Part shown: positions 1-64,000 of the stretch, one piece after another
Position numbering within the stretch: the stretch's first letter is position 1
How the letters are laid out: each line of letters opens with the position of its first letter
Assembly (NCBI GenBank): GCA_021081985.1
Contig: GCA_021081985.1_3639.1
Length of the DNA stretch: 64,000 nucleotides
Direction: 5' to 3' (one strand)
From: a phage
The notes under the pieces: model-generated
What the model was told of the DNA's origin: nothing
Seen by the model: the letters and a program-made list of their open reading frames with translations, nothing else
Database searches by the model: none
Translations under genes and position numbers: made by a program

Positions 1-146
1 ATAATCTTGCGAATATTTGGTTTTACCCAATCAATAAAATCATCTAATTTATCCCGTCTGAACCTATATGCCAGATACACACATACAGAGAACAGTACAG
101 TAGTCAGTAGAACGAACACCCAATACCAAATCATAATTATTAACCT

Positions 147-1472
147 TTAATATATAGGATCCCACGTCAAAGAATCTACCTCACGAACACATTTGCCAAC
201 AGGAAATTGCGGAACACCGTCATCGGTCCTTGCTTGGTATGTAAAAGTTATATACTTGCCGATAAGTTTTTTCATATTCTCTTGTGAGCGTTCTTCGTGT
301 GTGCCTCTCATCTTACAGTTAAATTGTGTACCATCCTTCTCAGCACACAACAGGACACCTTCTCCATTCTTATCCTCAAAGGAATCAAGAACTCTGGCCT
401 CACCATCCTGAAACAATTTCCACTTTTGAAGATCAGACGATCTTTGTCCAAACTCATACTTTCCGTGAAAGTTCCTTATTACAACACCCTCATAACCTGC
501 TTCCATAAACTCCTTGATGAGCATTTTAACACGATCCTCATCAGACACTATTGCTCCGTGCACTACTTTAATCAGGTTATAAGGCCATGTATACTCAGAG
601 ACTTTCTGTAAATTATTAAACCTACACTTGTCTGTGTCAGAAGACATCCATGGTGTGTCATCTTCCGAAGGTATATCGAAAATATGATATTCTAAGTCTA
701 AACTTGAATAACCACAATACTTATTAATATTTTTCTCTGGTTTCTTTGTGATAGGATGTTCTAACCCTTCGGAGTCTTTCCAAAACTCATCACCATTGTT
801 AATTGCTTTTTCAAATCGCTTTATGTCTGATTGATAGTCTTTTTCTATCTCACATTCTATCTCTTCTGGTGTTCTCCATTTCTTAGCCAAAGAGACTATT
901 TTCTGGAGACTTAACCCATGAATATACAACTCTCCATCAAACATTTTCAATCCTGTCTTTTTGGCTAGTTTAGACATCTGATCAAGCAATTGGCCTTGTA
1001 CAGGATATGTTTTATTGCCACGACTATTAAACACAGGCACGCCATCATCACCAACCAGAACAAGTGCTCTAACACCATCAAGTTTTGGTTGAACATGCAA
1101 AGGATACACTAAAGAACTTTTCCTTTTGATGGCATCATGTGCCAGCATTGGTGAGAAATCTTGGGTTTTTGTAAGATCATCCTTAGATACGCGATACCCA
1201 AGGCGTACTTGTTTTTCCCACTTAGATTTTGCCTCCAAAACAGCTTGTTCTGTATCAGTTGTCTCATTTTTCTTACCGATGTTTTTGGCAAAGCATTTTG
1301 TGCGTTTATACTGCATTTTACCGTTTTCTTTACCAAACTCAACAACAGTTTCTGATCCATCTGCCCACACATTCCACACTTGATATGTACCATCCCTGTT
1401 TAGGGCGTATAGTGTTGGAAGGTTATTTTCAAGCATTAAATACCTCGCTTGTGACAACAGGTTTTCCTTCAA
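147..1472 (-). CDS. ATP-dependent ligase (nucleotidyltransferase superfamily)
   Basis: 441 aa; motif I KLDGVR (active-site Lys), motif IV EGVVIRN, motif V KWKLF. Confidence 0.75.
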   Translation of the reverse strand: MKENLLSQARYLMLENNLPTLYALNRDGTYQVWNVWADGSETVVEFGKENGKMQYKRTKCFAKNIGKKNETTDTEQAVLEAKSKWEKQVRLGYRVSKDDLTKTQDFSPMLAHDAIKRKSSLVYPLHVQPKLDGVRALVLVGDDGVPVFNSRGNKTYPVQGQLLDQMSKLAKKTGLKMFDGELYIHGLSLQKIVSLAKKWRTPEEIECEIEKDYQSDIKRFEKAINNGDEFWKDSEGLEHPITKKPEKNINKYCGYSSLDLEYHIFDIPSEDDTPWMSSDTDKCRFNNLQKVSEYTWPYNLIKVVHGAIVSDEDRVKMLIKEFMEAGYEGVVIRNFHGKYEFGQRSSDLQKWKLFQDGEARVLDSFEDKNGEGVLLCAEKDGTQFNCKMRGTHEERSQENMKKLIGKYITFTYQARTDDGVPQFPVGKCVREVDSLTWDPIY

Positions 1473-2214
1473 GGTGATTTTCTACCAACTCAATAAGTTT
1501 TTGGTTGCTGAATGCTTCAACTGCTCCACAGCGCATTTGGTACACACCATATTTATCATACTGCTCTTGTTCAAAGTAATTGATCGCTGGGTTTATTACA
1601 ACCAGTTTAATACCTCGTTTTGCGATTGCATGCAGCAATTCCCAGTTAAAGTCGATAACCTGATTAGAGCAGCCAACCAGAAGTACAAGATCTTGAGTAT
1701 TCAAGTCATCAAGCATGGTAAACATGTCCTGATAAAGTGGTGCATTCTCACCGAAAAATACCACATTTGGCTTGCACCACCAGTAATCATCAGGGTCAAC
1801 AACCGCATATCCGACATCAATCACACGTTTAGGAAACTCTTCACCATTCTGTACAACAAGCTCTTTGAGAAAACCATGTACATGGAGAATATCCTTCTTT
1901 TCAATGCCAGCACGTTCAAGCAGATCGTCAACGTTTGTTGTAAGATTACGTACTTGTCCAGGATAACGGTTATACCATTCTGCTACACGAAGATGTGCCA
2001 TGTTGGGGTGCACAGTCTTCAATTCTTCACGGCGTTTGTTATAAAATTCGTGTGTTTTGTGGTAAAAATTACCACGAAATGCATGAATATTACATACTTC
2101 TTCAAGATCATATTCATCCCAAAGAGCTTTACCTGACGAAGTATCTGTACGGAATGTGCGAATACCGCTTTCTGTTGACATACCTGCACCACTAATCACA
2201 AGTAATCGACGCAT
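1429..2214 (-). CDS. Sir2/sirtuin-family NAD-dependent protein
   Basis: 261 aa; N-terminal GAGMSTESGIRTFR matches the sirtuin NAD-binding signature. Confidence 0.75.
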   Translation of the reverse strand: MRRLLVISGAGMSTESGIRTFRTDTSSGKALWDEYDLEEVCNIHAFRGNFYHKTHEFYNKRREELKTVHPNMAHLRVAEWYNRYPGQVRNLTTNVDDLLERAGIEKKDILHVHGFLKELVVQNGEEFPKRVIDVGYAVVDPDDYWWCKPNVVFFGENAPLYQDMFTMLDDLNTQDLVLLVGCSNQVIDFNWELLHAIAKRGIKLVVINPAINYFEQEQYDKYGVYQMRCGAVEAFSNQKLIELVENHLEGKPVVTSEVFNA

Positions 2215-2222
2215 ATAACCAC

Positions 2223-2630
2223 CTATTGTAATTTTAAAGAGTTACGTAAACGTGCTTCTTGACGGTCACGAATAAACTGCGGGACATCATGAATGCTTTC
2301 GTTACCATGATAATTTTCCACAACTACAGATGTTACATCATAGCAGTAGTTTTCTGCTAAGTCAAGATAAGGTTTCAACTCTTTCGCAGAAGTTGTTGTG
2401 TTTGAAACAATAATCTTTTCAACTTCATTCTGCATGTGGAGTTCTACTTTGTCACGACACCATTGATGAGCTTTGTGGATATTTTCTTCTTTCCACTCAT
2501 ACACACCGTCTTCGGTGTAATGAAATTGGTCAGCTTCACACACAGGCCAACGACCATCATCAGACAACTCTTTAGCAAGAGTTGATTTTCCTGACCCAGA
2601 GACACCACGTAAAATAAATAACTTTTTCAT
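2223..2630 (-). CDS. small P-loop kinase, possibly polynucleotide 5'-kinase-like
   Basis: 135 aa; Walker A GVSGSGKST near N-terminus; sits between Sir2 and ligase-like genes. Confidence 0.55.
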   Translation of the reverse strand: MKKLFILRGVSGSGKSTLAKELSDDGRWPVCEADQFHYTEDGVYEWKEENIHKAHQWCRDKVELHMQNEVEKIIVSNTTTSAKELKPYLDLAENYCYDVTSVVVENYHGNESIHDVPQFIRDRQEARLRNSLKLQ

Positions 2631-2640
2631 TAGTTTTCCT

Positions 2641-2973
2641 TTAGTATTGGTGACGATAAAACTTTATACCTAAAGTGTTTTCGAAATATTCTCTCGCCAA
2701 CATAAACTTGTTCACGGCAGATGGGTTAGAGCTATGTACGTGAATCTCTTTAAGATTCGTAAACTTACCATCATGAAGCTCACGTTCAATATAGATGAAA
2801 GCATCGTAACCTTCCTCATCACCACCCAAATCATTATCAAAATGGATGGAATCAATGTCGCTATCACTCATAAATTTTAGTAATGAGTAGAAGCTAGAGA
2901 GATTCTTACACCATAAGGCATTAGGGTATCCATAATCTACTGGATTTCGCAGATCATCCAACCACAGTTTCAA
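2641..2973 (-). CDS. hypothetical protein in repair cluster
   Basis: 110 aa ORF tightly packed between kinase and ligase-like genes; no motif recognised. Confidence 0.45.
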   Translation of the reverse strand: MKLWLDDLRNPVDYGYPNALWCKNLSSFYSLLKFMSDSDIDSIHFDNDLGGDEEGYDAFIYIERELHDGKFTNLKEIHVHSSNPSAVNKFMLAREYFENTLGIKFYRHQY

Positions 2974-3902
2974 ATTGTACCTCCGAAAAAATCCTCAATA
3001 ATTTCACGACGGAATTGTTCATGCAAACATTCCCAATGTTCTTTAGAATAGTTATCACGCAAATAGTTTAAAAGGTTATAATACTCTTCGTCAACTTTCT
3101 TCTTAGCTTCTTCTGGGTTTCCCCAAATCATATCCCACTTGTTCTTACCGCCACGCATCAAAAATTTCTTCGCCAAATAGTGTGGTGATTTTATCTTCAA
3201 GAGAAGATCTTGCTGTCCTGTAGCAGCACGTACAACAAACCCTTCATGTTTGCATTCTTTAGACATTTTCAGGATGTCTGAAAAGTGCATATTTATGTAA
3301 GTCTCTGGTCGTTTAAAACCGAACTCTTTTGCGATAAGATCCAGAGCTTTTTCACTAAGCATAGAAGTTAATTTGTCTTTATGAAATCGAACACCAATCA
3401 AATACACACCTGCCTTTTCTGGTACAATGTGTGGGTCTGAAGGAGCGCAAATCTCAAAGATAAATGTTGTCTTTGGTTCTTCCACACATGATAACAACAT
3501 TGGCAAATTAGTACATTCTTCCATGATCATACCTTTTGCAAGTTTTGCAAAATCGGAATCTAGAGTTCCTGTTGTTGAAACAATTAGCTCACCATTGTAT
3601 GAGCTTACTGCTGCCATGAAGCCATTAACTTTACGTGCTGCATTCACAACCATATCTTTTGGAAGATCAGTACCGTTCTCTAAATGATTGAAAATCTTGG
3701 TAAAAGGCCACACAACGATGTTGTCATCACTGTCCACAACCATACCACGGCAATCAAGTAAGCGACTGTCTTGATCCCACAAGTTTTCCCAAAAAACTTT
3801 GTTACTGTATTTCAAAACAGACAAACCTTTAAACTCACCACTGGTATAAGTCTTCTTTTTGACAAGGCCTTTTGATACTAAATCTTCAACATTGAATTTC
3901 AT
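2970..3902 (-). CDS. ligase-family nucleotidyltransferase, likely RNA ligase
   Basis: 310 aa; motif I RKVNGF (KxNG), motif IV EGFVVR, motif V LLKIKSP. Confidence 0.6.
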   Translation of the reverse strand: MKFNVEDLVSKGLVKKKTYTSGEFKGLSVLKYSNKVFWENLWDQDSRLLDCRGMVVDSDDNIVVWPFTKIFNHLENGTDLPKDMVVNAARKVNGFMAAVSSYNGELIVSTTGTLDSDFAKLAKGMIMEECTNLPMLLSCVEEPKTTFIFEICAPSDPHIVPEKAGVYLIGVRFHKDKLTSMLSEKALDLIAKEFGFKRPETYINMHFSDILKMSKECKHEGFVVRAATGQQDLLLKIKSPHYLAKKFLMRGGKNKWDMIWGNPEEAKKKVDEEYYNLLNYLRDNYSKEHWECLHEQFRREIIEDFFGGTI

Positions 3903-4099
3903 TTGTCTTCACCGTCACTATTGTATGATTGTTTATTAAATGACTCAATTATACATGTTGATCGTCTTGCGTCAACAGATTGGCTTGTTAAATCTTTAGC
4001 AACAACTAGTTTTTCCACATCATCTTTTTTGATGGATCCGTAAGCACCAGAATCCATCATGAAGAATATTTTATCTTCTGTTATCTTGTGTATTTTCAT
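3899..4099 (-). CDS. hypothetical small protein
   Basis: 66 aa ORF, 4-nt overlap with upstream gene. Confidence 0.3.
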   Translation of the reverse strand: MKIHKITEDKIFFMMDSGAYGSIKKDDVEKLVVAKDLTSQSVDARRSTCIIESFNKQSYNSDGEDK

Positions 4100-4120
4100 T
4101 CATAAAATCTCAATAATTAT

Positions 4121-4699
4121 TCAATGGCCATCAGCAGTGAAAACGTCTTTTTCCATACACATTTGGTATGCTTCTGGCAGACCCAAAATTCTCCCATGTA
4201 CATCCCAACCAACATCAAGAATCCGTCCTTTCGCACTGTAAGATCCGTGACTGTGCCCATGCAAGAACACAGACCCATAGTGAGATTTATTCCACGCGGC
4301 AAACGGGTAATGACTCATACAAATTTTTTGTTCATAATCGTTAAATTCGTAATAATCGCACACATCATGACCACGTTTTTTGAATGTTTTAATCGCATCA
4401 AAATTGTCATGATTACCTTTGACAAGGACGATATGCCCAACAAGTTCATCAAGAATTTCTTCAAGTCTTTTAATAACTTGCTTGCCACGACCAAAACAAA
4501 AATCACCAAGCACAAAAGTCACAGTATCGGCATCTGCGCCGTGGTTAAATTTCACTGTGAGGTCTTGGTTCATTTGTTCAACGGTTTTGTACAAATCACC
4601 ACGAAAACGTTTTGAACTCTCAAAGTTCAGGATGTTTTTATGCCAGTAATGTAAATCAGATGTTACACGGTATTTGGTTCCCATTTCTCTCTCCCTCAC
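4121..4699 (-). CDS. calcineurin-like metallophosphoesterase
   Basis: 192 aa; GDxxxGR, GNHD and GHSH metal-binding motifs. Confidence 0.75.
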   Translation of the reverse strand: MREREMGTKYRVTSDLHYWHKNILNFESSKRFRGDLYKTVEQMNQDLTVKFNHGADADTVTFVLGDFCFGRGKQVIKRLEEILDELVGHIVLVKGNHDNFDAIKTFKKRGHDVCDYYEFNDYEQKICMSHYPFAAWNKSHYGSVFLHGHSHGSYSAKGRILDVGWDVHGRILGLPEAYQMCMEKDVFTADGH

Positions 4700-4709
4700 A
4701 CAACAAAAA

Positions 4710-5147
4710 TCACTGTCGCTCTAACAAATCTTCTGCTGGATAAGCATACAGCATGTATTCCCAACCACGATGGTAATGTCTGTGTTGCCAGTTGATTAAT
4801 TTTAGACACACAATGTTCACCACGTTCCTGTCCCCATGGATAAAAACACAAGTCTCAAGGATTGACTTTCCAAACTCAACATGACTGTCAAGATACAGTT
4901 TTGTGTTGTATCTTTTTTCAGCATCCAGCATGATCTGTTTCAAGGCCAGAAATGCCTCGCAACACACAGATTTTTCATCAGAAATCATTTTGATATTCAA
5001 GCATTCACCCCCACACAGGCAACCACGCAAATCGTGTCTGATCACCACAACACAATCGGTTTGAAACAAACCTGTTTGACACACAACAGGCATCGTCGTA
5101 GTGTCATGCCTAAACACAGACAGATATGATACGACGAAGATCCCCAC
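4710..5147 (-). CDS. hypothetical Cys-rich protein
   Basis: 145 aa ORF, several Cys pairs; first gene downstream of the AT-rich control region on the minus strand. Confidence 0.4.
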   Translation of the reverse strand: MGIFVVSYLSVFRHDTTTMPVVCQTGLFQTDCVVVIRHDLRGCLCGGECLNIKMISDEKSVCCEAFLALKQIMLDAEKRYNTKLYLDSHVEFGKSILETCVFIHGDRNVVNIVCLKLINWQHRHYHRGWEYMLYAYPAEDLLERQ

Positions 5148-5362
5148 ACAGAGTCACATAGTGACTTGTGACAACCCGAATCCATGATTGAGATAAACAC
5201 ACAGAGACAAACCTGTAGGGTTTGTTGATGTGGGTTTATCTCAGAATGGCTCATGAGGGTTAGATGATCACAAGCTATCAGCGCAGTGAGCATCTTACAC
5301 ACTCACGTATTGCCTGAAGAGTCTCATCGACTCATGCTTTCAGGCAAAACACTATGAACTCT

Positions 5363-5406
5363 ATGATTCGAAATCATCGAACCATACGATTCGACTCAAT
5401 CGAATC
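5363..5406. repeat. palindromes ATGATTcgaAATCAT and GATTCGA-n5-TCGAATC
   Basis: Perfect inverted repeats read directly in the divergent intergenic region. Confidence 0.6.
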
Positions 5407-5493
5407 ATATCAACAAAAATATTTAAAATCAAGTCTTGACATTCTTCAAGACTTAATGTATTTTAAATAAATTTTATATAATATATTATTATA

Positions 5494-5596
5494 TATAATA
5501 CGTAGTATTATATTATATTAAATTATATTATATAATTTATATTATATTAGATCATATTAAATAGATCATAGTATTATAATACGTAGTATTATATTT
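5494..5596. repeat. AT-rich direct repeats (aatacgtagtattatat x2, tagatcat x2)
   Basis: Two copies of a 17-19 nt unit about 80 bp apart in an almost pure AT stretch. Confidence 0.6.
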
Positions 5597-5644
5597 AATA
5601 GATCTTATAAGTTAGTTTAATTTGATCAGTTAGTATTGTGTCCC

Positions 5645-5689
5645 CAAAACGGGGACATACCCATGTCCCTGAAATGGGGACATATGGGA
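5645..5689. promoter_or_regulatory. paired hairpin/operator-like sites GTCCCC-n-GGGGAC
   Basis: gtccccaaaacggggaca and gtccctgaaatggggaca in tandem just upstream of a TTGACA box. Confidence 0.4.
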
Positions 5690-5693
5690 GGGG

Positions 5694-5722
5694 TTGACAT
5701 TGTGTGGGGTTATGGGTAGCAT
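5694..5722 (+). promoter_or_regulatory. sigma70-like promoter candidate
   Basis: TTGACA, 17-nt spacer, TAGCAT. Confidence 0.35.
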
Positions 5723-6129
5723 TCTCGGTGTTGGATTACACACCGGAGTTTGCCTTGAAATCTAATGTTGGGGGTTTCCATGTAAATCCGAAAGCTGGGT
5801 CATACATCGCTGTCCCGACAGAGTGGGTTTTTGATGAACGGTTATCACCAAGCGATCTGCAAAGATTGATACGCTTGTTGTGGAGATACGAGTATTTCAA
5901 GAATCTGAACCCTCTGGGTGGGGAACTGGTATTCTTTCCGTCACAACAATCCTTGTGTGGCCTGTTGGGGTGGAATGAAAACTCACGAACCAAAGTGTCT
6001 GAATTTCTGTCTCGGATGGAGAGCTTTGGTTATATCAGGCGTGTTAGATCAGGATTTCAGGATTCTGATGGTAACGTGAAACCAAGAAATTATATTATCG
6101 TCAATCGTATCAGAGGGGATAAATCATGA
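5704..6129 (+). CDS. hypothetical protein
   Basis: 141 aa ORF, 4-nt overlap with the downstream Prs-like gene; start uncertain because it overlaps the promoter-like site. Confidence 0.4.
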   Translation: MGLWVAFSVLDYTPEFALKSNVGGFHVNPKAGSYIAVPTEWVFDERLSPSDLQRLIRLLWRYEYFKNLNPLGGELVFFPSQQSLCGLLGWNENSRTKVSEFLSRMESFGYIRRVRSGFQDSDGNVKPRNYIIVNRIRGDKS

Positions 6130-6935
6130 ATATTCGTTTGAGTTTGAACAAGCTACATGTGCCAGTTGACCATTTCACATTTAGTGGTGGTGAGGAGCAG
6201 ATTAAGATCGATATGCGTCATGTTCCGCATGGTTCGATAGGTTTTGTTGATATCTTCGCTAGACTCAAGAACTCACAGGATGTGATGTGTTTGGCACTGC
6301 TTGTTGATGCAGTTAATCGTCTTGGCAATTTGGATGTTGGTGTGGAAAAGGTTTTACACCTGCCGTACATTCCGTATGCTCGACAAGACCGAGTTATGAA
6401 CCCTGGAGAATCTCTGTCGGTGAAAGTCTTTGCCACAATGATTAACTCGCTTGGTTTCCACAAAGTCATCGTCGATGATCCACACAGTGACGTATCCGCA
6501 GCACTGATTGATAACGTGAAAATTCGTTCTCAGACTGATTTGTTCTTGAACATGAATTTTGATTTTGATCTGCTTACGGACGAATCGCTTGTGTTGGTTG
6601 CTCCAGATGCAGGTGCACGCAAGAAGACCCAGAAGGTTGCTGATACCTTGGAACTATCTGTGGTTGAAGCAGGTAAAATCCGTGATGTGGGAACAGGGGC
6701 AATCACAGGCACAACAGTGTTTGGTGATGTTGGTGGGAAGACATGCCTGATTGTCGATGATATCTGCGATGGTGGGTTTACGTTTACAAACTTAGCTCAA
6801 GCCTTGAAAGCTGCTGGTGCAAAACGTGTTATTTTGTATGTTACGCATGGAATTTTCTCTCGTGGGAAAGAATTTATTCTCGACGGTGGTGTTGACGAAA
6901 TTTATGCATACTACGACTGGACAGAAAATTTTTAA
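6126..6935 (+). CDS. PRPP-synthetase-like phosphoribosyl pyrophosphokinase
   Basis: 269 aa; PRPP-binding signature LVAPDAGA and IVDDICDGG. Confidence 0.7.
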   Translation: MNIRLSLNKLHVPVDHFTFSGGEEQIKIDMRHVPHGSIGFVDIFARLKNSQDVMCLALLVDAVNRLGNLDVGVEKVLHLPYIPYARQDRVMNPGESLSVKVFATMINSLGFHKVIVDDPHSDVSAALIDNVKIRSQTDLFLNMNFDFDLLTDESLVLVAPDAGARKKTQKVADTLELSVVEAGKIRDVGTGAITGTTVFGDVGGKTCLIVDDICDGGFTFTNLAQALKAAGAKRVILYVTHGIFSRGKEFILDGGVDEIYAYYDWTENF

Positions 6936-6999
6936 GTTGGTATTGACAAAGATACGTTTTAGTGAAAAAATACGTTTTTAGGATTGGAGGGTTGAGATC

Positions 7000-8715
7000 A
7001 TGCTTCACAAAGAAAGTCCATTGCTGTTTGCAGATTTTTATAAACCAAGTCACATCTCGATGTACGACAAACGTTCACAGTTTGTTCAAGACAACATGAC
7101 ACCACGCAATGCGAAACACTTTGTACACTTTGCAGATGATGACCATCGTGTAATGTTTGCTGGTCTTCAGGGATTTATCAAGTGGTTCCTGATTGACATG
7201 TTTAATAATAATTTCTTTGCTTTACCGAAAGAAAAGGCGATTCAGGATTACAAAGAGATTTGTGATTTGAGCATTGGGAAGGATGCTGTTGAAACTTGGG
7301 GTTTTGAGAGATTGCATGATCTTGGATATCTCCCAATTGAAATTAGAGCTTTGCCTGAAGGAACTCTTGTTCCTGTTCAGGTTCCTATGTTCACGATTCA
7401 GAACACGCACCCTGATTTTTACTGGCTGCCAAACTTCCTTGAGAGCGTGATCTCCTCGGAGACTTGGAAGACAATTACCACGGCAACGACTTTCTGGCAA
7501 TATCGTAAACTATCAGAACTGTGGGCAAAGAAAACATGTGATAACAACGATCACGTTCCTTTCCAGAACCATTGTTTTGCATACCGTGGTGAAGCTGGAA
7601 CACATGACGCAGCACAGAGCGAATTTGGGCAACTGATTAGCTCAATGGGCACAGATACAATTCCAGCGATTGTTTACGCAAATCGCTATTACAACATGAA
7701 AGGTCGCTTTGTTGCTGGGTCTATTCCCGCATCTGAGCATAGCGTAGCGACAACGAACATTGGTTTTATTGTTGAGCGTATCCAGCAGGAAAATCCTGAC
7801 ATGTCGCTTGCTGAAGCACGTTTTCGTGCTGAAGTTGAGTTCTTAAAGCGTTATGCAACAGAGATTTTTCCGTCAGGCTATGCTTCATACGTCGCAGACA
7901 GCTATGATTTTTGGGCAATCATTACACAAGCAGCCAAAATCCTGAAAGATGAGATTATGTCTCGTGATGGCAAGCTGGTCTTCCGACCGGACAGTGGGAT
8001 CCCAGAGCACATCATTGCTGGCTATCGTGTGTGCTCTCAGGAAGAATGGGCAACGGGACAGTGCTGTGATATGGATGCTGTGCTGTTTAAAAATGGCAAA
8101 TATGTCACTCTGTACGAGATGTCCAGAGACACTTCTTGGATGCGAGATTCGGAAGGCAACCTCGTAGATTGGAAATCTTTGACAGGTGATGAATTTACAA
8201 ATTATCTTACCAAAGAGGAGGTTAAGGGTGCTGTACAATGCTTGTGGGAAATCTTTGGTGGTAGTGTAAACTCTTTGGGTTACAAAGTTCTTGATAGCCA
8301 TGTTGGTTTAATCTACGGAGACTCTATCACAATCTCTCGTGCTAAAGAGATCTTTGAGCGCCTTGAAGAACGAGGCTTTGCTTCCAGCAACATTGTGTTT
8401 GGTGTAGGATCTTATACAACGCAATATACAACCCGTGATTCTCTTGGGATGGCTGTAAAAGCTACTGGTGCTGTGATTGATGGCAGACAAGTAATGGTTG
8501 TAAAAGAGCCTAAGACTGATCTTGGGAAGAAATCTGCGAAAGGTTTTGTTAAAGTTATTCGTGGTGATGATGGTGAGTTGAAGCTGGTAGATAATCTTGG
8601 TATTAATCAGGTATCTGACCCTGACAACGAGCTTAGAACAGTTTTTGTTAATGGTAAGCTGCTTGTGGATGAGGATCTTGAAGAAATTCGTCAAAGAGCT
8701 TTGTCACAGCTTTAG
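7000..8715 (+). CDS. nicotinamide phosphoribosyltransferase family protein
   Basis: 571 aa; N-terminus LFADFYKPSH and overall length typical of NAMPT/NadV. Confidence 0.75.
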   Translation: MLHKESPLLFADFYKPSHISMYDKRSQFVQDNMTPRNAKHFVHFADDDHRVMFAGLQGFIKWFLIDMFNNNFFALPKEKAIQDYKEICDLSIGKDAVETWGFERLHDLGYLPIEIRALPEGTLVPVQVPMFTIQNTHPDFYWLPNFLESVISSETWKTITTATTFWQYRKLSELWAKKTCDNNDHVPFQNHCFAYRGEAGTHDAAQSEFGQLISSMGTDTIPAIVYANRYYNMKGRFVAGSIPASEHSVATTNIGFIVERIQQENPDMSLAEARFRAEVEFLKRYATEIFPSGYASYVADSYDFWAIITQAAKILKDEIMSRDGKLVFRPDSGIPEHIIAGYRVCSQEEWATGQCCDMDAVLFKNGKYVTLYEMSRDTSWMRDSEGNLVDWKSLTGDEFTNYLTKEEVKGAVQCLWEIFGGSVNSLGYKVLDSHVGLIYGDSITISRAKEIFERLEERGFASSNIVFGVGSYTTQYTTRDSLGMAVKATGAVIDGRQVMVVKEPKTDLGKKSAKGFVKVIRGDDGELKLVDNLGINQVSDPDNELRTVFVNGKLLVDEDLEEIRQRALSQL

Positions 8716-8728
8716 CAGCATAATCATT

Positions 8729-8751
8729 CCCCTCCGCACGGAGGGGTTTTT
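8729..8751 (+). terminator. rho-independent terminator
   Basis: CCCCTCCG-cac-GGAGGGG followed by TTTTT. Confidence 0.7.
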
Positions 8752-8769
8752 CATTCCTAGGAGAGCGTT

Positions 8770-8976
8770 TTGAGAAATTTCGTAGTCAAGCACGACAGAA
8801 ACCGTGCATCAGTCCACACAGACATGAAAAAAGCGTGGGAGCCAGATATCCTTGACGGACTAGAAGAACATTACATCGAAGTCGGTCTTTGCAAGGATGC
8901 CTCATGTGACCTTTCCCCTCATGAGATTGCAGTAGCAGAATACGAACGTGGTGTCAAGGCTTCTGGAATAGTTTAA
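8770..8976 (+). CDS. hypothetical small protein
   Basis: 68 aa ORF. Confidence 0.3.
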   Translation: MRNFVVKHDRNRASVHTDMKKAWEPDILDGLEEHYIEVGLCKDASCDLSPHEIAVAEYERGVKASGIV

Positions 8977-9044
8977 TTGACAAAAATAAACACCACTGAT
9001 AAGATCTAATAACAAGATAAAAATAAAGTTAGTGGTGATTTGTT

Positions 9045-9293
9045 ATGTTTAAATTAAAAATGGTTCTTAAGTCTGATAACGGGGAGTACGTAGAACATGA
9101 GTCTTTTCATAAAACACATGATGATGCGCTTGAAGAAGCGGATGATGTCGCTTTTTCTACAACTGGTTTTGGAATTGAATCCTGGAAATATATTGCATCG
9201 TTCGGTGAAGAAGGCGGGTTATATTATTTCTACCCCATCGAAGGGATTAGTACAACAAAGTACGTTATCAGGATCCTTAGAACAACCGTATAA
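9045..9293 (+). CDS. hypothetical small acidic protein
   Basis: 82 aa ORF. Confidence 0.3.
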   Translation: MFKLKMVLKSDNGEYVEHESFHKTHDDALEEADDVAFSTTGFGIESWKYIASFGEEGGLYYFYPIEGISTTKYVIRILRTTV

Positions 9294-9575
9294 AAATCGT
9301 AAACAAAGACGTGCAGAAGCTGCAATGAAAAGATCACGGAGAAAAGTAAGATGACCAAAACGTATACTGAAGAGACGCATAAACAAGTTGAGTTGTTGCT
9401 TTGTAGGTTACAACAGTGTATTGACAGAGTTCGTATTTTACGTTTTGAGTTTGAAAATAATATCTCTTAATGTGAGGAATGTATGAGAAAAGGTATTGAT
9501 TTTGAAAAAGAAGTTGGTTTCGGGGAAGGGTGTCATCAAGAAGAAAATTGGGATGTTTAAAATTTTAAAATATCT

Positions 9576-9604
9576 CTTGACAATGTAGATCATACAGGAT
9601 AACA
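9576..9604 (+). promoter_or_regulatory. sigma70-like promoter upstream of tRNA-Met
   Basis: TTGACA, 17 nt, TAACAT, about 22 nt before the tRNA 5' end. Confidence 0.5.
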
Positions 9605-9626
9605 TCATCTCATACCAAAGAGATAC

Positions 9627-9702
9627 GGCCCCTTAGCTCAGTGGTTAGAGCAGGTGACTCATAATCGCTTGGTCGCTGGTTAAAGTCCAGCAGGGGCCAC
9701 CA
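9627..9702 (+). tRNA. tRNA-Met (CAU)
   Basis: Acceptor GGCCCCT/AGGGGCC, anticodon loop CTCATAA, T-arm GGTTAAAGTCC, encoded CCA. Confidence 0.8.
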
Positions 9703-9754
9703 AATGTGGCACACGAAATAAACTAGGTTTATTGTTTTCGGAGGAGAAAACTTA

Positions 9755-10078
9755 ATGGCTAAGAAACAGTCTGCTAAAAAGGTATCAGCTATCGAGGCGA
9801 TCAAGCAACCTTTTCAGTTTGAATCAAAATCCACGCAGACACATTCTGCACCGCACGATGTGCGTCTTGGTGGCAAAACGCAAACTGTAGCAGTTCTGAA
9901 AAAACGCAAAGATGAAGACGGTAATACTGAAATGTATTATGAATCTGTGTCTCGTGTCATTGGTGGTGAAGTGATTTCTGCTTCCTATCGTATCCGTACT
10001 GGGAAAACAAAGCGTGAACGAGAAGTGAAACAGAAAACAAGCACTCCTGTAGGAAACGTTAAGAAAACTAAAAAATAA
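9755..10078 (+). CDS. hypothetical Lys-rich basic protein
   Basis: 107 aa ORF directly after tRNA-Met. Confidence 0.4.
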   Translation: MAKKQSAKKVSAIEAIKQPFQFESKSTQTHSAPHDVRLGGKTQTVAVLKKRKDEDGNTEMYYESVSRVIGGEVISASYRIRTGKTKREREVKQKTSTPVGNVKKTKK

Positions 10079-10154
10079 TTTACTGACGAGAGTGCCACCG
10101 TGAGCCAGCGTCATTAAACAAAGGGAATCACGGACATTCAGGAGGGTTGAGATT

Positions 10155-10346
10155 ATGATAGGATCTTTGCTTAAGATTGCAAGCGATGTAACAACAACGG
10201 CTGTTGAAGTGACTGCTGCGGTAACAACTCCGTTTGTTGATTTAGCATCAGATGCTATAGCAGCAGCAGACGAGATGATTTTGTCACCGACATCTGATCT
10301 TGTCCAAGATCTTTGTGATTCTATAAAAGATGCTGTAAAAGATTAA
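10155..10346 (+). CDS. hypothetical small acidic protein
   Basis: 63 aa, rich in Asp/Glu/Ala/Thr. Confidence 0.35.
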   Translation: MIGSLLKIASDVTTTAVEVTAAVTTPFVDLASDAIAAADEMILSPTSDLVQDLCDSIKDAVKD

Positions 10347-10354
10347 AATTTTTC

Positions 10355-10383
10355 TTGACATAGTTTTTGTTTTTCTGTATAGT
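10355..10383 (+). promoter_or_regulatory. sigma70-like promoter
   Basis: TTGACA, 17 nt, TATAGT. Confidence 0.55.
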
Positions 10384-10419
10384 TACTTTATCAAAGCTAA
10401 TTTACATAGGAGAGATTGA

Positions 10420-11067
10420 ATGTCTACTAAGATTTCCGTAACTCGTGCACTTGCTTCTATCTCTAAGATTGAAGATAAGATCAATAAGCGCATTTATAAC
10501 CTTGAATGTATTAAGATTGCAAAAGGAACTGAGAATAATTGTAAGATTCCTGGTTATATCGGCTCTGTTGATGATTTTAAGAAATCTGCGATCAACGACT
10601 ATCAAAGTCTGCAAGACCTCTTGGCAGTTCGCGATGAACTGAAGGCAAAAATTGTCAAGTCTAATGCTGAGACAATTGTCAAAATTGGTAAGGTGTCTAT
10701 GACAGTTGCTGAGGCAATCGAACGCAAACGGACGATTTGCTTTAAACAAGAGTTGTTAAACAAACTTTGTGCACAGCGTGCTTCTGCACAGCTTCTTCTG
10801 GCAAAAGAAGAAAAATCTCTGGAAGATAAACTTGAAAATGCCAGAGCGCCATATATCCAACGTGATAAAGCGCCAGATGCAGAGCAGATTAAGACTGTGG
10901 AAGCTCCCATTCGAATGATGAACACACCATCGGTTGTGGATCCTCTTGAACTGGCTTCTAAGATTCGTTCTCTTGAAGAAGAGATTGAAGATTTCTTGTC
11001 TAACGTTGATTTTGCGTTGTCTGAGTCAAACGCTAAGACAGAAATTGAGATTGAGCACTCTCTCTAA
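10420..11067 (+). CDS. hypothetical coiled-coil protein
   Basis: 215 aa, charged and helix-rich. Confidence 0.5.
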   Translation: MSTKISVTRALASISKIEDKINKRIYNLECIKIAKGTENNCKIPGYIGSVDDFKKSAINDYQSLQDLLAVRDELKAKIVKSNAETIVKIGKVSMTVAEAIERKRTICFKQELLNKLCAQRASAQLLLAKEEKSLEDKLENARAPYIQRDKAPDAEQIKTVEAPIRMMNTPSVVDPLELASKIRSLEEEIEDFLSNVDFALSESNAKTEIEIEHSL

Positions 11068-11432
11068 AAGGCTCTGATAATATCATTATCGTTCCTTTGT
11101 TTTGAAATTTAAAACATTGCTTTTGATTAACGAAGTTTACATCATCTTGCCTCCTGGGGATTGGAGGTTAAATATTCCCCACCATGTATCGTATATGTAT
11201 GAGGATAATACAGAACATAGATGCAGCGAGGCACACGAAGATGCTTTGTTGTTTCCACTAAGTAAAAGTTCATACAATAAAGGTCAATGGTTAAATGTGA
11301 AAGATGAAACTTGAAAGTTGACTCTTGAAAGATAAAATTTCGTTTATCATCTGAAATCCTTGACACAGGTTATGGCTCACAAGATATGGTCTGTAAAGCC
11401 TCAAGGCTGTTAATCGGAAGCAATGTCTTATT

Positions 11433-11507
11433 GCTCGTATAGCTCAACGGTAGAGCACCTGCCTTGTAAGCAGGGGGTTGCAGGTTCGAAACCTGCTGCG
11501 AGCACCA
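11433..11507 (+). tRNA. tRNA-Thr (UGU)
   Basis: Acceptor GCTCGTA/TGCGAGC, D-arm GCTC..GAGC, anticodon loop CTTGTAA, T-arm GCAGGTTCGAAACCTGC, CCA. Confidence 0.8.
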
Positions 11508-11509
11508 AT

Positions 11510-11606
11510 GCTGGGTAAGCCCTTTGGCAAGGGCGAGGATTTATAATCCTGAAAATAGACGGGCTAGCCGTTGAATACATAGGTGGTTCGATTCCATCAC
11601 CCAGCC
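11510..11606 (+). ncRNA. non-canonical tRNA-like RNA
   Basis: tRNA-type acceptor (GCTGGGT/ACCCAGC), D-arm and T-arm (GGTGGTTCGATTCCATC), but the anticodon position is a closed hairpin AGGATT-tat-AATCCT followed by a second tight hairpin; about 97 nt, no CCA. Confidence 0.4.
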
Positions 11607-11807
11607 ACAAGTTTGTTTTATAGTGTATTAGCTTATATTATTCGATATAAATGCCTGATCAGCATTTGTTGTGAATGAGGCATACAATGCGTGAGAAAGC
11701 TATCGGTGCGCAACGTTGATTTCAAACGTAGTCATGCTCGTAGAGCACCAACTGTGGAAGTTGGAGGGTGGTTGAGTAACCATACACTATAAAGCATTCT
11801 TTAAAAT

Positions 11808-11892
11808 GGGCGGTGTCCCCACACAAGTCTTCTAAACTTGTACTTAAAAAGTGGGAAGGAAGTGAGAGGTTCGATTCCTCCACCGTCTACCA
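11808..11892 (+). ncRNA. non-canonical tRNA-like RNA
   Basis: 3' end TTCGATTCC...ACCGTCTACCA with a pairing 5' segment GGGCGGT, no D-arm, internal hairpin ACAAGT-cttctaa-ACTTGT. Confidence 0.3.
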
Positions 11893-11968
11893 GATTAACC
11901 CCAACTTGAGAATCGTCAGCGCGGCTCGTAAGACCCACTCTATAGGTTCTCTACCTGGGGTGCTTATT

Positions 11969-12045
11969 GCACGGTTGCCGGAATTTGGTTACGGGTCTGT
12001 CTGCAAAACGGATATATGTCGGTTCAAGTCCGACACCGTGCTCCA
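11969..12045 (+). tRNA. tRNA-Cys (GCA)
   Basis: Acceptor GCACGGT/ACCGTGC, anticodon arm TCTGT-CTGCAAA-ACGGA, T-arm GTCGGTTCAAGTCCGAC, CCA; D-stem imperfect. Confidence 0.65.
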
Positions 12046-12082
12046 AACTTTCAATTTCTTGGCAAATATGTTAAAATACCAC

Positions 12083-12111
12083 TTGACAGATATGTTTTTA
12101 TTTGATAATAT
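12083..12111 (+). promoter_or_regulatory. sigma70-like promoter
   Basis: TTGACA, 17 nt, TAATAT, followed by RBS and ATG at 12132. Confidence 0.6.
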
Positions 12112-12131
12112 CATTAAGTGGGGTTTTTAAA

Positions 12132-12479
12132 ATGGCTACTAAGCAGCTTACAAAACGTAGAAGAGGAAAAGGTCGTCCTCTGAAAGAGGAATCTAATGCA
12201 ATTCAGTTAGAGAAAAATATCCTAGATTTGAAAACGAATCTGATTGCAATGATTCCTGAAGCTCATCAGGTTCTTAGGGATTTGATGAAGAATGTGAATA
12301 CAAAAGACAATATCAGAGAAAATATCGCTCGTTATGTTATTGAGAAAGGTGAGCAGATGCTTTCTGATTACTTTGATGAGGAAAACGAAGAGTTACTCGA
12401 AAAAGATAACTCAGAAAAAGCGCCTATTAAGGCAGCCAAACCATTCTCGACGGATATTGTTCAATTCAAACAAGGTTAA
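12132..12479 (+). CDS. hypothetical protein with basic N-terminus
   Basis: ORF track 12102..12479; start moved to the ATG after the promoter and RBS (MATKQLTKRRRGKGRP...). Confidence 0.45.
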   Translation: MATKQLTKRRRGKGRPLKEESNAIQLEKNILDLKTNLIAMIPEAHQVLRDLMKNVNTKDNIRENIARYVIEKGEQMLSDYFDEENEELLEKDNSEKAPIKAAKPFSTDIVQFKQG

Positions 12480-12480
12480 T

Positions 12481-12570
12481 GTGTCGTTAGACCGTAGGGG
12501 TAGCGGGGGAGACTGTAAATCTCCTGTCTCGAAAGGGACTCGGGTAGTTCGACTCTATCACGGCACACCA
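12481..12570 (+). tRNA. tRNA-Tyr (GUA), type II
   Basis: Acceptor GTGTCGT/ACGGCAC, anticodon arm GGAGA-CTGTAAA-TCTCC, long variable arm, T-arm GGTAGTTCGACTCTATC, CCA. Confidence 0.75.
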
Positions 12571-12638
12571 ACTAAATCTGTACTGGCTTTGATGTGTGAC
12601 GATACCCTCCAATCGTGGTTGTTGGGTCAGTACAGTTT

Positions 12639-12714
12639 GGGAGTGTAGATCAGTTAGTAGATCGCTCGACCGATAATCGAGAGGACGTAGGGGCAGAGCC
12701 TACCACTCCCACCA
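12639..12714 (+). tRNA. tRNA-Ile (GAU)
   Basis: Acceptor GGGAGTG/CACTCCC, D-arm GATC..GATC, anticodon arm CTCGA-CCGATAA-TCGAG, CCA; position 33 is C and the T-loop is atypical. Confidence 0.6.
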
Positions 12715-12719
12715 AATAT

Positions 12720-12794
12720 GCATCCATAGTTTAATTGGGAAAACTACAGCCTTCCAAGCTGAAGTCGAGGGTTCGATGCCCTCTGGATGCTCCA
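12720..12794 (+). tRNA. tRNA-Gly (UCC)
   Basis: Acceptor GCATCCA/TGGATGC, anticodon loop CTTCCAA, T-arm GAGGGTTCGATGCCCTC, CCA. Confidence 0.75.
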
Positions 12795-12919
12795 GTTAAA
12801 AGATGTCAATGAAATCCGCTTGGGTCAACTGAAGACCGTAACAAATTCCATGGGGTTGTGTTTGCGGTCCAACCCTAGACATCTTCTATCTTTAGTAGAA
12901 GGCTTTAATACGGACGAGT

Positions 12920-13150
12920 ATGATGGTTTCTAAATTAATCATAACAAGGCATCATAATGCTAAAGAAATAGAGATTGTGAATGCTGCTGGCACTCTTGTG
13001 CTAAAAGTTGGTAAAGACTGTCCTTTTGAATTGTGCCAGAAGGAACTTTTAAGTTTGTGCGGTTTCAGGTTTAAACAGATTATCTTTGAAAATGCTTTTC
13101 AATATTCAGACTTAAACCAGTACATTATATCTAGGCTTGATCCTGCATGA
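12920..13150 (+). CDS. hypothetical small protein
   Basis: 76 aa ORF, 4-nt overlap with the next gene. Confidence 0.35.
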   Translation: MMVSKLIITRHHNAKEIEIVNAAGTLVLKVGKDCPFELCQKELLSLCGFRFKQIIFENAFQYSDLNQYIISRLDPA

Positions 13151-13704
13151 GATACTTGAAATATTTATCTTGGATCCTGTTAGCACCTCTTGATCCAATT
13201 ATGTCGGCTCTCTGTGTTATTCTGGCTCCTTTTGTTGTTCCGTTCTATAATGAGAAGACAGGGCATCTACCCTATATTTTCAGGTGGATGGAAACATATG
13301 ATAATCCTATAGACGGTGACAGAGGACACATAGAGAGATGGGAAGAAGTCCGTAAAATAGGAAGTTTTGGTGTTTACCTACAACGAGTTGCTTGGTTGTG
13401 GAGAAATAAAGCCTACAATTTTTCCTATCACGTACTTGGACGTGAAATCGCATCTGTGACAAAGTGGAAAGGAAACATCCATGTAAGCTCTGATGTGGAG
13501 GATAATCAACAAGGCTATTTGTTGATGTGGAATGACAATGCGTGGGGTGTATTCGCGTTTGTCCCGTCTTTTAGATTGTTTGGAAAACAATTTTACTGGC
13601 GAATTTATGTCGGTTGGAAACTGAAGAGTGTGGTTCCTGAAGACAGAGCTTTTTCAAGAGAGAGGGTGATGTTGGCATTTTTCATAAGTCCTTTCCGAAA
13701 ATAG
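13147..13704 (+). CDS. hypothetical membrane protein
   Basis: 185 aa, hydrophobic N-terminal segment LSWILLAPLDPIMSALCVILAPFVVPF. Confidence 0.45.
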   Translation: MRYLKYLSWILLAPLDPIMSALCVILAPFVVPFYNEKTGHLPYIFRWMETYDNPIDGDRGHIERWEEVRKIGSFGVYLQRVAWLWRNKAYNFSYHVLGREIASVTKWKGNIHVSSDVEDNQQGYLLMWNDNAWGVFAFVPSFRLFGKQFYWRIYVGWKLKSVVPEDRAFSRERVMLAFFISPFRK

Positions 13705-13710
13705 TTTTTA

Positions 13711-13792
13711 ATGAGAGTAGCGTAACTTCACTGGGTGAAGGCTGGCCTCCAAAACCAGTGACTAAGAGGTTCGATTCCTCACTCTCGTGCCA
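13711..13792 (+). tRNA. tRNA-like, possibly tRNA-Trp (CCA)
   Basis: Acceptor ATGAGAG/CTCTCGT, loop CTCCAAA, T-arm GAGGTTCGATTCCTC, CCA; D-region is over-long and non-canonical. Confidence 0.4.
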
Positions 13793-13793
13793 A

Positions 13794-13869
13794 AGGGGAT
13801 TAGCATAGTGGCCTAATGCAACGGGCTTTGACCCCGTGATCGGTTGTTCGAATCAACCATCCCCTGCCA
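13794..13869 (+). tRNA. tRNA-Gln (UUG)
   Basis: Acceptor AGGGGAT/ATCCCCT, D-arm GCAT..ATGC, anticodon arm ACGGG-CTTTGAC-CCCGT, T-arm GGTTGTTCGAATCAACC, CCA. Confidence 0.8.
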
Positions 13870-13878
13870 AGTTAAAAC

Positions 13879-13968
13879 GGAGAAGCAAATCGATTGGCGA
13901 CGAAACCACATTGGAAATGTGCTGACTGGTAAAACGGCTTGAGAGTTCGATTCTCTCCTTCTCCACCA
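13879..13968 (+). tRNA. tRNA-Ser (GGA), type II
   Basis: Acceptor GGAGAAG/CTTCTCC, anticodon loop TTGGAAA, long variable arm, T-arm GAGAGTTCGATTCTCTC, CCA. Confidence 0.7.
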
Positions 13969-13982
13969 GTTTTTAAGGATTT

Positions 13983-14726
13983 ATGTATGCACTCTCCCCA
14001 AGAAAAAAAAATGGAAAACAGATATTTAATTTGTTGAAAAGCGGAAAAGGCTTCTCAAACCCGCTTCAATCAGGTCTTTCTCTGGTTGGTGGTAAAGTAA
14101 GTAGTCTATCTTCTTTATCTTCCTCTATTTCTTCGGTAACTAACCCAGCTATAAAGGCTCAATTAGCTGCCGCAGGTTTGACAACTGGCGTTTTATCAAA
14201 TTTTACTTCGTCTCTTGGTTCTGTTACAAGCACGACAAAAACGCTTGTTGATTATGGTCAGAAATCTGTTGAAGAGTTCTCCCAAAGAATGCACGCAGCG
14301 AGTAATTATATGAGTACTCTGAGCAGAATGGGAGAAAAGACAAGTTGTTCAATATTTAGTGACGTTATGTCTGTAGCCACTGATTTAGGTAAGAAAGCTA
14401 TGGATGCCGTTAATTCCGCGATGGATGCGGTGAACGATGTTATGTCTCAATTGCAAGATGCAATAAATAAGGGTTTGAATACAATATCTAGTTTGGCGAG
14501 TAAAGCTGTCTCAGCGATAAACAAAGGGATCCAGAAAATGTCTGAGTATGCTAGCCAAGTGACAAAGATGATTGAAGATGAAGCAAAGAAGTTGGCAGAC
14601 TACTTAAAGACAAGTGCTGAAGGATTTCTCGCAGATATCCTACCTGATTGGTTTAACGATTCTTGTAAATCTGGTATAGTTGACCAGATTGCTACACCAG
14701 AGATGAAAGAAGTTCTTAAAAAGTAA
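13983..14726 (+). CDS. hypothetical protein with Ser/Thr-rich N-terminus and amphipathic helical repeats
   Basis: 247 aa; repeated AMDAVN/SAINKG-type helices. Confidence 0.5.
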   Translation: MYALSPRKKNGKQIFNLLKSGKGFSNPLQSGLSLVGGKVSSLSSLSSSISSVTNPAIKAQLAAAGLTTGVLSNFTSSLGSVTSTTKTLVDYGQKSVEEFSQRMHAASNYMSTLSRMGEKTSCSIFSDVMSVATDLGKKAMDAVNSAMDAVNDVMSQLQDAINKGLNTISSLASKAVSAINKGIQKMSEYASQVTKMIEDEAKKLADYLKTSAEGFLADILPDWFNDSCKSGIVDQIATPEMKEVLKK

Positions 14727-14728
14727 TT

Positions 14729-14822
14729 GGAAGATTAACCCTAATTTGGTAAGGGGTCTCCCTGCTAAGGAGATAGTAACCCAGAAATGGGTGTGCCAGT
14801 TCAAGTCTGGCATCTTCCTCCA
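14729..14822 (+). tRNA. tRNA-Ser (GCU), type II
   Basis: Acceptor GGAAGAT/ATCTTCC, anticodon arm TCTCC-CTGCTAA-GGAGA, long variable arm, T-arm GCCAGTTCAAGTCTGGC, CCA. Confidence 0.75.
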
Positions 14823-14901
14823 CTGTATGTCAAGGCTCAGATTTCTTCGGACCTGGGCGTTCGCCTTTGTTGGGTGTATATTCTCGGCAGAGGCTATCTT
14901 T

Positions 14902-14990
14902 GGAGGCTGGGGTGCATGGTGCACAAGCTGGTTTGAACCCAGTCCCGCTGTAGAGATATGGTGACAGTTCGATTCTGTCAGCCTCCTCCA
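14902..14990 (+). tRNA. tRNA-Ser (UGA), type II
   Basis: Acceptor GGAGGCT/AGCCTCC, anticodon arm GCTGG-TTTGAAC-CCAGT, long variable arm, T-arm GACAGTTCGATTCTGTC, CCA. Confidence 0.7.
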
Positions 14991-15213
14991 AGTTATCTTT
15001 AATGTAGCTTGTTTAGTTGCTTGGTGTGATTTTTCGGTGGATGGCTGCAACCATCTTATCGATACCCCAGAGCAGTCCGCTCTTTACTGGCGTAAGCCAA
15101 ACACTTATGATGGTCATGTAATCGTAATCTATCATTAGTGTGCTCTCCCTGGAGAGCTGTTGCGTATAGCTAATTATTGTGTGAGTAATTAGCTATTTTA
15201 AAGATAATTTGAC

Positions 15214-15290
15214 GGATCTGTAGCCAAATGGTTTAAGGCACTCGACTTTTAATCGAGAGATTGTTGGTTCGAATCCAACCAGATCCACCA
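15214..15290 (+). tRNA. tRNA-Lys (UUU)
   Basis: Acceptor GGATCTG/CAGATCC, anticodon arm CTCGA-CTTTTAA-TCGAG, T-arm GTTGGTTCGAATCCAAC, CCA. Confidence 0.85.
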
Positions 15291-15299
15291 AAATATTCA

Positions 15300-15390
15300 G
15301 GTTCTTTGACCGAGTGGTCGATGGTGACGGCCTGTTAAGCCGTTGGGAGGAATCTCCCCACCGAAGGTTCGAATCCTTCAGGAACCGCCA
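15300..15390 (+). tRNA. type II tRNA with GUU anticodon (nominally Asn)
   Basis: Acceptor GGTTCTT/AGGAACC, anticodon arm ACGGC-CTGTTAA-GCCGT, 19-nt variable arm with hairpin GGGAG/CTCCC, T-arm GAAGGTTCGAATCCTTC, CCA. Confidence 0.55.
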
Positions 15391-15474
15391 ATTCTTGACT
15401 TAATCAAGTCACAGATATCACCTAGCCAGCGATACCAGTTAGTAGATTCTGGGACAATTAAAATCTACATTTCT

Positions 15475-15552
15475 CTGTCCGTAGCGCAGCTTGGGTAGCG
15501 CGGGTCACTTGGGATGATCAGGTCGTTGGTTCAAATCCAACCGGACAGACCA
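15475..15552 (+). tRNA. tRNA-Pro (UGG)
   Basis: Acceptor CTGTCCG/CGGACAG, D-arm GCGC..GCGC, anticodon arm GGTCA-CTTGGGA-TGATC, T-arm GTTGGTTCAAATCCAAC, CCA. Confidence 0.8.
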
Positions 15553-15594
15553 ATAAACATATACATATCAAAGCAGAAATGTACAGAGGATACC

Positions 15595-15786
15595 ATGTTA
15601 ACAGTTAAAGTCGTATCTCCAAATGATGAACAAATTTTTTGTGGGAAAATTGTTGGGTATTGTGCTCATCAAAAGTCTATAGCTATTTCAGGTATTGACC
15701 AAAAAGTGTTTTTGTCTGAGGATCAGACCGCTTATGTGATCAATGCCAATGGAAAAACTATTTCTGTGTATCGTGGAAAACCGTAA
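15595..15786 (+). CDS. hypothetical small protein
   Basis: ORF track 15514..15786 begins inside tRNA-Pro; internal Met (MLTVKVV...) taken as start. Confidence 0.3.
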   Translation: MLTVKVVSPNDEQIFCGKIVGYCAHQKSIAISGIDQKVFLSEDQTAYVINANGKTISVYRGKP

Positions 15787-15800
15787 CTCTTAATATAAAT

Positions 15801-15877
15801 GGGCGATTGATGGAATTGGTATACATGTCAGGCTTAGAACCTGAATTTTGGGGGTTCGAGTCCCTCATCGCCTACCA
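15801..15877 (+). tRNA. type I tRNA with UAG anticodon (nominally Leu)
   Basis: Acceptor GGGCGAT/ATCGCCT, anticodon arm TCAGG-CTTAGAA-CCTGA, 5-nt variable loop, T-arm GGGGGTTCGAGTCCCTC, CCA. Confidence 0.55.
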
Positions 15878-15882
15878 ATTAT

Positions 15883-15958
15883 GTGACGGTAACTCAGTTG
15901 GTAGAGTGCCTTGCTGAAGACTAGGTGGTCACAGGTTCGAATCCTGTCCGTCACACCA
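15883..15958 (+). tRNA. tRNA-Phe (GAA)
   Basis: Acceptor GTGACGG/CCGTCAC, D-arm ACTC..GAGT, anticodon loop CTGAAGA, T-arm ACAGGTTCGAATCCTGT, CCA. Confidence 0.75.
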
Positions 15959-15973
15959 AACAGGAAATAGATT

Positions 15974-16204
15974 ATGCGAAGAAAATTGAAGAGTGCATAT
16001 ATCCAAAAAATAGAGACAGTTAGAAAATTTTGTGCTGGGTGGCCTCTTATTCTACTTATTGCCGATTCTAGGTATACTACTCAAGATGTGAAGAACTACA
16101 AGAAAGTAGATAAGTATTGTCGGACAAAGAAAGGAAGACTTGATGGTACTTATGAGATCCATTTTGGTCATCCACCTAGAAGGATTTCTCTTGGTAATAA
16201 ATGA
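15974..16204 (+). CDS. hypothetical small protein
   Basis: 76 aa ORF between tRNAs. Confidence 0.3.
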   Translation: MRRKLKSAYIQKIETVRKFCAGWPLILLIADSRYTTQDVKNYKKVDKYCRTKKGRLDGTYEIHFGHPPRRISLGNK

Positions 16205-16208
16205 ACAT

Positions 16209-16284
16209 TGCGAGTTTGAAGTCTGGTGACTTCGCTGGTCTCATAAGCCAGTCCAGATTGGTTCGATCCCAATACTCGCAACCA
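16209..16284 (+). tRNA. tRNA-Met (CAU), second copy
   Basis: Acceptor TGCGAGT/ACTCGCA, D-arm GAAG..CTTC, anticodon arm CTGGT-CTCATAA-GCCAG, T-arm ATTGGTTCGATCCCAAT, CCA. Confidence 0.75.
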
Positions 16285-16416
16285 GAATTAAAGTGGACAC
16301 TAAGGAAGGTCGTGGCTGAGTAAACGGTAAGACACTCTCGACATGTAAAGGTTCCTTCGCCACTTTTCTCAAATAACTATAATAATAATCCAATCAATCT
16401 CCTCTCCTATGCCTAA

Positions 16417-16440
16417 CCCCGCCTCTTGCGGGGTTTTTCT
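16417..16440 (+). terminator. rho-independent terminator at end of tRNA island
   Basis: CCCCGC-ctctt-GCGGGG followed by TTTTTCTTT. Confidence 0.7.
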
Positions 16441-16486
16441 TTATGTGCTAGTCTTTACGCATCTTGTTTTGTACTTAAGGATAGCT

Positions 16487-17848
16487 AAGATGTTGCATGT
16501 TTTCAAAAAAGAAGATTTTCAAAGAGAGTATGACATTTTGTGCTCTTTTATACCAAAAGGTGTTTATGATTTATTGTCAAAGCTGGATGTTAAGATAGCT
16601 GGCGGTGCAATAACCTCTTTGTTCTCTAATAGTAAAGTCAACGATCTTGATTTGTATTTCCCATCTTGGGAAAGCCTTGAGATATTCATTGCGTACATGA
16701 TGGATAAAAGACTCTTGTCAGGGAAATATGATTTGTCTAAGAAAACAAATGGCTGGGCGTCAGATCAAAAAATAGCATTTAGGCATTTCTATAAACTTGA
16801 TCACGGTGATCCAGCATTTTCAAATTTTACAGATCCTCTTTCTATAGGTAGAGAATATGACAATGAATACGATTATTTATGTGATGAAGATGATAATTTG
16901 CCAACCATGAAAAAGGTTGGTGTGACAGATAAGAGTGTGATGTTTTACTTTGGACAAGAGCCTGTCTTTCAATGTGTGGCTGTGGATGTGTTCAAAACAA
17001 CAGAAGACATCTTTAGCAAATTTGATTTTACAATAAATATGGGTGCTTTTAACTTCAAAGATGGTGTGTGGGAATTTAATAGCAATTTCTTAAAACATAT
17101 TGCTCAAAGAGTTTTGGTTGTAAATCATAAAACTGAATACCCGATTATGTCACTTTTGAGATCTGAAAAATACAAATCTCGTGGCTATACAATTTCGAAA
17201 AAAGAGACAATGAAACTGGCTATGACCATTGCTAACCTTCAGATAGAAGGTTGGGAATCGGCAAAGTCACATCTTAGCGGGATGTACGGAATGAAACTGT
17301 CAGATATTTTTGATGAGACAAAACAGTTTTCACTTGATTCTTTGGTTGAGTGCCTAGACAGATTAGAATCTTGTTGCCAGCAGGTAGACAAAAATGTTAC
17401 CCCTGTGCAACCGTTGCCGTTTAATGATGTATCTAAAGTTAATATGTTTAATATTTTTCAAAGATTAAGAAAAGCAACAGGCAGGAAATACTTTACAAAA
17501 CTATATGGGGTTTGTCCTGCTGAAGTTTTCTATCTTATGATGCCAACAAAAGATACACATTATGTTGGGCTTTACAAAGAAGATATAGCAAATAATTTTC
17601 CCACTCTCAGACTTTATGTTGATGAGAAGAAGGCAAGAGAATATTACGAATACCTGTGTGAGTGTGGTAAGACAGATGGTTATGGATGCCTAATGTATAA
17701 ACCTGGGGCAGTTCTCTTAGATGTCTCAATAAGTGATCCATCTAAGATGCAATACGATATCATAACTGATGAGATTAATATTTATGAAAACAGAAAAACA
17801 ACATTGAAAATTGAAAACATTATTGTGTGTGATGGGGATATATCATGA
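16487..17848 (+). CDS. hypothetical protein, possible Pol-beta-type nucleotidyltransferase fold
   Basis: ORF track 16409..17848 starts inside the terminator; likely start is ATG at 16487 with RBS AAGGAT. N-terminal GGAITSLFSNSKVNDLDLYF fits the G[GS]-x9-13-DxD signature. Confidence 0.45.
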   Translation, partial: KMLHVFKKEDFQREYDILCSFIPKGVYDLLSKLDVKIAGGAITSLFSNSKVNDLDLYFPSWESLEIFIAYMMDKRLLSGKYDLSKKTNGWASDQKIAFRHFYKLDHGDPAFSNFTDPLSIGREYDNEYDYLCDEDDNLPTMKKVGVTDKSVMFYFGQEPVFQCVAVDVFKTTEDIFSKFDFTINMGAFNFKDGVWEFNSNFLKHIAQRVLVVNHKTEYPIMSLLRSEKYKSRGYTISKKETMKLAMTIANLQIEGWESAKSHLSGMYGMKLSDIFDETKQFSLDSLVECLDRLESCCQQVDKNVTPVQPLPFNDVSKVNMFNIFQRLRKATGRKYFTKLYGVCPAEVFYLMMPTKDTHYVGLYKEDIANNFPTLRLYVDEKKAREYYEYLCECGKTDGYGCLMYKPGAVLLDVSISDPSKMQYDIITDEINIYENRKTTLKIENIIVCDGDIS

Positions 17849-18246
17849 TATGGTTTAAAACGCTGTTAACTTTCTTTTCTAGGAACATAAAACAGATAGG
17901 TGTTGTTTTGTGTTGTGTGGTTCTCGTCTGTGGTATCTTGGGGATAAAACATTGGTATAATGACCAGTTAACATCGTCCTACAACGCAGGTGTCAGCGAC
18001 ACGGATCTTAAATGGGAGAGGATTAACCAGCAAGTTAGAGATCACAACAACGCTTTTAAAAAACAACAGCAGGATAAGATCGATGAGTTGTCAACCATGT
18101 TGGTGAAAGAGAGAGAAATTAATAACCAACTGAAAGAAGACCTTGATAAAAAGGTTAAAAGTTATAGCAAAACACAAGCAGGAAAACAGGTTTGCCTCGA
18201 TAACCAGTTTGTTGATATCTATAACGACAGTTTGGGGTCTAAATGA
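17845..18246 (+). CDS. i-spanin-like protein
   Basis: 133 aa; N-terminal transmembrane helix then charged coiled-coil; 4-nt overlap with a lipoprotein gene. Confidence 0.5.
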   Translation: MIWFKTLLTFFSRNIKQIGVVLCCVVLVCGILGIKHWYNDQLTSSYNAGVSDTDLKWERINQQVRDHNNAFKKQQQDKIDELSTMLVKEREINNQLKEDLDKKVKSYSKTQAGKQVCLDNQFVDIYNDSLGSK

Positions 18247-18536
18247 AAAAGTATGTTATCATGGTTCCTTTTCTATTGTTTATGTTAACAGGGTGCACTT
18301 CACCACCTGAGAGAGTTGTTCCTGTTGCAAAAGAGATCATAATAAGCGATATCCTAGCAAGACCACCCGCTGAAGCTATGATACCACCGAAAGAACCTGA
18401 AAAATTGCCAGGTGGTCTTAGTAATGCAGATGCTATCGAGGTGATTAAGAAAAACAACATTAAGGCTGCTGAAGATCGTATGAAATTAAGAACGTTACAG
18501 CAGTATGTAAAGACAATATTTTCTTCAGACAAATAG
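18243..18536 (+). CDS. o-spanin-like outer-membrane lipoprotein
   Basis: 97 aa; signal peptide with lipobox LTGC, Pro-rich mature region. Confidence 0.55.
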   Translation: MKKYVIMVPFLLFMLTGCTSPPERVVPVAKEIIISDILARPPAEAMIPPKEPEKLPGGLSNADAIEVIKKNNIKAAEDRMKLRTLQQYVKTIFSSDK

Positions 18537-18544
18537 TTGACAAT

Positions 18545-18577
18545 GCCCTTATTTAATGATAAGGGCTTTATTTTTAT
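18545..18577 (+). terminator. rho-independent terminator
   Basis: GCCCTTAT-ttaatg-ATAAGGGC followed by TTTATTTTTAT. Confidence 0.6.
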
Positions 18578-18631
18578 CGTGATTCGTGGTAAACTACCTC
18601 CTATGGTAGGAATAGAAAATATGGAGGTCTT

Positions 18632-19978
18632 TTGAGTAAAGTATTTGGACCTGCCAGTCCTAAACAAAAAATGATTTTGGAGAGTAAAGCCCAAATTCTA
18701 ATAATTGGCGGGGCCGCCGGGTGTTTGTCTAAAGACCACGAGGTGTTGACACCATCTGGCTGGATTAAGATATCAGAATGGTCAGGACAGGACATTCTGC
18801 AATATGATAAAGCCACTGGGGAGGCTAAATTTATCCCTCCTTTAGAGTTTGTTAAACTCCCTTGTGAAAAACTTACAAGAATAGAAGGTAATGGTATTTG
18901 TCAAGAGCTATCTGACGAACATACTGTGATTTATAAACCAGACTATAAATCACAGCCAAGAACACTTTCTTTTTCTGAAGTGGCAGAAAGACATAACAAC
19001 TCTGTTAAAAAAGGTTGGACAGGTAAGTTCATAACTACATTTAACTATGATGGGCCTGGGATAGACATGACAGAAGGGGAATTAAGGCTTCAGGTTGCTG
19101 TCATGGCTGATGGGAGAGTTGTTAAAGAAGGGAAAGATAATTATACACAGATGCGCTTTGCTAAAAAGCGTAAATATGACCGCTTAATCGAACTTTGTAA
19201 AAAGTTTGGATTAAGATATGAAGATAGAGGATCAAAACCCAGTGAAAGATATACCACTGGGGAACAGTACGAGGTCATTGTATGGCCTAAATATCCTGAT
19301 AAAAAATTTACAGAGAAATACTATCAGTGTTCAAATGAACAACTGGAGATAATACTTGATGAGATTTTTCATTGGGATGGTTCTTTTTGTAAGCCATATG
19401 GCGGTAAAACACATAATAGCTTTACAGGTAGATATTTTACTGCTCATAAGACGAACGCTGATTTTGTTCAGTTTATAGGATCTTCTCTTGGTTATAATAC
19501 CACCATAAGCCATGATACAAGAAGTGGAAAGGACAGTTATACTGTTAATATTATGGCTAGAGGAAAAGGATTAAGGTCACTGGCTAATAAAGACAGAAAA
19601 GCTGAGTTTAAAGAGTTTATACCTACGGATGGGTTTAAATACTGCTTTGTAACACAAACAGGTTTCTTTGTTACCAGACTAGAAGATTGTGTGGTTGTCA
19701 CTGGGAATAGTGGAAAATCATATCTCCTACAATTGATGCCGCTTGCTTATGTCGATGACCCGCAGACAGCATGTATAATGTTTCGTAGGACAACACCTCA
19801 ATTGACAGGTGCAGGTGGACTTTTTGATACAGCGAAAAGTATTTATTTGCAACTCGATAAGGAATGGAAGCCGAAGTTCAGGGAGAAAGCTCTGGAAGCA
19901 ATTTTCCCATCTGGGGCAAAGGTGTTGTGGAGACACATGGAGTATGAGAATAACAAATTAGATCATCAGGGTGAATAG
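18632..19978 (+). CDS. terL: terminase large subunit, 5' part (N-extein, intein, C-extein segment)
   Basis: TTG start with RBS GGAGG; Walker A split as IIGGAAG | intein | SGKSYLL; translation stops at 19978 where the putative intron begins. Confidence 0.75.
   Translation: MSKVFGPASPKQKMILESKAQILIIGGAAGCLSKDHEVLTPSGWIKISEWSGQDILQYDKATGEAKFIPPLEFVKLPCEKLTRIEGNGICQELSDEHTVIYKPDYKSQPRTLSFSEVAERHNNSVKKGWTGKFITTFNYDGPGIDMTEGELRLQVAVMADGRVVKEGKDNYTQMRFAKKRKYDRLIELCKKFGLRYEDRGSKPSERYTTGEQYEVIVWPKYPDKKFTEKYYQCSNEQLEIILDEIFHWDGSFCKPYGGKTHNSFTGRYFTAHKTNADFVQFIGSSLGYNTTISHDTRSGKDSYTVNIMARGKGLRSLANKDRKAEFKEFIPTDGFKYCFVTQTGFFVTRLEDCVVVTGNSGKSYLLQLMPLAYVDDPQTACIMFRRTTPQLTGAGGLFDTAKSIYLQLDKEWKPKFREKALEAIFPSGAKVLWRHMEYENNKLDHQGE
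18722..19708 (+). mobile_element. intein in terminase P-loop (329 aa), with LAGLIDADG-like endonuclease motifs
   Basis: Begins CLSKDHEVLT (block A-like Cys1), ends VVVTGN followed by Ser+1; internal LQVAVMADGRV and LDEIFHWDGS; flanking residues reconstitute GGAAGSGKS. Confidence 0.7.
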
Positions 19979-21162
19979 CTTGCCCTTCGTGCCTATAACG
20001 GTGGAACTCCCTATGGGAAAATACCGTGCCACAGAATATGGAAATATAAAATCTGGGTGTAACGACTATCTCCGATGAGTGTAGGAGAGTAGAATCACAA
20101 GCGATTGGTGATCCAAACGGCACGCCAAGGATGGAAGATATAGTCTGTTCCACATGGAAACATGTGGCGGGTGTTTTAGCACACCGCCTCAGTGTAGCGA
20201 ACTGAGGGGACAATAAGTTGCAGTATACCTTTATAGGTTTTGATGAGGGTTGGTATTAGCTCTCTTTAAACCTCCCTAATTGTCGGGGAAACCTTTATTG
20301 TTTACATAACCAAGCAAATGTGGTAACATGTTTGTGGCCTACACTAACTATGTAGGGTATGGTAATATCATGTAAAATTAGGTAATCCGCAGCGAAGCAT
20401 CCCTATGGGATGAACGTTCAACGACTATCGCTTACGGGCGTTAGGGCCAAGCGGTGAGGGAAACCTCCAGTCTTTCAGACTGCCGAAATGGGAGGATATT
20501 TGCGTAATAATATTAAAAAATGTGTTGACTGCCATAGAGAACTTCCTCTTGATAAATTTTTTCTTTCATCAAAAAGTAGTGATGGATATTCTGGAGCTTG
20601 TAAAGAATGCTACATGTATTATAGACTTAACAACTCCAGAAAGAATAAGGATATGATTAAGAAAGAGGATGCTGCCATGTTTATACAAGATTTGGTATCA
20701 TCTGGTGAACTTTTCGAATGCAAAACTTGCCGTAAGAAGTTTTTAGCTGATAATTTTTATACTAAGAGAGATTATGGTAAAGTGTATCTTGCAACAAATA
20801 GATGTAAAAGATGTGAAAAGTTTTACCAAATAGAGAGAAAGTTTGGCATCTCTGAGGAATATTACTTTTCAATGTTGGAAAGGCAGGGGTTTAAGTGCGA
20901 GATATGTAAAATACCTTTGGAAGATTATAAAAATCAAGGGTATAGAGATTTTTTCTCCGTAGATCATGACCATAAGACAGGGAAGATTAGAGGTTTGTTA
21001 TGCGATAAGTGTAACAGGGCTTTGGGATTTTTCGGAGAAAATGAGGAAACACTTTTAAATGCCGCAGAATATATACGCAAATATAAGATATAGTCTGGTC
21101 TGCATGGTGACATGCAGCAGCACGTAGTGGTGCGGGATAAGAGTAGCGATCTTATCTGAACA
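19979..21162 (+). mobile_element. putative group I intron carrying an HNH homing endonuclease ORF
   Basis: Non-coding structured flanks around the HNH ORF; 38-nt core (20383-20420) and 3' segment (21114-21162) nearly identical to sequences in the DNA polymerase interruption; terminase frame reopens right after an in-frame TGA at about 21160. Boundaries approximate. Confidence 0.5.
20488..21093 (+). CDS. HNH homing endonuclease
   Basis: 201 aa; Cys-rich N-terminus and HNH motif SVDHDHKTGKIRGLLCDKCN. Confidence 0.8.
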   Translation: MGGYLRNNIKKCVDCHRELPLDKFFLSSKSSDGYSGACKECYMYYRLNNSRKNKDMIKKEDAAMFIQDLVSSGELFECKTCRKKFLADNFYTKRDYGKVYLATNRCKRCEKFYQIERKFGISEEYYFSMLERQGFKCEICKIPLEDYKNQGYRDFFSVDHDHKTGKIRGLLCDKCNRALGFFGENEETLLNAAEYIRKYKI

Positions 21163-21240
21163 AAAACGACACAATTCACATGGTCACAGATAGATTATCT
21201 GATATCTCGTCTACGTTCAAACTCTAAATATCCGAGCAGG

Positions 21241-22281
21241 ATGGTTATCTCTTGTAACCCTGATCCAGATCATAAGATTAAAGAGTTGATTTCTTGGTAT
21301 TTAGACGATGAGGGGTATCCTATACCTGAACGTGACGGGGTGATTAGATGGTTTATAAGACGTGACGGGGAGTTTATCTGGGGTGAATCAGAGCAAGAAT
21401 TAATTGAAAAGTATTGGGATGGCAAGGATGAGAAAAGAAAGCCTAAACCACTTTCATTTTCCTTCATTTCCGCAACAATATTCGATAATCCTCCCATGCT
21501 GGAGAATAACCCAGATTATCTAGCATTCCTTGAAGGTCTTCCAGAGGTAGAAAAAGCCCAGTTATTGCATGGAAACTGGAACGCAAGACCTGAAGGGGCA
21601 AACTATTTCCAGAGATCTTATTTAAAAGAGGTTCCCTGCTTACCTCTCGGTGTTGTATCTGTTCGTCCGTATGATAAAGCAGGTACAGAAAGAACATCTG
21701 GAAACAGATATCCTGACTTTACAGCATCTGTTAAGGTAAGTAAAGACAATGATGGTTTTTACTACTTGTCTGGTGATTATTGTCCTGAATTTTTTGATGA
21801 TGGTAGATATTCGACTCAAACGCAGGGAAGATTCTGTAAAAAAGCTGGGGAACGTGATGTTATCATTAAGAAACAGGCTTATTTTGATGGTGATGATGTC
21901 ACCATAATTTTCAGTGTTGACCCAGGACAAGCAGGAATAAGTGAATTTTTAACAAGCTCCCGTGAACTAATAGCGGAAGGGTTTACAGTAGAAAAAGATC
22001 CTACACCAAGCAATAAATCAAAATTAACACGATTCACACCGTTTGCAAAACTTGCTCAAGCAGGTATGGTGAGAATAGTTCGTGATAGTTTTGATCCTAA
22101 AACTTATGAAGCCCTTATGACAGAGCTTGAAAAGTTCAATGGGGAAAGGAGTACTACGACAAGAAAAGACGATTGGGTCGACGCCATTTCTTCTGGGATA
22201 AATTATCTTGAAAAAGAAGAAATAGTCAAACCTGTTGTTATTCCAAAAATTGTAGCTCCTACCTTGTATAAAAGAATATAA
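21241..22281 (+). CDS. terL: terminase large subunit, 3' part
   Basis: 346 aa from first ATG; reading frame is open upstream to about 21163, so the true exon probably starts there without its own start codon. Confidence 0.7.
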   Translation: MVISCNPDPDHKIKELISWYLDDEGYPIPERDGVIRWFIRRDGEFIWGESEQELIEKYWDGKDEKRKPKPLSFSFISATIFDNPPMLENNPDYLAFLEGLPEVEKAQLLHGNWNARPEGANYFQRSYLKEVPCLPLGVVSVRPYDKAGTERTSGNRYPDFTASVKVSKDNDGFYYLSGDYCPEFFDDGRYSTQTQGRFCKKAGERDVIIKKQAYFDGDDVTIIFSVDPGQAGISEFLTSSRELIAEGFTVEKDPTPSNKSKLTRFTPFAKLAQAGMVRIVRDSFDPKTYEALMTELEKFNGERSTTTRKDDWVDAISSGINYLEKEEIVKPVVIPKIVAPTLYKRI

Positions 22282-22296
22282 CAGAGGGGATAATTC

Positions 22297-23838
22297 GTGT
22301 CAACAAGATTTGCACAACAAGAAGAGATTTCTAAAGCAGGTAATGAGAGACTTGCTGTTAGTCGTCTTCGCACCGGAGAGTTAGGCTCTGGTGCTCTTTC
22401 TCAACTTAGGGCTGAATCAGAAATTATGAAAGTTAAGGAGTTGAGATGGCCTAATTTCATCGCCACTGTTGAAGCCATGAAGCAAGACCATACAGTTTCC
22501 ACAGCCCTTGATACAAAGTATGTCTTTGTAACCAAAGCATTCAATGACTTTAAAATCTTGTACAACAGAGATAGCAGAAAATCTAAGAAAGCTGCTGAGT
22601 TTGTGGAGTATGCACTGAAGAATCTTGCTAATCAACAAACTCTGCGTGATATAGCCCGAAGCGCAGCAACGTTCAATGAGTATGGGTTTTCGATATTTGA
22701 AAAAGTTTATCGTACTGAGCCAGAGACTTCAAGGTATGCTGGGTATATTACGATTGATAAAATTGCATTCAGGCCACAGTGCAGTCTTTCTAGATCAAAG
22801 CCTTGGGTATTTGATGCCGATGGCAAGACGCTGAAGGGCATTAACCAAAGCAGTTTGGCTTTCTCTAATTTACAAAACGGAATGCTAGGTGACACTTTAA
22901 GCATTATACGTAAATTAACTAATGGTGATGATGTTTTTATTCCAGTTAATAAGTTGATGATAATGAGTTTGGGAGGTACAGAATCAAACCCGGCTGGGGT
23001 ATCACCATTAGTGGGTTGTTATAGGGCATTCCGAGAGAAGATCCTTATAGAAAATTTGGAGACTATTGGGGCATCTAAAGACCTTGGTGGTATCATAGAA
23101 CTTAAAATACCTTCCCAGATCCTTAATAAAGCAGCAATAGACCCAACATCACCAGAAGCTGCTATGGTGCAAGGATTAATGGCAGATGCTGCTAACGCAC
23201 ATGCTGGAGAACAAGCCTACTTTATTTTACCATCTGATCTCAATAACCAAGGTGGTAAACAATATGAAATGTCTCTCAAAGGGATAGATGGGGCAGGTAA
23301 ACAATACAGCACTCAAGAGCTTGTTAATTCTCGCAAGAAGGCCATTCTTGATCGCTTTGGTGCTGGGTTTATTAACTTAGGTAACGACGGGCAGGGATCT
23401 TATAATCTTTCAGAATCAAAACAGACTATTCATGGTCATTTTGTCCAGAGAGATATTGATATTATTACCGAGGCGTTCAATAAGAACTTAATACCCCAAC
23501 TTCTTGCTTTGAATGATATAAGATTATCTGACGAAGATATGCCTAGATTAAAACCTGGACTTATTCAAGAAGTTGATATGGAAGGGTTCTCTAAATTTGT
23601 TCAGCGTATTGGTGCTGTTGGGTACTTGCCTAAGACACCTACAGTTATTAATAAAATTCTTGAGGTTGGTGGTTTTGACGAAGAAATCCCAGAAGATATG
23701 GACCTTGAAGAGTTGTTGCAAATTCTTGGTCAGGATGTAAGTCGTTCTGGTGATGGGATGACTCCAGGGTCAACAGGTAACGGAACATCAAAAATATCAA
23801 CAGTGAGGGATAATTCTGTTTCTAATTTAGAGAATTAA
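22297..23838 (+). CDS. portal protein
   Basis: 513 aa, immediately downstream of terminase. Confidence 0.65.
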   Translation: MSTRFAQQEEISKAGNERLAVSRLRTGELGSGALSQLRAESEIMKVKELRWPNFIATVEAMKQDHTVSTALDTKYVFVTKAFNDFKILYNRDSRKSKKAAEFVEYALKNLANQQTLRDIARSAATFNEYGFSIFEKVYRTEPETSRYAGYITIDKIAFRPQCSLSRSKPWVFDADGKTLKGINQSSLAFSNLQNGMLGDTLSIIRKLTNGDDVFIPVNKLMIMSLGGTESNPAGVSPLVGCYRAFREKILIENLETIGASKDLGGIIELKIPSQILNKAAIDPTSPEAAMVQGLMADAANAHAGEQAYFILPSDLNNQGGKQYEMSLKGIDGAGKQYSTQELVNSRKKAILDRFGAGFINLGNDGQGSYNLSESKQTIHGHFVQRDIDIITEAFNKNLIPQLLALNDIRLSDEDMPRLKPGLIQEVDMEGFSKFVQRIGAVGYLPKTPTVINKILEVGGFDEEIPEDMDLEELLQILGQDVSRSGDGMTPGSTGNGTSKISTVRDNSVSNLEN

Positions 23839-23859
23839 CACCCAACCTTCTGAAATAAC

Positions 23860-24549
23860 TTGCAAAAGAAAAAGAACGATGTTAAAATAACTGTTAATGG
23901 GGAAATAATGAAATTTAAAAGCATTAAAGACCTTCCTTCATCAGTATCTGATCTGTCTCTTGTTCAAAAGAGCAAGATACTGAATATCGCTAATGGCCTG
24001 ATTGCTTCAGGCCATTCTCCAGAAATTTCTGTAGAAAAGGCTTCCGAGAGAGTTTTATCTCTAAATCTTAAAAAGAGTCTTAATAAAGAAACATCTGTAG
24101 TTAATATTCAAAAAGATGCGGAACAAATGATCTCTTATGAGGTTATTTATGAGCCAAACACTAAGGATGCCCATGGAGAGTGGATGTCTCCTGAAACGAT
24201 AGTAAAGGCAAAAGAATCCTACGATAAGGCACTCGCTGCTGGTTTGGTGAAAGAAAATTTATTCCATCTTAGTGAGACTGATGCATTCACTATTGAAAAA
24301 ACTTGGATTCAAGAAGAACTGGATGTTGTGGTCATTGGGACGGAACAGATAATTAAAGCAGGAACATGGGTAGCCAAGGTTAAGTATAATGATCCTGATT
24401 TGTGGAATTTGAAAAAAGCAAATGTTGTTGGTGGTTTAAGCATCCAGTGCTCTGGGCGTGTGGACACAGCAACAGGAGAAATAACAGATGTTGATTTCGG
24501 TATCGAATGTCTGGGTTATCTAGATGAAACAGAGGAAGAGGACGAATGA
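23860..24549 (+). CDS. head morphogenesis protein, possible prohead protease
   Basis: 229 aa between portal and scaffold; acidic C-terminus; assigned by position only. Confidence 0.3.
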   Translation: MQKKKNDVKITVNGEIMKFKSIKDLPSSVSDLSLVQKSKILNIANGLIASGHSPEISVEKASERVLSLNLKKSLNKETSVVNIQKDAEQMISYEVIYEPNTKDAHGEWMSPETIVKAKESYDKALAAGLVKENLFHLSETDAFTIEKTWIQEELDVVVIGTEQIIKAGTWVAKVKYNDPDLWNLKKANVVGGLSIQCSGRVDTATGEITDVDFGIECLGYLDETEEEDE

Positions 24550-25547
24550 CAATTGTAAAGGCCAAAGCCATTAAGGAGAAGGGTATTGCACTGTGTCATG
24601 AGCTTCAAGGGTATTCTGCTAATTTAAGACCAGTATCACTTCTTATGAAGTCTGATCTTAAACCCGAGCAGCTTACTAAAGACGTTATCAAAGCCCTCCA
24701 GCAAGTAACTGTTACAATGAGCTTTGAAGAATTTCTGCGTAGATTCTTCTACATGTGGCATGATGATGCAGAACTGCTGGCAAAACTTCTTGGTTTTGAA
24801 ACTGAACTTGAATACGATGCGGCGCAAAACCCTGATGATGAATTTATTGTGGCGTGGAATGCACAACATCAAGAATTTCTTGAAGAACGCGTGCAAGCAA
24901 TAACAATTGCTAAAGCTGCTCACGAAGGTAAAGAATTAGATCTCACTAAACAATATGAGTTGTTAAAATTACAACAATTGTTTGAAAAAGGTGTTGCAGA
25001 ATTAGGAGTCACTTTCGTAGAGGGTGATGATAAAGATCTCCAGGTGACTGGGGTCGTCAAAGAAGCAGGTTCAAATCCTGTAGTTGATAAATCCAAGAAA
25101 AAAGAGGAGACCTCAGTGTCTAATAATGTTGATGTTACCAAATCTCAGGAATATCTGGATCTGGTTAAAAAATTAGAAGAAGCTGAAGCCAAAGCTGCTA
25201 AAGCTGATGAAATTATCAAAGCTGCTGTTGAAGTGGAAAAGAAAGAAGCTCTGAATAAAGCAAAAACTTTCACTTTCGCTGCTGACTCTGATCATGAAGC
25301 ACTGGCTAACTTTATTATCGAGAAAGCTAATGCTCCTGTGGTGGCTATTCTGGAAAAAGCACAGGCTCGTATTCAGGAGCTTGAAGAAGAAGTTAAGACT
25401 GTGAAAAAAGAATTTGCTACCGCTGAACATGGCTCCGGTGCTGAAGCTACTACAGACGACATTAATAAGTCTGCTGAAGATATTCTGAAAGCCAACGTAG
25501 AAAAAGCTCGCGCCCGTGCACGCGAAGCGGCTGCAATGAACGCGTAA
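24546..25547 (+). CDS. scaffolding protein
   Basis: 333 aa, Ala/Glu/Lys-rich coiled-coil (EEAEAKAAKADEIIKAAVEVEKK), directly upstream of capsid genes. Confidence 0.55.
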   Translation: MTIVKAKAIKEKGIALCHELQGYSANLRPVSLLMKSDLKPEQLTKDVIKALQQVTVTMSFEEFLRRFFYMWHDDAELLAKLLGFETELEYDAAQNPDDEFIVAWNAQHQEFLEERVQAITIAKAAHEGKELDLTKQYELLKLQQLFEKGVAELGVTFVEGDDKDLQVTGVVKEAGSNPVVDKSKKKEETSVSNNVDVTKSQEYLDLVKKLEEAEAKAAKADEIIKAAVEVEKKEALNKAKTFTFAADSDHEALANFIIEKANAPVVAILEKAQARIQELEEEVKTVKKEFATAEHGSGAEATTDDINKSAEDILKANVEKARARAREAAAMNA

Positions 25548-25565
25548 TTCGAGGAGATTAAATAA

Positions 25566-25988
25566 ATGGCTAATCCAATTCAAGGTTTCTACTCTGACAT
25601 TGTACTGGGTAAAGTTGATTCTTCTGACCAAGGCTATAGCTTCAAGGAAATGGAGATTCAGTACGCAGCAGGTATGAAAGCAGGTATGATCGTTAAAGAA
25701 GACGGTACTCTGGTCGCTTCTGGAAGTGGTACAGATGCTTATGGTGTTCTTGTTGACCATGATCTTGTGCCTGCTTACGAGCCAGTTACCCCGTACAAAG
25801 TAGGAACCAAATATAATTTTGTTGTTGCTGTTCGTGGCGTTACTCTGAATAAGTCCAAGATTGTGTTCTCCGACGGTTCCACTGGAATTGACGAGACTGC
25901 TATTAAAGCTCTTGAGGCAAGAGGTCTGAAAATCACCGATAAATATTACGATGGTTCTGAAGATATTAAAGTAACGGCTATCAGCTAA
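25566..25988 (+). CDS. head decoration-like protein
   Basis: 140 aa between scaffold and major capsid gene, lambda D-like position. Confidence 0.4.
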   Translation: MANPIQGFYSDIVLGKVDSSDQGYSFKEMEIQYAAGMKAGMIVKEDGTLVASGSGTDAYGVLVDHDLVPAYEPVTPYKVGTKYNFVVAVRGVTLNKSKIVFSDGSTGIDETAIKALEARGLKITDKYYDGSEDIKVTAIS

Positions 25989-26011
25989 TTTGCATCAAGG
26001 AGAATTTATAA

Positions 26012-27025
26012 ATGGCAGCAGTACAGACTAACGACTTTCAAATCGTAAACCTTGGCGCAGCACTGGAACTTGTTCCACGTCAGTATCGCCTGATTACCAA
26101 CATGGATCTGTTCACCGCTTACCATGGTGAAACCACAATTGCTCGTGTTGAGCGTGTTGACGAAATTGTTGCGGATATTCCTGCACGTCGTCGTGGTGGA
26201 GAACGTAACTATGTGGGTAGTGAAAAAGCTCAAATCAAGAACTTCAACATTCCGTTCTTCCCTCTGGATCGTCAGATCACTGCGGCAGATGTTCAGAACT
26301 TCCGTAAATATTTCACTACGGACGCTCCGAGAACTGTTGAAGACGTAGTTGCTCGCGTAGTTAAGCGTATTCGCGTTTCTCATGAACAACTGAAAGAAAA
26401 AGCAATGGTTCAGGCAATCATGGGTAAATCATGGTCTCCACAAGATCCGACCGCACAGTACAACTACTTTACCGAGTGGGGAGTTACCCAGCATACTGCC
26501 AATATCGACTTCACAGATGTCGCTGTTGACCCGTCTGATCTGATTGAAAAAGACGCTCGTGCATACATCATCGACAATGCAGGTGATAACGGCAATAACT
26601 ACAATATCATTGTTCTGGCTTCTCGTAAATGGTTCTCTGCTCTGATCGCCCATCCGCTGATCATGAATGCATACCAGTATTATTCTTCTACCCAAGAGCC
26701 GCTGCGTCGTCGTCTGGGTATGGGTTCTGAGAATGCCAACAACCGTATGTTTGTTCATAAGAACGTAACCTACATTGAAGACATCTCTGGATATATCCCA
26801 GATGGTGAAGCATACATCCTGCCGCAAGGTATTGATGATATGTTCCAGATCCACTATGCTCCGGCAGATGATGTTCGTGAAGCAAACACTGTAGCTGAAG
26901 AACTGTATCTGTGGTACAAATCTTCTGCATATCTGCGTGAAGAGAAAGTTGAATCTGAAACTTCCTTCTTGACGGTTAACACCCGTCCTGAACTGGTTGT
27001 GCGTTCTACTGGTACTTTCGCATAA
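26012..27025 (+). CDS. major capsid protein (lambda E-like)
   Basis: 337 aa, high codon-bias, strong RBS AAGGAGAA, followed by a strong terminator. Confidence 0.7.
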   Translation: MAAVQTNDFQIVNLGAALELVPRQYRLITNMDLFTAYHGETTIARVERVDEIVADIPARRRGGERNYVGSEKAQIKNFNIPFFPLDRQITAADVQNFRKYFTTDAPRTVEDVVARVVKRIRVSHEQLKEKAMVQAIMGKSWSPQDPTAQYNYFTEWGVTQHTANIDFTDVAVDPSDLIEKDARAYIIDNAGDNGNNYNIIVLASRKWFSALIAHPLIMNAYQYYSSTQEPLRRRLGMGSENANNRMFVHKNVTYIEDISGYIPDGEAYILPQGIDDMFQIHYAPADDVREANTVAEELYLWYKSSAYLREEKVESETSFLTVNTRPELVVRSTGTFA

Positions 27026-27051
27026 GATAGCTTAAATGCTACCTCTAATGA

Positions 27052-27082
27052 GGGGAGGTGAATTATCACCTCCCCTTTTTTC
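27052..27082 (+). terminator. rho-independent terminator after capsid gene
   Basis: GGGGAGGTG-aattat-CACCTCCCC followed by TTTTTTC. Confidence 0.8.
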
Positions 27083-27156
27083 ACATTCTGACCTTAATAA
27101 TAGCCACTTATCCTGTGTTGTCAAGTGGTTTTTACTAAGGAATAAAAGGAGATTTT

Positions 27157-27666
27157 ATGGCAAATCAAAATTATCGTATTTTCCCTAATAAAGTGGAACT
27201 GTTTAAGTTTTTCGGAGCATATGCACCACAATTGAATGCAGCGGTATCTGCAAGACTGCCTTTGAATGGTTTATGTGTGGGAACACAACACAAAGCATTC
27301 AGAAACACTGTTGAGTTTTTCACTGCTCTTGCTGAGATGTCTGGTCTTGATGTTGATGCACAGCACTCTACTATTCGTATGGGATCTTATATCGTGTTCT
27401 TCAACAAAGATATCCCTAGCCCAAATAGTATGGGTAAGGTAGTTGATGCCAAGATTGTAGAAGTGCAAGATAAAAAGGATGATAAAGAAAATCTATCTAT
27501 TGACCTGATTTTAGAGGAAGCAATGTCTCTGAATGATGAAGCTGATAAAAAAGGTAGTAAAGATAGATTAGTTGAGTTTGCACTTTCTAAAGGTGTTACA
27601 CTGACTAAGAACAAATCCTTTGAAAAGATGATTGCTGATCTTAAATCTGAATTAGAAGCATTTTAA
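27157..27666 (+). CDS. hypothetical structural protein
   Basis: 169 aa ORF with RBS AAAGGAG. Confidence 0.4.
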   Translation: MANQNYRIFPNKVELFKFFGAYAPQLNAAVSARLPLNGLCVGTQHKAFRNTVEFFTALAEMSGLDVDAQHSTIRMGSYIVFFNKDIPSPNSMGKVVDAKIVEVQDKKDDKENLSIDLILEEAMSLNDEADKKGSKDRLVEFALSKGVTLTKNKSFEKMIADLKSELEAF

Positions 27667-27693
27667 AATGTTTTTTTTTCAAGGAGTTAAGCA

Positions 27694-28947
27694 ATGACAG
27701 CAACAACAGGTGTTGGTGGTTTAATTTATGGTCGTGCATTGGTTGACCAGAAGACAGGAAAGAAAATAAATTTTGATGAACTGGGTGGCGGGAATATTCC
27801 AGAAGATATAACAGATCTTATTGCATCTAAAGCCCCAATAGAAAGCCCTTCATTTACAGGGAACCCTCAAGCACCAACACCGTTGGATGATGCTATTGGA
27901 AAGGAAATAGCTAATGTAGAATATGTGAGGGGTTTAATTGCAAAATTGGCTGACTCAGCGCCTGAAACATTGGATACTCTCAATGAATTAGCGAAGGCAT
28001 TAGGTGATGACCCTAACTTTGCGACAACCATAACTAACGCTCTTGCTGGTAAACAACCATTGAGTGAAATACTGACATCTTTGTCAGGATTGATTACTGC
28101 TGGAAATAAACTAGCTTATTTCAGTGATAAAAACGTAATGGCTTTGGCAAATCTCTCCGCTGTTGGTCGAGTTATCATAGGGCAAGACTCAAAAACTGGT
28201 GTTCTCGATTATCTGGGGATAAAAACCGCTGCCGCAAAAGATGTACAAAGGGATATCTACGATACCACAGAAGGGGTGGTATCTTTACCAGGGGCATTTG
28301 GTTTTGGTGCGTTTTTTCCTACGGAGAAAGAAGTTGTTTTTCAAGAGAAGAATGGGCCAGAGGAATGGGTTTCTTGGTTGAGAAGTGCACAACCTGGTCG
28401 CTACCTTGTTCGCCAAGATTTACCTTCAGGTGGCACACCTATTATTAAAGGGATTACTGCTTTCAAAGGTATGGTTGAGGTATTGTCACCATATCCAGCA
28501 GAGAATGCAGAGCAGGCAGCAAAAAATAGTAAACATGCCTATTTTTATGGCATAAATGGGGAGTTGTACCATTATCGCTTACTGACTATTTTTGCCAATG
28601 GTGACTGGGTGAATATAAAAGGGCAATTCTCTTCTTTGCAGTCTACGGTAGGCAATTCTTGGGGGAGTCCTGATGTTGGAGGAATAATGTTAGGAGTGTA
28701 TCTTGGCGCTTCAGACACTGATTCAAACAGAAAACTTGTTCGTGGTCAGACTATCCCAGGATCCCGCATAGGGTGTATAACTCTTTACAGCAAAGTTTCC
28801 GCAACAGGTGCATATCAAAGTACACCAGTTTCTGTTACACACAGTACTGAAACACAGAGAGGTACGTTTATAGCCTTATCCGGTTCACCAAGCAATAGTA
28901 ATGGTACTGATACAGGTTATATTGGCCTTTTTATGAGGATTGCATGA
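27694..28947 (+). CDS. tail fiber protein
   Basis: 417 aa; conserved fiber motif SPSFTGNPQAPTP...IANVEYV; N-terminus MTATTGVGGLIYGRALVD. Confidence 0.6.
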   Translation: MTATTGVGGLIYGRALVDQKTGKKINFDELGGGNIPEDITDLIASKAPIESPSFTGNPQAPTPLDDAIGKEIANVEYVRGLIAKLADSAPETLDTLNELAKALGDDPNFATTITNALAGKQPLSEILTSLSGLITAGNKLAYFSDKNVMALANLSAVGRVIIGQDSKTGVLDYLGIKTAAAKDVQRDIYDTTEGVVSLPGAFGFGAFFPTEKEVVFQEKNGPEEWVSWLRSAQPGRYLVRQDLPSGGTPIIKGITAFKGMVEVLSPYPAENAEQAAKNSKHAYFYGINGELYHYRLLTIFANGDWVNIKGQFSSLQSTVGNSWGSPDVGGIMLGVYLGASDTDSNRKLVRGQTIPGSRIGCITLYSKVSATGAYQSTPVSVTHSTETQRGTFIALSGSPSNSNGTDTGYIGLFMRIA

Positions 28948-29516
28948 TGCTAGATATTAAAGATATCAAGTCTCCACAGTATCTTCTTAATGGCGACGTT
29001 GATTGTCTGGTACTTTTTGATGGTTTTTCTGATTATCTTCCATACACCGCTTCCAGCAACGACTATAGTGAAACTGGGAAAGCAGTTTGGGATTCCTTAC
29101 AGTCTGGTAATTTTGGGGAGATTGCCCCGTATGTAGTAAACCCTCAATTTATCGAGGCATTAAAGCAACAGATGTTATCAGAAATAAAAGAGTGGAGAAA
29201 ACTGGAAGAAAGCTCTACAGCTATTGTTTCTTATAATGGTGCAAGGTATGATGTCAATAATGCAACCCTTGGTCGTATTTATCCAGTATTATTAGCACAA
29301 AAAGCATCCTCGGCTAGACAAGCTGTGGTTTGGAGAGATGTTGATAACAAACCTGTAGAGATGAGTAGCTCTGAATTTGAAAATCTTGTTGTAGCTATGT
29401 CTTCCGAGTTGGCAACTAAGAATGATTCAATATACATCAAGCAACGAGAAATGAAAGATCAAGTGCTTTCAGCCTCTACGGTTGAGGAATTACAAAGGAT
29501 AAAAATTGGGTGGTAG
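28944..29516 (+). CDS. hypothetical protein, fiber-associated
   Basis: 190 aa, overlapping start/stop with both neighbours. Confidence 0.4.
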   Translation: MMLDIKDIKSPQYLLNGDVDCLVLFDGFSDYLPYTASSNDYSETGKAVWDSLQSGNFGEIAPYVVNPQFIEALKQQMLSEIKEWRKLEESSTAIVSYNGARYDVNNATLGRIYPVLLAQKASSARQAVVWRDVDNKPVEMSSSEFENLVVAMSSELATKNDSIYIKQREMKDQVLSASTVEELQRIKIGW

Positions 29517-31297
29517 CTATGGATTATAAGGATAAAGTTGTCAATGCTGAAGTCATACTTCCAGATGGGCATAGTATTGGAGGATCAGGACTCCCAAGCC
29601 AATCTTTTAAATTATACACAGAAGACACCGCGACCATAAAACTTTCAGGTAATGGTGAAAAAGCAACACCACTTAAAGGTGTTGTTGTGGTGGCAGAAGA
29701 TGAAAATAATGCTCTCCAAGCTGGAGATAATGGGTTAGCTGTTAAGGTTAGCCCTGCTGCAAATAACCTGTTGGAGTTGAAACAAGGGGCATTATATGTA
29801 ACAGCGCCCGAAATAAATATCCCTATATCTCCTAAAGAAGGAAATGCTTTAACAAATCTGACTTCTGAAGGTGAAGAGGGGTTGTATGTTGCACCTACCA
29901 AAGTACAAGGATGGCTTTATGATCCTGCGCCTGGTGTTGCAGCTTTGCCTGGAGCTTTCGGCTACGGAATGACAAATCCTGGAGCAATTTCACTTATTGC
30001 TTACAGTCTTGGCGATGTTGCACGTTCTGCCCATAACCTACACCCAGGTAGGTATTATACTTTCACCACACGATCTGAGGAAATGACCGGAATAACAGAA
30101 ATTATCTGGCTGGATAATGGCTGGGGCGACAAAACCAGCCAGACAGCAACAAAGCTGGTTCTGTTTTTTGGAAAAGACGGTCGTATGAAGTATACAATCC
30201 GTGGCGACAATCCAAGGGAGCCAGCAGTGTGGTATGATTTGTTAACTGCCAAACAAGCGAATATTCATGATCGCACGGCTGGTGTTGCAGCCATACCGGG
30301 AAGTTTTGGGTACGGTATGGCAGCGAGCGATGGTGTCACCTTATCGTTGCTAAACATTGATGAGATCGCTTCTCTTGCTAATCAGACCATGCCGGGGAGG
30401 TATTATGCCCATATACAATTCCCAGCAAACTCTGGCGTATTTGAAATAATATGGCTAGATAATTGGCAAAATGATAAAACTTCAGCAACGGCAAGTAAAT
30501 TGATCTTGTTTTATGGCGCGGATGGTAGTGTTAAGTATACAATTAGAGGCTCAGACCCTAGTACCCCTGTTTCCTGGGTAGACCTTGGAGGAAGTTCTGC
30601 CACCTATTCACTATCTATCGGCACAGTTTCCTCTTTGGAAAGTGGGCAACAGGCAACCGCATCAATAACTGGTGATTCTCCTTCACAAGTTCTTAACTTA
30701 GGTATCCCTAAGGGTGCTGATGGACAAACAATAAAATCTGTTAATGCTGTTGTTAAAGAAATAGACAGTGCACAACAGGTAACACTGACTTTTACAATGA
30801 CAGATGATTTAAGTCAACAGGCGAGCTTTAATATCCCATTTTCTCCTCAGCCGACTATGAAGTTGTCAGCAACATCTGGGAATTTCTCTTTCAATTATAG
30901 CGATACACCTTCAGCGAAAAAAGCAGCGGGGAGATCTGGGTCTTCTATATATTTGAAAACAACAGTTGATCTGAACAGATCAACTGCTGGCAGTACAGAT
31001 GTTATGGTGGATGTTCGTTTGACAGAGATACCTTGTACGGAAGACGGTACGTATCTTGATTATGATATCTATGCAGAATACCCAAGTGTTGTCGGGTCAG
31101 GGCAACCCACAGTGGCTGTATGGCTTATTCTACCAACAGTTCCCACGCATACCATTGATCCCAAGACGAAGACAATAACTAAACTTCTTCGTGGTGATGG
31201 TTTATCAGGACTTAATGGAATCATTCCTATTGCAGGTGCAGACGAACAAGTCCACGAATTTAAATATTTCTTGCAATATTCTTATCTGAACAACTAA
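29510..31297 (+). CDS. tail fiber or structural protein with internal tandem domain duplication
   Basis: 595 aa; two ~100-aa repeats (ALPGAFGYGM...IIWLDNGWGDKTSQTATKL and AIPGSFGYGM...IIWLDNWQNDKTSATASKL). Confidence 0.5.
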   Translation: MVAMDYKDKVVNAEVILPDGHSIGGSGLPSQSFKLYTEDTATIKLSGNGEKATPLKGVVVVAEDENNALQAGDNGLAVKVSPAANNLLELKQGALYVTAPEINIPISPKEGNALTNLTSEGEEGLYVAPTKVQGWLYDPAPGVAALPGAFGYGMTNPGAISLIAYSLGDVARSAHNLHPGRYYTFTTRSEEMTGITEIIWLDNGWGDKTSQTATKLVLFFGKDGRMKYTIRGDNPREPAVWYDLLTAKQANIHDRTAGVAAIPGSFGYGMAASDGVTLSLLNIDEIASLANQTMPGRYYAHIQFPANSGVFEIIWLDNWQNDKTSATASKLILFYGADGSVKYTIRGSDPSTPVSWVDLGGSSATYSLSIGTVSSLESGQQATASITGDSPSQVLNLGIPKGADGQTIKSVNAVVKEIDSAQQVTLTFTMTDDLSQQASFNIPFSPQPTMKLSATSGNFSFNYSDTPSAKKAAGRSGSSIYLKTTVDLNRSTAGSTDVMVDVRLTEIPCTEDGTYLDYDIYAEYPSVVGSGQPTVAVWLILPTVPTHTIDPKTKTITKLLRGDGLSGLNGIIPIAGADEQVHEFKYFLQYSYLNN

Positions 31298-31307
31298 GGG
31301 GATAATT

Positions 31308-31565
31308 ATGGCAACAACAGGTGTGGCTGGTAAAGTATATGCATCAAGCCTTGTTGATATAAAAACTGGAAAATCTGTGAAAATCGAAGATATTATTGCT
31401 GGAGGCTCAGATAGCTATGTTCTTCCAGCGGCTACGGAATCAGTATTAGGAGGTGTTAAGAAAGCACAAACACAAGCAGATTCTGTGGCTTCAGATGTCT
31501 CTACGTTGGTCAACGATTTTAATGCTTTGCTTGCCAAGTTGAAAGCCGCTGGTATTATGTCGTGA
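31308..31565 (+). CDS. short fiber-like protein
   Basis: 85 aa; N-terminus MATTGVAGKVYASSLVDIKTGK parallels the N-terminus of the 27694 fiber. Confidence 0.4.
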   Translation: MATTGVAGKVYASSLVDIKTGKSVKIEDIIAGGSDSYVLPAATESVLGGVKKAQTQADSVASDVSTLVNDFNALLAKLKAAGIMS

Positions 31566-31570
31566 TAAAA

Positions 31571-31596
31571 AAGACCCTTCGGGGTCTTTTTATTTT
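31571..31596. terminator. bidirectional rho-independent terminator
   Basis: AAGACCC-ttcg-GGGTCTT with T-runs on both sides, between convergent genes. Confidence 0.75.
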
Positions 31597-31994
31597 AGGA
31601 GTTCCTGTACTCCTTTATTCAAATTTGCATTAATATACGGTTCACGCCCATTCTTATAGAAAGTACAGATGTATTTCCCAGTGTAAGATTTTTTTCCTGA
31701 GATAATTGCGACATCATCAAAATATTGATATGCTTCTGCTTGCTCTGCAATTCTGCCTTCAAAGCCTGATGACACAACAATCACGTCTGGTTTAAATGCT
31801 TCTCTGAATCTCTTATCGCAAGATAATTGTACAATACGGCTAATTGCCTCATCTTTTTCTTCTGGTGACAACCAACTTGCCTCGACAGATTTATAATCAT
31901 TAATGTCTGGGTTATTTTTCACATATTGGAGAGTCCCCGCTGCAATAACAGCACAGACGCACAGACCAATTGTAATTTTTAAAATATTTTTCAT
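31590..31994 (-). CDS. lipoprotein on opposite strand, candidate superinfection-exclusion protein
   Basis: 134 aa; signal peptide with Cys-containing lipobox region ITIGLCVCAVIAAG; only minus-strand gene inside the plus-strand tail module. Confidence 0.55.
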   Translation of the reverse strand: MKNILKITIGLCVCAVIAAGTLQYVKNNPDINDYKSVEASWLSPEEKDEAISRIVQLSCDKRFREAFKPDVIVVSSGFEGRIAEQAEAYQYFDDVAIISGKKSYTGKYICTFYKNGREPYINANLNKGVQELLK

Positions 31995-32121
31995 AAATCC
32001 TCCATAGCAGTTGTTGTGTTTATCTTACCTACGGAATTTTTCGTGTCAAGCGTTTTTAATGACAAAAATTGTATTTTGTGATAATATAGTTACTAACAAG
32101 TAACATAAAATGGAGAGTTAG

Positions 32122-32640
32122 ATGACAGACCAAGAAATTGTTGATTACATCAGGCTCCTGCTTGGGTCAATATCCCCAGAGGCACTACCTGATGAAGTTA
32201 TCATGGCATTCCTTGAGATGGAGAAAAAAAGAGCAAACTGGCCTAACCCATCATCCACGCCTTGCGACATGTGGAGAGTGGTCTATAACACAATGGTGGC
32301 TGTATTAAGATGGTTAATTCTTCAAGAGATAAATTCTGGCGAGGCATCCATCACAGAAAGATTGGAAAAGATAGGTGATGAGACAATACAGGTGAAAGGC
32401 GGATCGTCATACCAGAACTGGAAAGATTTTCTGGACTGGCTACTGCAAAACCCTGATTACGTCAATAGCTGCCTGAATGGTGTCTCTGGTTTGGTTATTG
32501 TGGGCGGTGTGCGACAGGATGAGTTTTGGCGTGTTAAGAGTAATCCTAACTCAAGAAGCCCGTTTGATGTTTCCGGTATAGTTCCTCAAACAGGAGTTCC
32601 CGGTATTCCTCGGAGATACCCAAAACACAGGTATTATTGA
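32122..32640 (+). CDS. hypothetical head-tail joining protein
   Basis: 172 aa, position between fiber genes and tail genes. Confidence 0.4.
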   Translation: MTDQEIVDYIRLLLGSISPEALPDEVIMAFLEMEKKRANWPNPSSTPCDMWRVVYNTMVAVLRWLILQEINSGEASITERLEKIGDETIQVKGGSSYQNWKDFLDWLLQNPDYVNSCLNGVSGLVIVGGVRQDEFWRVKSNPNSRSPFDVSGIVPQTGVPGIPRRYPKHRYY

Positions 32641-32705
32641 CAATCGTATTCCTAATTATTGATTTTGCTTGGATAATGTGGTAAAATACCTTAACGGGAG
32701 TTCTT

Positions 32706-33182
32706 ATGAGAACAAAATTTAAATCTCATCAAGATTTAAGTGCTTTGGAGAATTTTTATAACTCTGTACAGCAACTTGATAAAAAACAAGTCTCCTATGG
32801 TTATTATGATGACCCACACTATTCAGGACTAAATACTGCAACTCTGGCAGCTATCCATGAACAAGGCTGGAATAATCTTCCAGCCCGTACATTCATAACT
32901 AGCGCGGCTGTGTCCTTTCAAAAGGATTTGGAGAAATTACAGAAGGAGTTATTCGGCACGTTAGCATCTGGAAGTAATAATCCAACCCCAATGCTGAAAA
33001 AAATTGGTAAAGCAGGTGCTGAAAAAATTAAGTTTGTAATAGACTCTGGGCTTTTCCCTCATAATACTGTATCAGATGCATGGGCAGATGTCAAAGGTTT
33101 TAGTGCAGCTATGTATCATTATGGGGATTTAAGAGATTCCACAACTTATAAGATTTCGAACAGAAGAGGTTCAGGGGCGTAA
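32706..33182 (+). CDS. hypothetical head-tail joining protein
   Basis: 158 aa. Confidence 0.4.
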   Translation: MRTKFKSHQDLSALENFYNSVQQLDKKQVSYGYYDDPHYSGLNTATLAAIHEQGWNNLPARTFITSAAVSFQKDLEKLQKELFGTLASGSNNPTPMLKKIGKAGAEKIKFVIDSGLFPHNTVSDAWADVKGFSAAMYHYGDLRDSTTYKISNRRGSGA

Positions 33183-33185
33183 ATT

Positions 33186-33620
33186 ATGGCGGGATACAAA
33201 CTTATAGGCAAGAACAAATTGATACCCAGAGTTACCATGAAAGGTAGACACAGGCAGTTCAAAAAGACAGACTTAGATAATCCATTTGAAAATGGTGGGT
33301 TGGATATTGAGTATGTTGAATTTGATGTACCTGAATGTGTCGTTCAACCTATTAGTGGTAAAGCAGCTAGGGATTACACGTCCCAATTAGTTCCTGAAGG
33401 TGGTAGGCAGTATGATTCCTTTACTGTGTATTCATCTGTGATGTTAAAAGGCCCAGTTGAAGGATCTGATAACATGGCTGATCAGATTCTATTAATGAAC
33501 TCTCGTGGTGAGATGGAGTGGTTCACAGTTATTAAATCTGATTTGTATCAGACCACAGGTGTCTCTAGGTTCAGAGCTTATGTGGTGGCAATACCAGAAG
33601 GGACAAACGGAGGTATTTAA
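33186..33620 (+). CDS. hypothetical tail completion protein
   Basis: 144 aa. Confidence 0.4.
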   Translation: MAGYKLIGKNKLIPRVTMKGRHRQFKKTDLDNPFENGGLDIEYVEFDVPECVVQPISGKAARDYTSQLVPEGGRQYDSFTVYSSVMLKGPVEGSDNMADQILLMNSRGEMEWFTVIKSDLYQTTGVSRFRAYVVAIPEGTNGGI

Positions 33621-34150
33621 TGACTGATTTTATCAGTGCAGATGAAATCTTCGATGCTTTGACGAAAACAATAGGTTCTTTTTGTAAAGAAGTTACTGGT
33701 AGGAAAGTCGTGCTGGCAGGGGAAGATGAAATACCTAAAGTTGATGGTGAGTTTATTCTAGTGGATCTTACTGCTGTAGATCAGCTTGACTGGCAATCAG
33801 ACGATGGATTTACTGATGATGGTCGAGCGATGACAGTCCATAACTATGAAATTGTATATACATTGACTGCTTATCGTGGTAAAGCACCAAATGCCCTAAG
33901 TCGTATTTTACAAGCTATGAACTTACCTTTTATATACGATAAGTATTTCCCAACTAATTCACCTTTTGCATATTCCTCCTCTTCAACAATATCTCGGTTG
34001 AGAGTTCCTTTGAATGTCCAAAAATATGAAACTCGGGCTGTAGTGCTGATAACTTTTAATGTTTGCTTTGCAGAAACAGACACTGGAGTTTTCGAAGATT
34101 TGGAAACCCTCAATGCGCAACTTTCATATCATTTTCCGAAAGAGGATTAA
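33620..34150 (+). CDS. hypothetical tail completion protein
   Basis: 176 aa, start overlaps previous stop. Confidence 0.4.
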   Translation: MTDFISADEIFDALTKTIGSFCKEVTGRKVVLAGEDEIPKVDGEFILVDLTAVDQLDWQSDDGFTDDGRAMTVHNYEIVYTLTAYRGKAPNALSRILQAMNLPFIYDKYFPTNSPFAYSSSSTISRLRVPLNVQKYETRAVVLITFNVCFAETDTGVFEDLETLNAQLSYHFPKED

Positions 34151-34276
34151 AAGAAATATTTTGGTTATTGATAAGCACTGGCTTATTGGTGATCACGATG
34201 TGGAGAAATAACCCACAACACAGCACAAATAAGTGCTGGTCAATAACTGTACGTACAGAAATAAAAGAGGAAATCG

Positions 34277-35689
34277 ATGGCTTATAATGACAAGGTGGTT
34301 GATGTAACAGTCACACTTGGTACTCAACCAATCGACACAAAAGGGTTTGAAACCCCACTGTTCCTTGCGATCCATAATGTCTTCCCAGAAAGAGTTCGTG
34401 CTTATACCGAACTTAGTCAATTAGTTGATGATGGATTTGCTGTTGGAACACCTGCATATAATTATGCATCTAAGGCATTTTCTGGAACATTCCGTCCACA
34501 ATATCTGATGATTGGTCGCCAAGGCTTCACCAATACGGTTGTGGATTTTACAGACCAGACAAACACAGACCCAGAAACACCTGTAGCTCTAAACTTTGTG
34601 ACAGGGGCTTATCAAAAGAGCATACTTGTCAATGTAAATGCATCTTCAGAGCCTTCTACAATTGCTACATCTCTGGCTGACGCTATTAATGCGGATACAA
34701 CGCTGAAGACTGTACTTACGGCAACAGCAAGCGAGGCTAAAGTAACAATTGCCCCAAAAGATAGTGGCAAGTTTAGTGTTGGTAAAGACAGCGGAAATAT
34801 GGTCATCACCAATACCTCCGATGAGACAGTTTCTTCTGTTCTTCCGCAGGTTATGACCGCAAATGAGAACTGGTATTTTGTCAGCACTGAGTCACACACA
34901 AAAACATCTATCTTAAGTGCCGCCGCATTCGCCGCTGCAAATTACAAGATGCATGTCTACTCAACTGCGGATGAAAAATCTAAAACTGCTGATAGTGATT
35001 CCATCGCAGATGAACTGAAAGCTCTGCAATACGACACCTCTATTGGTATGTACGATCCGCTGGCAGACAGTGCCTATCCAGAAGGAGGAATTATCGGGGC
35101 GATGGCCTCAAATGATCCTTCCTATGGGGATTCTATCCACCTGAAGACTATGGACGGGGTTGTTGCTCCAACCTTGAGTGCAACGGAACGTATGACTATC
35201 TGGGGTAAGAATCTGAACTTCTACCGCATGATTAATGGTGTAGGATCCTTCTATGAAGGCAAATGCGCTTCCGGCAATTATGTAGATGTTGTGAGATTTG
35301 GTCACTGGCTTAAGTTCCGCACCGAAGAAAGTGTTTTCGGATATATGTCCCGCAGATCCAACATGGGCCTGTCTGTTAAAATGAGTGATGATGACCTCCC
35401 TAACCTGAAGTCTGTCATCATGAATAACCCTATCAACGTAGGTATTTCTAACGGAGCTATTTTAACAGGTTATGATGAGGTTAACAAGGTCTTCTTCGAC
35501 CCTGTAATCACAATCCCTCTGCGTGGAAGCATACCTACTAACGATCTGGCAGCACGTACACTTAACAACGTGAAAGTGGAACTGGTATACAACACACCAC
35601 TACATTTTGTCAAGATCCGTATGACTGTCATGCTGGACAAAACAGGTTCAAATTCTGGTAACGCACAGACAGTAACAGCAGGAGTGTAA
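34277..35689 (+). CDS. tail sheath protein
   Basis: 470 aa, followed by a ~150-aa tube-sized gene, chaperones and tape measure (PBSX/Mu-like order); by position and size. Confidence 0.5.
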   Translation: MAYNDKVVDVTVTLGTQPIDTKGFETPLFLAIHNVFPERVRAYTELSQLVDDGFAVGTPAYNYASKAFSGTFRPQYLMIGRQGFTNTVVDFTDQTNTDPETPVALNFVTGAYQKSILVNVNASSEPSTIATSLADAINADTTLKTVLTATASEAKVTIAPKDSGKFSVGKDSGNMVITNTSDETVSSVLPQVMTANENWYFVSTESHTKTSILSAAAFAAANYKMHVYSTADEKSKTADSDSIADELKALQYDTSIGMYDPLADSAYPEGGIIGAMASNDPSYGDSIHLKTMDGVVAPTLSATERMTIWGKNLNFYRMINGVGSFYEGKCASGNYVDVVRFGHWLKFRTEESVFGYMSRRSNMGLSVKMSDDDLPNLKSVIMNNPINVGISNGAILTGYDEVNKVFFDPVITIPLRGSIPTNDLAARTLNNVKVELVYNTPLHFVKIRMTVMLDKTGSNSGNAQTVTAGV

Positions 35690-35692
35690 TAA

Positions 35693-36166
35693 ATGAATAC
35701 AGCTATTCTAACGCCGTATGCATATGACCCTAAAAAAGTAAAACTGTATCTGATGACTCAAAGAGTAACAGGATTCGCAGCGGACACGAAAATTGTTGTG
35801 TCCCGTAATGAAGACAATATCATCCCCCACATGGGGGTTGATGGTGAGCTATCTGCTGCACTGTCCCGTAACCAATCTGGTGTTATGACGGTTTCTCTTC
35901 AGAATACAGCATCATGGAATGGTAATTTAGCAAACTGGCAAAAACAAGCATCCGTAACTGGCCTTATTTTCTTCCCTGTTCTTCTGGAAGGTTCTCAAGG
36001 TATGGGCTTGAGTACAATTGGATGGATTCAGAAACAGCCTGACCTTACTTACGGAACGGAAGTTGGTCAGATGGACTGGGAAATTGGTATTCTGGATGCT
36101 TGGTTGAGTCCTGATACTCTGTCCTCTGTTGGCTTCGGCCTCGCTGGACTTTCCGGTATTATTTAA
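35693..36166 (+). CDS. tail tube protein
   Basis: 157 aa immediately after the sheath candidate. Confidence 0.5.
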   Translation: MNTAILTPYAYDPKKVKLYLMTQRVTGFAADTKIVVSRNEDNIIPHMGVDGELSAALSRNQSGVMTVSLQNTASWNGNLANWQKQASVTGLIFFPVLLEGSQGMGLSTIGWIQKQPDLTYGTEVGQMDWEIGILDAWLSPDTLSSVGFGLAGLSGII

Positions 36167-36241
36167 TAATTTCGTGTGCCACATGGATGTGGCCTTTATA
36201 CACGTAAGGATAGTTCAACTTCTAAAGACGCAGGAGCGTGC

Positions 36242-36709
36242 ATGAAAATCAGACAAACAACTGAAATTGACCTAGCGGGTCACAACTTTGTTATTACACA
36301 TTGGTCCCCAACAAAAGCATTTAAAAATATTCCTAAGATAGGACGTTATATTGCTGTTCCAATGGCATCCATTTCTGGAGCACTTATGTCTGGTGGGCAG
36401 AATCTTTCTGATGCTATTCCAACAGCAGTATTATACCTATTTGACCAGATGGAGCAAGATAATATTGAAGAACTTTTTGCCTTAATTCTGGACGATGTAT
36501 CTGTTGATGGTATGGCAGGTAAGGTAGACATTGATGATATTTTCCAAGGGAAGATGATGGACCTTATCAAACTCGTGGCGAAAGTGCTGGAGGTTAACTA
36601 CGGCTGTTTTTTCACGAAAGACGGTTTCGCAAGCCTTCAGGATCTTCTGGGACGCCTGGGTCAGACCCATCAACTGAACACGATGGATCAGGCAGAGGAA
36701 GCGGAGTAA
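36242..36709 (+). CDS. tail assembly chaperone
   Basis: ORF track 36176..36709; start moved to ATG after RBS AGGAGC because the 5' end overlaps a hairpin. Confidence 0.4.
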   Translation: MKIRQTTEIDLAGHNFVITHWSPTKAFKNIPKIGRYIAVPMASISGALMSGGQNLSDAIPTAVLYLFDQMEQDNIEELFALILDDVSVDGMAGKVDIDDIFQGKMMDLIKLVAKVLEVNYGCFFTKDGFASLQDLLGRLGQTHQLNTMDQAEEAE

Positions 36710-36744
36710 CACCGTCTAATATTTCGAAAGTTGTCCTGAGAGCT

Positions 36745-36987
36745 ATGAACTATGCAAGAAAAAATAGCTCATTGACTTGGTTCGATTATTTGTGGTGTCG
36801 TGCTCTGAAGAGTTTTAAAGGTGAGTCTTATTCCTCACTTGAGTCTGCTGACATGGCCTACCTGCTTAAACTGAACGAATATCTTGATATCGAAGAGTTT
36901 ATCCAAGACGTACAGGAGAGAGAGGAACAAAGTGCAGCCAATGCTGCCGCCGCTGCAAATAGGTCGCGCCGAGGTAGAAGAGGTTAA
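36745..36987 (+). CDS. hypothetical protein, possible second tail chaperone
   Basis: 80 aa, Ala-rich basic C-terminus, just upstream of tape measure. Confidence 0.35.
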   Translation: MNYARKNSSLTWFDYLWCRALKSFKGESYSSLESADMAYLLKLNEYLDIEEFIQDVQEREEQSAANAAAAANRSRRGRRG

Positions 36988-37038
36988 TCTCAAGCCAGGT
37001 TCCTTCTCGGAACCTGGCTTTTTTATTGAGGAAAATCT

Positions 37039-39411
37039 ATGGCGAATATCATAGTAACTAAAACCGTAAATGCTGTCGAGTGGTCTGTAGATCGCACCAG
37101 TTACGGTCGTGCAATGAAAGCTATAAAATCCCTGAAGAAGGAATGGGAAAAGACTAACAGAGCTTTCACTTCTAATAAAAGTAATCCGGCAGCAATTTAT
37201 AAACGTTCTGCGCAAGAGGCTCGTCTTGTAGCTAAAAGATTACACCAAACTGAACGTGCAGAGCAAGCAAAATCTACGGCACATGCTATTGCAATGGCAA
37301 AAAAGGAAGCTCGTGCTCGTGAACAAATAGCCAAAGTTGAGAGCGCGAGAAGAAAGCAAGCAGTAGCCAGACTAACAAACAGAAGAACACCTGAAGAACA
37401 AAAAGAATATAATGCATTAAAATCAAAGTTGAAGCAGATGGAAAAAACAGGTTCTGGATATGTAACAAATCCAGAAATATCTGCTGCCCGTCAAGCAAGA
37501 TTGCAGCAAGAACTTGCAGCAAGAAAGTCTTCAGGGTCTGCCTCTGGTATTGTTGGGGATCCTAATAGTCGTCACGATCCAAGTCTTGTGGCTGCCCAGA
37601 ACTCTGCTATGGAACGCTATCATAAATCTATTCCGAAAGAAAAAACAGCGGATGAGATTAAGGCAGAAAAAGATGCTAATAAGAAGAAAGAAAGAGAAGC
37701 GTTAAGAGCAGAAAGGATAAAGGCTGCAAAACAATCAACAATTGCTAATGCTGCTGTAAGACTTCGTGCTAAGTATGGTGATGATTTCAGGTCTAAAATT
37801 AAAGGTTATGATGATCTGGAAAAGAGATTTATGCAAAGCCAGACTATGAGAGCTTCTAATTTCCGTGCTGAATTGGCAGCAATGGAAACAGGACTCCGCA
37901 AAGCTAAGGCAAATACACTATCTCTTGATCAAGGATTGAAAAACCTTCGTAGCACATTAATTAGTGTTTCTGCTGCATACGGAGCTTTTAATGCTGCCGC
38001 AAGTGTTGTGAAAACAGGACAATTCTTTCAAGGCATGGAAGCTACCATGTTAATGGTTTCTGATGACTCAGAAGAAGCAGCGAAAAGAATACAGTTTGTT
38101 CGGGAGCAATCTTACAGATTGGGTTTGAATTTAAAAACCGCCGCCCAAGGTTATACCCAAATGTCCATATCTGCCAAAGGTGTTTTGAGCAAGGCGCAAA
38201 ATGACGAACTGTTCAAAGGTTTCTCAGAATATGCTACTGCACTTCAGGTTGATCCTGTAAAATACCAGCGTGGTATTACCGCTATCCAACAAATGATGGG
38301 TAAAGGTCAGATCATGGCTGAAGAATTAAAACAGCAGTTAGCCGAGGGTATTCCTGGTTCTCTTGATGTATTCCTTAAAGCCACACAAGAAGCATTCAAT
38401 GATTCATCTATAGACATTGCAAAATTAATGGATATGATGAAGAATGGAGAGCTAAAGGCTTCAAAAATTCTTCCTTTGGTCGCTAAGTATTATGCCGAGG
38501 CTGCAAGAAAAGGTGGTGCACTTACCAAGGCACAACAAAGCAACCGTGTTGCTATGCAGCGTTTACAACAAACATGGATGAACTTTCAAAATAAGATATT
38601 TGAAAGTGGATTTGGGGATGAATTAACTAAAACGTTTAATGATTTGTCTCACATGTTGGATGCTAAAGGACCGTTAGCTGAGAAAGTTGGACAATTTACT
38701 TCTGGATTCATAAAGGGCTTTATGGATATCGCACATACGATATCTAATGTCTGCATTTTTATAAATGCAGAATTAAACATGTATATCCCACAATGGATAA
38801 AGAAAAGTGAGACATTCCAAAAAGCGACTAACTGGGTAGGTTGGGGTCTCGGTGCTCTATTCTTCGCGACTTCCTTGGTTAGAGTATTCAGAATCTTGGC
38901 TAAAATTGCTGGAATAACGGGAACATTGAAAGTATTGAAGGATATCTTTGGTGATGGTGACGATAAACCTAAAAATCCAAGAAAACCAAGAATACCAAAA
39001 TTCCTGAGACGCGGTAAAGGTTGGCTCGGTTTAATAGCAACAGCCGCTATAGCAGCAACAGGTTTGGATGTTGATGACTCCGAAGAACCAAGTTCTGACC
39101 AAATACCTACAAAATCAATGCAGGAAGATTTTGTTAAGAACAGGAGTATTTCAGGCGGCCTTTCTCAATGGTGGGATAGTTTATGGGCTGGGCATATGCA
39201 GGATAAAGCCAACTATCTTCAATCCCATAATCTAATGCCTGGCGGATCTGCTACAGGTCAAACTGTAGCTCCTATGGTTATTCCTACCGAGCCTGTCAGT
39301 GGTGAAATAACAATTAAAATAGATGCTGGAGAATTACGGAATATGATTGACCAGCAAATAGAGACAGCTAATATGGATAACATTAATCTTATTCTTGCTG
39401 TCCCTCAATAA
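37039..39411 (+). CDS. tail tape measure protein
   Basis: 790 aa; long Ala/Lys/Glu-rich helical N-terminus, internal hydrophobic segment, located between chaperones and baseplate genes. Confidence 0.8.
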   Translation: MANIIVTKTVNAVEWSVDRTSYGRAMKAIKSLKKEWEKTNRAFTSNKSNPAAIYKRSAQEARLVAKRLHQTERAEQAKSTAHAIAMAKKEARAREQIAKVESARRKQAVARLTNRRTPEEQKEYNALKSKLKQMEKTGSGYVTNPEISAARQARLQQELAARKSSGSASGIVGDPNSRHDPSLVAAQNSAMERYHKSIPKEKTADEIKAEKDANKKKEREALRAERIKAAKQSTIANAAVRLRAKYGDDFRSKIKGYDDLEKRFMQSQTMRASNFRAELAAMETGLRKAKANTLSLDQGLKNLRSTLISVSAAYGAFNAAASVVKTGQFFQGMEATMLMVSDDSEEAAKRIQFVREQSYRLGLNLKTAAQGYTQMSISAKGVLSKAQNDELFKGFSEYATALQVDPVKYQRGITAIQQMMGKGQIMAEELKQQLAEGIPGSLDVFLKATQEAFNDSSIDIAKLMDMMKNGELKASKILPLVAKYYAEAARKGGALTKAQQSNRVAMQRLQQTWMNFQNKIFESGFGDELTKTFNDLSHMLDAKGPLAEKVGQFTSGFIKGFMDIAHTISNVCIFINAELNMYIPQWIKKSETFQKATNWVGWGLGALFFATSLVRVFRILAKIAGITGTLKVLKDIFGDGDDKPKNPRKPRIPKFLRRGKGWLGLIATAAIAATGLDVDDSEEPSSDQIPTKSMQEDFVKNRSISGGLSQWWDSLWAGHMQDKANYLQSHNLMPGGSATGQTVAPMVIPTEPVSGEITIKIDAGELRNMIDQQIETANMDNINLILAVPQ

Positions 39412-39413
39412 TT

Positions 39414-39444
39414 TGAAGGGGCTTTTGCCCCTTTTTGTTGTTTT
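39414..39444 (+). terminator. rho-independent terminator
   Basis: GAAGGGGC-tttt-GCCCCTT followed by TTTGTTGTTTT. Confidence 0.7.
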
Positions 39445-39490
39445 AATAAAAGATTTATGATAAAATCATACAATAACAAGTGAGGTTCTT

Positions 39491-40357
39491 ATGGCTTCAG
39501 TTTCCAATAACCAGTCAAAACCGCAGCAAGGTAAAGCTACAGCAAATGTCGAAAGAAAGGTAAGTAATGCACAAGAAACAAGCTCTGGTGTTAAGTATAC
39601 ACTTTTTGCCAGCGGTTTGAATTATGGTGGTCGTAATATTGAACTGAAAGATAAAAATTATACAGACGATTTAGCTATAATTTTTGATGTTGTTGAAGAA
39701 CACTCCTATACGAGAACTGTGGATAAGACTTCTTATGCAGTTGAAGATAGGGTTAAGTTTAGTGATCACGGTGTAATAGAAGATGGGAAATTCTCTTTTA
39801 GTGCAAGGGTTAGCTCATCACCACTTTCAATTATTCAGTTTAATTACATAGATAAAGATACCGATAATCAGAACCCCGCTGCTTCAAAAAGACCAGAAAA
39901 AGCTCTGGAAGTGCTTGAGCGCCTCATAGACCAAAGACAAATTGTAACTCTTGTGACAGAGGATAGAATCTTAGATAATTATATCCTTACTTCAATGGAG
40001 GCATCTCGTAGCAATTCAGATGGTGCGGCATTAGTTTTTCAATTAGAGTTTACAGAGTTCCGTACATTCACATTAGGAAAGACTGTTTTAGCCACCATCT
40101 ACACAGATCCTAAGAAGTCAGGGAAAACAAAACAGAAAGGTTCTGTTCAATCATCCGCTACCCAACAAGAAGTTGATATTATGGCTAGAAAAACATTATA
40201 CTCTGGAGACCAAGCTGATTTCTGGAAAAACTGGTCAGAGAGCAGACACCATAATTTAGATGATGTTACTTCTCTACAGAAAGTTGGGTCATATACACTT
40301 ACTCCGTCTGGGGAATTTAAAGATCTGGATGGGAACCCTATGAAGTTTGGTAAGTAA
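39491..40357 (+). CDS. baseplate/tail protein
   Basis: 288 aa, first gene after tape measure. Confidence 0.45.
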   Translation: MASVSNNQSKPQQGKATANVERKVSNAQETSSGVKYTLFASGLNYGGRNIELKDKNYTDDLAIIFDVVEEHSYTRTVDKTSYAVEDRVKFSDHGVIEDGKFSFSARVSSSPLSIIQFNYIDKDTDNQNPAASKRPEKALEVLERLIDQRQIVTLVTEDRILDNYILTSMEASRSNSDGAALVFQLEFTEFRTFTLGKTVLATIYTDPKKSGKTKQKGSVQSSATQQEVDIMARKTLYSGDQADFWKNWSESRHHNLDDVTSLQKVGSYTLTPSGEFKDLDGNPMKFGK

Positions 40358-40367
40358 GGAACTATAG

Positions 40368-40718
40368 ATGTCTAAAATAACTTTTGTCTGGGATATAGAT
40401 GGGTTTGCTGATCAAACAATGAGAGTTGTCTTGGACAGTAAAACATACGAGATGAGATTTCAATGGAATGAAAGGGATGAATCTTGGCTTGTGTATTTTG
40501 GGGATGTTGGCTCCACACCCACGATATCTTTTAAATTAACAACAATATTTGATATCTTTGAGCCGTTCAAATACCTTGAGAATATACCATCTGGTCAATT
40601 GTCTGTTTTTTCTTTTAAACAGTCTACAAAACGTGTCGGAAGATACAATATCGGATTTCTTGCAGATCTCCAACTTCTTTATTCATCTCCTGACGAGGAG
40701 TTAACAGGTGAGGAGTAA
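40368..40718 (+). CDS. hypothetical baseplate protein
   Basis: 116 aa. Confidence 0.4.
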   Translation: MSKITFVWDIDGFADQTMRVVLDSKTYEMRFQWNERDESWLVYFGDVGSTPTISFKLTTIFDIFEPFKYLENIPSGQLSVFSFKQSTKRVGRYNIGFLADLQLLYSSPDEELTGEE

Positions 40719-40723
40719 TAATT

Positions 40724-41722
40724 ATGCCATCTTACAGAACAAGAACATATAAACTAACAATAGGTAAACCAGTATACATTGGAGAGAAGCCAACGAATAT
40801 TTCAGATTATACAAATCAGAATAATAAGGATGCTTATGTTGTAAGTAACGAGTACGGTTCTGCAAATATAGAATTTGAAGTTAAAAAAGACAACTCAAAA
40901 GACCCTAACAAAGGTTACGTAACAATTTACAATTTAAGTGATGAGACCGTTAGCTATCTAGATGCTAATCAGAGAGAATCTCTAGCCATAGTGTTGGAGG
41001 CTGGGTTTGATGGTGAAAACCAAATGTTATTCTCTGGGACAGTAGAGTTTGTTCAGGATAAATGGGATGGAAATACTCGCCAAACAAAAATGATCCTTGG
41101 TGATGCAACCACAAATATTATGACTGCTAAAACAGCAAGATCATATAAAAAAGGAACACCTTTAGATACTGTTCTTAATGATTTAATTTCTGATTTAAAA
41201 TTACCTATCGGAAAAGTTGTTAAATTCGGGAATAAGACTCTTCAACAATCAATGGCATTCACAGGGAATGCTGCTAATAATCTTGAGAGGTTAGCTAGAA
41301 ATACAGGTTCCACATTTAGTGTCCAAGACGGTGCTGTGTACTGGACAACCCAAGGTAAAAGATTTAAGAACGCTGTTTTTGAAATAAGCGCAGAATCTGG
41401 GATGCATGATTCTCCAACCCCACAGAATCCAGAACCTGCTAAAAGAAGACTTGAGAAAGAAAGCAAAAAGAAAAAAAGGAAACCTAAACCCGGTACGGAT
41501 ACAAGACCAAGTAGAGCAAGAATAAAAGAAGACGCTGGGTTGGTTGTAACCACAGAGCTTAATGGGGCAATTATTCCTGAGAGCACAATTTATTTGAAGA
41601 GTCATAAATATACAGGTTTTTATAAAGTAGTATATTTGACACACAAAGGGCAACTTGAAGGTGGAGATTGGATTTCCGAAATTGGCCTTGCTGAAGCCCG
41701 TGGTGGTGTTGTGGAGGAATAA
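40724..41722 (+). CDS. baseplate hub-like protein
   Basis: 332 aa with Lys-rich internal linker; upstream of V-like spike. Confidence 0.45.
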   Translation: MPSYRTRTYKLTIGKPVYIGEKPTNISDYTNQNNKDAYVVSNEYGSANIEFEVKKDNSKDPNKGYVTIYNLSDETVSYLDANQRESLAIVLEAGFDGENQMLFSGTVEFVQDKWDGNTRQTKMILGDATTNIMTAKTARSYKKGTPLDTVLNDLISDLKLPIGKVVKFGNKTLQQSMAFTGNAANNLERLARNTGSTFSVQDGAVYWTTQGKRFKNAVFEISAESGMHDSPTPQNPEPAKRRLEKESKKKKRKPKPGTDTRPSRARIKEDAGLVVTTELNGAIIPESTIYLKSHKYTGFYKVVYLTHKGQLEGGDWISEIGLAEARGGVVEE

Positions 41723-42423
41723 TGGCAGCAATTCAAAGAATGGACGCAGCATTGAATCAGTGGTTTGCGAGACAAGCCAGAGACATCCATACAGGATTAA
41801 GGGCGAAGGTTGTTGAGGTTGATTATAGCATACCCTCAGCAACTGTACAACCTTTGGCATCCACCAATTTCGACGACGGAACAGTAGATGCATATCCTGC
41901 TGTTTTCGACGTGCCACTTTCGATGCCAAGCGCAAACGGCGGTAAGGCAAGACTTACATTGCCTGTTAAACCAGGTGATATTGTCGGGTTATCTTTTTCA
42001 GAGAGAAATGAGTCAGATGCTAATGACTTAACGACACACGGTTTATTTCCTGGGTGGTCAATCATTGGTGTTCACAGTGATGGGAATGCAATGGTTATCG
42101 ACCCAAACAATGTGGAATTATGGAACGACCAAGTTCATTTCTCTCTTGCCCCTGAAGGAGATTTTGTATTAAAAGGCCCAGTGGGAACATTTACTGTTGA
42201 TAAAGATGGCAAAATGTCTTTTACCAACGGGTCTGCGACATTGACAGCGAAGCCTGATGGGAATATAGAGATGAATGGGGCGAAGGTGACACCAGATGGG
42301 AATATTGTGACAGCTAGAGGTGTAAGTCTAAATGATTTCTACGACTGGTTTACAAGACACACACATCACTATATTTGGACAGACCCATCTGGTGAAAGTG
42401 ACACAAATGTCCCTAACAAATAA
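41722..42423 (+). CDS. baseplate spike (gpV-like)
   Basis: 233 aa; C-terminal His cluster TRHTHHYIW resembling spike-apex metal-binding motifs. Confidence 0.5.
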   Translation: MAAIQRMDAALNQWFARQARDIHTGLRAKVVEVDYSIPSATVQPLASTNFDDGTVDAYPAVFDVPLSMPSANGGKARLTLPVKPGDIVGLSFSERNESDANDLTTHGLFPGWSIIGVHSDGNAMVIDPNNVELWNDQVHFSLAPEGDFVLKGPVGTFTVDKDGKMSFTNGSATLTAKPDGNIEMNGAKVTPDGNIVTARGVSLNDFYDWFTRHTHHYIWTDPSGESDTNVPNK

Positions 42424-42432
42424 GGAGTGTAA

Positions 42433-42960
42433 ATGGCAACTCTCTATTCTGATTTATTAATGGATCCTGTTACTGGGGATCTCGATGTCTCAGAAGGTCT
42501 TAAACTGATAGAATCAAACCAAGTTAGTCTTCGTCAACGTTTGTGGCTAAGGTTTAATGTCTGGCAAGGAGACTGGTATTTCGATGAGACATTCGGATTT
42601 CCATATCGAACATATATTAGCAAGAAGGTTATGAAGACTGTACTTGATAATAAGATAAAAGAGGTAACAAGGCAGGAACCGGACGTTTTGGAAATAACTT
42701 ATTTTCATTCCACAATGGATTCAGGGACAAGAAGCTATCAAGCATATTTTGAAGTGACAACCAAAGAACAAGAGGTTGTTAGGATTGCCTTTATAGGGCA
42801 GGATGAGTATTATTATCCAGAAGCTGATGCAGGGACAACAATCCTTTGCGATGATGATGGCTGGATACTTTGGGCTAACAAACTCTATTACCTCATCAAT
42901 TTCCGTTTACCTCGTACAGGTGACGCAACTTGGTGGAATAAGTGGGCAACTAATGAATAA
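42433..42960 (+). CDS. baseplate wedge protein
   Basis: 175 aa, position between spike and J-like gene. Confidence 0.45.
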   Translation: MATLYSDLLMDPVTGDLDVSEGLKLIESNQVSLRQRLWLRFNVWQGDWYFDETFGFPYRTYISKKVMKTVLDNKIKEVTRQEPDVLEITYFHSTMDSGTRSYQAYFEVTTKEQEVVRIAFIGQDEYYYPEADAGTTILCDDDGWILWANKLYYLINFRLPRTGDATWWNKWATNE

Positions 42961-42964
42961 TGGA

Positions 42965-42995
42965 AAGGGGCTTATGCCCCTTTATTTGTGTTTAC
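42965..42995 (+). terminator. rho-independent terminator
   Basis: AAAGGGGC-ttat-GCCCCTTT followed by a T-rich run. Confidence 0.65.
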
Positions 42996-43065
42996 TATTT
43001 ATAATTAAGACATATTGTGGTAAAATAACCACATCTTATAATAATTTACAAGAGGAGGCATAATC

Positions 43066-44559
43066 GTGGCTGCTCAATTTGGATTAAATGACTACGGTTT
43101 TTCAATTCCGTCCCTTGATGACTTGATAACAGACACTAAGCAATCCCTTATTAGAGCTTTTGGTGAAAACTTTAACACCCAAACTAACTCTGTTGTTGAT
43201 AAGATCACTACTATTTTCAACGAAAGGGAATATCAATTAATTCTTTTGGCTGCATCTATTTATGCAGCACAAACGCTAGCAGGGGCAGAAGGTATATATC
43301 TTGACGAGATTCTTGGTCGTCGTGGCATATTCCGTAGAGGAAAAACCAAAGGGTCCGGTACTGTTCAAATGGTAATTAATAACACAGTGCCGTATAACAT
43401 GATTTATGATGCCGCAACATACAGTATTGACGGTGGAAATTTTGTGTTAACAGAAGATACCGCCGTTGCTGGCAATATCATAGCGCAGCAAATAACCAAT
43501 CAAGATTGGGTTCTTGGTAACTACACCATCCAGATAGTTAACCAGAATGATGGGACAACAAAGACACTGAACCTATCTCTGAAAAACAAAACTCCAAACA
43601 GTACCGAATTAAACTCTTTTATGATGGCTATGAAAGAGTTTATAGTCGATAATACAACTTATCTGAATGAAGATAAGATCTTTATCGAATCTTCTTCAGG
43701 AAGTATGTTTATAGGTTATGATCAAAATAAGAAAATGATTGGTCTGAATGCCCCTGTGGACTTTAGAACATCACCCCTACTTGGTCAAAGAACAATAACC
43801 ATGGATGTTATTGCTGTTGAAGCAGGAGAAATATCTAGAGAAGCAGAGACAGTTACTAACATAAGCCCAACACCAAGTGGTTTTGTTAGCTTGACGAACA
43901 GGGAAGCATTCAGTGATGGTACAGATGTCGAGACAGATACAGAATATAAGCTGAGAGCCTCAAATACAACATCCGCAGGTGCAGCCGCAACACGACCTGC
44001 TATTGTTTCTGCTGTTTTAAATGTGCCTGGTGTAAGTAAGGTTAAAATTTTCTCCAACAATACTGGTGTGACAAACGAGTACGGTGTTCCAGCGTATAAG
44101 TTTGAGACAGTAGTCTATGGTGGGGCCACAGAAGATATCAGTAAGGCACTTTATAATACTATAGCACTCTCTAATGCTACTTATGGTGATGTATTCTATG
44201 ATGTGACTACAGAAGATGACCAAGTAGAAAGAATTTATCATAGCAAGGCAAAAGTAAGGCAACTTGAAATTCGTGTCAGATATAAAGGTAAATTACTATC
44301 CCTTACAGAACAGAACACGATCAGGGATTCCCTTAAAGCTGTTGTTGATCCTCTTAACATTGCAGATACGTTGTACAATATTCAACTTGTTTCTGCTGTG
44401 GGGTCATCCATCTCATCAGGCAGATTTACTCAACTTTTAGTAGATGTCAAAAACAAAGGTGAGCCAGACAGTACGTACACTAATGATGATATTGTTGCTA
44501 CTATGACAGAAGTTTTCGCTGTAGAGTTAAATGACATAACTTTCCAGCAAGTTCTTTAA
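43066..44559 (+). CDS. baseplate J-like protein
   Basis: 497 aa, size and order match J-like baseplate subunits. Confidence 0.5.
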   Translation: MAAQFGLNDYGFSIPSLDDLITDTKQSLIRAFGENFNTQTNSVVDKITTIFNEREYQLILLAASIYAAQTLAGAEGIYLDEILGRRGIFRRGKTKGSGTVQMVINNTVPYNMIYDAATYSIDGGNFVLTEDTAVAGNIIAQQITNQDWVLGNYTIQIVNQNDGTTKTLNLSLKNKTPNSTELNSFMMAMKEFIVDNTTYLNEDKIFIESSSGSMFIGYDQNKKMIGLNAPVDFRTSPLLGQRTITMDVIAVEAGEISREAETVTNISPTPSGFVSLTNREAFSDGTDVETDTEYKLRASNTTSAGAAATRPAIVSAVLNVPGVSKVKIFSNNTGVTNEYGVPAYKFETVVYGGATEDISKALYNTIALSNATYGDVFYDVTTEDDQVERIYHSKAKVRQLEIRVRYKGKLLSLTEQNTIRDSLKAVVDPLNIADTLYNIQLVSAVGSSISSGRFTQLLVDVKNKGEPDSTYTNDDIVATMTEVFAVELNDITFQQVL

Positions 44560-44569
44560 GGATGTTATT

Positions 44570-45247
44570 ATGGCAGACTATTTAAAAGATGTAAATCATA
44601 TACACACACTGCCAGATTTCGTTGAGGGAGGTATTGATTATCTCCCTGGTGATTTTCTGAAAGAGAAAAAGAATCTTGTAAAATTTCTGACAATATACCT
44701 TGAAAGATTGAAAGCTATTGATGAGATGCTTGTAAAGCTATCAGAAGGTAGATTATTAAGGAATGCCGCAGGGCTGAATCTTGATGAGATAGGTAATCAG
44801 GTTGGTATTGAGAGGAACGGGCTTGATGATGCCACCTATAGGGCAATAATAATGATCTTGGCTGCTGGATCTGCAAGACACGGTACAAGACCAGAGTTTA
44901 TTGAAACATTAGATCAACTGTTTGGTGTTGGAAATTTTACAACTTACAAAGGGGATAATTACCGTTTTGACGTAAACGTATCGAAAAGCTGTTTCGACTT
45001 AGCAGCAGCGATAGATGAGATACTTGACCTATTACCGTTACCAACTCACCTTAGACTAACAGAGTCTGTGGGTTTGGCGTTTGGCTTTAAGAATGACAAA
45101 CATGCACTTGGATTCGGATCTGTGGCAGAGAAATCAAGAACTGGGGATGGCGGTTTAGCCCATCTAGTTTACGTACCGGATCCACCAAGAACATCGGATG
45201 ACATCCTTATTTATGTTGACAATATCTCTGTAGATGCAACAGAGTAG
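44570..45247 (+). CDS. baseplate/tail protein (I-like)
   Basis: 225 aa following the J-like gene. Confidence 0.4.
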   Translation: MADYLKDVNHIHTLPDFVEGGIDYLPGDFLKEKKNLVKFLTIYLERLKAIDEMLVKLSEGRLLRNAAGLNLDEIGNQVGIERNGLDDATYRAIIMILAAGSARHGTRPEFIETLDQLFGVGNFTTYKGDNYRFDVNVSKSCFDLAAAIDEILDLLPLPTHLRLTESVGLAFGFKNDKHALGFGSVAEKSRTGDGGLAHLVYVPDPPRTSDDILIYVDNISVDATE

Positions 45248-45259
45248 AGGAGACCACAT

Positions 45260-47323
45260 ATGGCAGAGGCTATTTTCACAGCCAGAAGAGAAGATGACTC
45301 TGTAGCTGTCAGCTTTGACTATGAAACAATACCAAACACAGCTATTGCTGGAAGAGATTATACACCCAAGGTAGGTACGGCAACAATTCCTAAAGGGGAA
45401 AAGTCTGTACAGATACCTGTGGAGATAAAACAACATCCTAAAAACTCATTACCAAGAGAATTTACCTTAAAAATGAGTAATCCGTCTTTTGGTGCAAGGC
45501 TAGACAGGCTGGCTTCCAGATGTGTTATTAGCACCAAGGAGGATATGTCTGAGTTGGGGTGGGGAACAAAAGAAGAGAAAATGTTTCTACCTAAATATTG
45601 GACAATTGATTCTCAACCCACAGAAAGTTGCTCTATAATATCTAATGGTAATATACTTACAGCTTATATGACTAATAGAACTGTAAGCGGTTTAGCAGGG
45701 GTTATTTGGAGCACAAAAGATAAGTATGATCATAAAGGGATCTCTTTTCAAGATCACACAGATCTTCGAAACGCTAAGCTGTGGTTCGATATAGAGTTGG
45801 GCGACGGAATGCCTGATTTCAATAATGAGAAATTGACCCCGACATTAACCCTTAAACTTTTAGATGGGGCGACCCATTATATCCCTCTGTACGCTTATGC
45901 TGAAAATATCAGCGAGGATTATAAAAGAGCCACAATCAAACTTGATTTTTCAAATTTAAAATCTGGCCCTGATGTGAACGTGCCAGTGGATACCTCTCAA
46001 GTGGATCAGTTTTTCTTTTCTATGATATCTGAGAAGTATGCAGAAGGAGAAGATGTTGTCCCTAAAGAAAATCAGAACCTTATGTTGAAAATAACTCTTA
46101 AAGAGCCTGATACAGGCTATACAATGATGAGAGTTAATAATTTGACAATTCCTGCACATGATGTGCGTATGTGTACATCCTATGATGACATGTATAACCT
46201 GACACCTGAACGAGTGGTGGACAACTGCTTGAAACTTGGGTACAGGGATATGATAAACCACTATAATGGTATGTCGCATTATTACGAGTTCTCTTGGGAA
46301 AGCTCCGCATGGAAACTGAACAAAGATGTCCCTGTCAATAATGCAACCCTACAATGGATGAATAACTATTTCGCACTGACACGAGCAAATGGTTATAAGG
46401 TTATCAATTCTATTAGTTTTGAGTTGATGAGCACTGTATGTCCGGCAGAATGGGTGCAGCATGATTGGAATGATGCATTGGCTGAAACAGGCTATACACC
46501 TCCTAGTTGGGTATTATCACCTAATATTAATGAGGGTATGCAATATATCCAAAGTGTGATAAATAAAATAGCAGCTACGTGCGAACAAGTTAACCAAGTT
46601 GTTATCATTCAGATAGGAGAACCTTGGTGGTGGTATAATACAGCTACTAACTTACCTTGTGTCTATGATTATACTACAAAAGTTCGTTTTAATGAAGAGA
46701 CTGGATTGTATGCTCAAGACATGGGAACAATTTATGACTTTAAGACCGGAACACCCTATGATGAGTATGTAGATTTTCTAAGACAGTGCTTAGGGGAGCG
46801 AGTGGTAAAATTCGGTGCTGATCTTAAAAAATCTTATCCTAATGCAAAAATAACACTTTTACCGTTTTTACCATCCATTATTGGTAATGGTATTATGGAA
46901 AAGATAAATTTCCCTAGTGGTAGTTATACACCTGAGAATTTTGATTTCTATTGCTCCGAGTGCTATGACTGGTTACTTCAAGGAAAAATGGAAAAATCAT
47001 TTCAGGCTATCACCATTCCGCGAGATGTCTTAAAATTTGAAGAAGATAAGATACATTATCTGGCAGGATTTGTTCCAGATGAAGGGCTAGCACCATTATA
47101 CGGATTTGACCCTAATTCTAATTATAGAGAATATCTTTGGAAAATGATTATAGGGAACATCGTTCTTAATGAGTTTAAGTTTCCAGGTATTTATCAATAC
47201 ATATGGGCGTATCCACAAGTAATGCATGATTCTATAACAGTGCACAACTCTCAATCCGCAGTCTTTCATATGGGGCATACAGCATTGAAAGGGTATTTAA
47301 AAGATACCCCACCAGAAGTTTAA
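45260..47323 (+). CDS. large tail/receptor-binding protein, possibly with an enzymatic domain
   Basis: 687 aa, Trp/Tyr-rich central region (IGEPWWWYNT); function not recognised. Confidence 0.45.
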   Translation: MAEAIFTARREDDSVAVSFDYETIPNTAIAGRDYTPKVGTATIPKGEKSVQIPVEIKQHPKNSLPREFTLKMSNPSFGARLDRLASRCVISTKEDMSELGWGTKEEKMFLPKYWTIDSQPTESCSIISNGNILTAYMTNRTVSGLAGVIWSTKDKYDHKGISFQDHTDLRNAKLWFDIELGDGMPDFNNEKLTPTLTLKLLDGATHYIPLYAYAENISEDYKRATIKLDFSNLKSGPDVNVPVDTSQVDQFFFSMISEKYAEGEDVVPKENQNLMLKITLKEPDTGYTMMRVNNLTIPAHDVRMCTSYDDMYNLTPERVVDNCLKLGYRDMINHYNGMSHYYEFSWESSAWKLNKDVPVNNATLQWMNNYFALTRANGYKVINSISFELMSTVCPAEWVQHDWNDALAETGYTPPSWVLSPNINEGMQYIQSVINKIAATCEQVNQVVIIQIGEPWWWYNTATNLPCVYDYTTKVRFNEETGLYAQDMGTIYDFKTGTPYDEYVDFLRQCLGERVVKFGADLKKSYPNAKITLLPFLPSIIGNGIMEKINFPSGSYTPENFDFYCSECYDWLLQGKMEKSFQAITIPRDVLKFEEDKIHYLAGFVPDEGLAPLYGFDPNSNYREYLWKMIIGNIVLNEFKFPGIYQYIWAYPQVMHDSITVHNSQSAVFHMGHTALKGYLKDTPPEV

Positions 47324-47338
47324 GAAGGAGATACTTTT

Positions 47339-48409
47339 ATGGCTACACCAAGTATACCAATCGAGATTTGGGCAGCGGGGGATGTAATTCTCCCTAATAC
47401 TCACGGGGAGAATAAAATAAGACCTATTGACGACCTTTGGTTAAAAGGTTGGGATATGGGAGAAAAACCAGCTTGTGAAGAATTTAACTATGTTCTTCAT
47501 ATGATGACAAGTTGGATAAAATATGTTACAGGGGATCAAATTCCTGAATTAGATACAAGATTTTTAAGAAGAAGTGAAAATCTGTCTGATTTAGCTGACA
47601 AGGAAACATCCAGAGTCAACCTTGATGTGTGGAGCAGATCAGAGGCCGATAACCGTTACGTGAATGTAACGGGAGATACAATGACAGGAGCTTTGTCATT
47701 GCCGAGGTTGAATTTTCAACCTTCTGAAACAGATACTGCGTATATCACAACTACAAATCCGGCTTCTGACTGGACGTACTGGGATTTTGTTCTTGGAGAT
47801 AATCCAGGAACAGCAGGGACAAACGGTGTAGATTCTATACGTTTCCGATTCTCTCCTTCAGGTAACTCTGGGATGTTCACTATGATGGAGCTTAATGCTA
47901 TTAGCTCCTCAGCGGCTTTGTGTAAAGTAACAGGAAATGTTGTTGCCACAGGCACTGTACAAGGAACTAATGTTAATGGCACAAATGCAACATTCACCAC
48001 AACAAGAACATCCTCTTTGACGGCTACAGGACAAATTCAAGGCCAAACTATTGTAGCAACAAGCTCATTAACAACACCATCTGCAAGAGTTAATGGAACA
48101 GCAAACGTAAATGCACTAATTGTAAATAATAACTCTGCTACGGTTGCCGGGAGAAATATCGTAAGATCTGTTAATGGTGTAGGTGCGGATGGTAACGGAA
48201 ATGTTAACTTACCAACAGGAAGTGTTCAGCAAATAAGACTTGGTAATCGTTTCTCTGCTGGGGTTGTTGAGTCTACGTTTTATCCTGGACATGTAATGAC
48301 TGGCTGGGCATTTGGTAATAAAAAGGAATTGAGAGGTGGTTCGTATTACACTGCTCCTTTGCAATATCTTGTGAATGGTCAATGGGTAACAGTGACAAAT
48401 TTAAACTAA
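47339..48409 (+). CDS. tail fiber protein
   Basis: 356 aa, Thr/Asn/Gly-rich repetitive C-terminal half. Confidence 0.5.
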   Translation: MATPSIPIEIWAAGDVILPNTHGENKIRPIDDLWLKGWDMGEKPACEEFNYVLHMMTSWIKYVTGDQIPELDTRFLRRSENLSDLADKETSRVNLDVWSRSEADNRYVNVTGDTMTGALSLPRLNFQPSETDTAYITTTNPASDWTYWDFVLGDNPGTAGTNGVDSIRFRFSPSGNSGMFTMMELNAISSSAALCKVTGNVVATGTVQGTNVNGTNATFTTTRTSSLTATGQIQGQTIVATSSLTTPSARVNGTANVNALIVNNNSATVAGRNIVRSVNGVGADGNGNVNLPTGSVQQIRLGNRFSAGVVESTFYPGHVMTGWAFGNKKELRGGSYYTAPLQYLVNGQWVTVTNLN

Positions 48410-48412
48410 GGG

Positions 48413-48964
48413 GTGCATATGTACAAGATCTATGGTAATTTTCAGCCTTACACACCTGAAAGAACAGAGTATAATTCGGCCTTCATAGATACAGGGGCAG
48501 GTTTCCTTAAAGATAGTGATGGCAGAGATTGGTATGAATTATCAAAAGAACTAGCTGATAACAAAGCGGAAAATCAAAAATTTTTGCTTCTGACTTCGGA
48601 TGATATAGTCCTCTGTGTCTCACAAGACCCGACCGCTTATTTTCCTTATGGAATGAAAATAGTAGTTATTGAGAATCTTACTGTAAACTTAGACCCTAAA
48701 CTCGGGCATATAAAATTTACAGATGGAGAATTTGTTGATTATAACAAAGAAGCGGTAGAACAAGCTCAATCAATTATAGAAACAGAAATGATGTGGGCTT
48801 CTAATCAAATCTCTACCTTGGAGGATATGATCTCTATGGGATTGGGAACAGAGAGTAGAAAAAAATATCTGGAAAAATTAAAAGAGTATCGCATAAAACT
48901 GTTTTCGTTAGACCCTGAAGAAGATATGGATATTTCTTTACCAGACAGACCTTCTAAAAAATAA
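48413..48964 (+). CDS. tail fiber assembly-like protein
   Basis: 183 aa directly after a fiber gene. Confidence 0.4.
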   Translation: MHMYKIYGNFQPYTPERTEYNSAFIDTGAGFLKDSDGRDWYELSKELADNKAENQKFLLLTSDDIVLCVSQDPTAYFPYGMKIVVIENLTVNLDPKLGHIKFTDGEFVDYNKEAVEQAQSIIETEMMWASNQISTLEDMISMGLGTESRKKYLEKLKEYRIKLFSLDPEEDMDISLPDRPSKK

Positions 48965-48975
48965 GGAGACAAGGA

Positions 48976-49290
48976 ATGTCTATTGACCTATTTGCTATCT
49001 TAAAAGCCGTATGGGGCGTTTTGACGTTTTTCTTAGTTGGTGTTCTGAAGTTAACATACTCAGACTATAAAAAGACACAGCAACGTCTTGATGAACTTGA
49101 TAGGGACATCATAAGAATTAAGGCAGAGATGGTCACTAAAGAGAAACTTGATGAGATTCTTGATAAAAAACTGAAAGCTGTCCGCGATGATGTTTCAGAT
49201 TTTAGAAAAGACTTAAAAGAGGATGTGAGCAGTTTGAGAGTTGATCTTATAGACCAGCTTAAAATTCTTATAGAGAGTCAAATGAAATGA
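48976..49290 (+). CDS. small membrane protein with coiled-coil
   Basis: 104 aa; N-terminal TM helix LFAILKAVWGVLTFFLVGVL then charged helix. Confidence 0.4.
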   Translation: MSIDLFAILKAVWGVLTFFLVGVLKLTYSDYKKTQQRLDELDRDIIRIKAEMVTKEKLDEILDKKLKAVRDDVSDFRKDLKEDVSSLRVDLIDQLKILIESQMK

Positions 49291-49760
49291 TAAGTTCTGC
49301 ACTGTACTTTATATGCTTTGCAGTGCTACTTCTCGATAATGATAAAGGGATCCGAGCCATGTCAGTATTTGGCATGGTTCATATCGTGGCAGAGAATATA
49401 TTATACTGGTGGTTCTGTTCCCATATCTACGCATTTGACTTGTCACTCTACCTAACCTTTTGTTGGTTCTTGGATATATCTCTGATTTTCTTTACTGCAT
49501 GTGCTTTGACAGGATGGAGAAAAAAGCTAATGCTTGCATTATCTCTTCCTGTTCTGTTTTGCCAAATTTTAGTTATGCAGTTCCCATTTATTTTACCAAG
49601 CGCATTAGGCTTCACGATAAATTCATCATATCCGACATTTATGGAAGCTCTTTTATTATGCGCCGCATACAAAAGCGGTACAATAAAAGAATTGCTTGAG
49701 ACTTCTGTTGTTGTTGGTTTCATAATTATAGCCAGAATTGTTCCTGGAGTAAATTATTGA
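49287..49760 (+). CDS. polytopic membrane protein
   Basis: 157 aa with about four hydrophobic segments. Confidence 0.45.
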   Translation: MISSALYFICFAVLLLDNDKGIRAMSVFGMVHIVAENILYWWFCSHIYAFDLSLYLTFCWFLDISLIFFTACALTGWRKKLMLALSLPVLFCQILVMQFPFILPSALGFTINSSYPTFMEALLLCAAYKSGTIKELLETSVVVGFIIIARIVPGVNY

Positions 49761-49775
49761 GGATTCTAATGTATT

Positions 49776-50039
49776 ATGCTAAAATCAATATTGAAATTTT
49801 TAAAAGATCTTGTCAGATCCCCAGTAAATCCAGAGAAGGCATCTCACACAAAATTTTGGAGTAATATCGGATTAGCTGCAATGACAGCAGTTTTTTTAGA
49901 TTGGGGTTTCAAAGGCACATTAACGGAGTGGTATATGTGGGTGTATGCCCCCACAGTAGCTGCCCCGCAGTTAATAAGTAAGTTAATATCTCTACGTTGG
50001 GGTGTAGAAGCACAACGTAGGGAAGAGTCAGACCAATAA
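49776..50039 (+). CDS. small membrane protein
   Basis: 87 aa with one hydrophobic segment. Confidence 0.35.
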   Translation: MLKSILKFLKDLVRSPVNPEKASHTKFWSNIGLAAMTAVFLDWGFKGTLTEWYMWVYAPTVAAPQLISKLISLRWGVEAQRREESDQ

Positions 50040-50049
50040 GGAGATTCTT

Positions 50050-51804
50050 GTGGCAGACATGACTAAATTTGAACAGGCGGTCGATCAGGTTGTAGAAGAT
50101 TCTGAACGCCTTCATAAAGTTGTCAATGGAGCAGCTACTGAAACTGTAGTTACAGAGGATGGCAGTCTGATACCTACAGTCAGAAAAGCATTTCTTGACA
50201 ATTTATTCTTTAAAACACCTCCACTGCCGTGGGTTGCTGGACAACAGACGACGGTATTTAATCAGTTGTATGCCTATACAGGGGAAAGAGGTGTCCAATG
50301 GTGGTATGCACCCGGTGCGACAGAGAGTTCGCCTGTAACACTACCTCCTAATCCAGTCAATAATGTTAACTGGAGATTATACAACGATTTAGAATCTATG
50401 TCTCAGCTATTTGCGCCTATTGACAGCCCTATTTTTACAGGGAACCCTCAAGCACCAACACCATCAGCGGATAGTAACAGTACAACTCTGGCAACAACAC
50501 AATTCGTTACTAGAGCTATTGCTACTGCTTTGGCTGGAATTGCGGGTGGCAACGGTACATTCGCGGATCTTACTGTAACAGGTTTAGCGAGTCTTAATAC
50601 GCTTTCTGTTGGCGGTGTGTCAACATTTAATGGGCCTGTTAATGCTGAAAATCAAACAGGAAAATTCCAGAATCTTATCTTAACAAAAGATAATTCAAGT
50701 CTATCTTTTGCCTACAGTGATGATTCTAACCCGACGTTTATAAAAACAAGGCTTGAAGCATACTCAGCGCAGACACATCAGTTACATACAGACATCATCA
50801 TAAACGGTGTGCCAGTAGCAGACAATACAACAATGTCTTTCACAGGTCTTGGTAATAATACCTTCGACTATGTTTACATTACAGGTAACTCTAAAAAAGA
50901 CCCTTCTGAAGCTCGTCTTAAAGTCTTTGGGATGACAGAACTTGAAAACTTAAAGATCACAGGTACTGTAACAGGACTTTCTTTTTCTGTCAATGGGGAA
51001 GATATCTCGCCTAATTCTGTAACAACGGCACAAGGGGTTACTGTAGGTGGTGATTTACAAGTCAATGGTAACACCAATCTCAACAGTACAACATGTGAGA
51101 GCTTAGAAGTTACTAACAACCTTGTTGTTAATGGACAAGCCAGCCTCAAAGATTTCTCCTCTACAACTGGTAATGTCACAGGGCTATTAACTTTGGGGGA
51201 GGGATTTACTGCTACTGGCGACGGGTCTGTAGGCGGTGATCTAACTGTCAACGGAACTTCAACCCTTGGTAAGATAATATCTGATGGCGATGTGACTTTA
51301 AATAGATCTTCTGGCACAACAACAGTAAACAATTTGGTTGTTAAGGGGACTGTATCTGGTATTACGTTTGATTTGACAGGACAAAACGTAAACGTAGCAT
51401 CTCTTTCTGCTCAAAGCAGTGTAACAACAAATCAGTTATTTGTTAACGGCCAGGCACAACTTTCTTCCACCAATGTAAGTTTTCTAACTTTACAATCGGA
51501 AGAGGTTGACGATCCAACAGCAACATGGACACCAAGCGGCACATCCAACATTTATAATATCACAGTGAATAAAAATCTGACAATCGGAGCATGGCCTGAT
51601 CCACAGCAACCTTTCTCCGCTATGATTTATCTGACGCAGGATGCCACAGGTGGACACAGTGTGATTCTGGATCCTAATTATGTTGTCCTTAACAGCGAAA
51701 CTGTTAATACAGCAGCAAATTCAGTTACCATCCTTCAATTAACCTTTAACGGTGTTGAAGATGGGGTTGTTGACACCATTATTGTCCGTAGACCACAACC
51801 ATAA
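50050..51804 (+). CDS. tail fiber protein
   Basis: 584 aa; fiber motif SPIFTGNPQAPTP...LATTQFV; Thr/Gly/Asn-rich beta-repeat C-terminal half. Confidence 0.6.
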   Translation: MADMTKFEQAVDQVVEDSERLHKVVNGAATETVVTEDGSLIPTVRKAFLDNLFFKTPPLPWVAGQQTTVFNQLYAYTGERGVQWWYAPGATESSPVTLPPNPVNNVNWRLYNDLESMSQLFAPIDSPIFTGNPQAPTPSADSNSTTLATTQFVTRAIATALAGIAGGNGTFADLTVTGLASLNTLSVGGVSTFNGPVNAENQTGKFQNLILTKDNSSLSFAYSDDSNPTFIKTRLEAYSAQTHQLHTDIIINGVPVADNTTMSFTGLGNNTFDYVYITGNSKKDPSEARLKVFGMTELENLKITGTVTGLSFSVNGEDISPNSVTTAQGVTVGGDLQVNGNTNLNSTTCESLEVTNNLVVNGQASLKDFSSTTGNVTGLLTLGEGFTATGDGSVGGDLTVNGTSTLGKIISDGDVTLNRSSGTTTVNNLVVKGTVSGITFDLTGQNVNVASLSAQSSVTTNQLFVNGQAQLSSTNVSFLTLQSEEVDDPTATWTPSGTSNIYNITVNKNLTIGAWPDPQQPFSAMIYLTQDATGGHSVILDPNYVVLNSETVNTAANSVTILQLTFNGVEDGVVDTIIVRRPQP

Positions 51805-51808
51805 TATA

Positions 51809-51835
51809 AAAGGCCACAGCAGTGGCCTTTGTTTT
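51809..51835 (+). terminator. rho-independent terminator
   Basis: AGGCCAC-agca-GTGGCCT followed by TTGTTTT. Confidence 0.65.
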
Positions 51836-51845
51836 AGGAGGATTA

Positions 51846-53789
51846 ATGTATCCAATTCCTTGTTTTTATATCATAATTTCCAATAACCCTCTAGCCAACT
51901 CCATTTCCTTAACCTCCCTCGGTACGTGTCTTAAAGGAGGCAAAGCACAATTAATATGGTCTGTTGTGCCGGAAGGTGCAGACTTGCATGATATAACATT
52001 TACACCAGACAAACCGACGATTGTATCTGTTGATCCTACGGGGCTAGTATCTTTTCTTGAAGATGGTGATTTTATCATTACAATGTCTGCAAAGACTGGC
52101 AAAGGAGACGAAGAAAAGACCTTAACAGCGCAAATCAATGGTCATATCGATACACTACGCATTGATGTTGATCCTATAGGCAGCAGAAGCATTAATGATA
52201 GATTCTGGTTTGTCTACAAAGGCGACCCGTCTTTTGACCCAAGCAATCCGAATCCGAATATGATTGGCTTTAACATCTCTCCAGCAGAAGTTATGGAGGA
52301 GGATGACTTTTATGTCACCGCAGTTTCTGAAACACCTGATATATTAAGTCTGGCTCCTAGTGGTATCATCACATGTGTTAGTAAAGGTGTTGGGCATTGT
52401 GGTATGAAAGGAACCTATAAGGATGTGACAGTAACGACACTTACCGATGTATATGTAGATATAGCACCACAACTTATAAATCCGACTGCTGTAGCCAACA
52501 GTTATGGTGACGTTAAGATAGCGTGGGATGTTCAATTTCCCTCCTTGGATGATATTTATACCGTAGAGGTTTATGATTCTGAAGGGATGGAGGTTGTGTG
52601 GAGTAAGAAAACCAAAGACACATTCGTATTCTTTGATGTTACAGAATCAGTGCCTATCTTTGGATTTGCCCCTACATATCTTAAAGTGGTCATCAAAGGA
52701 TCAGATCCAGAAACACAACCTATATCTTTTAATAATAATGTAACTGTTGACGACTCTTTTGTTAAAGAGGTGCTTGTTTTTGCTGGCGGTGATAACGCAG
52801 CAGCACATTTTAACTCTTTTTCTGGTAGGGATAAAACAAGCCAAAGTGCAACCGTAGCACGTAATGAGTATGCTCTTAGCAAAGGGTTTTACCCAGCAGA
52901 AGTATTACCAATCAATGCCGCATTCATTACATCTTGTGCAGAAGCACAGGCAAACTCCTCTACAGGGTTAGCCACAAATTACTGGTATGACGTTAGTTCC
53001 TCCACAGCAGGTCCGTGTCTAACACAATTCCTTGCGAAGGTTAAACCTTATAAGGATAAAATTAAGGCTGTTTTCTGGTCGTTAGGGGAACAAGATGCCA
53101 TGGTAGCAGCAGCAAAACAGGAGGGGAAACATAGCGATGATGCTCGTTTTCAGACTGCTATGACCGCCATCTTTGAAAATATCCGATCTGTTATCACAAA
53201 TCCTGAAGCTAAGATTGTATTGCAGACACTTGGTAGATGCTTTGATGATAGTGTGGAAGTAGGTGGTGTTGAGTGGTATCGTTATAGAAGTATTCAACAA
53301 CAGTTAGTGGTAGATTCCGGGGGTGAGGTTATAATTGGCTCTTGGGTTGATGGTGCTGAACACTATGGCAATTATGTTGTTTCAGGGGCAGGTGATGGTT
53401 TAAGAATACAGTACCGACCAACAATTTATAAGAATGCCGCAGTATCCTTGGCTAACATGGAGGACTTGTCGAACACACCTCCTGTTTGGGTGGATATGAA
53501 AGTTCCCATGGGAGGAAAGGCAGTAAGGCAAGCAAACCAGGATATTCTTTTATCATGGGATACCAGAGGCTACAACAAGTTCTTTCTTGTTAACTTTGAT
53601 GTCCTGACAGGGGCTGTTATATCCCAACAAACATTGACCACCAATAGTTACACATTTACCTACGCAGATCAAGTAAAACAATACGGGTATGCTGCGGGTA
53701 CAGTTTTGTTTGGTGTTGCATATGTTCAAACAACCAGTAAAGGTGATATTACATCTCCGTTGGCGAAATTCAGTATCAATGTAGCGTGA
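51846..53789 (+). CDS. tail-associated protein, possible C-terminal esterase-like domain
   Basis: ORF track 51822..53789; start moved to ATG after RBS AGGAGG. C-terminal half has VFAGGDN...DGAEHY, loosely SGNH-esterase-like. Confidence 0.45.
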   Translation: MYPIPCFYIIISNNPLANSISLTSLGTCLKGGKAQLIWSVVPEGADLHDITFTPDKPTIVSVDPTGLVSFLEDGDFIITMSAKTGKGDEEKTLTAQINGHIDTLRIDVDPIGSRSINDRFWFVYKGDPSFDPSNPNPNMIGFNISPAEVMEEDDFYVTAVSETPDILSLAPSGIITCVSKGVGHCGMKGTYKDVTVTTLTDVYVDIAPQLINPTAVANSYGDVKIAWDVQFPSLDDIYTVEVYDSEGMEVVWSKKTKDTFVFFDVTESVPIFGFAPTYLKVVIKGSDPETQPISFNNNVTVDDSFVKEVLVFAGGDNAAAHFNSFSGRDKTSQSATVARNEYALSKGFYPAEVLPINAAFITSCAEAQANSSTGLATNYWYDVSSSTAGPCLTQFLAKVKPYKDKIKAVFWSLGEQDAMVAAAKQEGKHSDDARFQTAMTAIFENIRSVITNPEAKIVLQTLGRCFDDSVEVGGVEWYRYRSIQQQLVVDSGGEVIIGSWVDGAEHYGNYVVSGAGDGLRIQYRPTIYKNAAVSLANMEDLSNTPPVWVDMKVPMGGKAVRQANQDILLSWDTRGYNKFFLVNFDVLTGAVISQQTLTTNSYTFTYADQVKQYGYAAGTVLFGVAYVQTTSKGDITSPLAKFSINVA

Positions 53790-53796
53790 TAGCAAA

Positions 53797-53828
53797 ATAA
53801 AAGGGAGCTAAAAGCTCCCTTTTATTCT
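53797..53828. terminator. bidirectional terminator between convergent genes
   Basis: AAGGGAGC-taaa-GCTCCCTT with T/A runs on both sides. Confidence 0.7.
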
Positions 53829-54214
53829 AACTCACCTTTATAGGTGTATGGAATGTTATAATGGCTACATATTTGGTCAAGGATTTTTATAAGCAAATAC
53901 CTGTGGCAAAAGCCTCCTCCTTTACAATAACATGCAATTGCAAGAGGATCTTTAGTATTACAGAAATCAACAAACCACTGCTTATCTCTAATATATCTTT
54001 CCCTCATAATAGAGAGATACTCTTTTTCATATTGTTCTTTACCGATTGTCCCCTCTTTGTATGCCCACAAAAGATTTTTTGTTGGTGCTAACCATCTTTC
54101 ACCACAATGGTGTACTCCACTTTTTAATGTACAGTCAATAATCTGAATGTCTTGTTTCTTTGCAAGCCTCCATTTAGAGAGTTGCATTGTGTATATTTCC
54201 ATTAGAATACTCAC
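53822..54214 (-). CDS. DUF488 (YeaO)-like protein
   Basis: 130 aa; recalled resemblance to YeaO-family small proteins. Confidence 0.4.
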   Translation of the reverse strand: MSILMEIYTMQLSKWRLAKKQDIQIIDCTLKSGVHHCGERWLAPTKNLLWAYKEGTIGKEQYEKEYLSIMRERYIRDKQWFVDFCNTKDPLAIACYCKGGGFCHRYLLIKILDQICSHYNIPYTYKGELE

Positions 54215-54221
54215 TTTAACA

Positions 54222-54255
54222 GCAAATAAAAATGGAGGGTTCCACCCTCCATTTT
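54222..54255 (-). terminator. rho-independent terminator (minus strand)
   Basis: AATGGAGGGT-gga-ACCCTCCATT followed by TTTTATTT on the minus strand. Confidence 0.65.
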
Positions 54256-54264
54256 GTGTATTAA

Positions 54265-55482
54265 TTAAAGAATGTATACCCGATGTTTACCGTACTGTAG
54301 ACCTACAGGACTGAAAGGGATATCTTCATCATAGTCAAATTCAGGTGCTGGCGATTCCATATTCGGAATATCGCTATTGGAACTGTTCAAAGGTTCCTTA
54401 GCATGCTGTTTGTTCTTTTGTTGTGTCTTCCCATCACCTTTAGATAAGAACTCGTAAAACGGCTCTGATAGTGTTAGGTAAACATCTTTGGCGGCATTCA
54501 GAATACTATCTTCTGTTAGTTTATCGGTTTGATGATACAAAGCACAAGCCACTAAGATAGCATTACCCGCACTAGCGCCCACCGCATTAGATTCCACATC
54601 TTTTCCTGTTTTCTCTGCCACAAAAGCCTTCATAGCTACTGTAGCGTTGTGAACCATTTTCGCAGCAGAGAGACGATCCTCAATCTTAAAACCAGCTTTA
54701 ATGAGTTCCTTCACACCGTTGATGCCGTGCCCACAAGCAACACCTAAAGCATCATAACCACCAGATGACTTCTTAGTCTGCCCAGCAGGACCGTAGGCTT
54801 TAAACCCACCTAAGACCGTACCATCACTTAGGTTAACAATCGCAGTGACACGACCACCTACTACAACTTGCGACAATTGCTCATCTGTGAGGACAAGGTT
54901 TCCTTGACCATTCTTCTCATCATTAACTGTCACCACATTGCCAACGATTGCAGCAATCTCACCATAAATTTTAGTGCCTTTAACTTGGGCATTTGCAGGT
55001 GATTGGGTCGAAGATTGCTGGCGAGGAGCACTTTGACCAACTTTACTTTCATCGAGAATGCTGAAGGTCTTTCCGTTTAAAGTGCCGTTTGTATACGTTT
55101 TATCCCCACTCTTAGTAATTTTGAGAGGGAAAGAAACAACCATCCCCGCCACAATATCTTTGTATCCAGAATCAAATTTCACCTGAATTTTGTCTGCATG
55201 GCTTGGGTGAAGTTTTTTCTCACCCATAGAAATCCACTCACCTTGGCTCTGTGGGTCAATAACGTTGTTATTATCGTCAACCTCTTGCATCAGGAAACTG
55301 ATTGAGTGCGTAGCCTCAATAACTTTAGCTGGTTGCCCTTTGCGAGCAGGGATATGGGTACGCCGGATACCATCTGCGTCAGCGTTTTTCACTGGACGAA
55401 TATTAACATACTTGATAAAACCTTTCGCAAAATAATCAACTTTTCCGTTGATTGGATTCTTAAATTCATTGATTACGCTCAT
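54265..55482 (-). CDS. hypothetical protein
   Basis: 405 aa; Gly/Val-rich core; acidic EFDYDEDIPF motif close to, but not at, the C-terminus. Confidence 0.5.
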   Translation of the reverse strand: MSVINEFKNPINGKVDYFAKGFIKYVNIRPVKNADADGIRRTHIPARKGQPAKVIEATHSISFLMQEVDDNNNVIDPQSQGEWISMGEKKLHPSHADKIQVKFDSGYKDIVAGMVVSFPLKITKSGDKTYTNGTLNGKTFSILDESKVGQSAPRQQSSTQSPANAQVKGTKIYGEIAAIVGNVVTVNDEKNGQGNLVLTDEQLSQVVVGGRVTAIVNLSDGTVLGGFKAYGPAGQTKKSSGGYDALGVACGHGINGVKELIKAGFKIEDRLSAAKMVHNATVAMKAFVAEKTGKDVESNAVGASAGNAILVACALYHQTDKLTEDSILNAAKDVYLTLSEPFYEFLSKGDGKTQQKNKQHAKEPLNSSNSDIPNMESPAPEFDYDEDIPFSPVGLQYGKHRVYIL

Positions 55483-55496
55483 TCTCTCTCCTTTTA

Positions 55497-55838
55497 TTAC
55501 TTAACGCCTTCAGCAGTTTCGTTTCCAACGCTCAACATTTTATCTACCACTAAATCTTCAACTTGATTTAGCAGGTTCAATGCAAAAGTGGAAGCAGTAT
55601 TTAATTTCAACAAATTGTTGCGGTGTCCTCGGATCCATGAAATTGCATCCTCTACCGTTTTATAGTTACCACTTTGGATGAGCTTCAGCATCTCTTCTCG
55701 AATTTCTTTCGACCCGATTACTGTTCCCATCTGGTGACTGGCGCTGGACAAGTATACGATTGTTCCAAACTGCCCTTCATCAAGATCAAGAAAACGGATA
55801 TCCTCTTTATTTTCAGGTGTTTGTTTTTCTTTAGGCAT
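55497..55838 (-). CDS. hypothetical protein
   Basis: 113 aa. Confidence 0.4.
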   Translation of the reverse strand: MPKEKQTPENKEDIRFLDLDEGQFGTIVYLSSASHQMGTVIGSKEIREEMLKLIQSGNYKTVEDAISWIRGHRNNLLKLNTASTFALNLLNQVEDLVVDKMLSVGNETAEGVK

Positions 55839-55894
55839 GTCTATTCCTTACAAGGTTGTTGAGTATCACATCTTACACTATGCATGCATGTATG

Positions 55895-56086
55895 TCAAGA
55901 TGATTTTTTGTCTTTTTCTTGGAGAAAAGACAGGACAAATGCTGTAACCGCTATAATCAAAGGGGGCATGACAACAATTGCCCATGGTAGGTATAGAGGG
56001 GCAAGAACTAACCACCAAGACCAGTCTATAATCTCACACAACTTCAACGCTATGAAGAGAATGCTTAACGCAGATAAAAATCTCAT
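55895..56086 (-). CDS. hypothetical small membrane protein
   Basis: 63 aa with two hydrophobic segments. Confidence 0.3.
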   Translation of the reverse strand: MRFLSALSILFIALKLCEIIDWSWWLVLAPLYLPWAIVVMPPLIIAVTAFVLSFLQEKDKKSS

Positions 56087-56093
56087 AAAAACC

Positions 56094-56375
56094 TCAAGAG
56101 AAAAACTCTTCTATAACTTCCCAAATCCTTTCCGAATCCCCTCCTGAAAGGATACTCCAAATAACCATATCTTGATAGCCTTTCTTACACACATCCACTT
56201 GTCGAAATGCTTTGTGGAAACCCTCTGGACAACCATATTCCACAGGGAGCATATCCACATTATCTTCGAAATATTTAAGTAGCAATTCCTCTTCCAAAGA
56301 GGGATTGTTGCGAAGTTTCTCTTTGAGATTCTCAACAAGTTGTGCACCTGTTAACTTTTTGTTTGTCATGTCCAA
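56094..56375 (-). CDS. hypothetical protein
   Basis: 93 aa. Confidence 0.4.
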   Translation of the reverse strand: MDMTNKKLTGAQLVENLKEKLRNNPSLEEELLLKYFEDNVDMLPVEYGCPEGFHKAFRQVDVCKKGYQDMVIWSILSGGDSERIWEVIEEFFS

Positions 56376-56722
56376 TCTCCATTTTTAATTTCCAGTATAT
56401 CTACGCTCTCTGTTGGTACAAAACCAACAACAGGCTTCATACATTTCTCTTTTACATTGTCGAAAACATACATTTCATCCAATGCTTTTTGTGTTGTGCA
56501 CGATTCCCAGTTTTTTGTGTACTCTTTGTAACCATCCTCGTAAAGGAGAAAGTAGTTAATAGTTGTTGCCCCAAGAATAACGAATATAACAAAAGAGACA
56601 ACAACGTGTTTCCATGTTCCTTTATACGATAAAATGAAAGCCCAAATAGAACACAACACATAAAACGATAAAGCAGGGAACCAGTTATTATGCACTTGGA
56701 CCCACTCTAAAAAAGACATCAT
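56366..56722 (-). CDS. hypothetical membrane protein
   Basis: 118 aa with hydrophobic N-terminal half. Confidence 0.4.
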   Translation of the reverse strand: MMSFLEWVQVHNNWFPALSFYVLCSIWAFILSYKGTWKHVVVSFVIFVILGATTINYFLLYEDGYKEYTKNWESCTTQKALDEMYVFDNVKEKCMKPVVGFVPTESVDILEIKNGDWT

Positions 56723-56726
56723 GTCT

Positions 56727-57020
56727 CTATCCTTTATTCATATATCTCTTCCAGTCAGAAACAATGTTAGATGCAAGCTGATAAATTCCGTTGGCATGTC
56801 CATCAGTTTTTGCTGCCGCTTTTACATACGGTAGGGATTGTTCGAGAGCATCCACAATCAAGGGACACATTGCAATAGCCAAAGCTAGATTCCCGTTTTC
56901 AGCGGTACAGATTGGGGAGTAGCTCTCCATTCCGTTTCCGTATTTCTCAAGACTACCTTTAACAATAACTTGGTTTTCACCAAACAAATCCTCGTGATGT
57001 TCCCACATTTCTTTGGTCAT
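56727..57020 (-). CDS. hypothetical protein
   Basis: 97 aa. Confidence 0.4.
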   Translation of the reverse strand: MTKEMWEHHEDLFGENQVIVKGSLEKYGNGMESYSPICTAENGNLALAIAMCPLIVDALEQSLPYVKAAAKTDGHANGIYQLASNIVSDWKRYMNKG

Positions 57021-57242
57021 CTAGTTATTCCTCAATTTTGCCATTGCATTATTAAATATTTTTTCGAGTTTCCTGTATTTAATCTTTTGTTTTATGCTTA
57101 ACTTTTGTCGGACTCCACCAACCATTGCGCCATAATACTTAAATAAAACAACACGTCTATTGCTTACTTTTAATACTTGGGATTCCCTTTTCCTTGGCAG
57201 GAGAAGGATTTTAGCTTTGCGATTTTTCATCTTTATCTCCAA
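57021..57242 (-). CDS. hypothetical small basic protein
   Basis: 73 aa. Confidence 0.35.
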   Translation of the reverse strand: MEIKMKNRKAKILLLPRKRESQVLKVSNRRVVLFKYYGAMVGGVRQKLSIKQKIKYRKLEKIFNNAMAKLRNN

Positions 57243-57741
57243 TCATCTTATCCAGTTTTCGCCACATATCCCACACACCACCATTACCTATTGTGTTTTT
57301 CGATGGAGTCACACAGGCGATAAATTCCAGATCAGTACCTTTATTCATGAGATATTCAGAGAGCAGACCAGAAGCAACAAGTTTTATATTTCCAAGATCT
57401 TCTTCAAGCTCTTTAATACGAGCCTGTGCTTTTTCAATTTCTTCCTTATGTCTTTTGTATTCTTGAAAAGCGTGCCAAGATTGTCCTTTATGAACACTTT
57501 CACAAATGGCCTCTACTTGCTCTTTTGAGAGCACAGTGAGTGGTTGAGATGGGAAAATCATTATTTGTCCACTATCCCAATCGAATCCTGCATGTATAGA
57601 TTGAACATCAACCGAAGGTGTTGCTCCAACAGTACCTGGGGAATGAATAACAATTGTTACTTTAGTGTCTGGATCCTGATATTGTTTCCCACGTAAAGAG
57701 GCTATATGGTTAACCAAGTCTGCGAATTTAGAAAGTTCCAT
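57211..57741 (-). CDS. hypothetical protein
   Basis: 176 aa. Confidence 0.45.
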   Translation of the reverse strand: MELSKFADLVNHIASLRGKQYQDPDTKVTIVIHSPGTVGATPSVDVQSIHAGFDWDSGQIMIFPSQPLTVLSKEQVEAICESVHKGQSWHAFQEYKRHKEEIEKAQARIKELEEDLGNIKLVASGLLSEYLMNKGTDLEFIACVTPSKNTIGNGGVWDMWRKLDKMIGDKDEKSQS

Positions 57742-57995
57742 TATTCTACCTCCCCAACATAGATAAAGTCTTCTTTGAACTGTTTGTATGTTAAACAGTG
57801 CTCTAAATAACCCTCGTTAATTTTAATCAAAGGGTAGTCAGTAATCAAGACATGATTTAAACCAACGGCAGTAACAAGGTATTTCTGCTCTGGATCCCAA
57901 GACAATTTAGACTTGTACAAACAACCTTGTCTAATTTTAAAATCTTCCACACACCCACCCTTCACAGTTGTGATCACGACATCCTTCAAAATCAT
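57741..57995 (-). CDS. hypothetical protein
   Basis: 84 aa. Confidence 0.35.
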   Translation of the reverse strand: MILKDVVITTVKGGCVEDFKIRQGCLYKSKLSWDPEQKYLVTAVGLNHVLITDYPLIKINEGYLEHCLTYKQFKEDFIYVGEVE

Positions 57996-58623
57996 ATGGG
58001 CTGTACTGCCAGGTTATTTTTCCGCAGTGCGGACAATTCCAGCGCACCTTCCCGCTTCGTGACTTCTTCCTTCTGTTTTGCTTTTTCAACCAGTCTGGCA
58101 TGATCAAACCTGCGCCCTGAACCATTGTTCTGCGGTTAAAGTTATTGATATTGAACGTCCGGCGCTTTGCTGCATCAGCAATGGAAAATGGCAACCAAAC
58201 TATTCCTGGTTCGTTTTTGTTGGCGACGCTAAAGATGGTTGCTTTACTGAAGTCATCGGTTGGCAATCCACCGTGTTGAAGCCAGTAAACATCGTTGCCG
58301 TTCCAGCTACCTTTTTTGTAGGCCACATACGCAGTGCAATCTGGCTCAATCAGGCTTTCTGTAGGGATGTACTGGCAATCAACGTGCCACACAGCCATTG
58401 CATCCACGCTATCGGCGCAAACAGGCTGATCGATATCTCGACCACAATTCCAGGCTTTTTGGGCTTCTTCCAGCGTGTAAACATGAGCGCGATCGATATC
58501 AGAACTGTAACCATTGCCGTTATGGCAATGTAATGAGGCGTTATTACCCACAGTTTCACGCAAGCACATCATGTAAAAACGGTTGCTCACTGGTTGCCTC
58601 CGTTGCGAAGCTGTTCCGCACAA
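57937..58623 (-). CDS. hypothetical protein with C-terminal zinc ribbon
   Basis: 228 aa; CPHCG...CRDHNCEGWVC; noticeably higher GC than surrounding genes. Confidence 0.45.
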   Translation of the reverse strand: MCGTASQRRQPVSNRFYMMCLRETVGNNASLHCHNGNGYSSDIDRAHVYTLEEAQKAWNCGRDIDQPVCADSVDAMAVWHVDCQYIPTESLIEPDCTAYVAYKKGSWNGNDVYWLQHGGLPTDDFSKATIFSVANKNEPGIVWLPFSIADAAKRRTFNINNFNRRTMVQGAGLIMPDWLKKQNRRKKSRSGKVRWNCPHCGKITWQYSPYDFEGCRDHNCEGWVCGRF

Positions 58624-59036
58624 TGCCGCAGGGCATCCGTAGCATCTTTAAGCGTAACCATCTCGTCATCATCCAGTCCTGCTCCCCTCGCATTCATGAC
58701 AAACGCTGCGCAAAGGTCGTTAAACACTTCAGCCCGTATTTCAGCCAGAAAAGCATCGGTGGCTGGGGTTTTGATATCATAAATTTCAGGAAGAATCTCT
58801 TCCCATGCAGAGATATCGCCATTCAAATGCCAATCGGCAACCCCACTGGAGTTATCAGCAACATTGTGGACAGCTTTAATTGCCCTGTGCAGCACTATAT
58901 TTTCAGCGACTAGCTCTGCACAACGAGTCGCAAGTTCGGAGATTTTCTTTTTATCATGGTATTTCTCTTCTAAAAGAGTTGCACATTTAGCACCAAGACG
59001 TTTGATTTCATCAATGTGCACCGATTTCTTAGTCAT
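58587..59036 (-). CDS. hypothetical protein
   Basis: 149 aa, higher-GC segment. Confidence 0.45.
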   Translation of the reverse strand: MTKKSVHIDEIKRLGAKCATLLEEKYHDKKKISELATRCAELVAENIVLHRAIKAVHNVADNSSGVADWHLNGDISAWEEILPEIYDIKTPATDAFLAEIRAEVFNDLCAAFVMNARGAGLDDDEMVTLKDATDALRHCAEQLRNGGNQ

Positions 59037-59256
59037 GGCTAATTACCCCTTCCTTCAATAACTCGACATTAGTTTTGAGTTCTGCAATTTGACACATGGC
59101 GTCAATATTTGTGTCTTCTAACTTCTTAATTTCATCAAGAAGTGCCAGCACAAGCTGAGGCGTGACCATAGCACGGTAGTCAGTTATTTCTTGATGAGTA
59201 CCACCATCTCTTGCTATCTCTGCTAACTTACGTAATTCTTGGTAGTCAATTTTCAT
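59029..59256 (-). CDS. hypothetical small protein
   Basis: ORF track 59029..59376 overlaps the upstream gene; internal Met (MKIDYQEL...) taken as start. Confidence 0.3.
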   Translation of the reverse strand: MKIDYQELRKLAEIARDGGTHQEITDYRAMVTPQLVLALLDEIKKLEDTNIDAMCQIAELKTNVELLKEGVISHD

Positions 59257-59632
59257 AACTTGATAAGTCCTGTGTTGTTTTATTGACTGCATTATATGCC
59301 TCTTTGAGCACCCAGTCAACAGCATCTTTCCATGCTCCGGTTTCGACTGGTGGATTCTCACGCTTAACCTGTTCATAGAAGCGCACTGCTTTAATCAATC
59401 CTTCTAAGGTTACAGGTGTGGTGTATAACGCCTGAATTTCGTAGTTTGGTCTGTCGTTACAATCTTCTTTTGTTGGGACATATTTCCAGTCACCAGTCCA
59501 CAGATTTCCCTGTTTTACATAACGATAGCGCCAAGCAACTGGTTGTTGGGTTGCTGCTTTAAGGCTTGGTGACGAAGGTGGAAGCGCAACATTAGTCATT
59601 ACCGAGATGACAGGTTGATAACCATTGCTCAT
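59246..59632 (-). CDS. hypothetical protein
   Basis: 128 aa. Confidence 0.4.
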   Translation of the reverse strand: MSNGYQPVISVMTNVALPPSSPSLKAATQQPVAWRYRYVKQGNLWTGDWKYVPTKEDCNDRPNYEIQALYTTPVTLEGLIKAVRFYEQVKRENPPVETGAWKDAVDWVLKEAYNAVNKTTQDLSSYEN

Positions 59633-59807
59633 TTAAATCTCCTCCTGCCTCATATGCCACTTGTAACCAATACATAAATGTTTCAATAGAAACACAACCA
59701 CAATCCACATCAATCTGGTCATGTTGTTGTTCCAACCACTGCTGAAAACGTGATTTTTGAGTATCAGTCTCTGGTTGTTCTTTTATCATTATCACCCCCA
59801 TCGGCAA
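59592..59807 (-). CDS. hypothetical small protein
   Basis: 71 aa. Confidence 0.3.
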   Translation of the reverse strand: MPMGVIMIKEQPETDTQKSRFQQWLEQQHDQIDVDCGCVSIETFMYWLQVAYEAGGDLNEQWLSTCHLGND

Positions 59808-59871
59808 ACTGAGTACACTGCAAAGGCTACAGCCATTACAACCCCTACCGTTGTGAATGCTTCAGGCCAAG

Positions 59872-60534
59872 TCATTGATTCATCCCCTTCTTTTTGAGCA
59901 TAGCGGCACGACAGGCATTCCAGCCATCAACATAATCAAACGTATTGCTATCGTCTGGCTCGATTTCATCCGGTACTGCCAATGTCGCCTGGGCGGCAAC
60001 ATTGGCAAAGGCTGCACGCAACCCTGTCTTAATCTCCTCTACCTCATCAGCGCCTAGCGATGAATCTGATAGTGCATGATGGAATGCGTATGCCATGTCG
60101 TCGTTTACTGTTATCGGTTCCACTTTCTTTACTGTAAGTGTTGGCGGTACATGATACAACGGGATTACACGACGCGGGTCTGTACCTTTACTTGGTGGGT
60201 ACGGCATTATCCAGCCTAAACCAATCTGATCAACATCCCGCAACTCCTCTTCGTCCGTCCATCCCACCGGTTCTGCTCTCAACTCCACCTGCGCATTAGG
60301 GGAGGTGTAGAGTGGGATTCCTTTCCTCCCACCAGAAAATTCATTGCGAGCGTTATACTCACGACCATCTGCGTCCTCACACATCCATGCTACAGGCTCT
60401 GTTTCCAGCACTGCCAGAGCAATTCGAGCCAGTTCTTGCGCTTCTTCTGCTGGCAGTACAACGTTGCCACCAAGTCCGTATGTTTCACGCCACTGCTTGA
60501 TTGTCAGCAGACGTTCTTTGGTAATAGTGATCAT
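59872..60534 (-). CDS. hypothetical protein
   Basis: 220 aa, higher-GC segment. Confidence 0.45.
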   Translation of the reverse strand: MITITKERLLTIKQWRETYGLGGNVVLPAEEAQELARIALAVLETEPVAWMCEDADGREYNARNEFSGGRKGIPLYTSPNAQVELRAEPVGWTDEEELRDVDQIGLGWIMPYPPSKGTDPRRVIPLYHVPPTLTVKKVEPITVNDDMAYAFHHALSDSSLGADEVEEIKTGLRAAFANVAAQATLAVPDEIEPDDSNTFDYVDGWNACRAAMLKKKGMNQ

Positions 60535-60536
60535 AC

Positions 60537-60797
60537 CTATTTCACCTTAATCTCAACATTTCTCATATCTAGCTCTACGGGGAGTTCTGACTTTCCGGTC
60601 AGTGCTAATGCAAGATTTTCTGGGGTAACAAGGACAGTTATTGTTTTTCCTCTCTCCAGACGAATAGCCATTCTTATCTTGTCATCATCACCTGTGTTAG
60701 GTCGAGTAATTGATATTTGTCCGTTCATATATTTATCCTCTGTTATTAACATGCCAATCCTTAATAAATAGTTATGTGAATGAAAGAAAGCAACCAA
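60537..60797 (-). CDS. hypothetical protein
   Basis: 86 aa. Confidence 0.35.
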   Translation of the reverse strand: MVAFFHSHNYLLRIGMLITEDKYMNGQISITRPNTGDDDKIRMAIRLERGKTITVLVTPENLALALTGKSELPVELDMRNVEIKVK

Positions 60798-60904
60798 AGA
60801 ATTGACTCAATAGCTGCCCAACCAATAACTGCACAAACAACACCAAGAAACAAGAAAAAACCAGTACCGGGCAAATTATTGAACATCCTCACTCCCCCTT
60901 GTTA

Positions 60905-61210
60905 TTAACACACTGTAAAAGCAAGTGGTGAAGTGTACACTTCAATTTTTCCGTTATCAATAGGCCATTCTCCATCTTTGATATAGTCGCTTGTACCATC
61001 GACTCGCTGCTCTGCGATATGGAAAGCACCAATCGGTTTTGCTTCTAATGCATTTAATGCGATCTTGGCAATCTCCAAATCAAGAGATACCGTATCAAAA
61101 ATCTTCTTATACTCATCTCCAGCCTCACCAACACGCTGTTGGAGGTCTTTCAGATGGTCGACATTAGAACGAACATGCTTAAGTAGCTGCTCTTTTGTAA
61201 ATTTTTTCAT
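60905..61210 (-). CDS. hypothetical protein
   Basis: 101 aa. Confidence 0.4.
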   Translation of the reverse strand: MKKFTKEQLLKHVRSNVDHLKDLQQRVGEAGDEYKKIFDTVSLDLEIAKIALNALEAKPIGAFHIAEQRVDGTSDYIKDGEWPIDNGKIEVYTSPLAFTVC

Positions 61211-61218
61211 AAGTCACC

Positions 61219-61482
61219 TTATCCTGCTGTACTTGCCACTACCGAGGGAAATGTAATACTCTCTTCAAACAAAGCGTCAAGGTTTTCAACAGCCATGCAA
61301 AAATCAAATGCCGTCCCAGAGTCAAGCGCCTTAAAAATTTTATCTTCACGGCGTAAATCGTACAGATAAATATGCCTATCCCCTATGGTATAAAAACCTA
61401 TCTTTTTTGGGGATGGGCAACGATCAATGATGCTTTGAAGGTCTTTTAACCACTTCTTTTCTTCTTTTGTCAGTTTTGGCAT
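61219..61482 (-). CDS. hypothetical protein
   Basis: 87 aa. Confidence 0.35.
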   Translation of the reverse strand: MPKLTKEEKKWLKDLQSIIDRCPSPKKIGFYTIGDRHIYLYDLRREDKIFKALDSGTAFDFCMAVENLDALFEESITFPSVVASTAG

Positions 61483-61484
61483 AA

Positions 61485-61976
61485 TTACTCTTCCCTTTTG
61501 AATAATACATCCCGTAATACAGGAACGCTTTTATCCATACTTGCTTTAAATTGTCCACTGTCCGCACTTGCCCATGTATACACAACCATTTTAGCAGCGT
61601 CGCTCAAAGTTTCATACTTATTTCTTAAAGCTCCTTGCTCCTTCTTGAACAAATCTATATTGTCTTGTACCCATTGCAAGCGTTCTTTGTTCTCATGGCA
61701 AGTATTTTTAAACATTTCTCTACTATAAGGACTTGTCTGGTTGAAAGGCAATCTTTTATCTAGCCCCGCCTTTTCGAAATCATCATGCAGCATGTCTAGT
61801 AGGTCATCCATGTAGCCGGACAAATGATTCACATTACACCAATCATATAAATTAGCACACAAACCGCAGTTACGAGAGAAAATATCAGAGTCTGGTGCTC
61901 CTCTTTTTACCCAAGCATCGTAAGAAAGGTAAAAACTTTGTAGTAAGACATGTAGCTTTGTAATATCAAAATTCAT
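61485..61976 (-). CDS. hypothetical protein
   Basis: 163 aa. Confidence 0.45.
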   Translation of the reverse strand: MNFDITKLHVLLQSFYLSYDAWVKRGAPDSDIFSRNCGLCANLYDWCNVNHLSGYMDDLLDMLHDDFEKAGLDKRLPFNQTSPYSREMFKNTCHENKERLQWVQDNIDLFKKEQGALRNKYETLSDAAKMVVYTWASADSGQFKASMDKSVPVLRDVLFKREE

Positions 61977-62434
61977 CGTTCGAAATCTCCATTACGAAGT
62001 TGTTCTGCATAAAGAAGGGCTTGCTTTCCCGCATAGATGATGCTTTCTTCTTGCTCCTGCTCTCCGATACTGATTGTGAGCATACCGTACATATGAACAC
62101 CTTGAGCCATCATCTCTGTGGAGAACTTCTTTGTGGCTTCCAAACCAGGCATCAAAGGTGATTGATCTGCTGGGGTATATGCATCAGAGATATCAGATTG
62201 TTCCCCATCAAAAACATAACAACTCTCACGAATGAACTTCTTTAGGAGTGCATTTTCTGATGCTACGTCAATGAACATACCCTCCAGTTTCTTGTAGTCA
62301 TCGTAAGAAACCATGTCTGTACAGAAGGAACTCCCTTGTACAGGGGGTGATAAATAGTCACTTGGTATTGCATGTATCTTTACATTTCTCATAGAAATTC
62401 TCCACAAAGTGTCAGGTAGTGAAATGATACACAA
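61973..62434 (-). CDS. hypothetical protein
   Basis: 153 aa. Confidence 0.45.
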   Translation of the reverse strand: MCIISLPDTLWRISMRNVKIHAIPSDYLSPPVQGSSFCTDMVSYDDYKKLEGMFIDVASENALLKKFIRESCYVFDGEQSDISDAYTPADQSPLMPGLEATKKFSTEMMAQGVHMYGMLTISIGEQEQEESIIYAGKQALLYAEQLRNGDFER

Positions 62435-62458
62435 ACAGATTGCCTATAGCATGTGTTC

Positions 62459-62830
62459 TTAATTAGCCAATTCAGCATCCAACGACATTATATACTCAGG
62501 TAGCTTTCGGATGTTCTCATACAGCACAATCTCTCCGTGTGTCAATGGCCTGATTTCTTTATCCACACCAACATTATTATGGTAATCCCAATCTGCATCA
62601 ACATGGACGAAGACCTGTGTTCCTCTATTGCCAGCCTTAGCGTCCTTTCTTACGATAATCTCTCCGTCTATTGAAGGTAGGCATCTTTTAAAGAATTTGT
62701 TTAAAAGTTCTTGTTGAATTGCTTCTGCCAAGATCATTTTGTCTTGGCTATCTACGATTCTTTTGATTTCAGAGTCGTTTACTTCAACATCAATAAGTTG
62801 TGTTGTTGTCTGTGTTCCTTTTACTTTCAT
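62459..62830 (-). CDS. hypothetical protein
   Basis: 123 aa. Confidence 0.4.
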   Translation of the reverse strand: MKVKGTQTTTQLIDVEVNDSEIKRIVDSQDKMILAEAIQQELLNKFFKRCLPSIDGEIIVRKDAKAGNRGTQVFVHVDADWDYHNNVGVDKEIRPLTHGEIVLYENIRKLPEYIMSLDAELAN

Positions 62831-62875
62831 GCCACCTCTTCTTTTAAAAAGGTGCTTTTCAGCACCTTACCATTT

Positions 62876-63178
62876 TTAGTGGGAATCTGCCCATGTGTAT
62901 CCACAAAGATATTCTCCTGTAATTAAAACGGGAAGCCCCATTATCTTAGATGCTTTTTCTACACATTTTGTTGCAAGCTCTCCTACTGGGCAATGCAGTA
63001 TCCTGTATTTCCCATACACATCAGGTTCAACAATAACTTTACCTGCTTTCACATAATGCCCGTCGAAACGATGACCTTTTTCAAGCATCATGTCTACATA
63101 GCTTTGTGCAGCCTCTAAGTTAGAATGCTCCGTTATTGATTTAAATCTTTCCGGTACTTGTACCTGTATCTCATCCAT
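62876..63178 (-). CDS. family A DNA polymerase, C-terminal part (motif C to C-terminus)
   Basis: Begins MDEIQV (HDE-like motif C region) and ends GYTWADSH, matching the Pol I C-terminal WxxAH pattern; frame is open upstream of the first ATG. Confidence 0.7.
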   Translation of the reverse strand: MDEIQVQVPERFKSITEHSNLEAAQSYVDMMLEKGHRFDGHYVKAGKVIVEPDVYGKYRILHCPVGELATKCVEKASKIMGLPVLITGEYLCGYTWADSH

Positions 63179-63184
63179 CAGTTC

Positions 63185-63444
63185 AGAGAGTTCGTTACGC
63201 TCTCCCGCACCATTACGTGCATAGCCACAAGATTTCTCCTGTGGGTCGGACTATTTCATCCTCCTAATGTTAAGGAGGCCTCCCGTTTCGACCGCACTTG
63301 CTGGCCTACTCTACTCGCTTTCACATTACTAGTGTGCTTTCGATAGTCTCTGAACGTTCATCCCGTAGGGATGCTTCGCTGCGGATTAGCATATTGAACT
63401 TTTACCACTTTTACGTATAAAAGTCAACTTAGCCTTCCCGTCAA
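63185..63444 (-). mobile_element. putative ORF-less group I intron in DNA polymerase gene
   Basis: About 260 nt non-coding insert between the motif B and motif C exons; contains a 38-nt core (63351-63388) nearly identical to the terminase intron. Boundaries approximate. Confidence 0.5.
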
Positions 63445-63978
63445 TTAAAGAGGTTTTCGACATGCATTACTGCATGAAGCCACAATTTGTTTATGGTAGT
63501 AGATAACCCTCCTGACACCTTGGTCGTACCATCCCCGTTTTACCAATTCCCAATGGAACAGGACTCCCATGAGGTCAAACAATGAAGCACCACCGTTTTG
63601 TTGGTAAGCATTCAGCAGAGAATGTTTAGAACGAGTCCAAATTTTACGCCCGTCCATGCCTGGAATATAGCGTCTGCCATTTGCCTCCCAGAATTTTTCC
63701 AACCACTCTCTACGCATTTTCAACCCGAAGTTACTATCCCAGAATGCGTCTATTACAGCCTGTGCTCTATTAAGGGGGATACCCAGCATTGCGGCTATCT
63801 TAGGAGCTTGTGCTCCATACATAATTCCATACGTAACCCCCTTTCCTCCAGAGCGTGTTACCTCCTTTCCTGCTGCTATTGTGTATGCTCTTGCGTTTCG
63901 TTCATGGGCATCCTCTTCCATCATGATACGTAAATACTCACCACCGTCAAACTCAAAAGCCCCTGCCGCTGCAATCAT
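63445..63978 (-). CDS. family A DNA polymerase, upstream part containing motif B (ORF-track fragment; N-terminal region beyond first ATG and window edge not assessed)
   Basis: TRSGGKGVTYGIMYGAQAPK matches Pol A motif B (R..K..YG..YG). Confidence 0.7.
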   Translation of the reverse strand: MIAAAGAFEFDGGEYLRIMMEEDAHERNARAYTIAAGKEVTRSGGKGVTYGIMYGAQAPKIAAMLGIPLNRAQAVIDAFWDSNFGLKMRREWLEKFWEANGRRYIPGMDGRKIWTRSKHSLLNAYQQNGGASLFDLMGVLFHWELVKRGWYDQGVRRVIYYHKQIVASCSNACRKPL

Positions 63979-64000
63979 ACCTTCTAAGTTAGATCCATCA

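Follow-up and report, generated by a model that had tools for sequence, protein, structure and literature searches.

Gene and genomic setting

The locus analysed here lies in a 64,000-nucleotide stretch of phage DNA (contig GCA_021081985.1_3639.1, hereafter the window) and carries a gene for a protein of 647 aa, preceded by a small hairpin and a ribosome binding site (Table 1). The window is a segment of a tailed-phage genome, and its positions 49000-56000 show 97% identity to Escherichia phage Av-05 (Avunavirus, Vequintavirinae) and 94% to four related coliphages. The predicted product is matched end to end by PHROG 32204 ('tail protein'). The initial annotation had started the gene at ATG 51846, and this start holds: AGGAGG is found upstream, and the orthologue Av05_00106 of Av-05 is annotated from the same codon. 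GTG 51822, at which the mechanically called ORF begins, was rejected, since it is part of the 3' arm of the hairpin and lacks a ribosome binding site. Given this location of the GTG and the AGGAGG ahead of the ATG, ATG 51846 is the correct start.

Table 1. Positions of genes, domains and motifs in the window
Feature	Position	Strand	Basis or remark
DUF2612 protein	44570-45247		Pfam
ORF, 687 aa, 'hypothetical protein', Calx-beta + NCTSP_N + complete NCTSP TIM barrel; probable partner	45260..47323	+	Pfam
Hairpin, perfect 9-bp stem, AAAGGCCAC-AGCA-GTGGCCTTT	51809..51830	.	Between tail-fibre stop (51804) and the 647-aa gene
Ribosome binding site AGGAGG	51836..51841	+	4 nt 5' of ATG 51846
CDS, predicted tail accessory protein, 647 aa	51846..53789	+	Orthologue of Av-05 Av05_00106; PHROG 32204
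Ig-like domain 1 (Big_2), aa 17-103	51894..52154	+	Pfam, AF2; dN/dS 0.03-0.05
Ig-like domain 2, aa 104-205	52155..52460	+	Weak Pfam Big-like match; AF2
Beta-sandwich domain 3, aa 207-301	52464..52748	+	AF2; dN/dS 2.5 vs Av-05
SASA-like SGNH-fold alpha/beta domain, aa 305-540, catalytic residues replaced	52758..53465	+	
Block I equivalent FAGGDN, aa 312-317	52779..52796	+	Consensus FAGQSN; Gln315 -> Gly, nucleophile Ser316 -> Asp
Ile361, probable block II Gly column	52926..52928	+	Gly in 83% of intact-motif relatives
Block III equivalent WSLGEQD, aa 411-417	53076..53096	+	Consensus WAQGExD; QGE Gln -> Leu413; G414, E415, D417 kept
DGAEHY, aa 502-507, non-catalytic loop insertion	53349..53366	+	His506 not conserved
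Block V equivalent DGLRIQY	53394..53414	+	Catalytic His -> Gln522 (CAG); His (CAC) in Av-05
C-terminal FN3-like beta-sandwich, aa 555-647	53508..53786	+	Homology, AF2

The gene is the final plus-strand gene of the structural module, following the baseplate and tail-fibre genes, and is itself followed by convergent minus-strand genes. The hairpin is directly succeeded on the plus strand by GTTTTAGGAGG, and therefore overlaps the run-up to the ribosome binding site. A terminator scan picked it out as a putative terminator for the minus strand alone; neither the promoter nor the terminator scan returned more sites than were obtained with shuffled sequence. The upstream neighbour is a tail-fibre gene (50050-51804, plus strand, 584 aa) that matches the 'putative tail fiber protein' chain in the baseplate of phiTE (Certrevirus; 9cuy/9mjn) with an E-value of 3e-84, and a structural template is therefore available for this fibre. 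Downstream, ORF 53822-54214 on the minus strand encodes a DUF488-N3a protein of 130 aa (PF22751, E 2e-7; PHROG 2450). Window positions 53832-54270 (~440 bp) had zero DNA matches in 50,697 phage records, Av-05 and TH18 included, and as judged by this comparison form a strain-specific insertion at the point where the convergent modules meet, immediately 3' of the 647-aa gene.

Domain layout and selection

The full-length AlphaFold2 (AF2) model (pLDDT 85, pTM 0.71) consists of a disordered N-terminus, three beta-sandwiches, an alpha/beta domain and a C-terminal FN3-like sandwich. The beta-rich, Ig-like character that had been proposed for the N-terminal half is borne out by the three sandwiches and by Pfam: Big_2 (PF02368) matches aa 27-92 with 22.8 bits, exactly the cutoff of 22.8, and this segment folds as a beta-sandwich in the model, which places it in the family, and a weak Big-like match covers the second domain. 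BFVD matches to the Ig region were Ig-domain phage proteins. When the full-length model was used as query BFVD yielded mostly generic Ig-domain proteins, the only useful matches being orthologues and PVP-SE1 gp40, which shares the N-terminal Ig-like region only.

Ig-like domain 1 is the most conserved part of the protein and is common to PVP-SE1 gp40 and phi92 gp152. Domain 3 is the most variable part; it differs from Av-05 by 22 non-synonymous versus 2.7 synonymous differences, which are small counts, and its variability may be due to diversifying selection or else to recombination over a short patch. The SGNH-like domain has a dN/dS of 0.18-0.31 with respect to Av-05 and TH18. Judged by these ratios the domain as a whole is under purifying selection rather than decaying, and it is therefore still functional as a domain. 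The conservation of Ig-like domain 1, the fact that gp40 shares the Ig part only, and the additional ~290 aa at the C-terminus of most phAPEC8-like orthologues, absent here, suggest that the N-terminal Ig pair may serve as anchor and that the C-terminus would form a distal, exchangeable end.

An SGNH fold with replaced catalytic residues

A profile and structure search of the C-terminal part had been put forward as a check of the suspected esterase domain, and such searches do predict an SGNH fold. The modelled domain is a three-layer alpha/beta/alpha structure with a parallel sheet, in which block I is found at the end of strand 1 and block V precedes the C-terminal helix. By itself the 647-aa protein scores only 15.0 bits (full length) or 17.2 bits (domain) against the Pfam SASA profile (PF03629; E 0.004-0.02), and thus does not reach the gathering score of 24.8 bits. 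When 1.84 billion representative proteins were searched exhaustively by HMMER, the query aa 290-647 retrieved 73 relatives, from which the deeper family alignment was built; a separate profile query gave just three proteins. Fourteen of the 17 members of the domain alignment match Pfam SASA (E up to 0.01; best 4.6e-14). The profile of these 17 sequences detects N4 gp65 with an E-value of 5e-64, in two domains, and matches the solved SASA/SGNH esterases 2apj, 1zmb, 4k3u and 9h4u as well; NanS (3pt5) is matched weakly, with E 0.68 only. A direct phmmer comparison of the 647-aa protein with N4 gp65 gave an E-value of 4.7e-21. On the strength of these profile matches the C-terminal half is predicted to carry a genuine SGNH/SASA fold that is related to part of N4 gp65.

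SASA proteins are defined by a catalytic Ser in block I with an adjacent Gln, by (H)QGE in block III and by a His in block V; the Gln beside the Ser forms an 'inverted' oxyanion hole and is positioned by (H)QGE, and substitution of Gln/QGE residues abrogates activity (PMC9487903). Most remote relatives in our dataset indeed show F[AG]GQSN, WAQGExD and a block V of the form ..(I/V)H(Y/F). Three SGNH-like motifs had been reported for the 647-aa protein and all three are present where they had been placed. FAGGDN and WSLGEQD align with SASA blocks I and III in both the family and the PDB-profile alignments, by which their resemblance to SASA blocks is taken to be more than chance. DGAEHY was rejected as block V: it belongs to an insertion that minimal SASA members lack, about 15 aa upstream of block V, and its His is replaced by N, D or R in relatives that are 42-95% identical. 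Its likeness to an SGNH block is, by this alignment, due to chance. The actual block V equivalent is DGLRIQY, with which the stretch DGVHF of 4k3u aligns.

As reference we used the 23 relatives with an intact Q-S...H, which have 30 columns with a conservation of at least 80%. The 647-aa protein retains 24 of these. The six that are lost correspond to Q315G, S316D, G361I, Q413L, L455A and H522Q, hence the losses are almost entirely at catalytic and oxyanion positions. The column of Ile361 is probably block II, given its place after strand 2 in the model. Retained residues include G314, N317, H321, W380, G414, E415, D417, Q460, Q484 and Y528, which lie around the former active site, close to a putative pocket. 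Position 522 furthermore varies among proteins that are more than 90% identical: it is Gln (CAG) here and in TH18, and His in Av-05 (CAC) and in three metagenomic relatives (P0002, P0003 and P0004). Such a His/Gln polymorphism is not expected of a catalytic base.

Compared with the SASA/CE6 sialate- and xylan-O-acetylesterases (PF03629), such as E. coli NanS (3pt5), At4g34215 (2apj) and CAC0529 (1zmb), the protein thus has Asp for Ser, Gly for the oxyanion Gln, Leu for the Gln of QGE and Gln for His, by which it lacks all of catalytic Ser, oxyanion Gln, (H)QGE and block V His. It also differs from these enzymes in some 20 aa that are inserted ahead of block V, in its multi-domain phage tail setting and in its sub-threshold Pfam score. 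The domain has an intact fold and has lost its catalytic residues, and is therefore best described as a pseudo-esterase. The initial suggestion of a receptor-modifying esterase on the virion is accordingly correct as regards the fold and, with the required residues replaced, unlikely as regards the enzyme.

Avunavirus and the phi92/phAPEC8-like phages, two lineages with only 42-49% identity to each other, have Asp316 without exception. The phi92/phAPEC8-like orthologues have GQDN, QGE and RIHY, and since they keep QGE and His beside GQDN, a comparison of the two lineages suggests that Ser was replaced by Asp first and that the other catalytic positions decayed subsequently in the Avunavirus lineage. 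Asp is a good helix-capping residue, and in the AF2 model Asp316 is found at the N-terminus of helix 316-320. A role as helix N-cap would, according to the model, suffice to explain its retention, albeit this is not proven; its invariance could also point to a functional role, non-canonical chemistry included. Catalytic residues have been lost repeatedly across the family (P0041, P0043, P0052, P0056 and P0071), in which inactivation seems frequent. The relatives from the representative search that bear on inactivation are P0041, P0043, P0052, P0056, P0063, P0071, P0073 and P0080. The second domain of many N4-like sheath proteins has 'GINSL'.

Orthologues, N4 sheath proteins and possible roles

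Orthologues in Justusliebigvirus and Phapecoctavirus are represented by a 939-aa 'BIG2 domain-containing protein' of phage alia and by gp152 plus gp153 of phi92. They have in common with the 647-aa protein the N-terminus MYPIP..., the domain order, the position in the locus and the Asp at the nucleophile site (GQDN); oxyanion Gln, QGE and His, which the 647-aa protein lacks, are still present in the alia/phi92-type orthologues. In phi92 (L003, 8408-10070) two ORFs are annotated, gp152 with the Ig-like N-terminal part and gp153, which sets in halfway through the SASA domain and comprises the remainder. This orthologue lacks the third beta-sandwich as well as the ~290-aa C-terminal extension and has its block I region in a different frame, the split being the result of a deletion, a frameshift or a sequencing error. 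The split suggests that phi92 can do without an intact copy, under laboratory conditions at any rate. Database labels in the family range from 'tail protein' and 'lateral tail fiber protein' to 'tail carbohydrate esterase' and 'non-contractile tail sheath'. We found no experimental account of phi92 gp152/gp153 or of the phAPEC8-like or Avunavirus orthologues in the literature, nor a description of SGNH domains in gp65; a 2026 structure paper on phi92 leaves gp152 and gp153 without assignment.

The sole solved close relative is N4 gp65 (9lc0, 9yf4), which is the major non-contractile sheath subunit as well as the NfrA-binding receptor-binding protein, comprises ten domains and pairs with gp64. 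Residues ~281-625 of the 647-aa protein align to gp65 706-1057, which corresponds to the second SASA-like and the first FN3-like domain, and the FN3-like module recurs in gp65 (residues 1082-1154 and 1202-1262) and relatives. Both proteins hence have a distal SASA-like domain followed by one or more FN3-like repeats. They differ in that the 647-aa protein has, by Pfam, neither NCTSP_N (PF23844) nor the NCTSP TIM barrel (PF23845) and carries the Ig-like region in place of the NCTSP segment, and in that it has one SASA-like domain with one FN3-like domain after it where gp65 has two SASA-like and several FN3-like domains. Moreover, its virus is a contractile-tailed myophage whereas N4 is a podophage. 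The second SASA-like domain of gp65 is without any catalytic motif (VGINQF, EANPWET and WIYY) and has lost the conserved residues near the pocket, many of which are kept in the 647-aa protein.

The NCTSP part is found elsewhere in the window. ORF 45260-47323 matches PF23844 (2e-18) and PF23845 (7e-76) and is homologous to N4 gp64 (E 3e-33) and, over a short stretch, to the N-terminal part of gp65 (E 3e-8). Each partner of the N4 sheath heterodimer thus has a homologue in the window, the two being encoded by distinct genes at a distance of about 4.5 kb. According to Pfam P0040, P0042 and P0048 combine NCTSP_N, a complete NCTSP TIM barrel and a SASA-like domain with GQSN in a single chain, P0038 is further extended by DUF2612 at the N-terminus and by another SASA-like domain, and P0041 and P0045 have the gp65 layout. 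Parts that are fused in P0038-type proteins are thus separate genes in the window, with the distal SASA-like and FN3 module placed on an Ig-like N-terminus. By analogy with these fusion proteins ORF 45260-47323 is a probable partner of the 647-aa protein. The BASEL study described gp64 as homologous to the 'lateral tail fibre' protein of Vequintavirinae, wecB dependence being common to both; the gp65-type module identified here extends, at the level of homology, this link.

Taken together, the 647-aa protein is probably a tail accessory protein of Avunavirus with a pseudo-esterase domain that binds glycans or acts as scaffold without hydrolysis, a reading in which we place reasonable, not strong, confidence. 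It would be a beads-on-a-string protein at the periphery of the tail or baseplate of the myophage, attached by the conserved Ig-like pair as virion-proximal anchor, and continuing through the variable beta-sandwich into a distal module, in which a single SASA-type SGNH-fold domain is followed by one FN3-like domain. This module is homologous to the second SASA-like plus FN3 part of gp65, and in other phages it extends baseplate-linked NCTSP proteins at their C-terminus. The remnant putative pocket, beside Ig- and FN3-like domains of the adhesion type, may act as lectin-like glycan binder or as scaffold, with the esterase fold retained and Ser, Gln, the probable block II Gly, the Gln of QGE and the His replaced. 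The tail periphery might thereby be helped to hold surface polysaccharide rather than deacetylate it. The PHROG tail category, the place at the end of the tail-fibre locus, the same position in phi92 and the NCTSP fusion proteins would all fit a role in the tail. A protein that is neither part of the virion nor structural but carries Ig domains and is encoded last in the tail module by mere happenstance is barely credible: the literature gave no proteomic or structural detection in Avunavirus or phi92-like virions and a hairpin separates the gene from the tail-fibre gene, but the C-terminal half is homologous to a virion protein of N4, the module recurs as a fusion part of baseplate-linked NCTSP proteins, and position and orientation are the same in the phi92-like phages, with the PHROG category pointing to the tail as well.

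Tail SGNH esterases do exist. The G7C gp63.1 fibre (4qnl), the Moo19 and B2 tailspikes and the Possum tail fibre are generally described as GDSL-type enzymes whose triads are intact and whose deacetylase activity has been demonstrated, and form trimeric fibres or spikes. The 647-aa protein, by contrast, is SASA-type and catalytically degenerate, and its single-chain AF2 model contains Ig/FN3-like and alpha/beta domains only and no fibre or spike domain. That it is nevertheless an active virion O-acetylesterase that modifies the receptor, with Asp316 as unconventional nucleophile or general base, appears very unlikely. The genuine SGNH/SASA fold, the invariance of Asp316 in both lineages and the many phage-tail relatives that keep GQSN, QGE and His and are plausibly active speak for it, but five catalytic or oxyanion positions are replaced together, the block V position is polymorphic among near-identical phages, and the protein alone scores 15-17 bits where Pfam SASA requires 24.8. 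We know of no SGNH enzyme described with an Asp nucleophile. In further favour of an enzyme, one GenBank record names a phi92-like orthologue 'tail carbohydrate esterase', the BASEL paper gives G7C gp63.1 as an O-antigen deacetylase, and the Moo19 and B2 tailspikes are named in a cited title as additional tail SGNH esterases.

A purely structural spacer that binds no ligand, similar to the second SASA-like domain of N4 gp65, is unlikely though it deserves consideration. That gp65 domain is motif-less yet a stable part of the sheath, catalytic loss is recurrent in the family and the phi92 orthologue is interrupted. Unlike the gp65 domain, however, the 647-aa protein keeps 24 of 30 conserved columns, among them those of the residues around the former active site, which is weak evidence because folding alone could require such conservation.

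The glycan-binding or scaffolding pseudo-esterase is thus preferred; the fold label of the protein is right and the enzymatic label probably wrong for this lineage. A wrong esterase label is of consequence where depolymerases or deacetylases are sought among phage tail proteins, be it to predict host range or to engineer phages. The family was already in databases; what we add is modest and consists of the probable mislabel, the coincidental nature of DGAEHY and the gp65-type distal unit. The comparison also documents, for a single family of tail proteins, how the active site of an esterase was lost step by step, and links a tail accessory protein of myophages to C-terminal modules of the N4 receptor-binding sheath.

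A more specific proposal is that the former active site, with D316, N317, H321, E415 and D417, has been repurposed, either as lectin that would bind the ancestral acetylated sugar and leave it uncleaved, the esterase having become a domain for receptor binding, or, less likely, as an SGNH-fold enzyme with a new, Asp-based chemistry. We hold this to be rather doubtful. If true, it would mean that, with the gp64-like TIM-barrel protein as second component, Vequintavirinae-type myophages possess the receptor-binding apparatus of the N4 sheath in split form, and that it is directed at the wecB-dependent glycan to which that of N4 is directed.

As to N4 itself, the NCTSP TIM-barrel profile is divided over its two sheath genes (L002, 2302-6450 and 6483-7736): gp65 374-416 corresponds to profile positions 4-46 and gp64 109-407 to positions 60-347. 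The barrel is unsplit in ORF 45260-47323 as well as in P0038, P0040, P0042 and P0048. This division of the profile suggests that the gp64:gp65 heterodimer of N4 may complete one TIM barrel across two chains.

Follow-up and report, generated by a model that had tools for sequence, protein, structure and literature searches.

A probable ORF-less group I intron within motif C of a phage DNA polymerase gene, and a core segment that it shares with a terminase intron

In the 64,000-nt stretch of phage DNA analysed here (the window), a gene for a family-A DNA polymerase is found in two pieces on the minus strand. Motif B (KGVTYGIMYG, 63843-63814) lies within the upstream piece, and the C-terminal segment, which ends with a stop codon at 62876, is separated from it by noncoding sequence, an arrangement that had been described correctly in the initial annotation. 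The locus therefore raises the question of whether the polymerase is encoded by two genes or by one interrupted gene, and, if the latter, how the interrupting sequence is related to an insert in the terminase gene of the same window, with which it has a 38-nt segment in common. The evidence presented below, i.e. the match to group I introns in sequence and structure, covariation, exact restoration of the reading frame and orthology with an intron for which splicing has been reported, makes it very probable that the interrupting sequence is a self-splicing group I intron, inserted within motif C of an essential polymerase, with the splicing of this particular copy being predicted from its sequence.

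The borders of the insert follow from comparison with an intron-less allele. The polymerase gene of Raoultella phage Ro1 reads TATTACCAT/GATGAAATT (the slash marks the position of the border), which fixes the borders to the base; across the junction it continues as TATTACCAT/GATGAAATTCAGG, with GATGAA following the border directly. The window has CTACTACCAT, then 317 nt, then GATGAGATACAGG, and removal of the 317 nt yields exactly the Ro1 arrangement; the bases flanking the border in Ro1 and in the window rule out other placements. The insert thus starts after U63493 and has G63176 (omega-G) as its last base. It had initially been put at about 260 nt, between 63185 and 63444, because these were the limits of open reading frames.

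The upstream exon encodes ...RRVIYYH as its last residues, its final codon, CAT, occupying positions 63495-63493. When 63493 is joined to 63175 the predicted spliced junction is CTACTACCAT/GATGAGATAC and the protein reads ...VIYYHDEIQV..., in which the His-Asp-Glu of motif C is restored, HDE being motif C in family-A polymerases. The Pfam DNA_pol_A match covers residues 28-181 of the joined protein and runs across the junction at residues 169/170. In Ro1, CR3, DrSchubert and many other phages the last exon directly follows exon 1; a tblastn search in which the spliced C terminus served as query matched 346 phage records, and in many of those in a spread sample of the 346 the junction is crossed by a single alignment piece with no insert. 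The methionine of MDEIQV, with which the C-terminal segment was initially written, corresponds to the last three bases of the intron (AUG, 63178), as is apparent from Ro1, which reads ...YYH/DE...; among the homologues compared these three bases are ATG, GTG or TTG. In the unspliced message the frame of exon 1 would extend for 15 codons into the intron, adding KQIVASCSNACRKPL before a stop, such that the polypeptide would end ...YYHKQIVASCSNACRKPL. For annotation, the polymerase is best represented as one joined CDS (...63493 + 63175..62876) rather than as two genes, with avoidance of the spurious MDEIQV start and of the KQIVASCSNACRKPL tail; in several GenBank records of relatives the gene is still entered in two parts. 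Just after the polymerase stop, a GC-rich hairpin at 62849-62868 with flanking T and A runs is a probable bidirectional intrinsic terminator.

Table 1. Positions in the window of the polymerase exons, the predicted polymerase intron with its structural elements, and the terminase introns (helices of the polymerase intron as modelled)
Feature	Position	Strand	Remarks
Family-A DNA polymerase, upstream exon	63493..64000	-	Partial, continues past the window end; Pfam PF00476
Predicted group I intron, polymerase (317 nt, ORF-less)	63492..63176	-	Rfam RF00028; borders from Ro1 allele
P1	63480..63496	-	Exon CCAU and intron AA (63496-63491) with internal guide UUGUGG (63485-63480); 6 pairs, all present
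Q (P4 3' strand), P6, P6a hairpin, start of R (J6/7)	63351..63388	-	P6a hairpin CAUCCC-UACG-GGGAUG
P7 pseudoknot	63249..63348	-	GACUA (63348-63344) with UAGUC (63253-63249); encloses P7.1/P7.2, P3 3' strand and P8
P7.2	63306-63290	-	2 compensatory pairs
P3 3' strand	63284-63279	-	
P8	63278-63260	-	4 compensatory pairs
P9	63244-63225	-	3' peripheral helix, named by position
P9.1	63221-63206	-	3' peripheral helix, named by position
P9.2	63205-63185	-	3' peripheral helix, named by position
Polymerase, last exon	62876..63175	-	DEIQV...GYTWADSH and stop; first residues are the catalytic Asp-Glu of motif C
terL intron 1 (245 nt, no ORF)	19973..20217	+	RF00028 34.5 bits, below threshold
terL intron 2 (918 nt)	20251..21168	+	After GGU, ends in G; P1 GAGGGU with GCUCUC
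Endonuclease VII-type ORF, P8 loop of terL intron 2	20488-21093	+	PF02945, E=4.7e-20

The Rfam group I model (RF00028, Intron_gpI) matches 63502-63228 on the minus strand over its full length (model positions 1-253) with 78.7 bits, compared with a gathering score of 50, and an E-value of 2.5e-18. Together with covariation, the restored frame and the Pfam match across the junction, this result sustains the earlier proposal of an intron, and one of the group I type, in the polymerase gene. A structure model was built from six ORF-less homologues (the window, 18-1-2, HMD-6, JEP1, rV5 and Vibrio phage K460), for which RNAalifold gave P1, P2, P3, P4, P5, P6/P6a, P7.2, P8, P9, P9.1 and P9.2; the P7 pseudoknot was added by hand, and two invariant or nearly invariant helices that compete with it (pairs 26-28/346-348 and 43-46/282-285) were dropped. 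In this model, for which a small alignment (n=6, including four closely related sequences) served both for scoring and, in part, for deriving the structure, 98.5% of cells are in standard pairs and 25 of the 69 pairs carry compensatory changes on both sides. The observed values were reached by none of 500 shuffles, and sliding the pairing partners by 1-3 columns left 34-40% pairing. In P7 pairing is complete (100%) and one pair is compensatory. The pairs of P1, which places a U63493·G63482 wobble at the 5' splice site, are invariant in the 6 homologues, as is the terminal G, the homologues all ending ...UG ahead of GAUGAG; P10 is weak (about 3 bp).

The single-sequence fold of the intron has a minimum free energy with z=-3.17 relative to shuffles, and P7.1 (CACA with UGUG) appears in that fold only. 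A 60-nt insert separates P7 from the P3 3' strand, and this insert, P9.1 and P9.2 give the intron a phage IA-type architecture, which, taken alone, would suggest subgroup IA2. The sense strand of the 317-nt intron contains no ORF of at least 30 aa; on the opposite strand of the region there are 62-aa and 40-aa ORFs that start with TTG and are mechanical calls.

If the intron follows the standard group I pathway, the polymerase pre-mRNA would fold into a ribozyme in which the internal guide UUGUGG pairs with the exon end ...CCAU to form P1, and free guanosine, held in P7, would attack after U63493. The released exon would then attack the 3' splice site, behind the terminal G63176, so that ...UACCAU becomes linked to GAUGAG... 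and the HDE motif is re-formed. Since it lacks a homing-endonuclease gene, the intron would be a passive passenger that does not home by itself. One feature of the window copy concerns its relationship with translation. In most homologues the second codon of the intron is a stop in the frame of exon 1 (AAA UAA); the window has CAA at this position, and its frame (63445-63492, minus strand) stays open across P2 and the P3 5' strand until a UAA in J3/4. Ribosomes could therefore read 15 codons into P2/P3, and such read-through, with ribosomes following closely, might lower the efficiency of splicing.

Two other accounts of the polymerase locus have to be weighed. The insert could be kept in the message, with exon 1 plus 15 residues and a second polypeptide, MDEIQV... 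from the AUG at 63178, assembling after translation. The HNH-split NrdA of phage Aeh1 is a precedent for a split enzyme of this type. Consistent with such an arrangement, an ATG stands directly ahead of exon 2, the exons are separate CDSs in several GenBank records, and unspliced split genes in phages are mentioned in work on Pectobacterium phage CB7 (PMC7344957). We nevertheless consider it highly improbable: the break would separate the His of motif C from its catalytic Asp-Glu; neither a Shine-Dalgarno sequence nor a minus-strand promoter was found in the insert ahead of exon 2; the apparent start codon is the variable end of the intron; a complete ribozyme has been kept, with compensatory changes, which would be pointless if it did not splice; and the orthologous CB7 intron is reported to be spliced (PMC7344957). 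The lack of an endonuclease gene and the loss of the early in-frame stop might alternatively be taken as signs of decay, i.e. of a non-functional intron remnant in a polymerase pseudogene. This reading is barely credible given that the window copy has kept every core helix, that its Rfam score is above those of several relatives, and that the exons are undamaged, keep the reading frame and have 94% identity with the exons of isolated, named phages.

The reading of the insert as a group I intron is reinforced by its relatives. The nearest polymerase genes are those of Avunavirus (Av-05, 18-1-2 and TH18), with 94% identity over the polymerase region, followed by those of the rV5-like Vequintavirus phages. 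Orthologous introns at YYH/DE are present in Avunavirus, Vequintavirus, Certrevirus (CR9, CB7), Mydovirus (AV124), Seunavirus (PVP-SE1) and a Vibrio phage, the carriers in the Vequintavirinae including Av-05, 18-1-2, FV3, HMD-6, JEP1, rV5, HeinrichReichert, CR9, AV124 and PVP-SE1. These Vequintavirinae introns have in common with that of the window the insertion site, the guide UUGUGG and the helices, and their P1-P2 region and 3' end are homologous to it; judged by site and sequence, the window intron is the ORF-less allele of the intron found at this position across the Vequintavirinae. In the segments compared, the Avunavirus and Vequintavirus forms are 77-92% identical to the window intron. 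The nearest deposited copy, that of 18-1-2, is 87% identical, compared with 94% for the wider polymerase region including the exons. The window copy is a mosaic, in that P5 and J6/7 are Vequintavirus-like (91-92% for the 5' part), whereas P2, P6a and P7.1 are Avunavirus-like. In contrast with the ORF-less window copy, the P6 loop of the Av-05 and FV3 introns holds an HNH ORF of about 530 nt, and the PVP-SE1 intron has a LAGLIDADG ORF; within Vequintavirus there are three alleles at the site, two of them ORF-less (328 nt and 276 nt) and one of 842 nt with HNH. The HeinrichReichert polymerase has been deposited as a joined CDS around an intron with a homing endonuclease. This kind of motif-C intron is thus already known and the window copy is a further member; since related rV5-like phages have this intron at an identical position, its presence here is well supported and not unusual.

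The intron in Pectobacterium phage CB7 occupies the same site (IIYYH/DE) and has a homologous 5' end and core, but differs in carrying an HNH gene, CB7_50; CB7 also has a second intron, at motif B (GKGVTYG/IMYG), a site that is uninterrupted in the window. The introns at both sites in CB7 were reported to be spliced in vivo, by RT-PCR and Sanger sequencing (PMC7344957).

The terminase large subunit gene (terL) of the window is itself interrupted more than once. The borders of its intron 1 were set by the Av-05 allele, which is without that intron, and those of intron 2 by the 18-1-2 allele, which lacks intron 2. Intron 2 gave two sub-threshold RF00028 matches, of 40 and 29 bits, and with the Rfam model no further group I matches were found in the window at E<=0.01. 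Between the two introns lies a 33-nt exon (20218-20250) that encodes LQYTFIGFDEG, which we read as the Walker B motif. The rV5 terminase record is annotated as a three-part join, and the rV5 terminase gene has been described in three pieces (PMC3606486). The endonuclease VII-type ORF of intron 2 has its AUG where the 3' strand of P3 begins (AAAUGGGAGG), and the Av-05 and rV5 copies of the intron have instead a short P8 hairpin with no ORF. Upstream in the terminase gene, a 329-aa in-frame insert in the Walker A P-loop (18722-19708, plus strand; GGAAG/C...VVTGN/SGKS) is a likely intein, suspected because the P-loop GGAAGSGKS is uninterrupted in DrSchubert; no Pfam family was matched by terminase exon 1.

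The polymerase intron and terminase intron 2 are identical at 37 of 38 positions over the 38-nt segment (63351-63388 on the minus strand and 20383-20420 on the plus strand), as the initial annotation had noticed, with two copies in the window and none expected from shuffles. The similarity that it saw at the 3' ends also holds, residing in the 17-mer GCACGTARTGGTGCGGG, of which there are exactly two copies (63204-63220, minus strand, and 21120-21136, plus strand); this 17-mer marks P9.1 as a second segment common to the two introns. Copies of both the 38-mer and the 17-mer were counted over the whole 64,000-nt window, and each occurs only twice, on both occasions inside introns, such that a dispersed regulatory repeat, of the promoter or terminator type that had been named as a possible alternative, is rejected. 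The 38-nt segment is part of the catalytic core, comprising the 3' strand of P4, P6, the P6a hairpin and J6/7, i.e. the classical elements Q and R. Identity between the two introns is 93% over the Q-P6-R patch, but 50% in the 5' part, 54% over P7.1-P7.2-P3' and 67% in the 3' part, and segment-wise identity of this order leads us to reject kinship over the whole introns.

How the identical patch arose can be considered in the light of how common it is. A scan of IMG/VR with the pattern Q-N(8-30)-R (Q being AATCCGCAGCGAAG and R being GAACGTTCA) revealed that Q and R recur in at least 120 unrelated viral contigs, including giant-virus contigs, so that 23 of the 38 bases are generic and the information lies in the 15 nt of the P6a hairpin. 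Such recurrence would be expected if the segment were conserved group I core and nothing else, held by purifying selection with no exchange between introns. This explanation is unlikely to suffice, because the hairpins between Q and R are highly diverse among the at least 120 contigs; of 2.9 million IMG/VR contigs, one (120,938 nt) has the window variant, CAUCCC-UAYG-GGGAUG, and has it in a terminase intron, and two have the Vequintavirus variant. The hairpin, moreover, differs between lineages and is the same in the introns of both genes within each lineage. Recent copying between the two genes, by an intron family actively transposing in this genome, would readily produce both the 37/38 identity and the 17-nt match near the 3' ends; it is nonetheless very unlikely. 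Outside the patch identity falls to 50-67%, as would not be anticipated for recent copies; the introns are inserted at different sites and have different P1 guides; in related phages the site of each is occupied by orthologues (77-92% identical in the case of the polymerase intron) that are closer to it than the other intron is, implying that neither was recently copied from the other; and the endonucleases differ in family and location, with HNH in P6 of the polymerase orthologues and an EndoVII-type in P8 of the terminase intron. By their sequences the two introns are distant relatives, alike in ribozyme class, with one locally identical patch and a similar P9.1, and unlike in gene, site and guide. 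The earlier description of them as two homologous introns is thus right for the shared core and overstates their kinship outside it.

What the patch may record is revealed by comparing polymerase introns with and without an ORF. In Av-05 and FV3 the HNH ORF of about 530 nt is situated exactly between Q and R, in the P6 loop; in the ORF-less introns a 15-nt P6a hairpin (16-17 nt with flanking G and A) replaces it. Outside P6, ORF-less and HNH-bearing polymerase introns have 97-99% identity in Vequintavirus, with 98-99% for HMD-6 and JEP1 compared with FV3, and 90-97% in Avunavirus, where 18-1-2 was compared with Av-05. The replacing hairpin takes the form CAUCC-GAGA-GGAUG in Vequintavirus and CAUCCC-UAYG-GGGAUG in the Avunavirus lineage and the window, and in each lineage it corresponds to the hairpin of terminase intron 2: in Vequintavirus the P6a sequence is CATCCGAGAGGATG both in the ORF-less polymerase introns (HMD-6, JEP1) and in the terminase intron (DrSchubert, rV5), and in the Avunavirus lineage it is CATCCCTACGGGATG in the polymerase intron (window, 18-1-2) and CATCCCTATGGGATG in the terminase intron (window, Av-05). 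The flanking J6/7 and P7.1 have kept gene-specific or allele-specific states.

These comparisons suggest, with a probability that we put at about even, that the ORF-less polymerase intron is a product of gene conversion between two introns residing in the same genome. Recombination would have taken place via the conserved core elements Q (13-14 nt) and R (up to 17 nt), with the HNH cassette in P6 being swapped for the 15-nt P6a hairpin of the terminase intron, a process that would delete the endonuclease gene precisely while leaving a working ribozyme. The same derived hairpin, found twice in each lineage, is hard to obtain by independent evolution, making at least one polymerase/terminase conversion event the simplest account. 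Two observations run counter to it. The P6a hairpin of the rV5 polymerase intron is private, and a search for a paralogous donor found none, the hairpin being present in 24 records at one place each, which in the annotated ones is at the polymerase gene; concerted evolution is accordingly not universal. In addition, 18-1-2 has the hairpin, but terminase intron 2 is absent from its partial record. The conversion signal is a segment of 15 nt and is compatible with transfer in either direction. Were transfer from the terminase to the polymerase intron, it would constitute a precise route for loss of an endonuclease gene; if conversion did occur, the homing cycle would gain a route by which an intron can shed its endonuclease gene, and the introns described here would be natural evidence for domain exchange between co-resident introns.

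Similar patterns are seen elsewhere. Two unrelated jumbo-phage contigs (IMGVR_UViG_3300045988_135240 and IMGVR_UViG_2706795739_000001) have two group I introns each, and in both pairs the Q-P6a-R patch is 97-100% identical with flanks of 54-67%, a hint that the intron cores of one phage genome may generally evolve in concert. The T4 td, nrdB and nrdD (sunY) group I introns belong to subgroup IA2, and phage Twort has multi-intron genes. These systems resemble the present one in having several related group I introns in essential genes of one lytic phage, with conserved core elements and an ORF that is in a peripheral loop or absent, and they differ in the host genes. Recombination between T4 intron cores was reportedly described by Bryk and Belfort in 1990. 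Both 18-1-2 (positions about 1170-2140 of its record) and rV5 (terL gene positions about 1068-2040) have a third terminase intron, with HNH in P6, that the window lacks; its guide-to-P2 region matches that of the polymerase intron by lineage, the sequence being CAUGCA..UGCAUG for the Avunavirus lineage and CGUGCA..UGCACG for Vequintavirus.

The distribution of selfish elements among close relatives varies strikingly. The window has a likely intein, intron 1 and EndoVII-bearing intron 2 in the terminase gene, an empty motif B site (63825-63826, minus strand) and the ORF-less intron at motif C, two essential genes of a single phage thus being host to three group I introns and a likely intein. 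Av-05 has only an ORF-less intron 2 in the terminase gene, with HNH introns at both motif B and motif C, whereas 18-1-2 has terminase intron 1 and a different HNH intron downstream, an HNH intron at motif B and an ORF-less intron at motif C. The motif B introns of Av-05, 18-1-2 and CB7 are HNH-containing group I introns and lie at exactly the position that is uninterrupted in the window. A free-standing HNH gene of Av-05 (Av05_00131, at 4857-5495 of the Av-05 sequence compared) overlaps the end of its polymerase gene; the window is without an equivalent, the polymerase stop being followed by 62831-62875 (minus strand) and then by a small ORF at 62459-62830. This comparison supports the view that the phage group harbours a dynamic population of introns and endonucleases. 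The suggestion of an active intron family, as made in the initial annotation, can thus be retained at the level of the phage group, whose members differ in their introns and endonuclease genes, but not as transposition between the two genes considered here. With exons that are 94-98% identical and differences in almost every element, these relatives provide a good natural system for studies on the gain and loss of introns and endonucleases. Elsewhere in the window there is a cluster of at least 13 tRNA genes (9627-16279, plus strand), together with weak, sub-threshold matches to tRNA-Sec and tmRNA (13879-13968, 21 bits).
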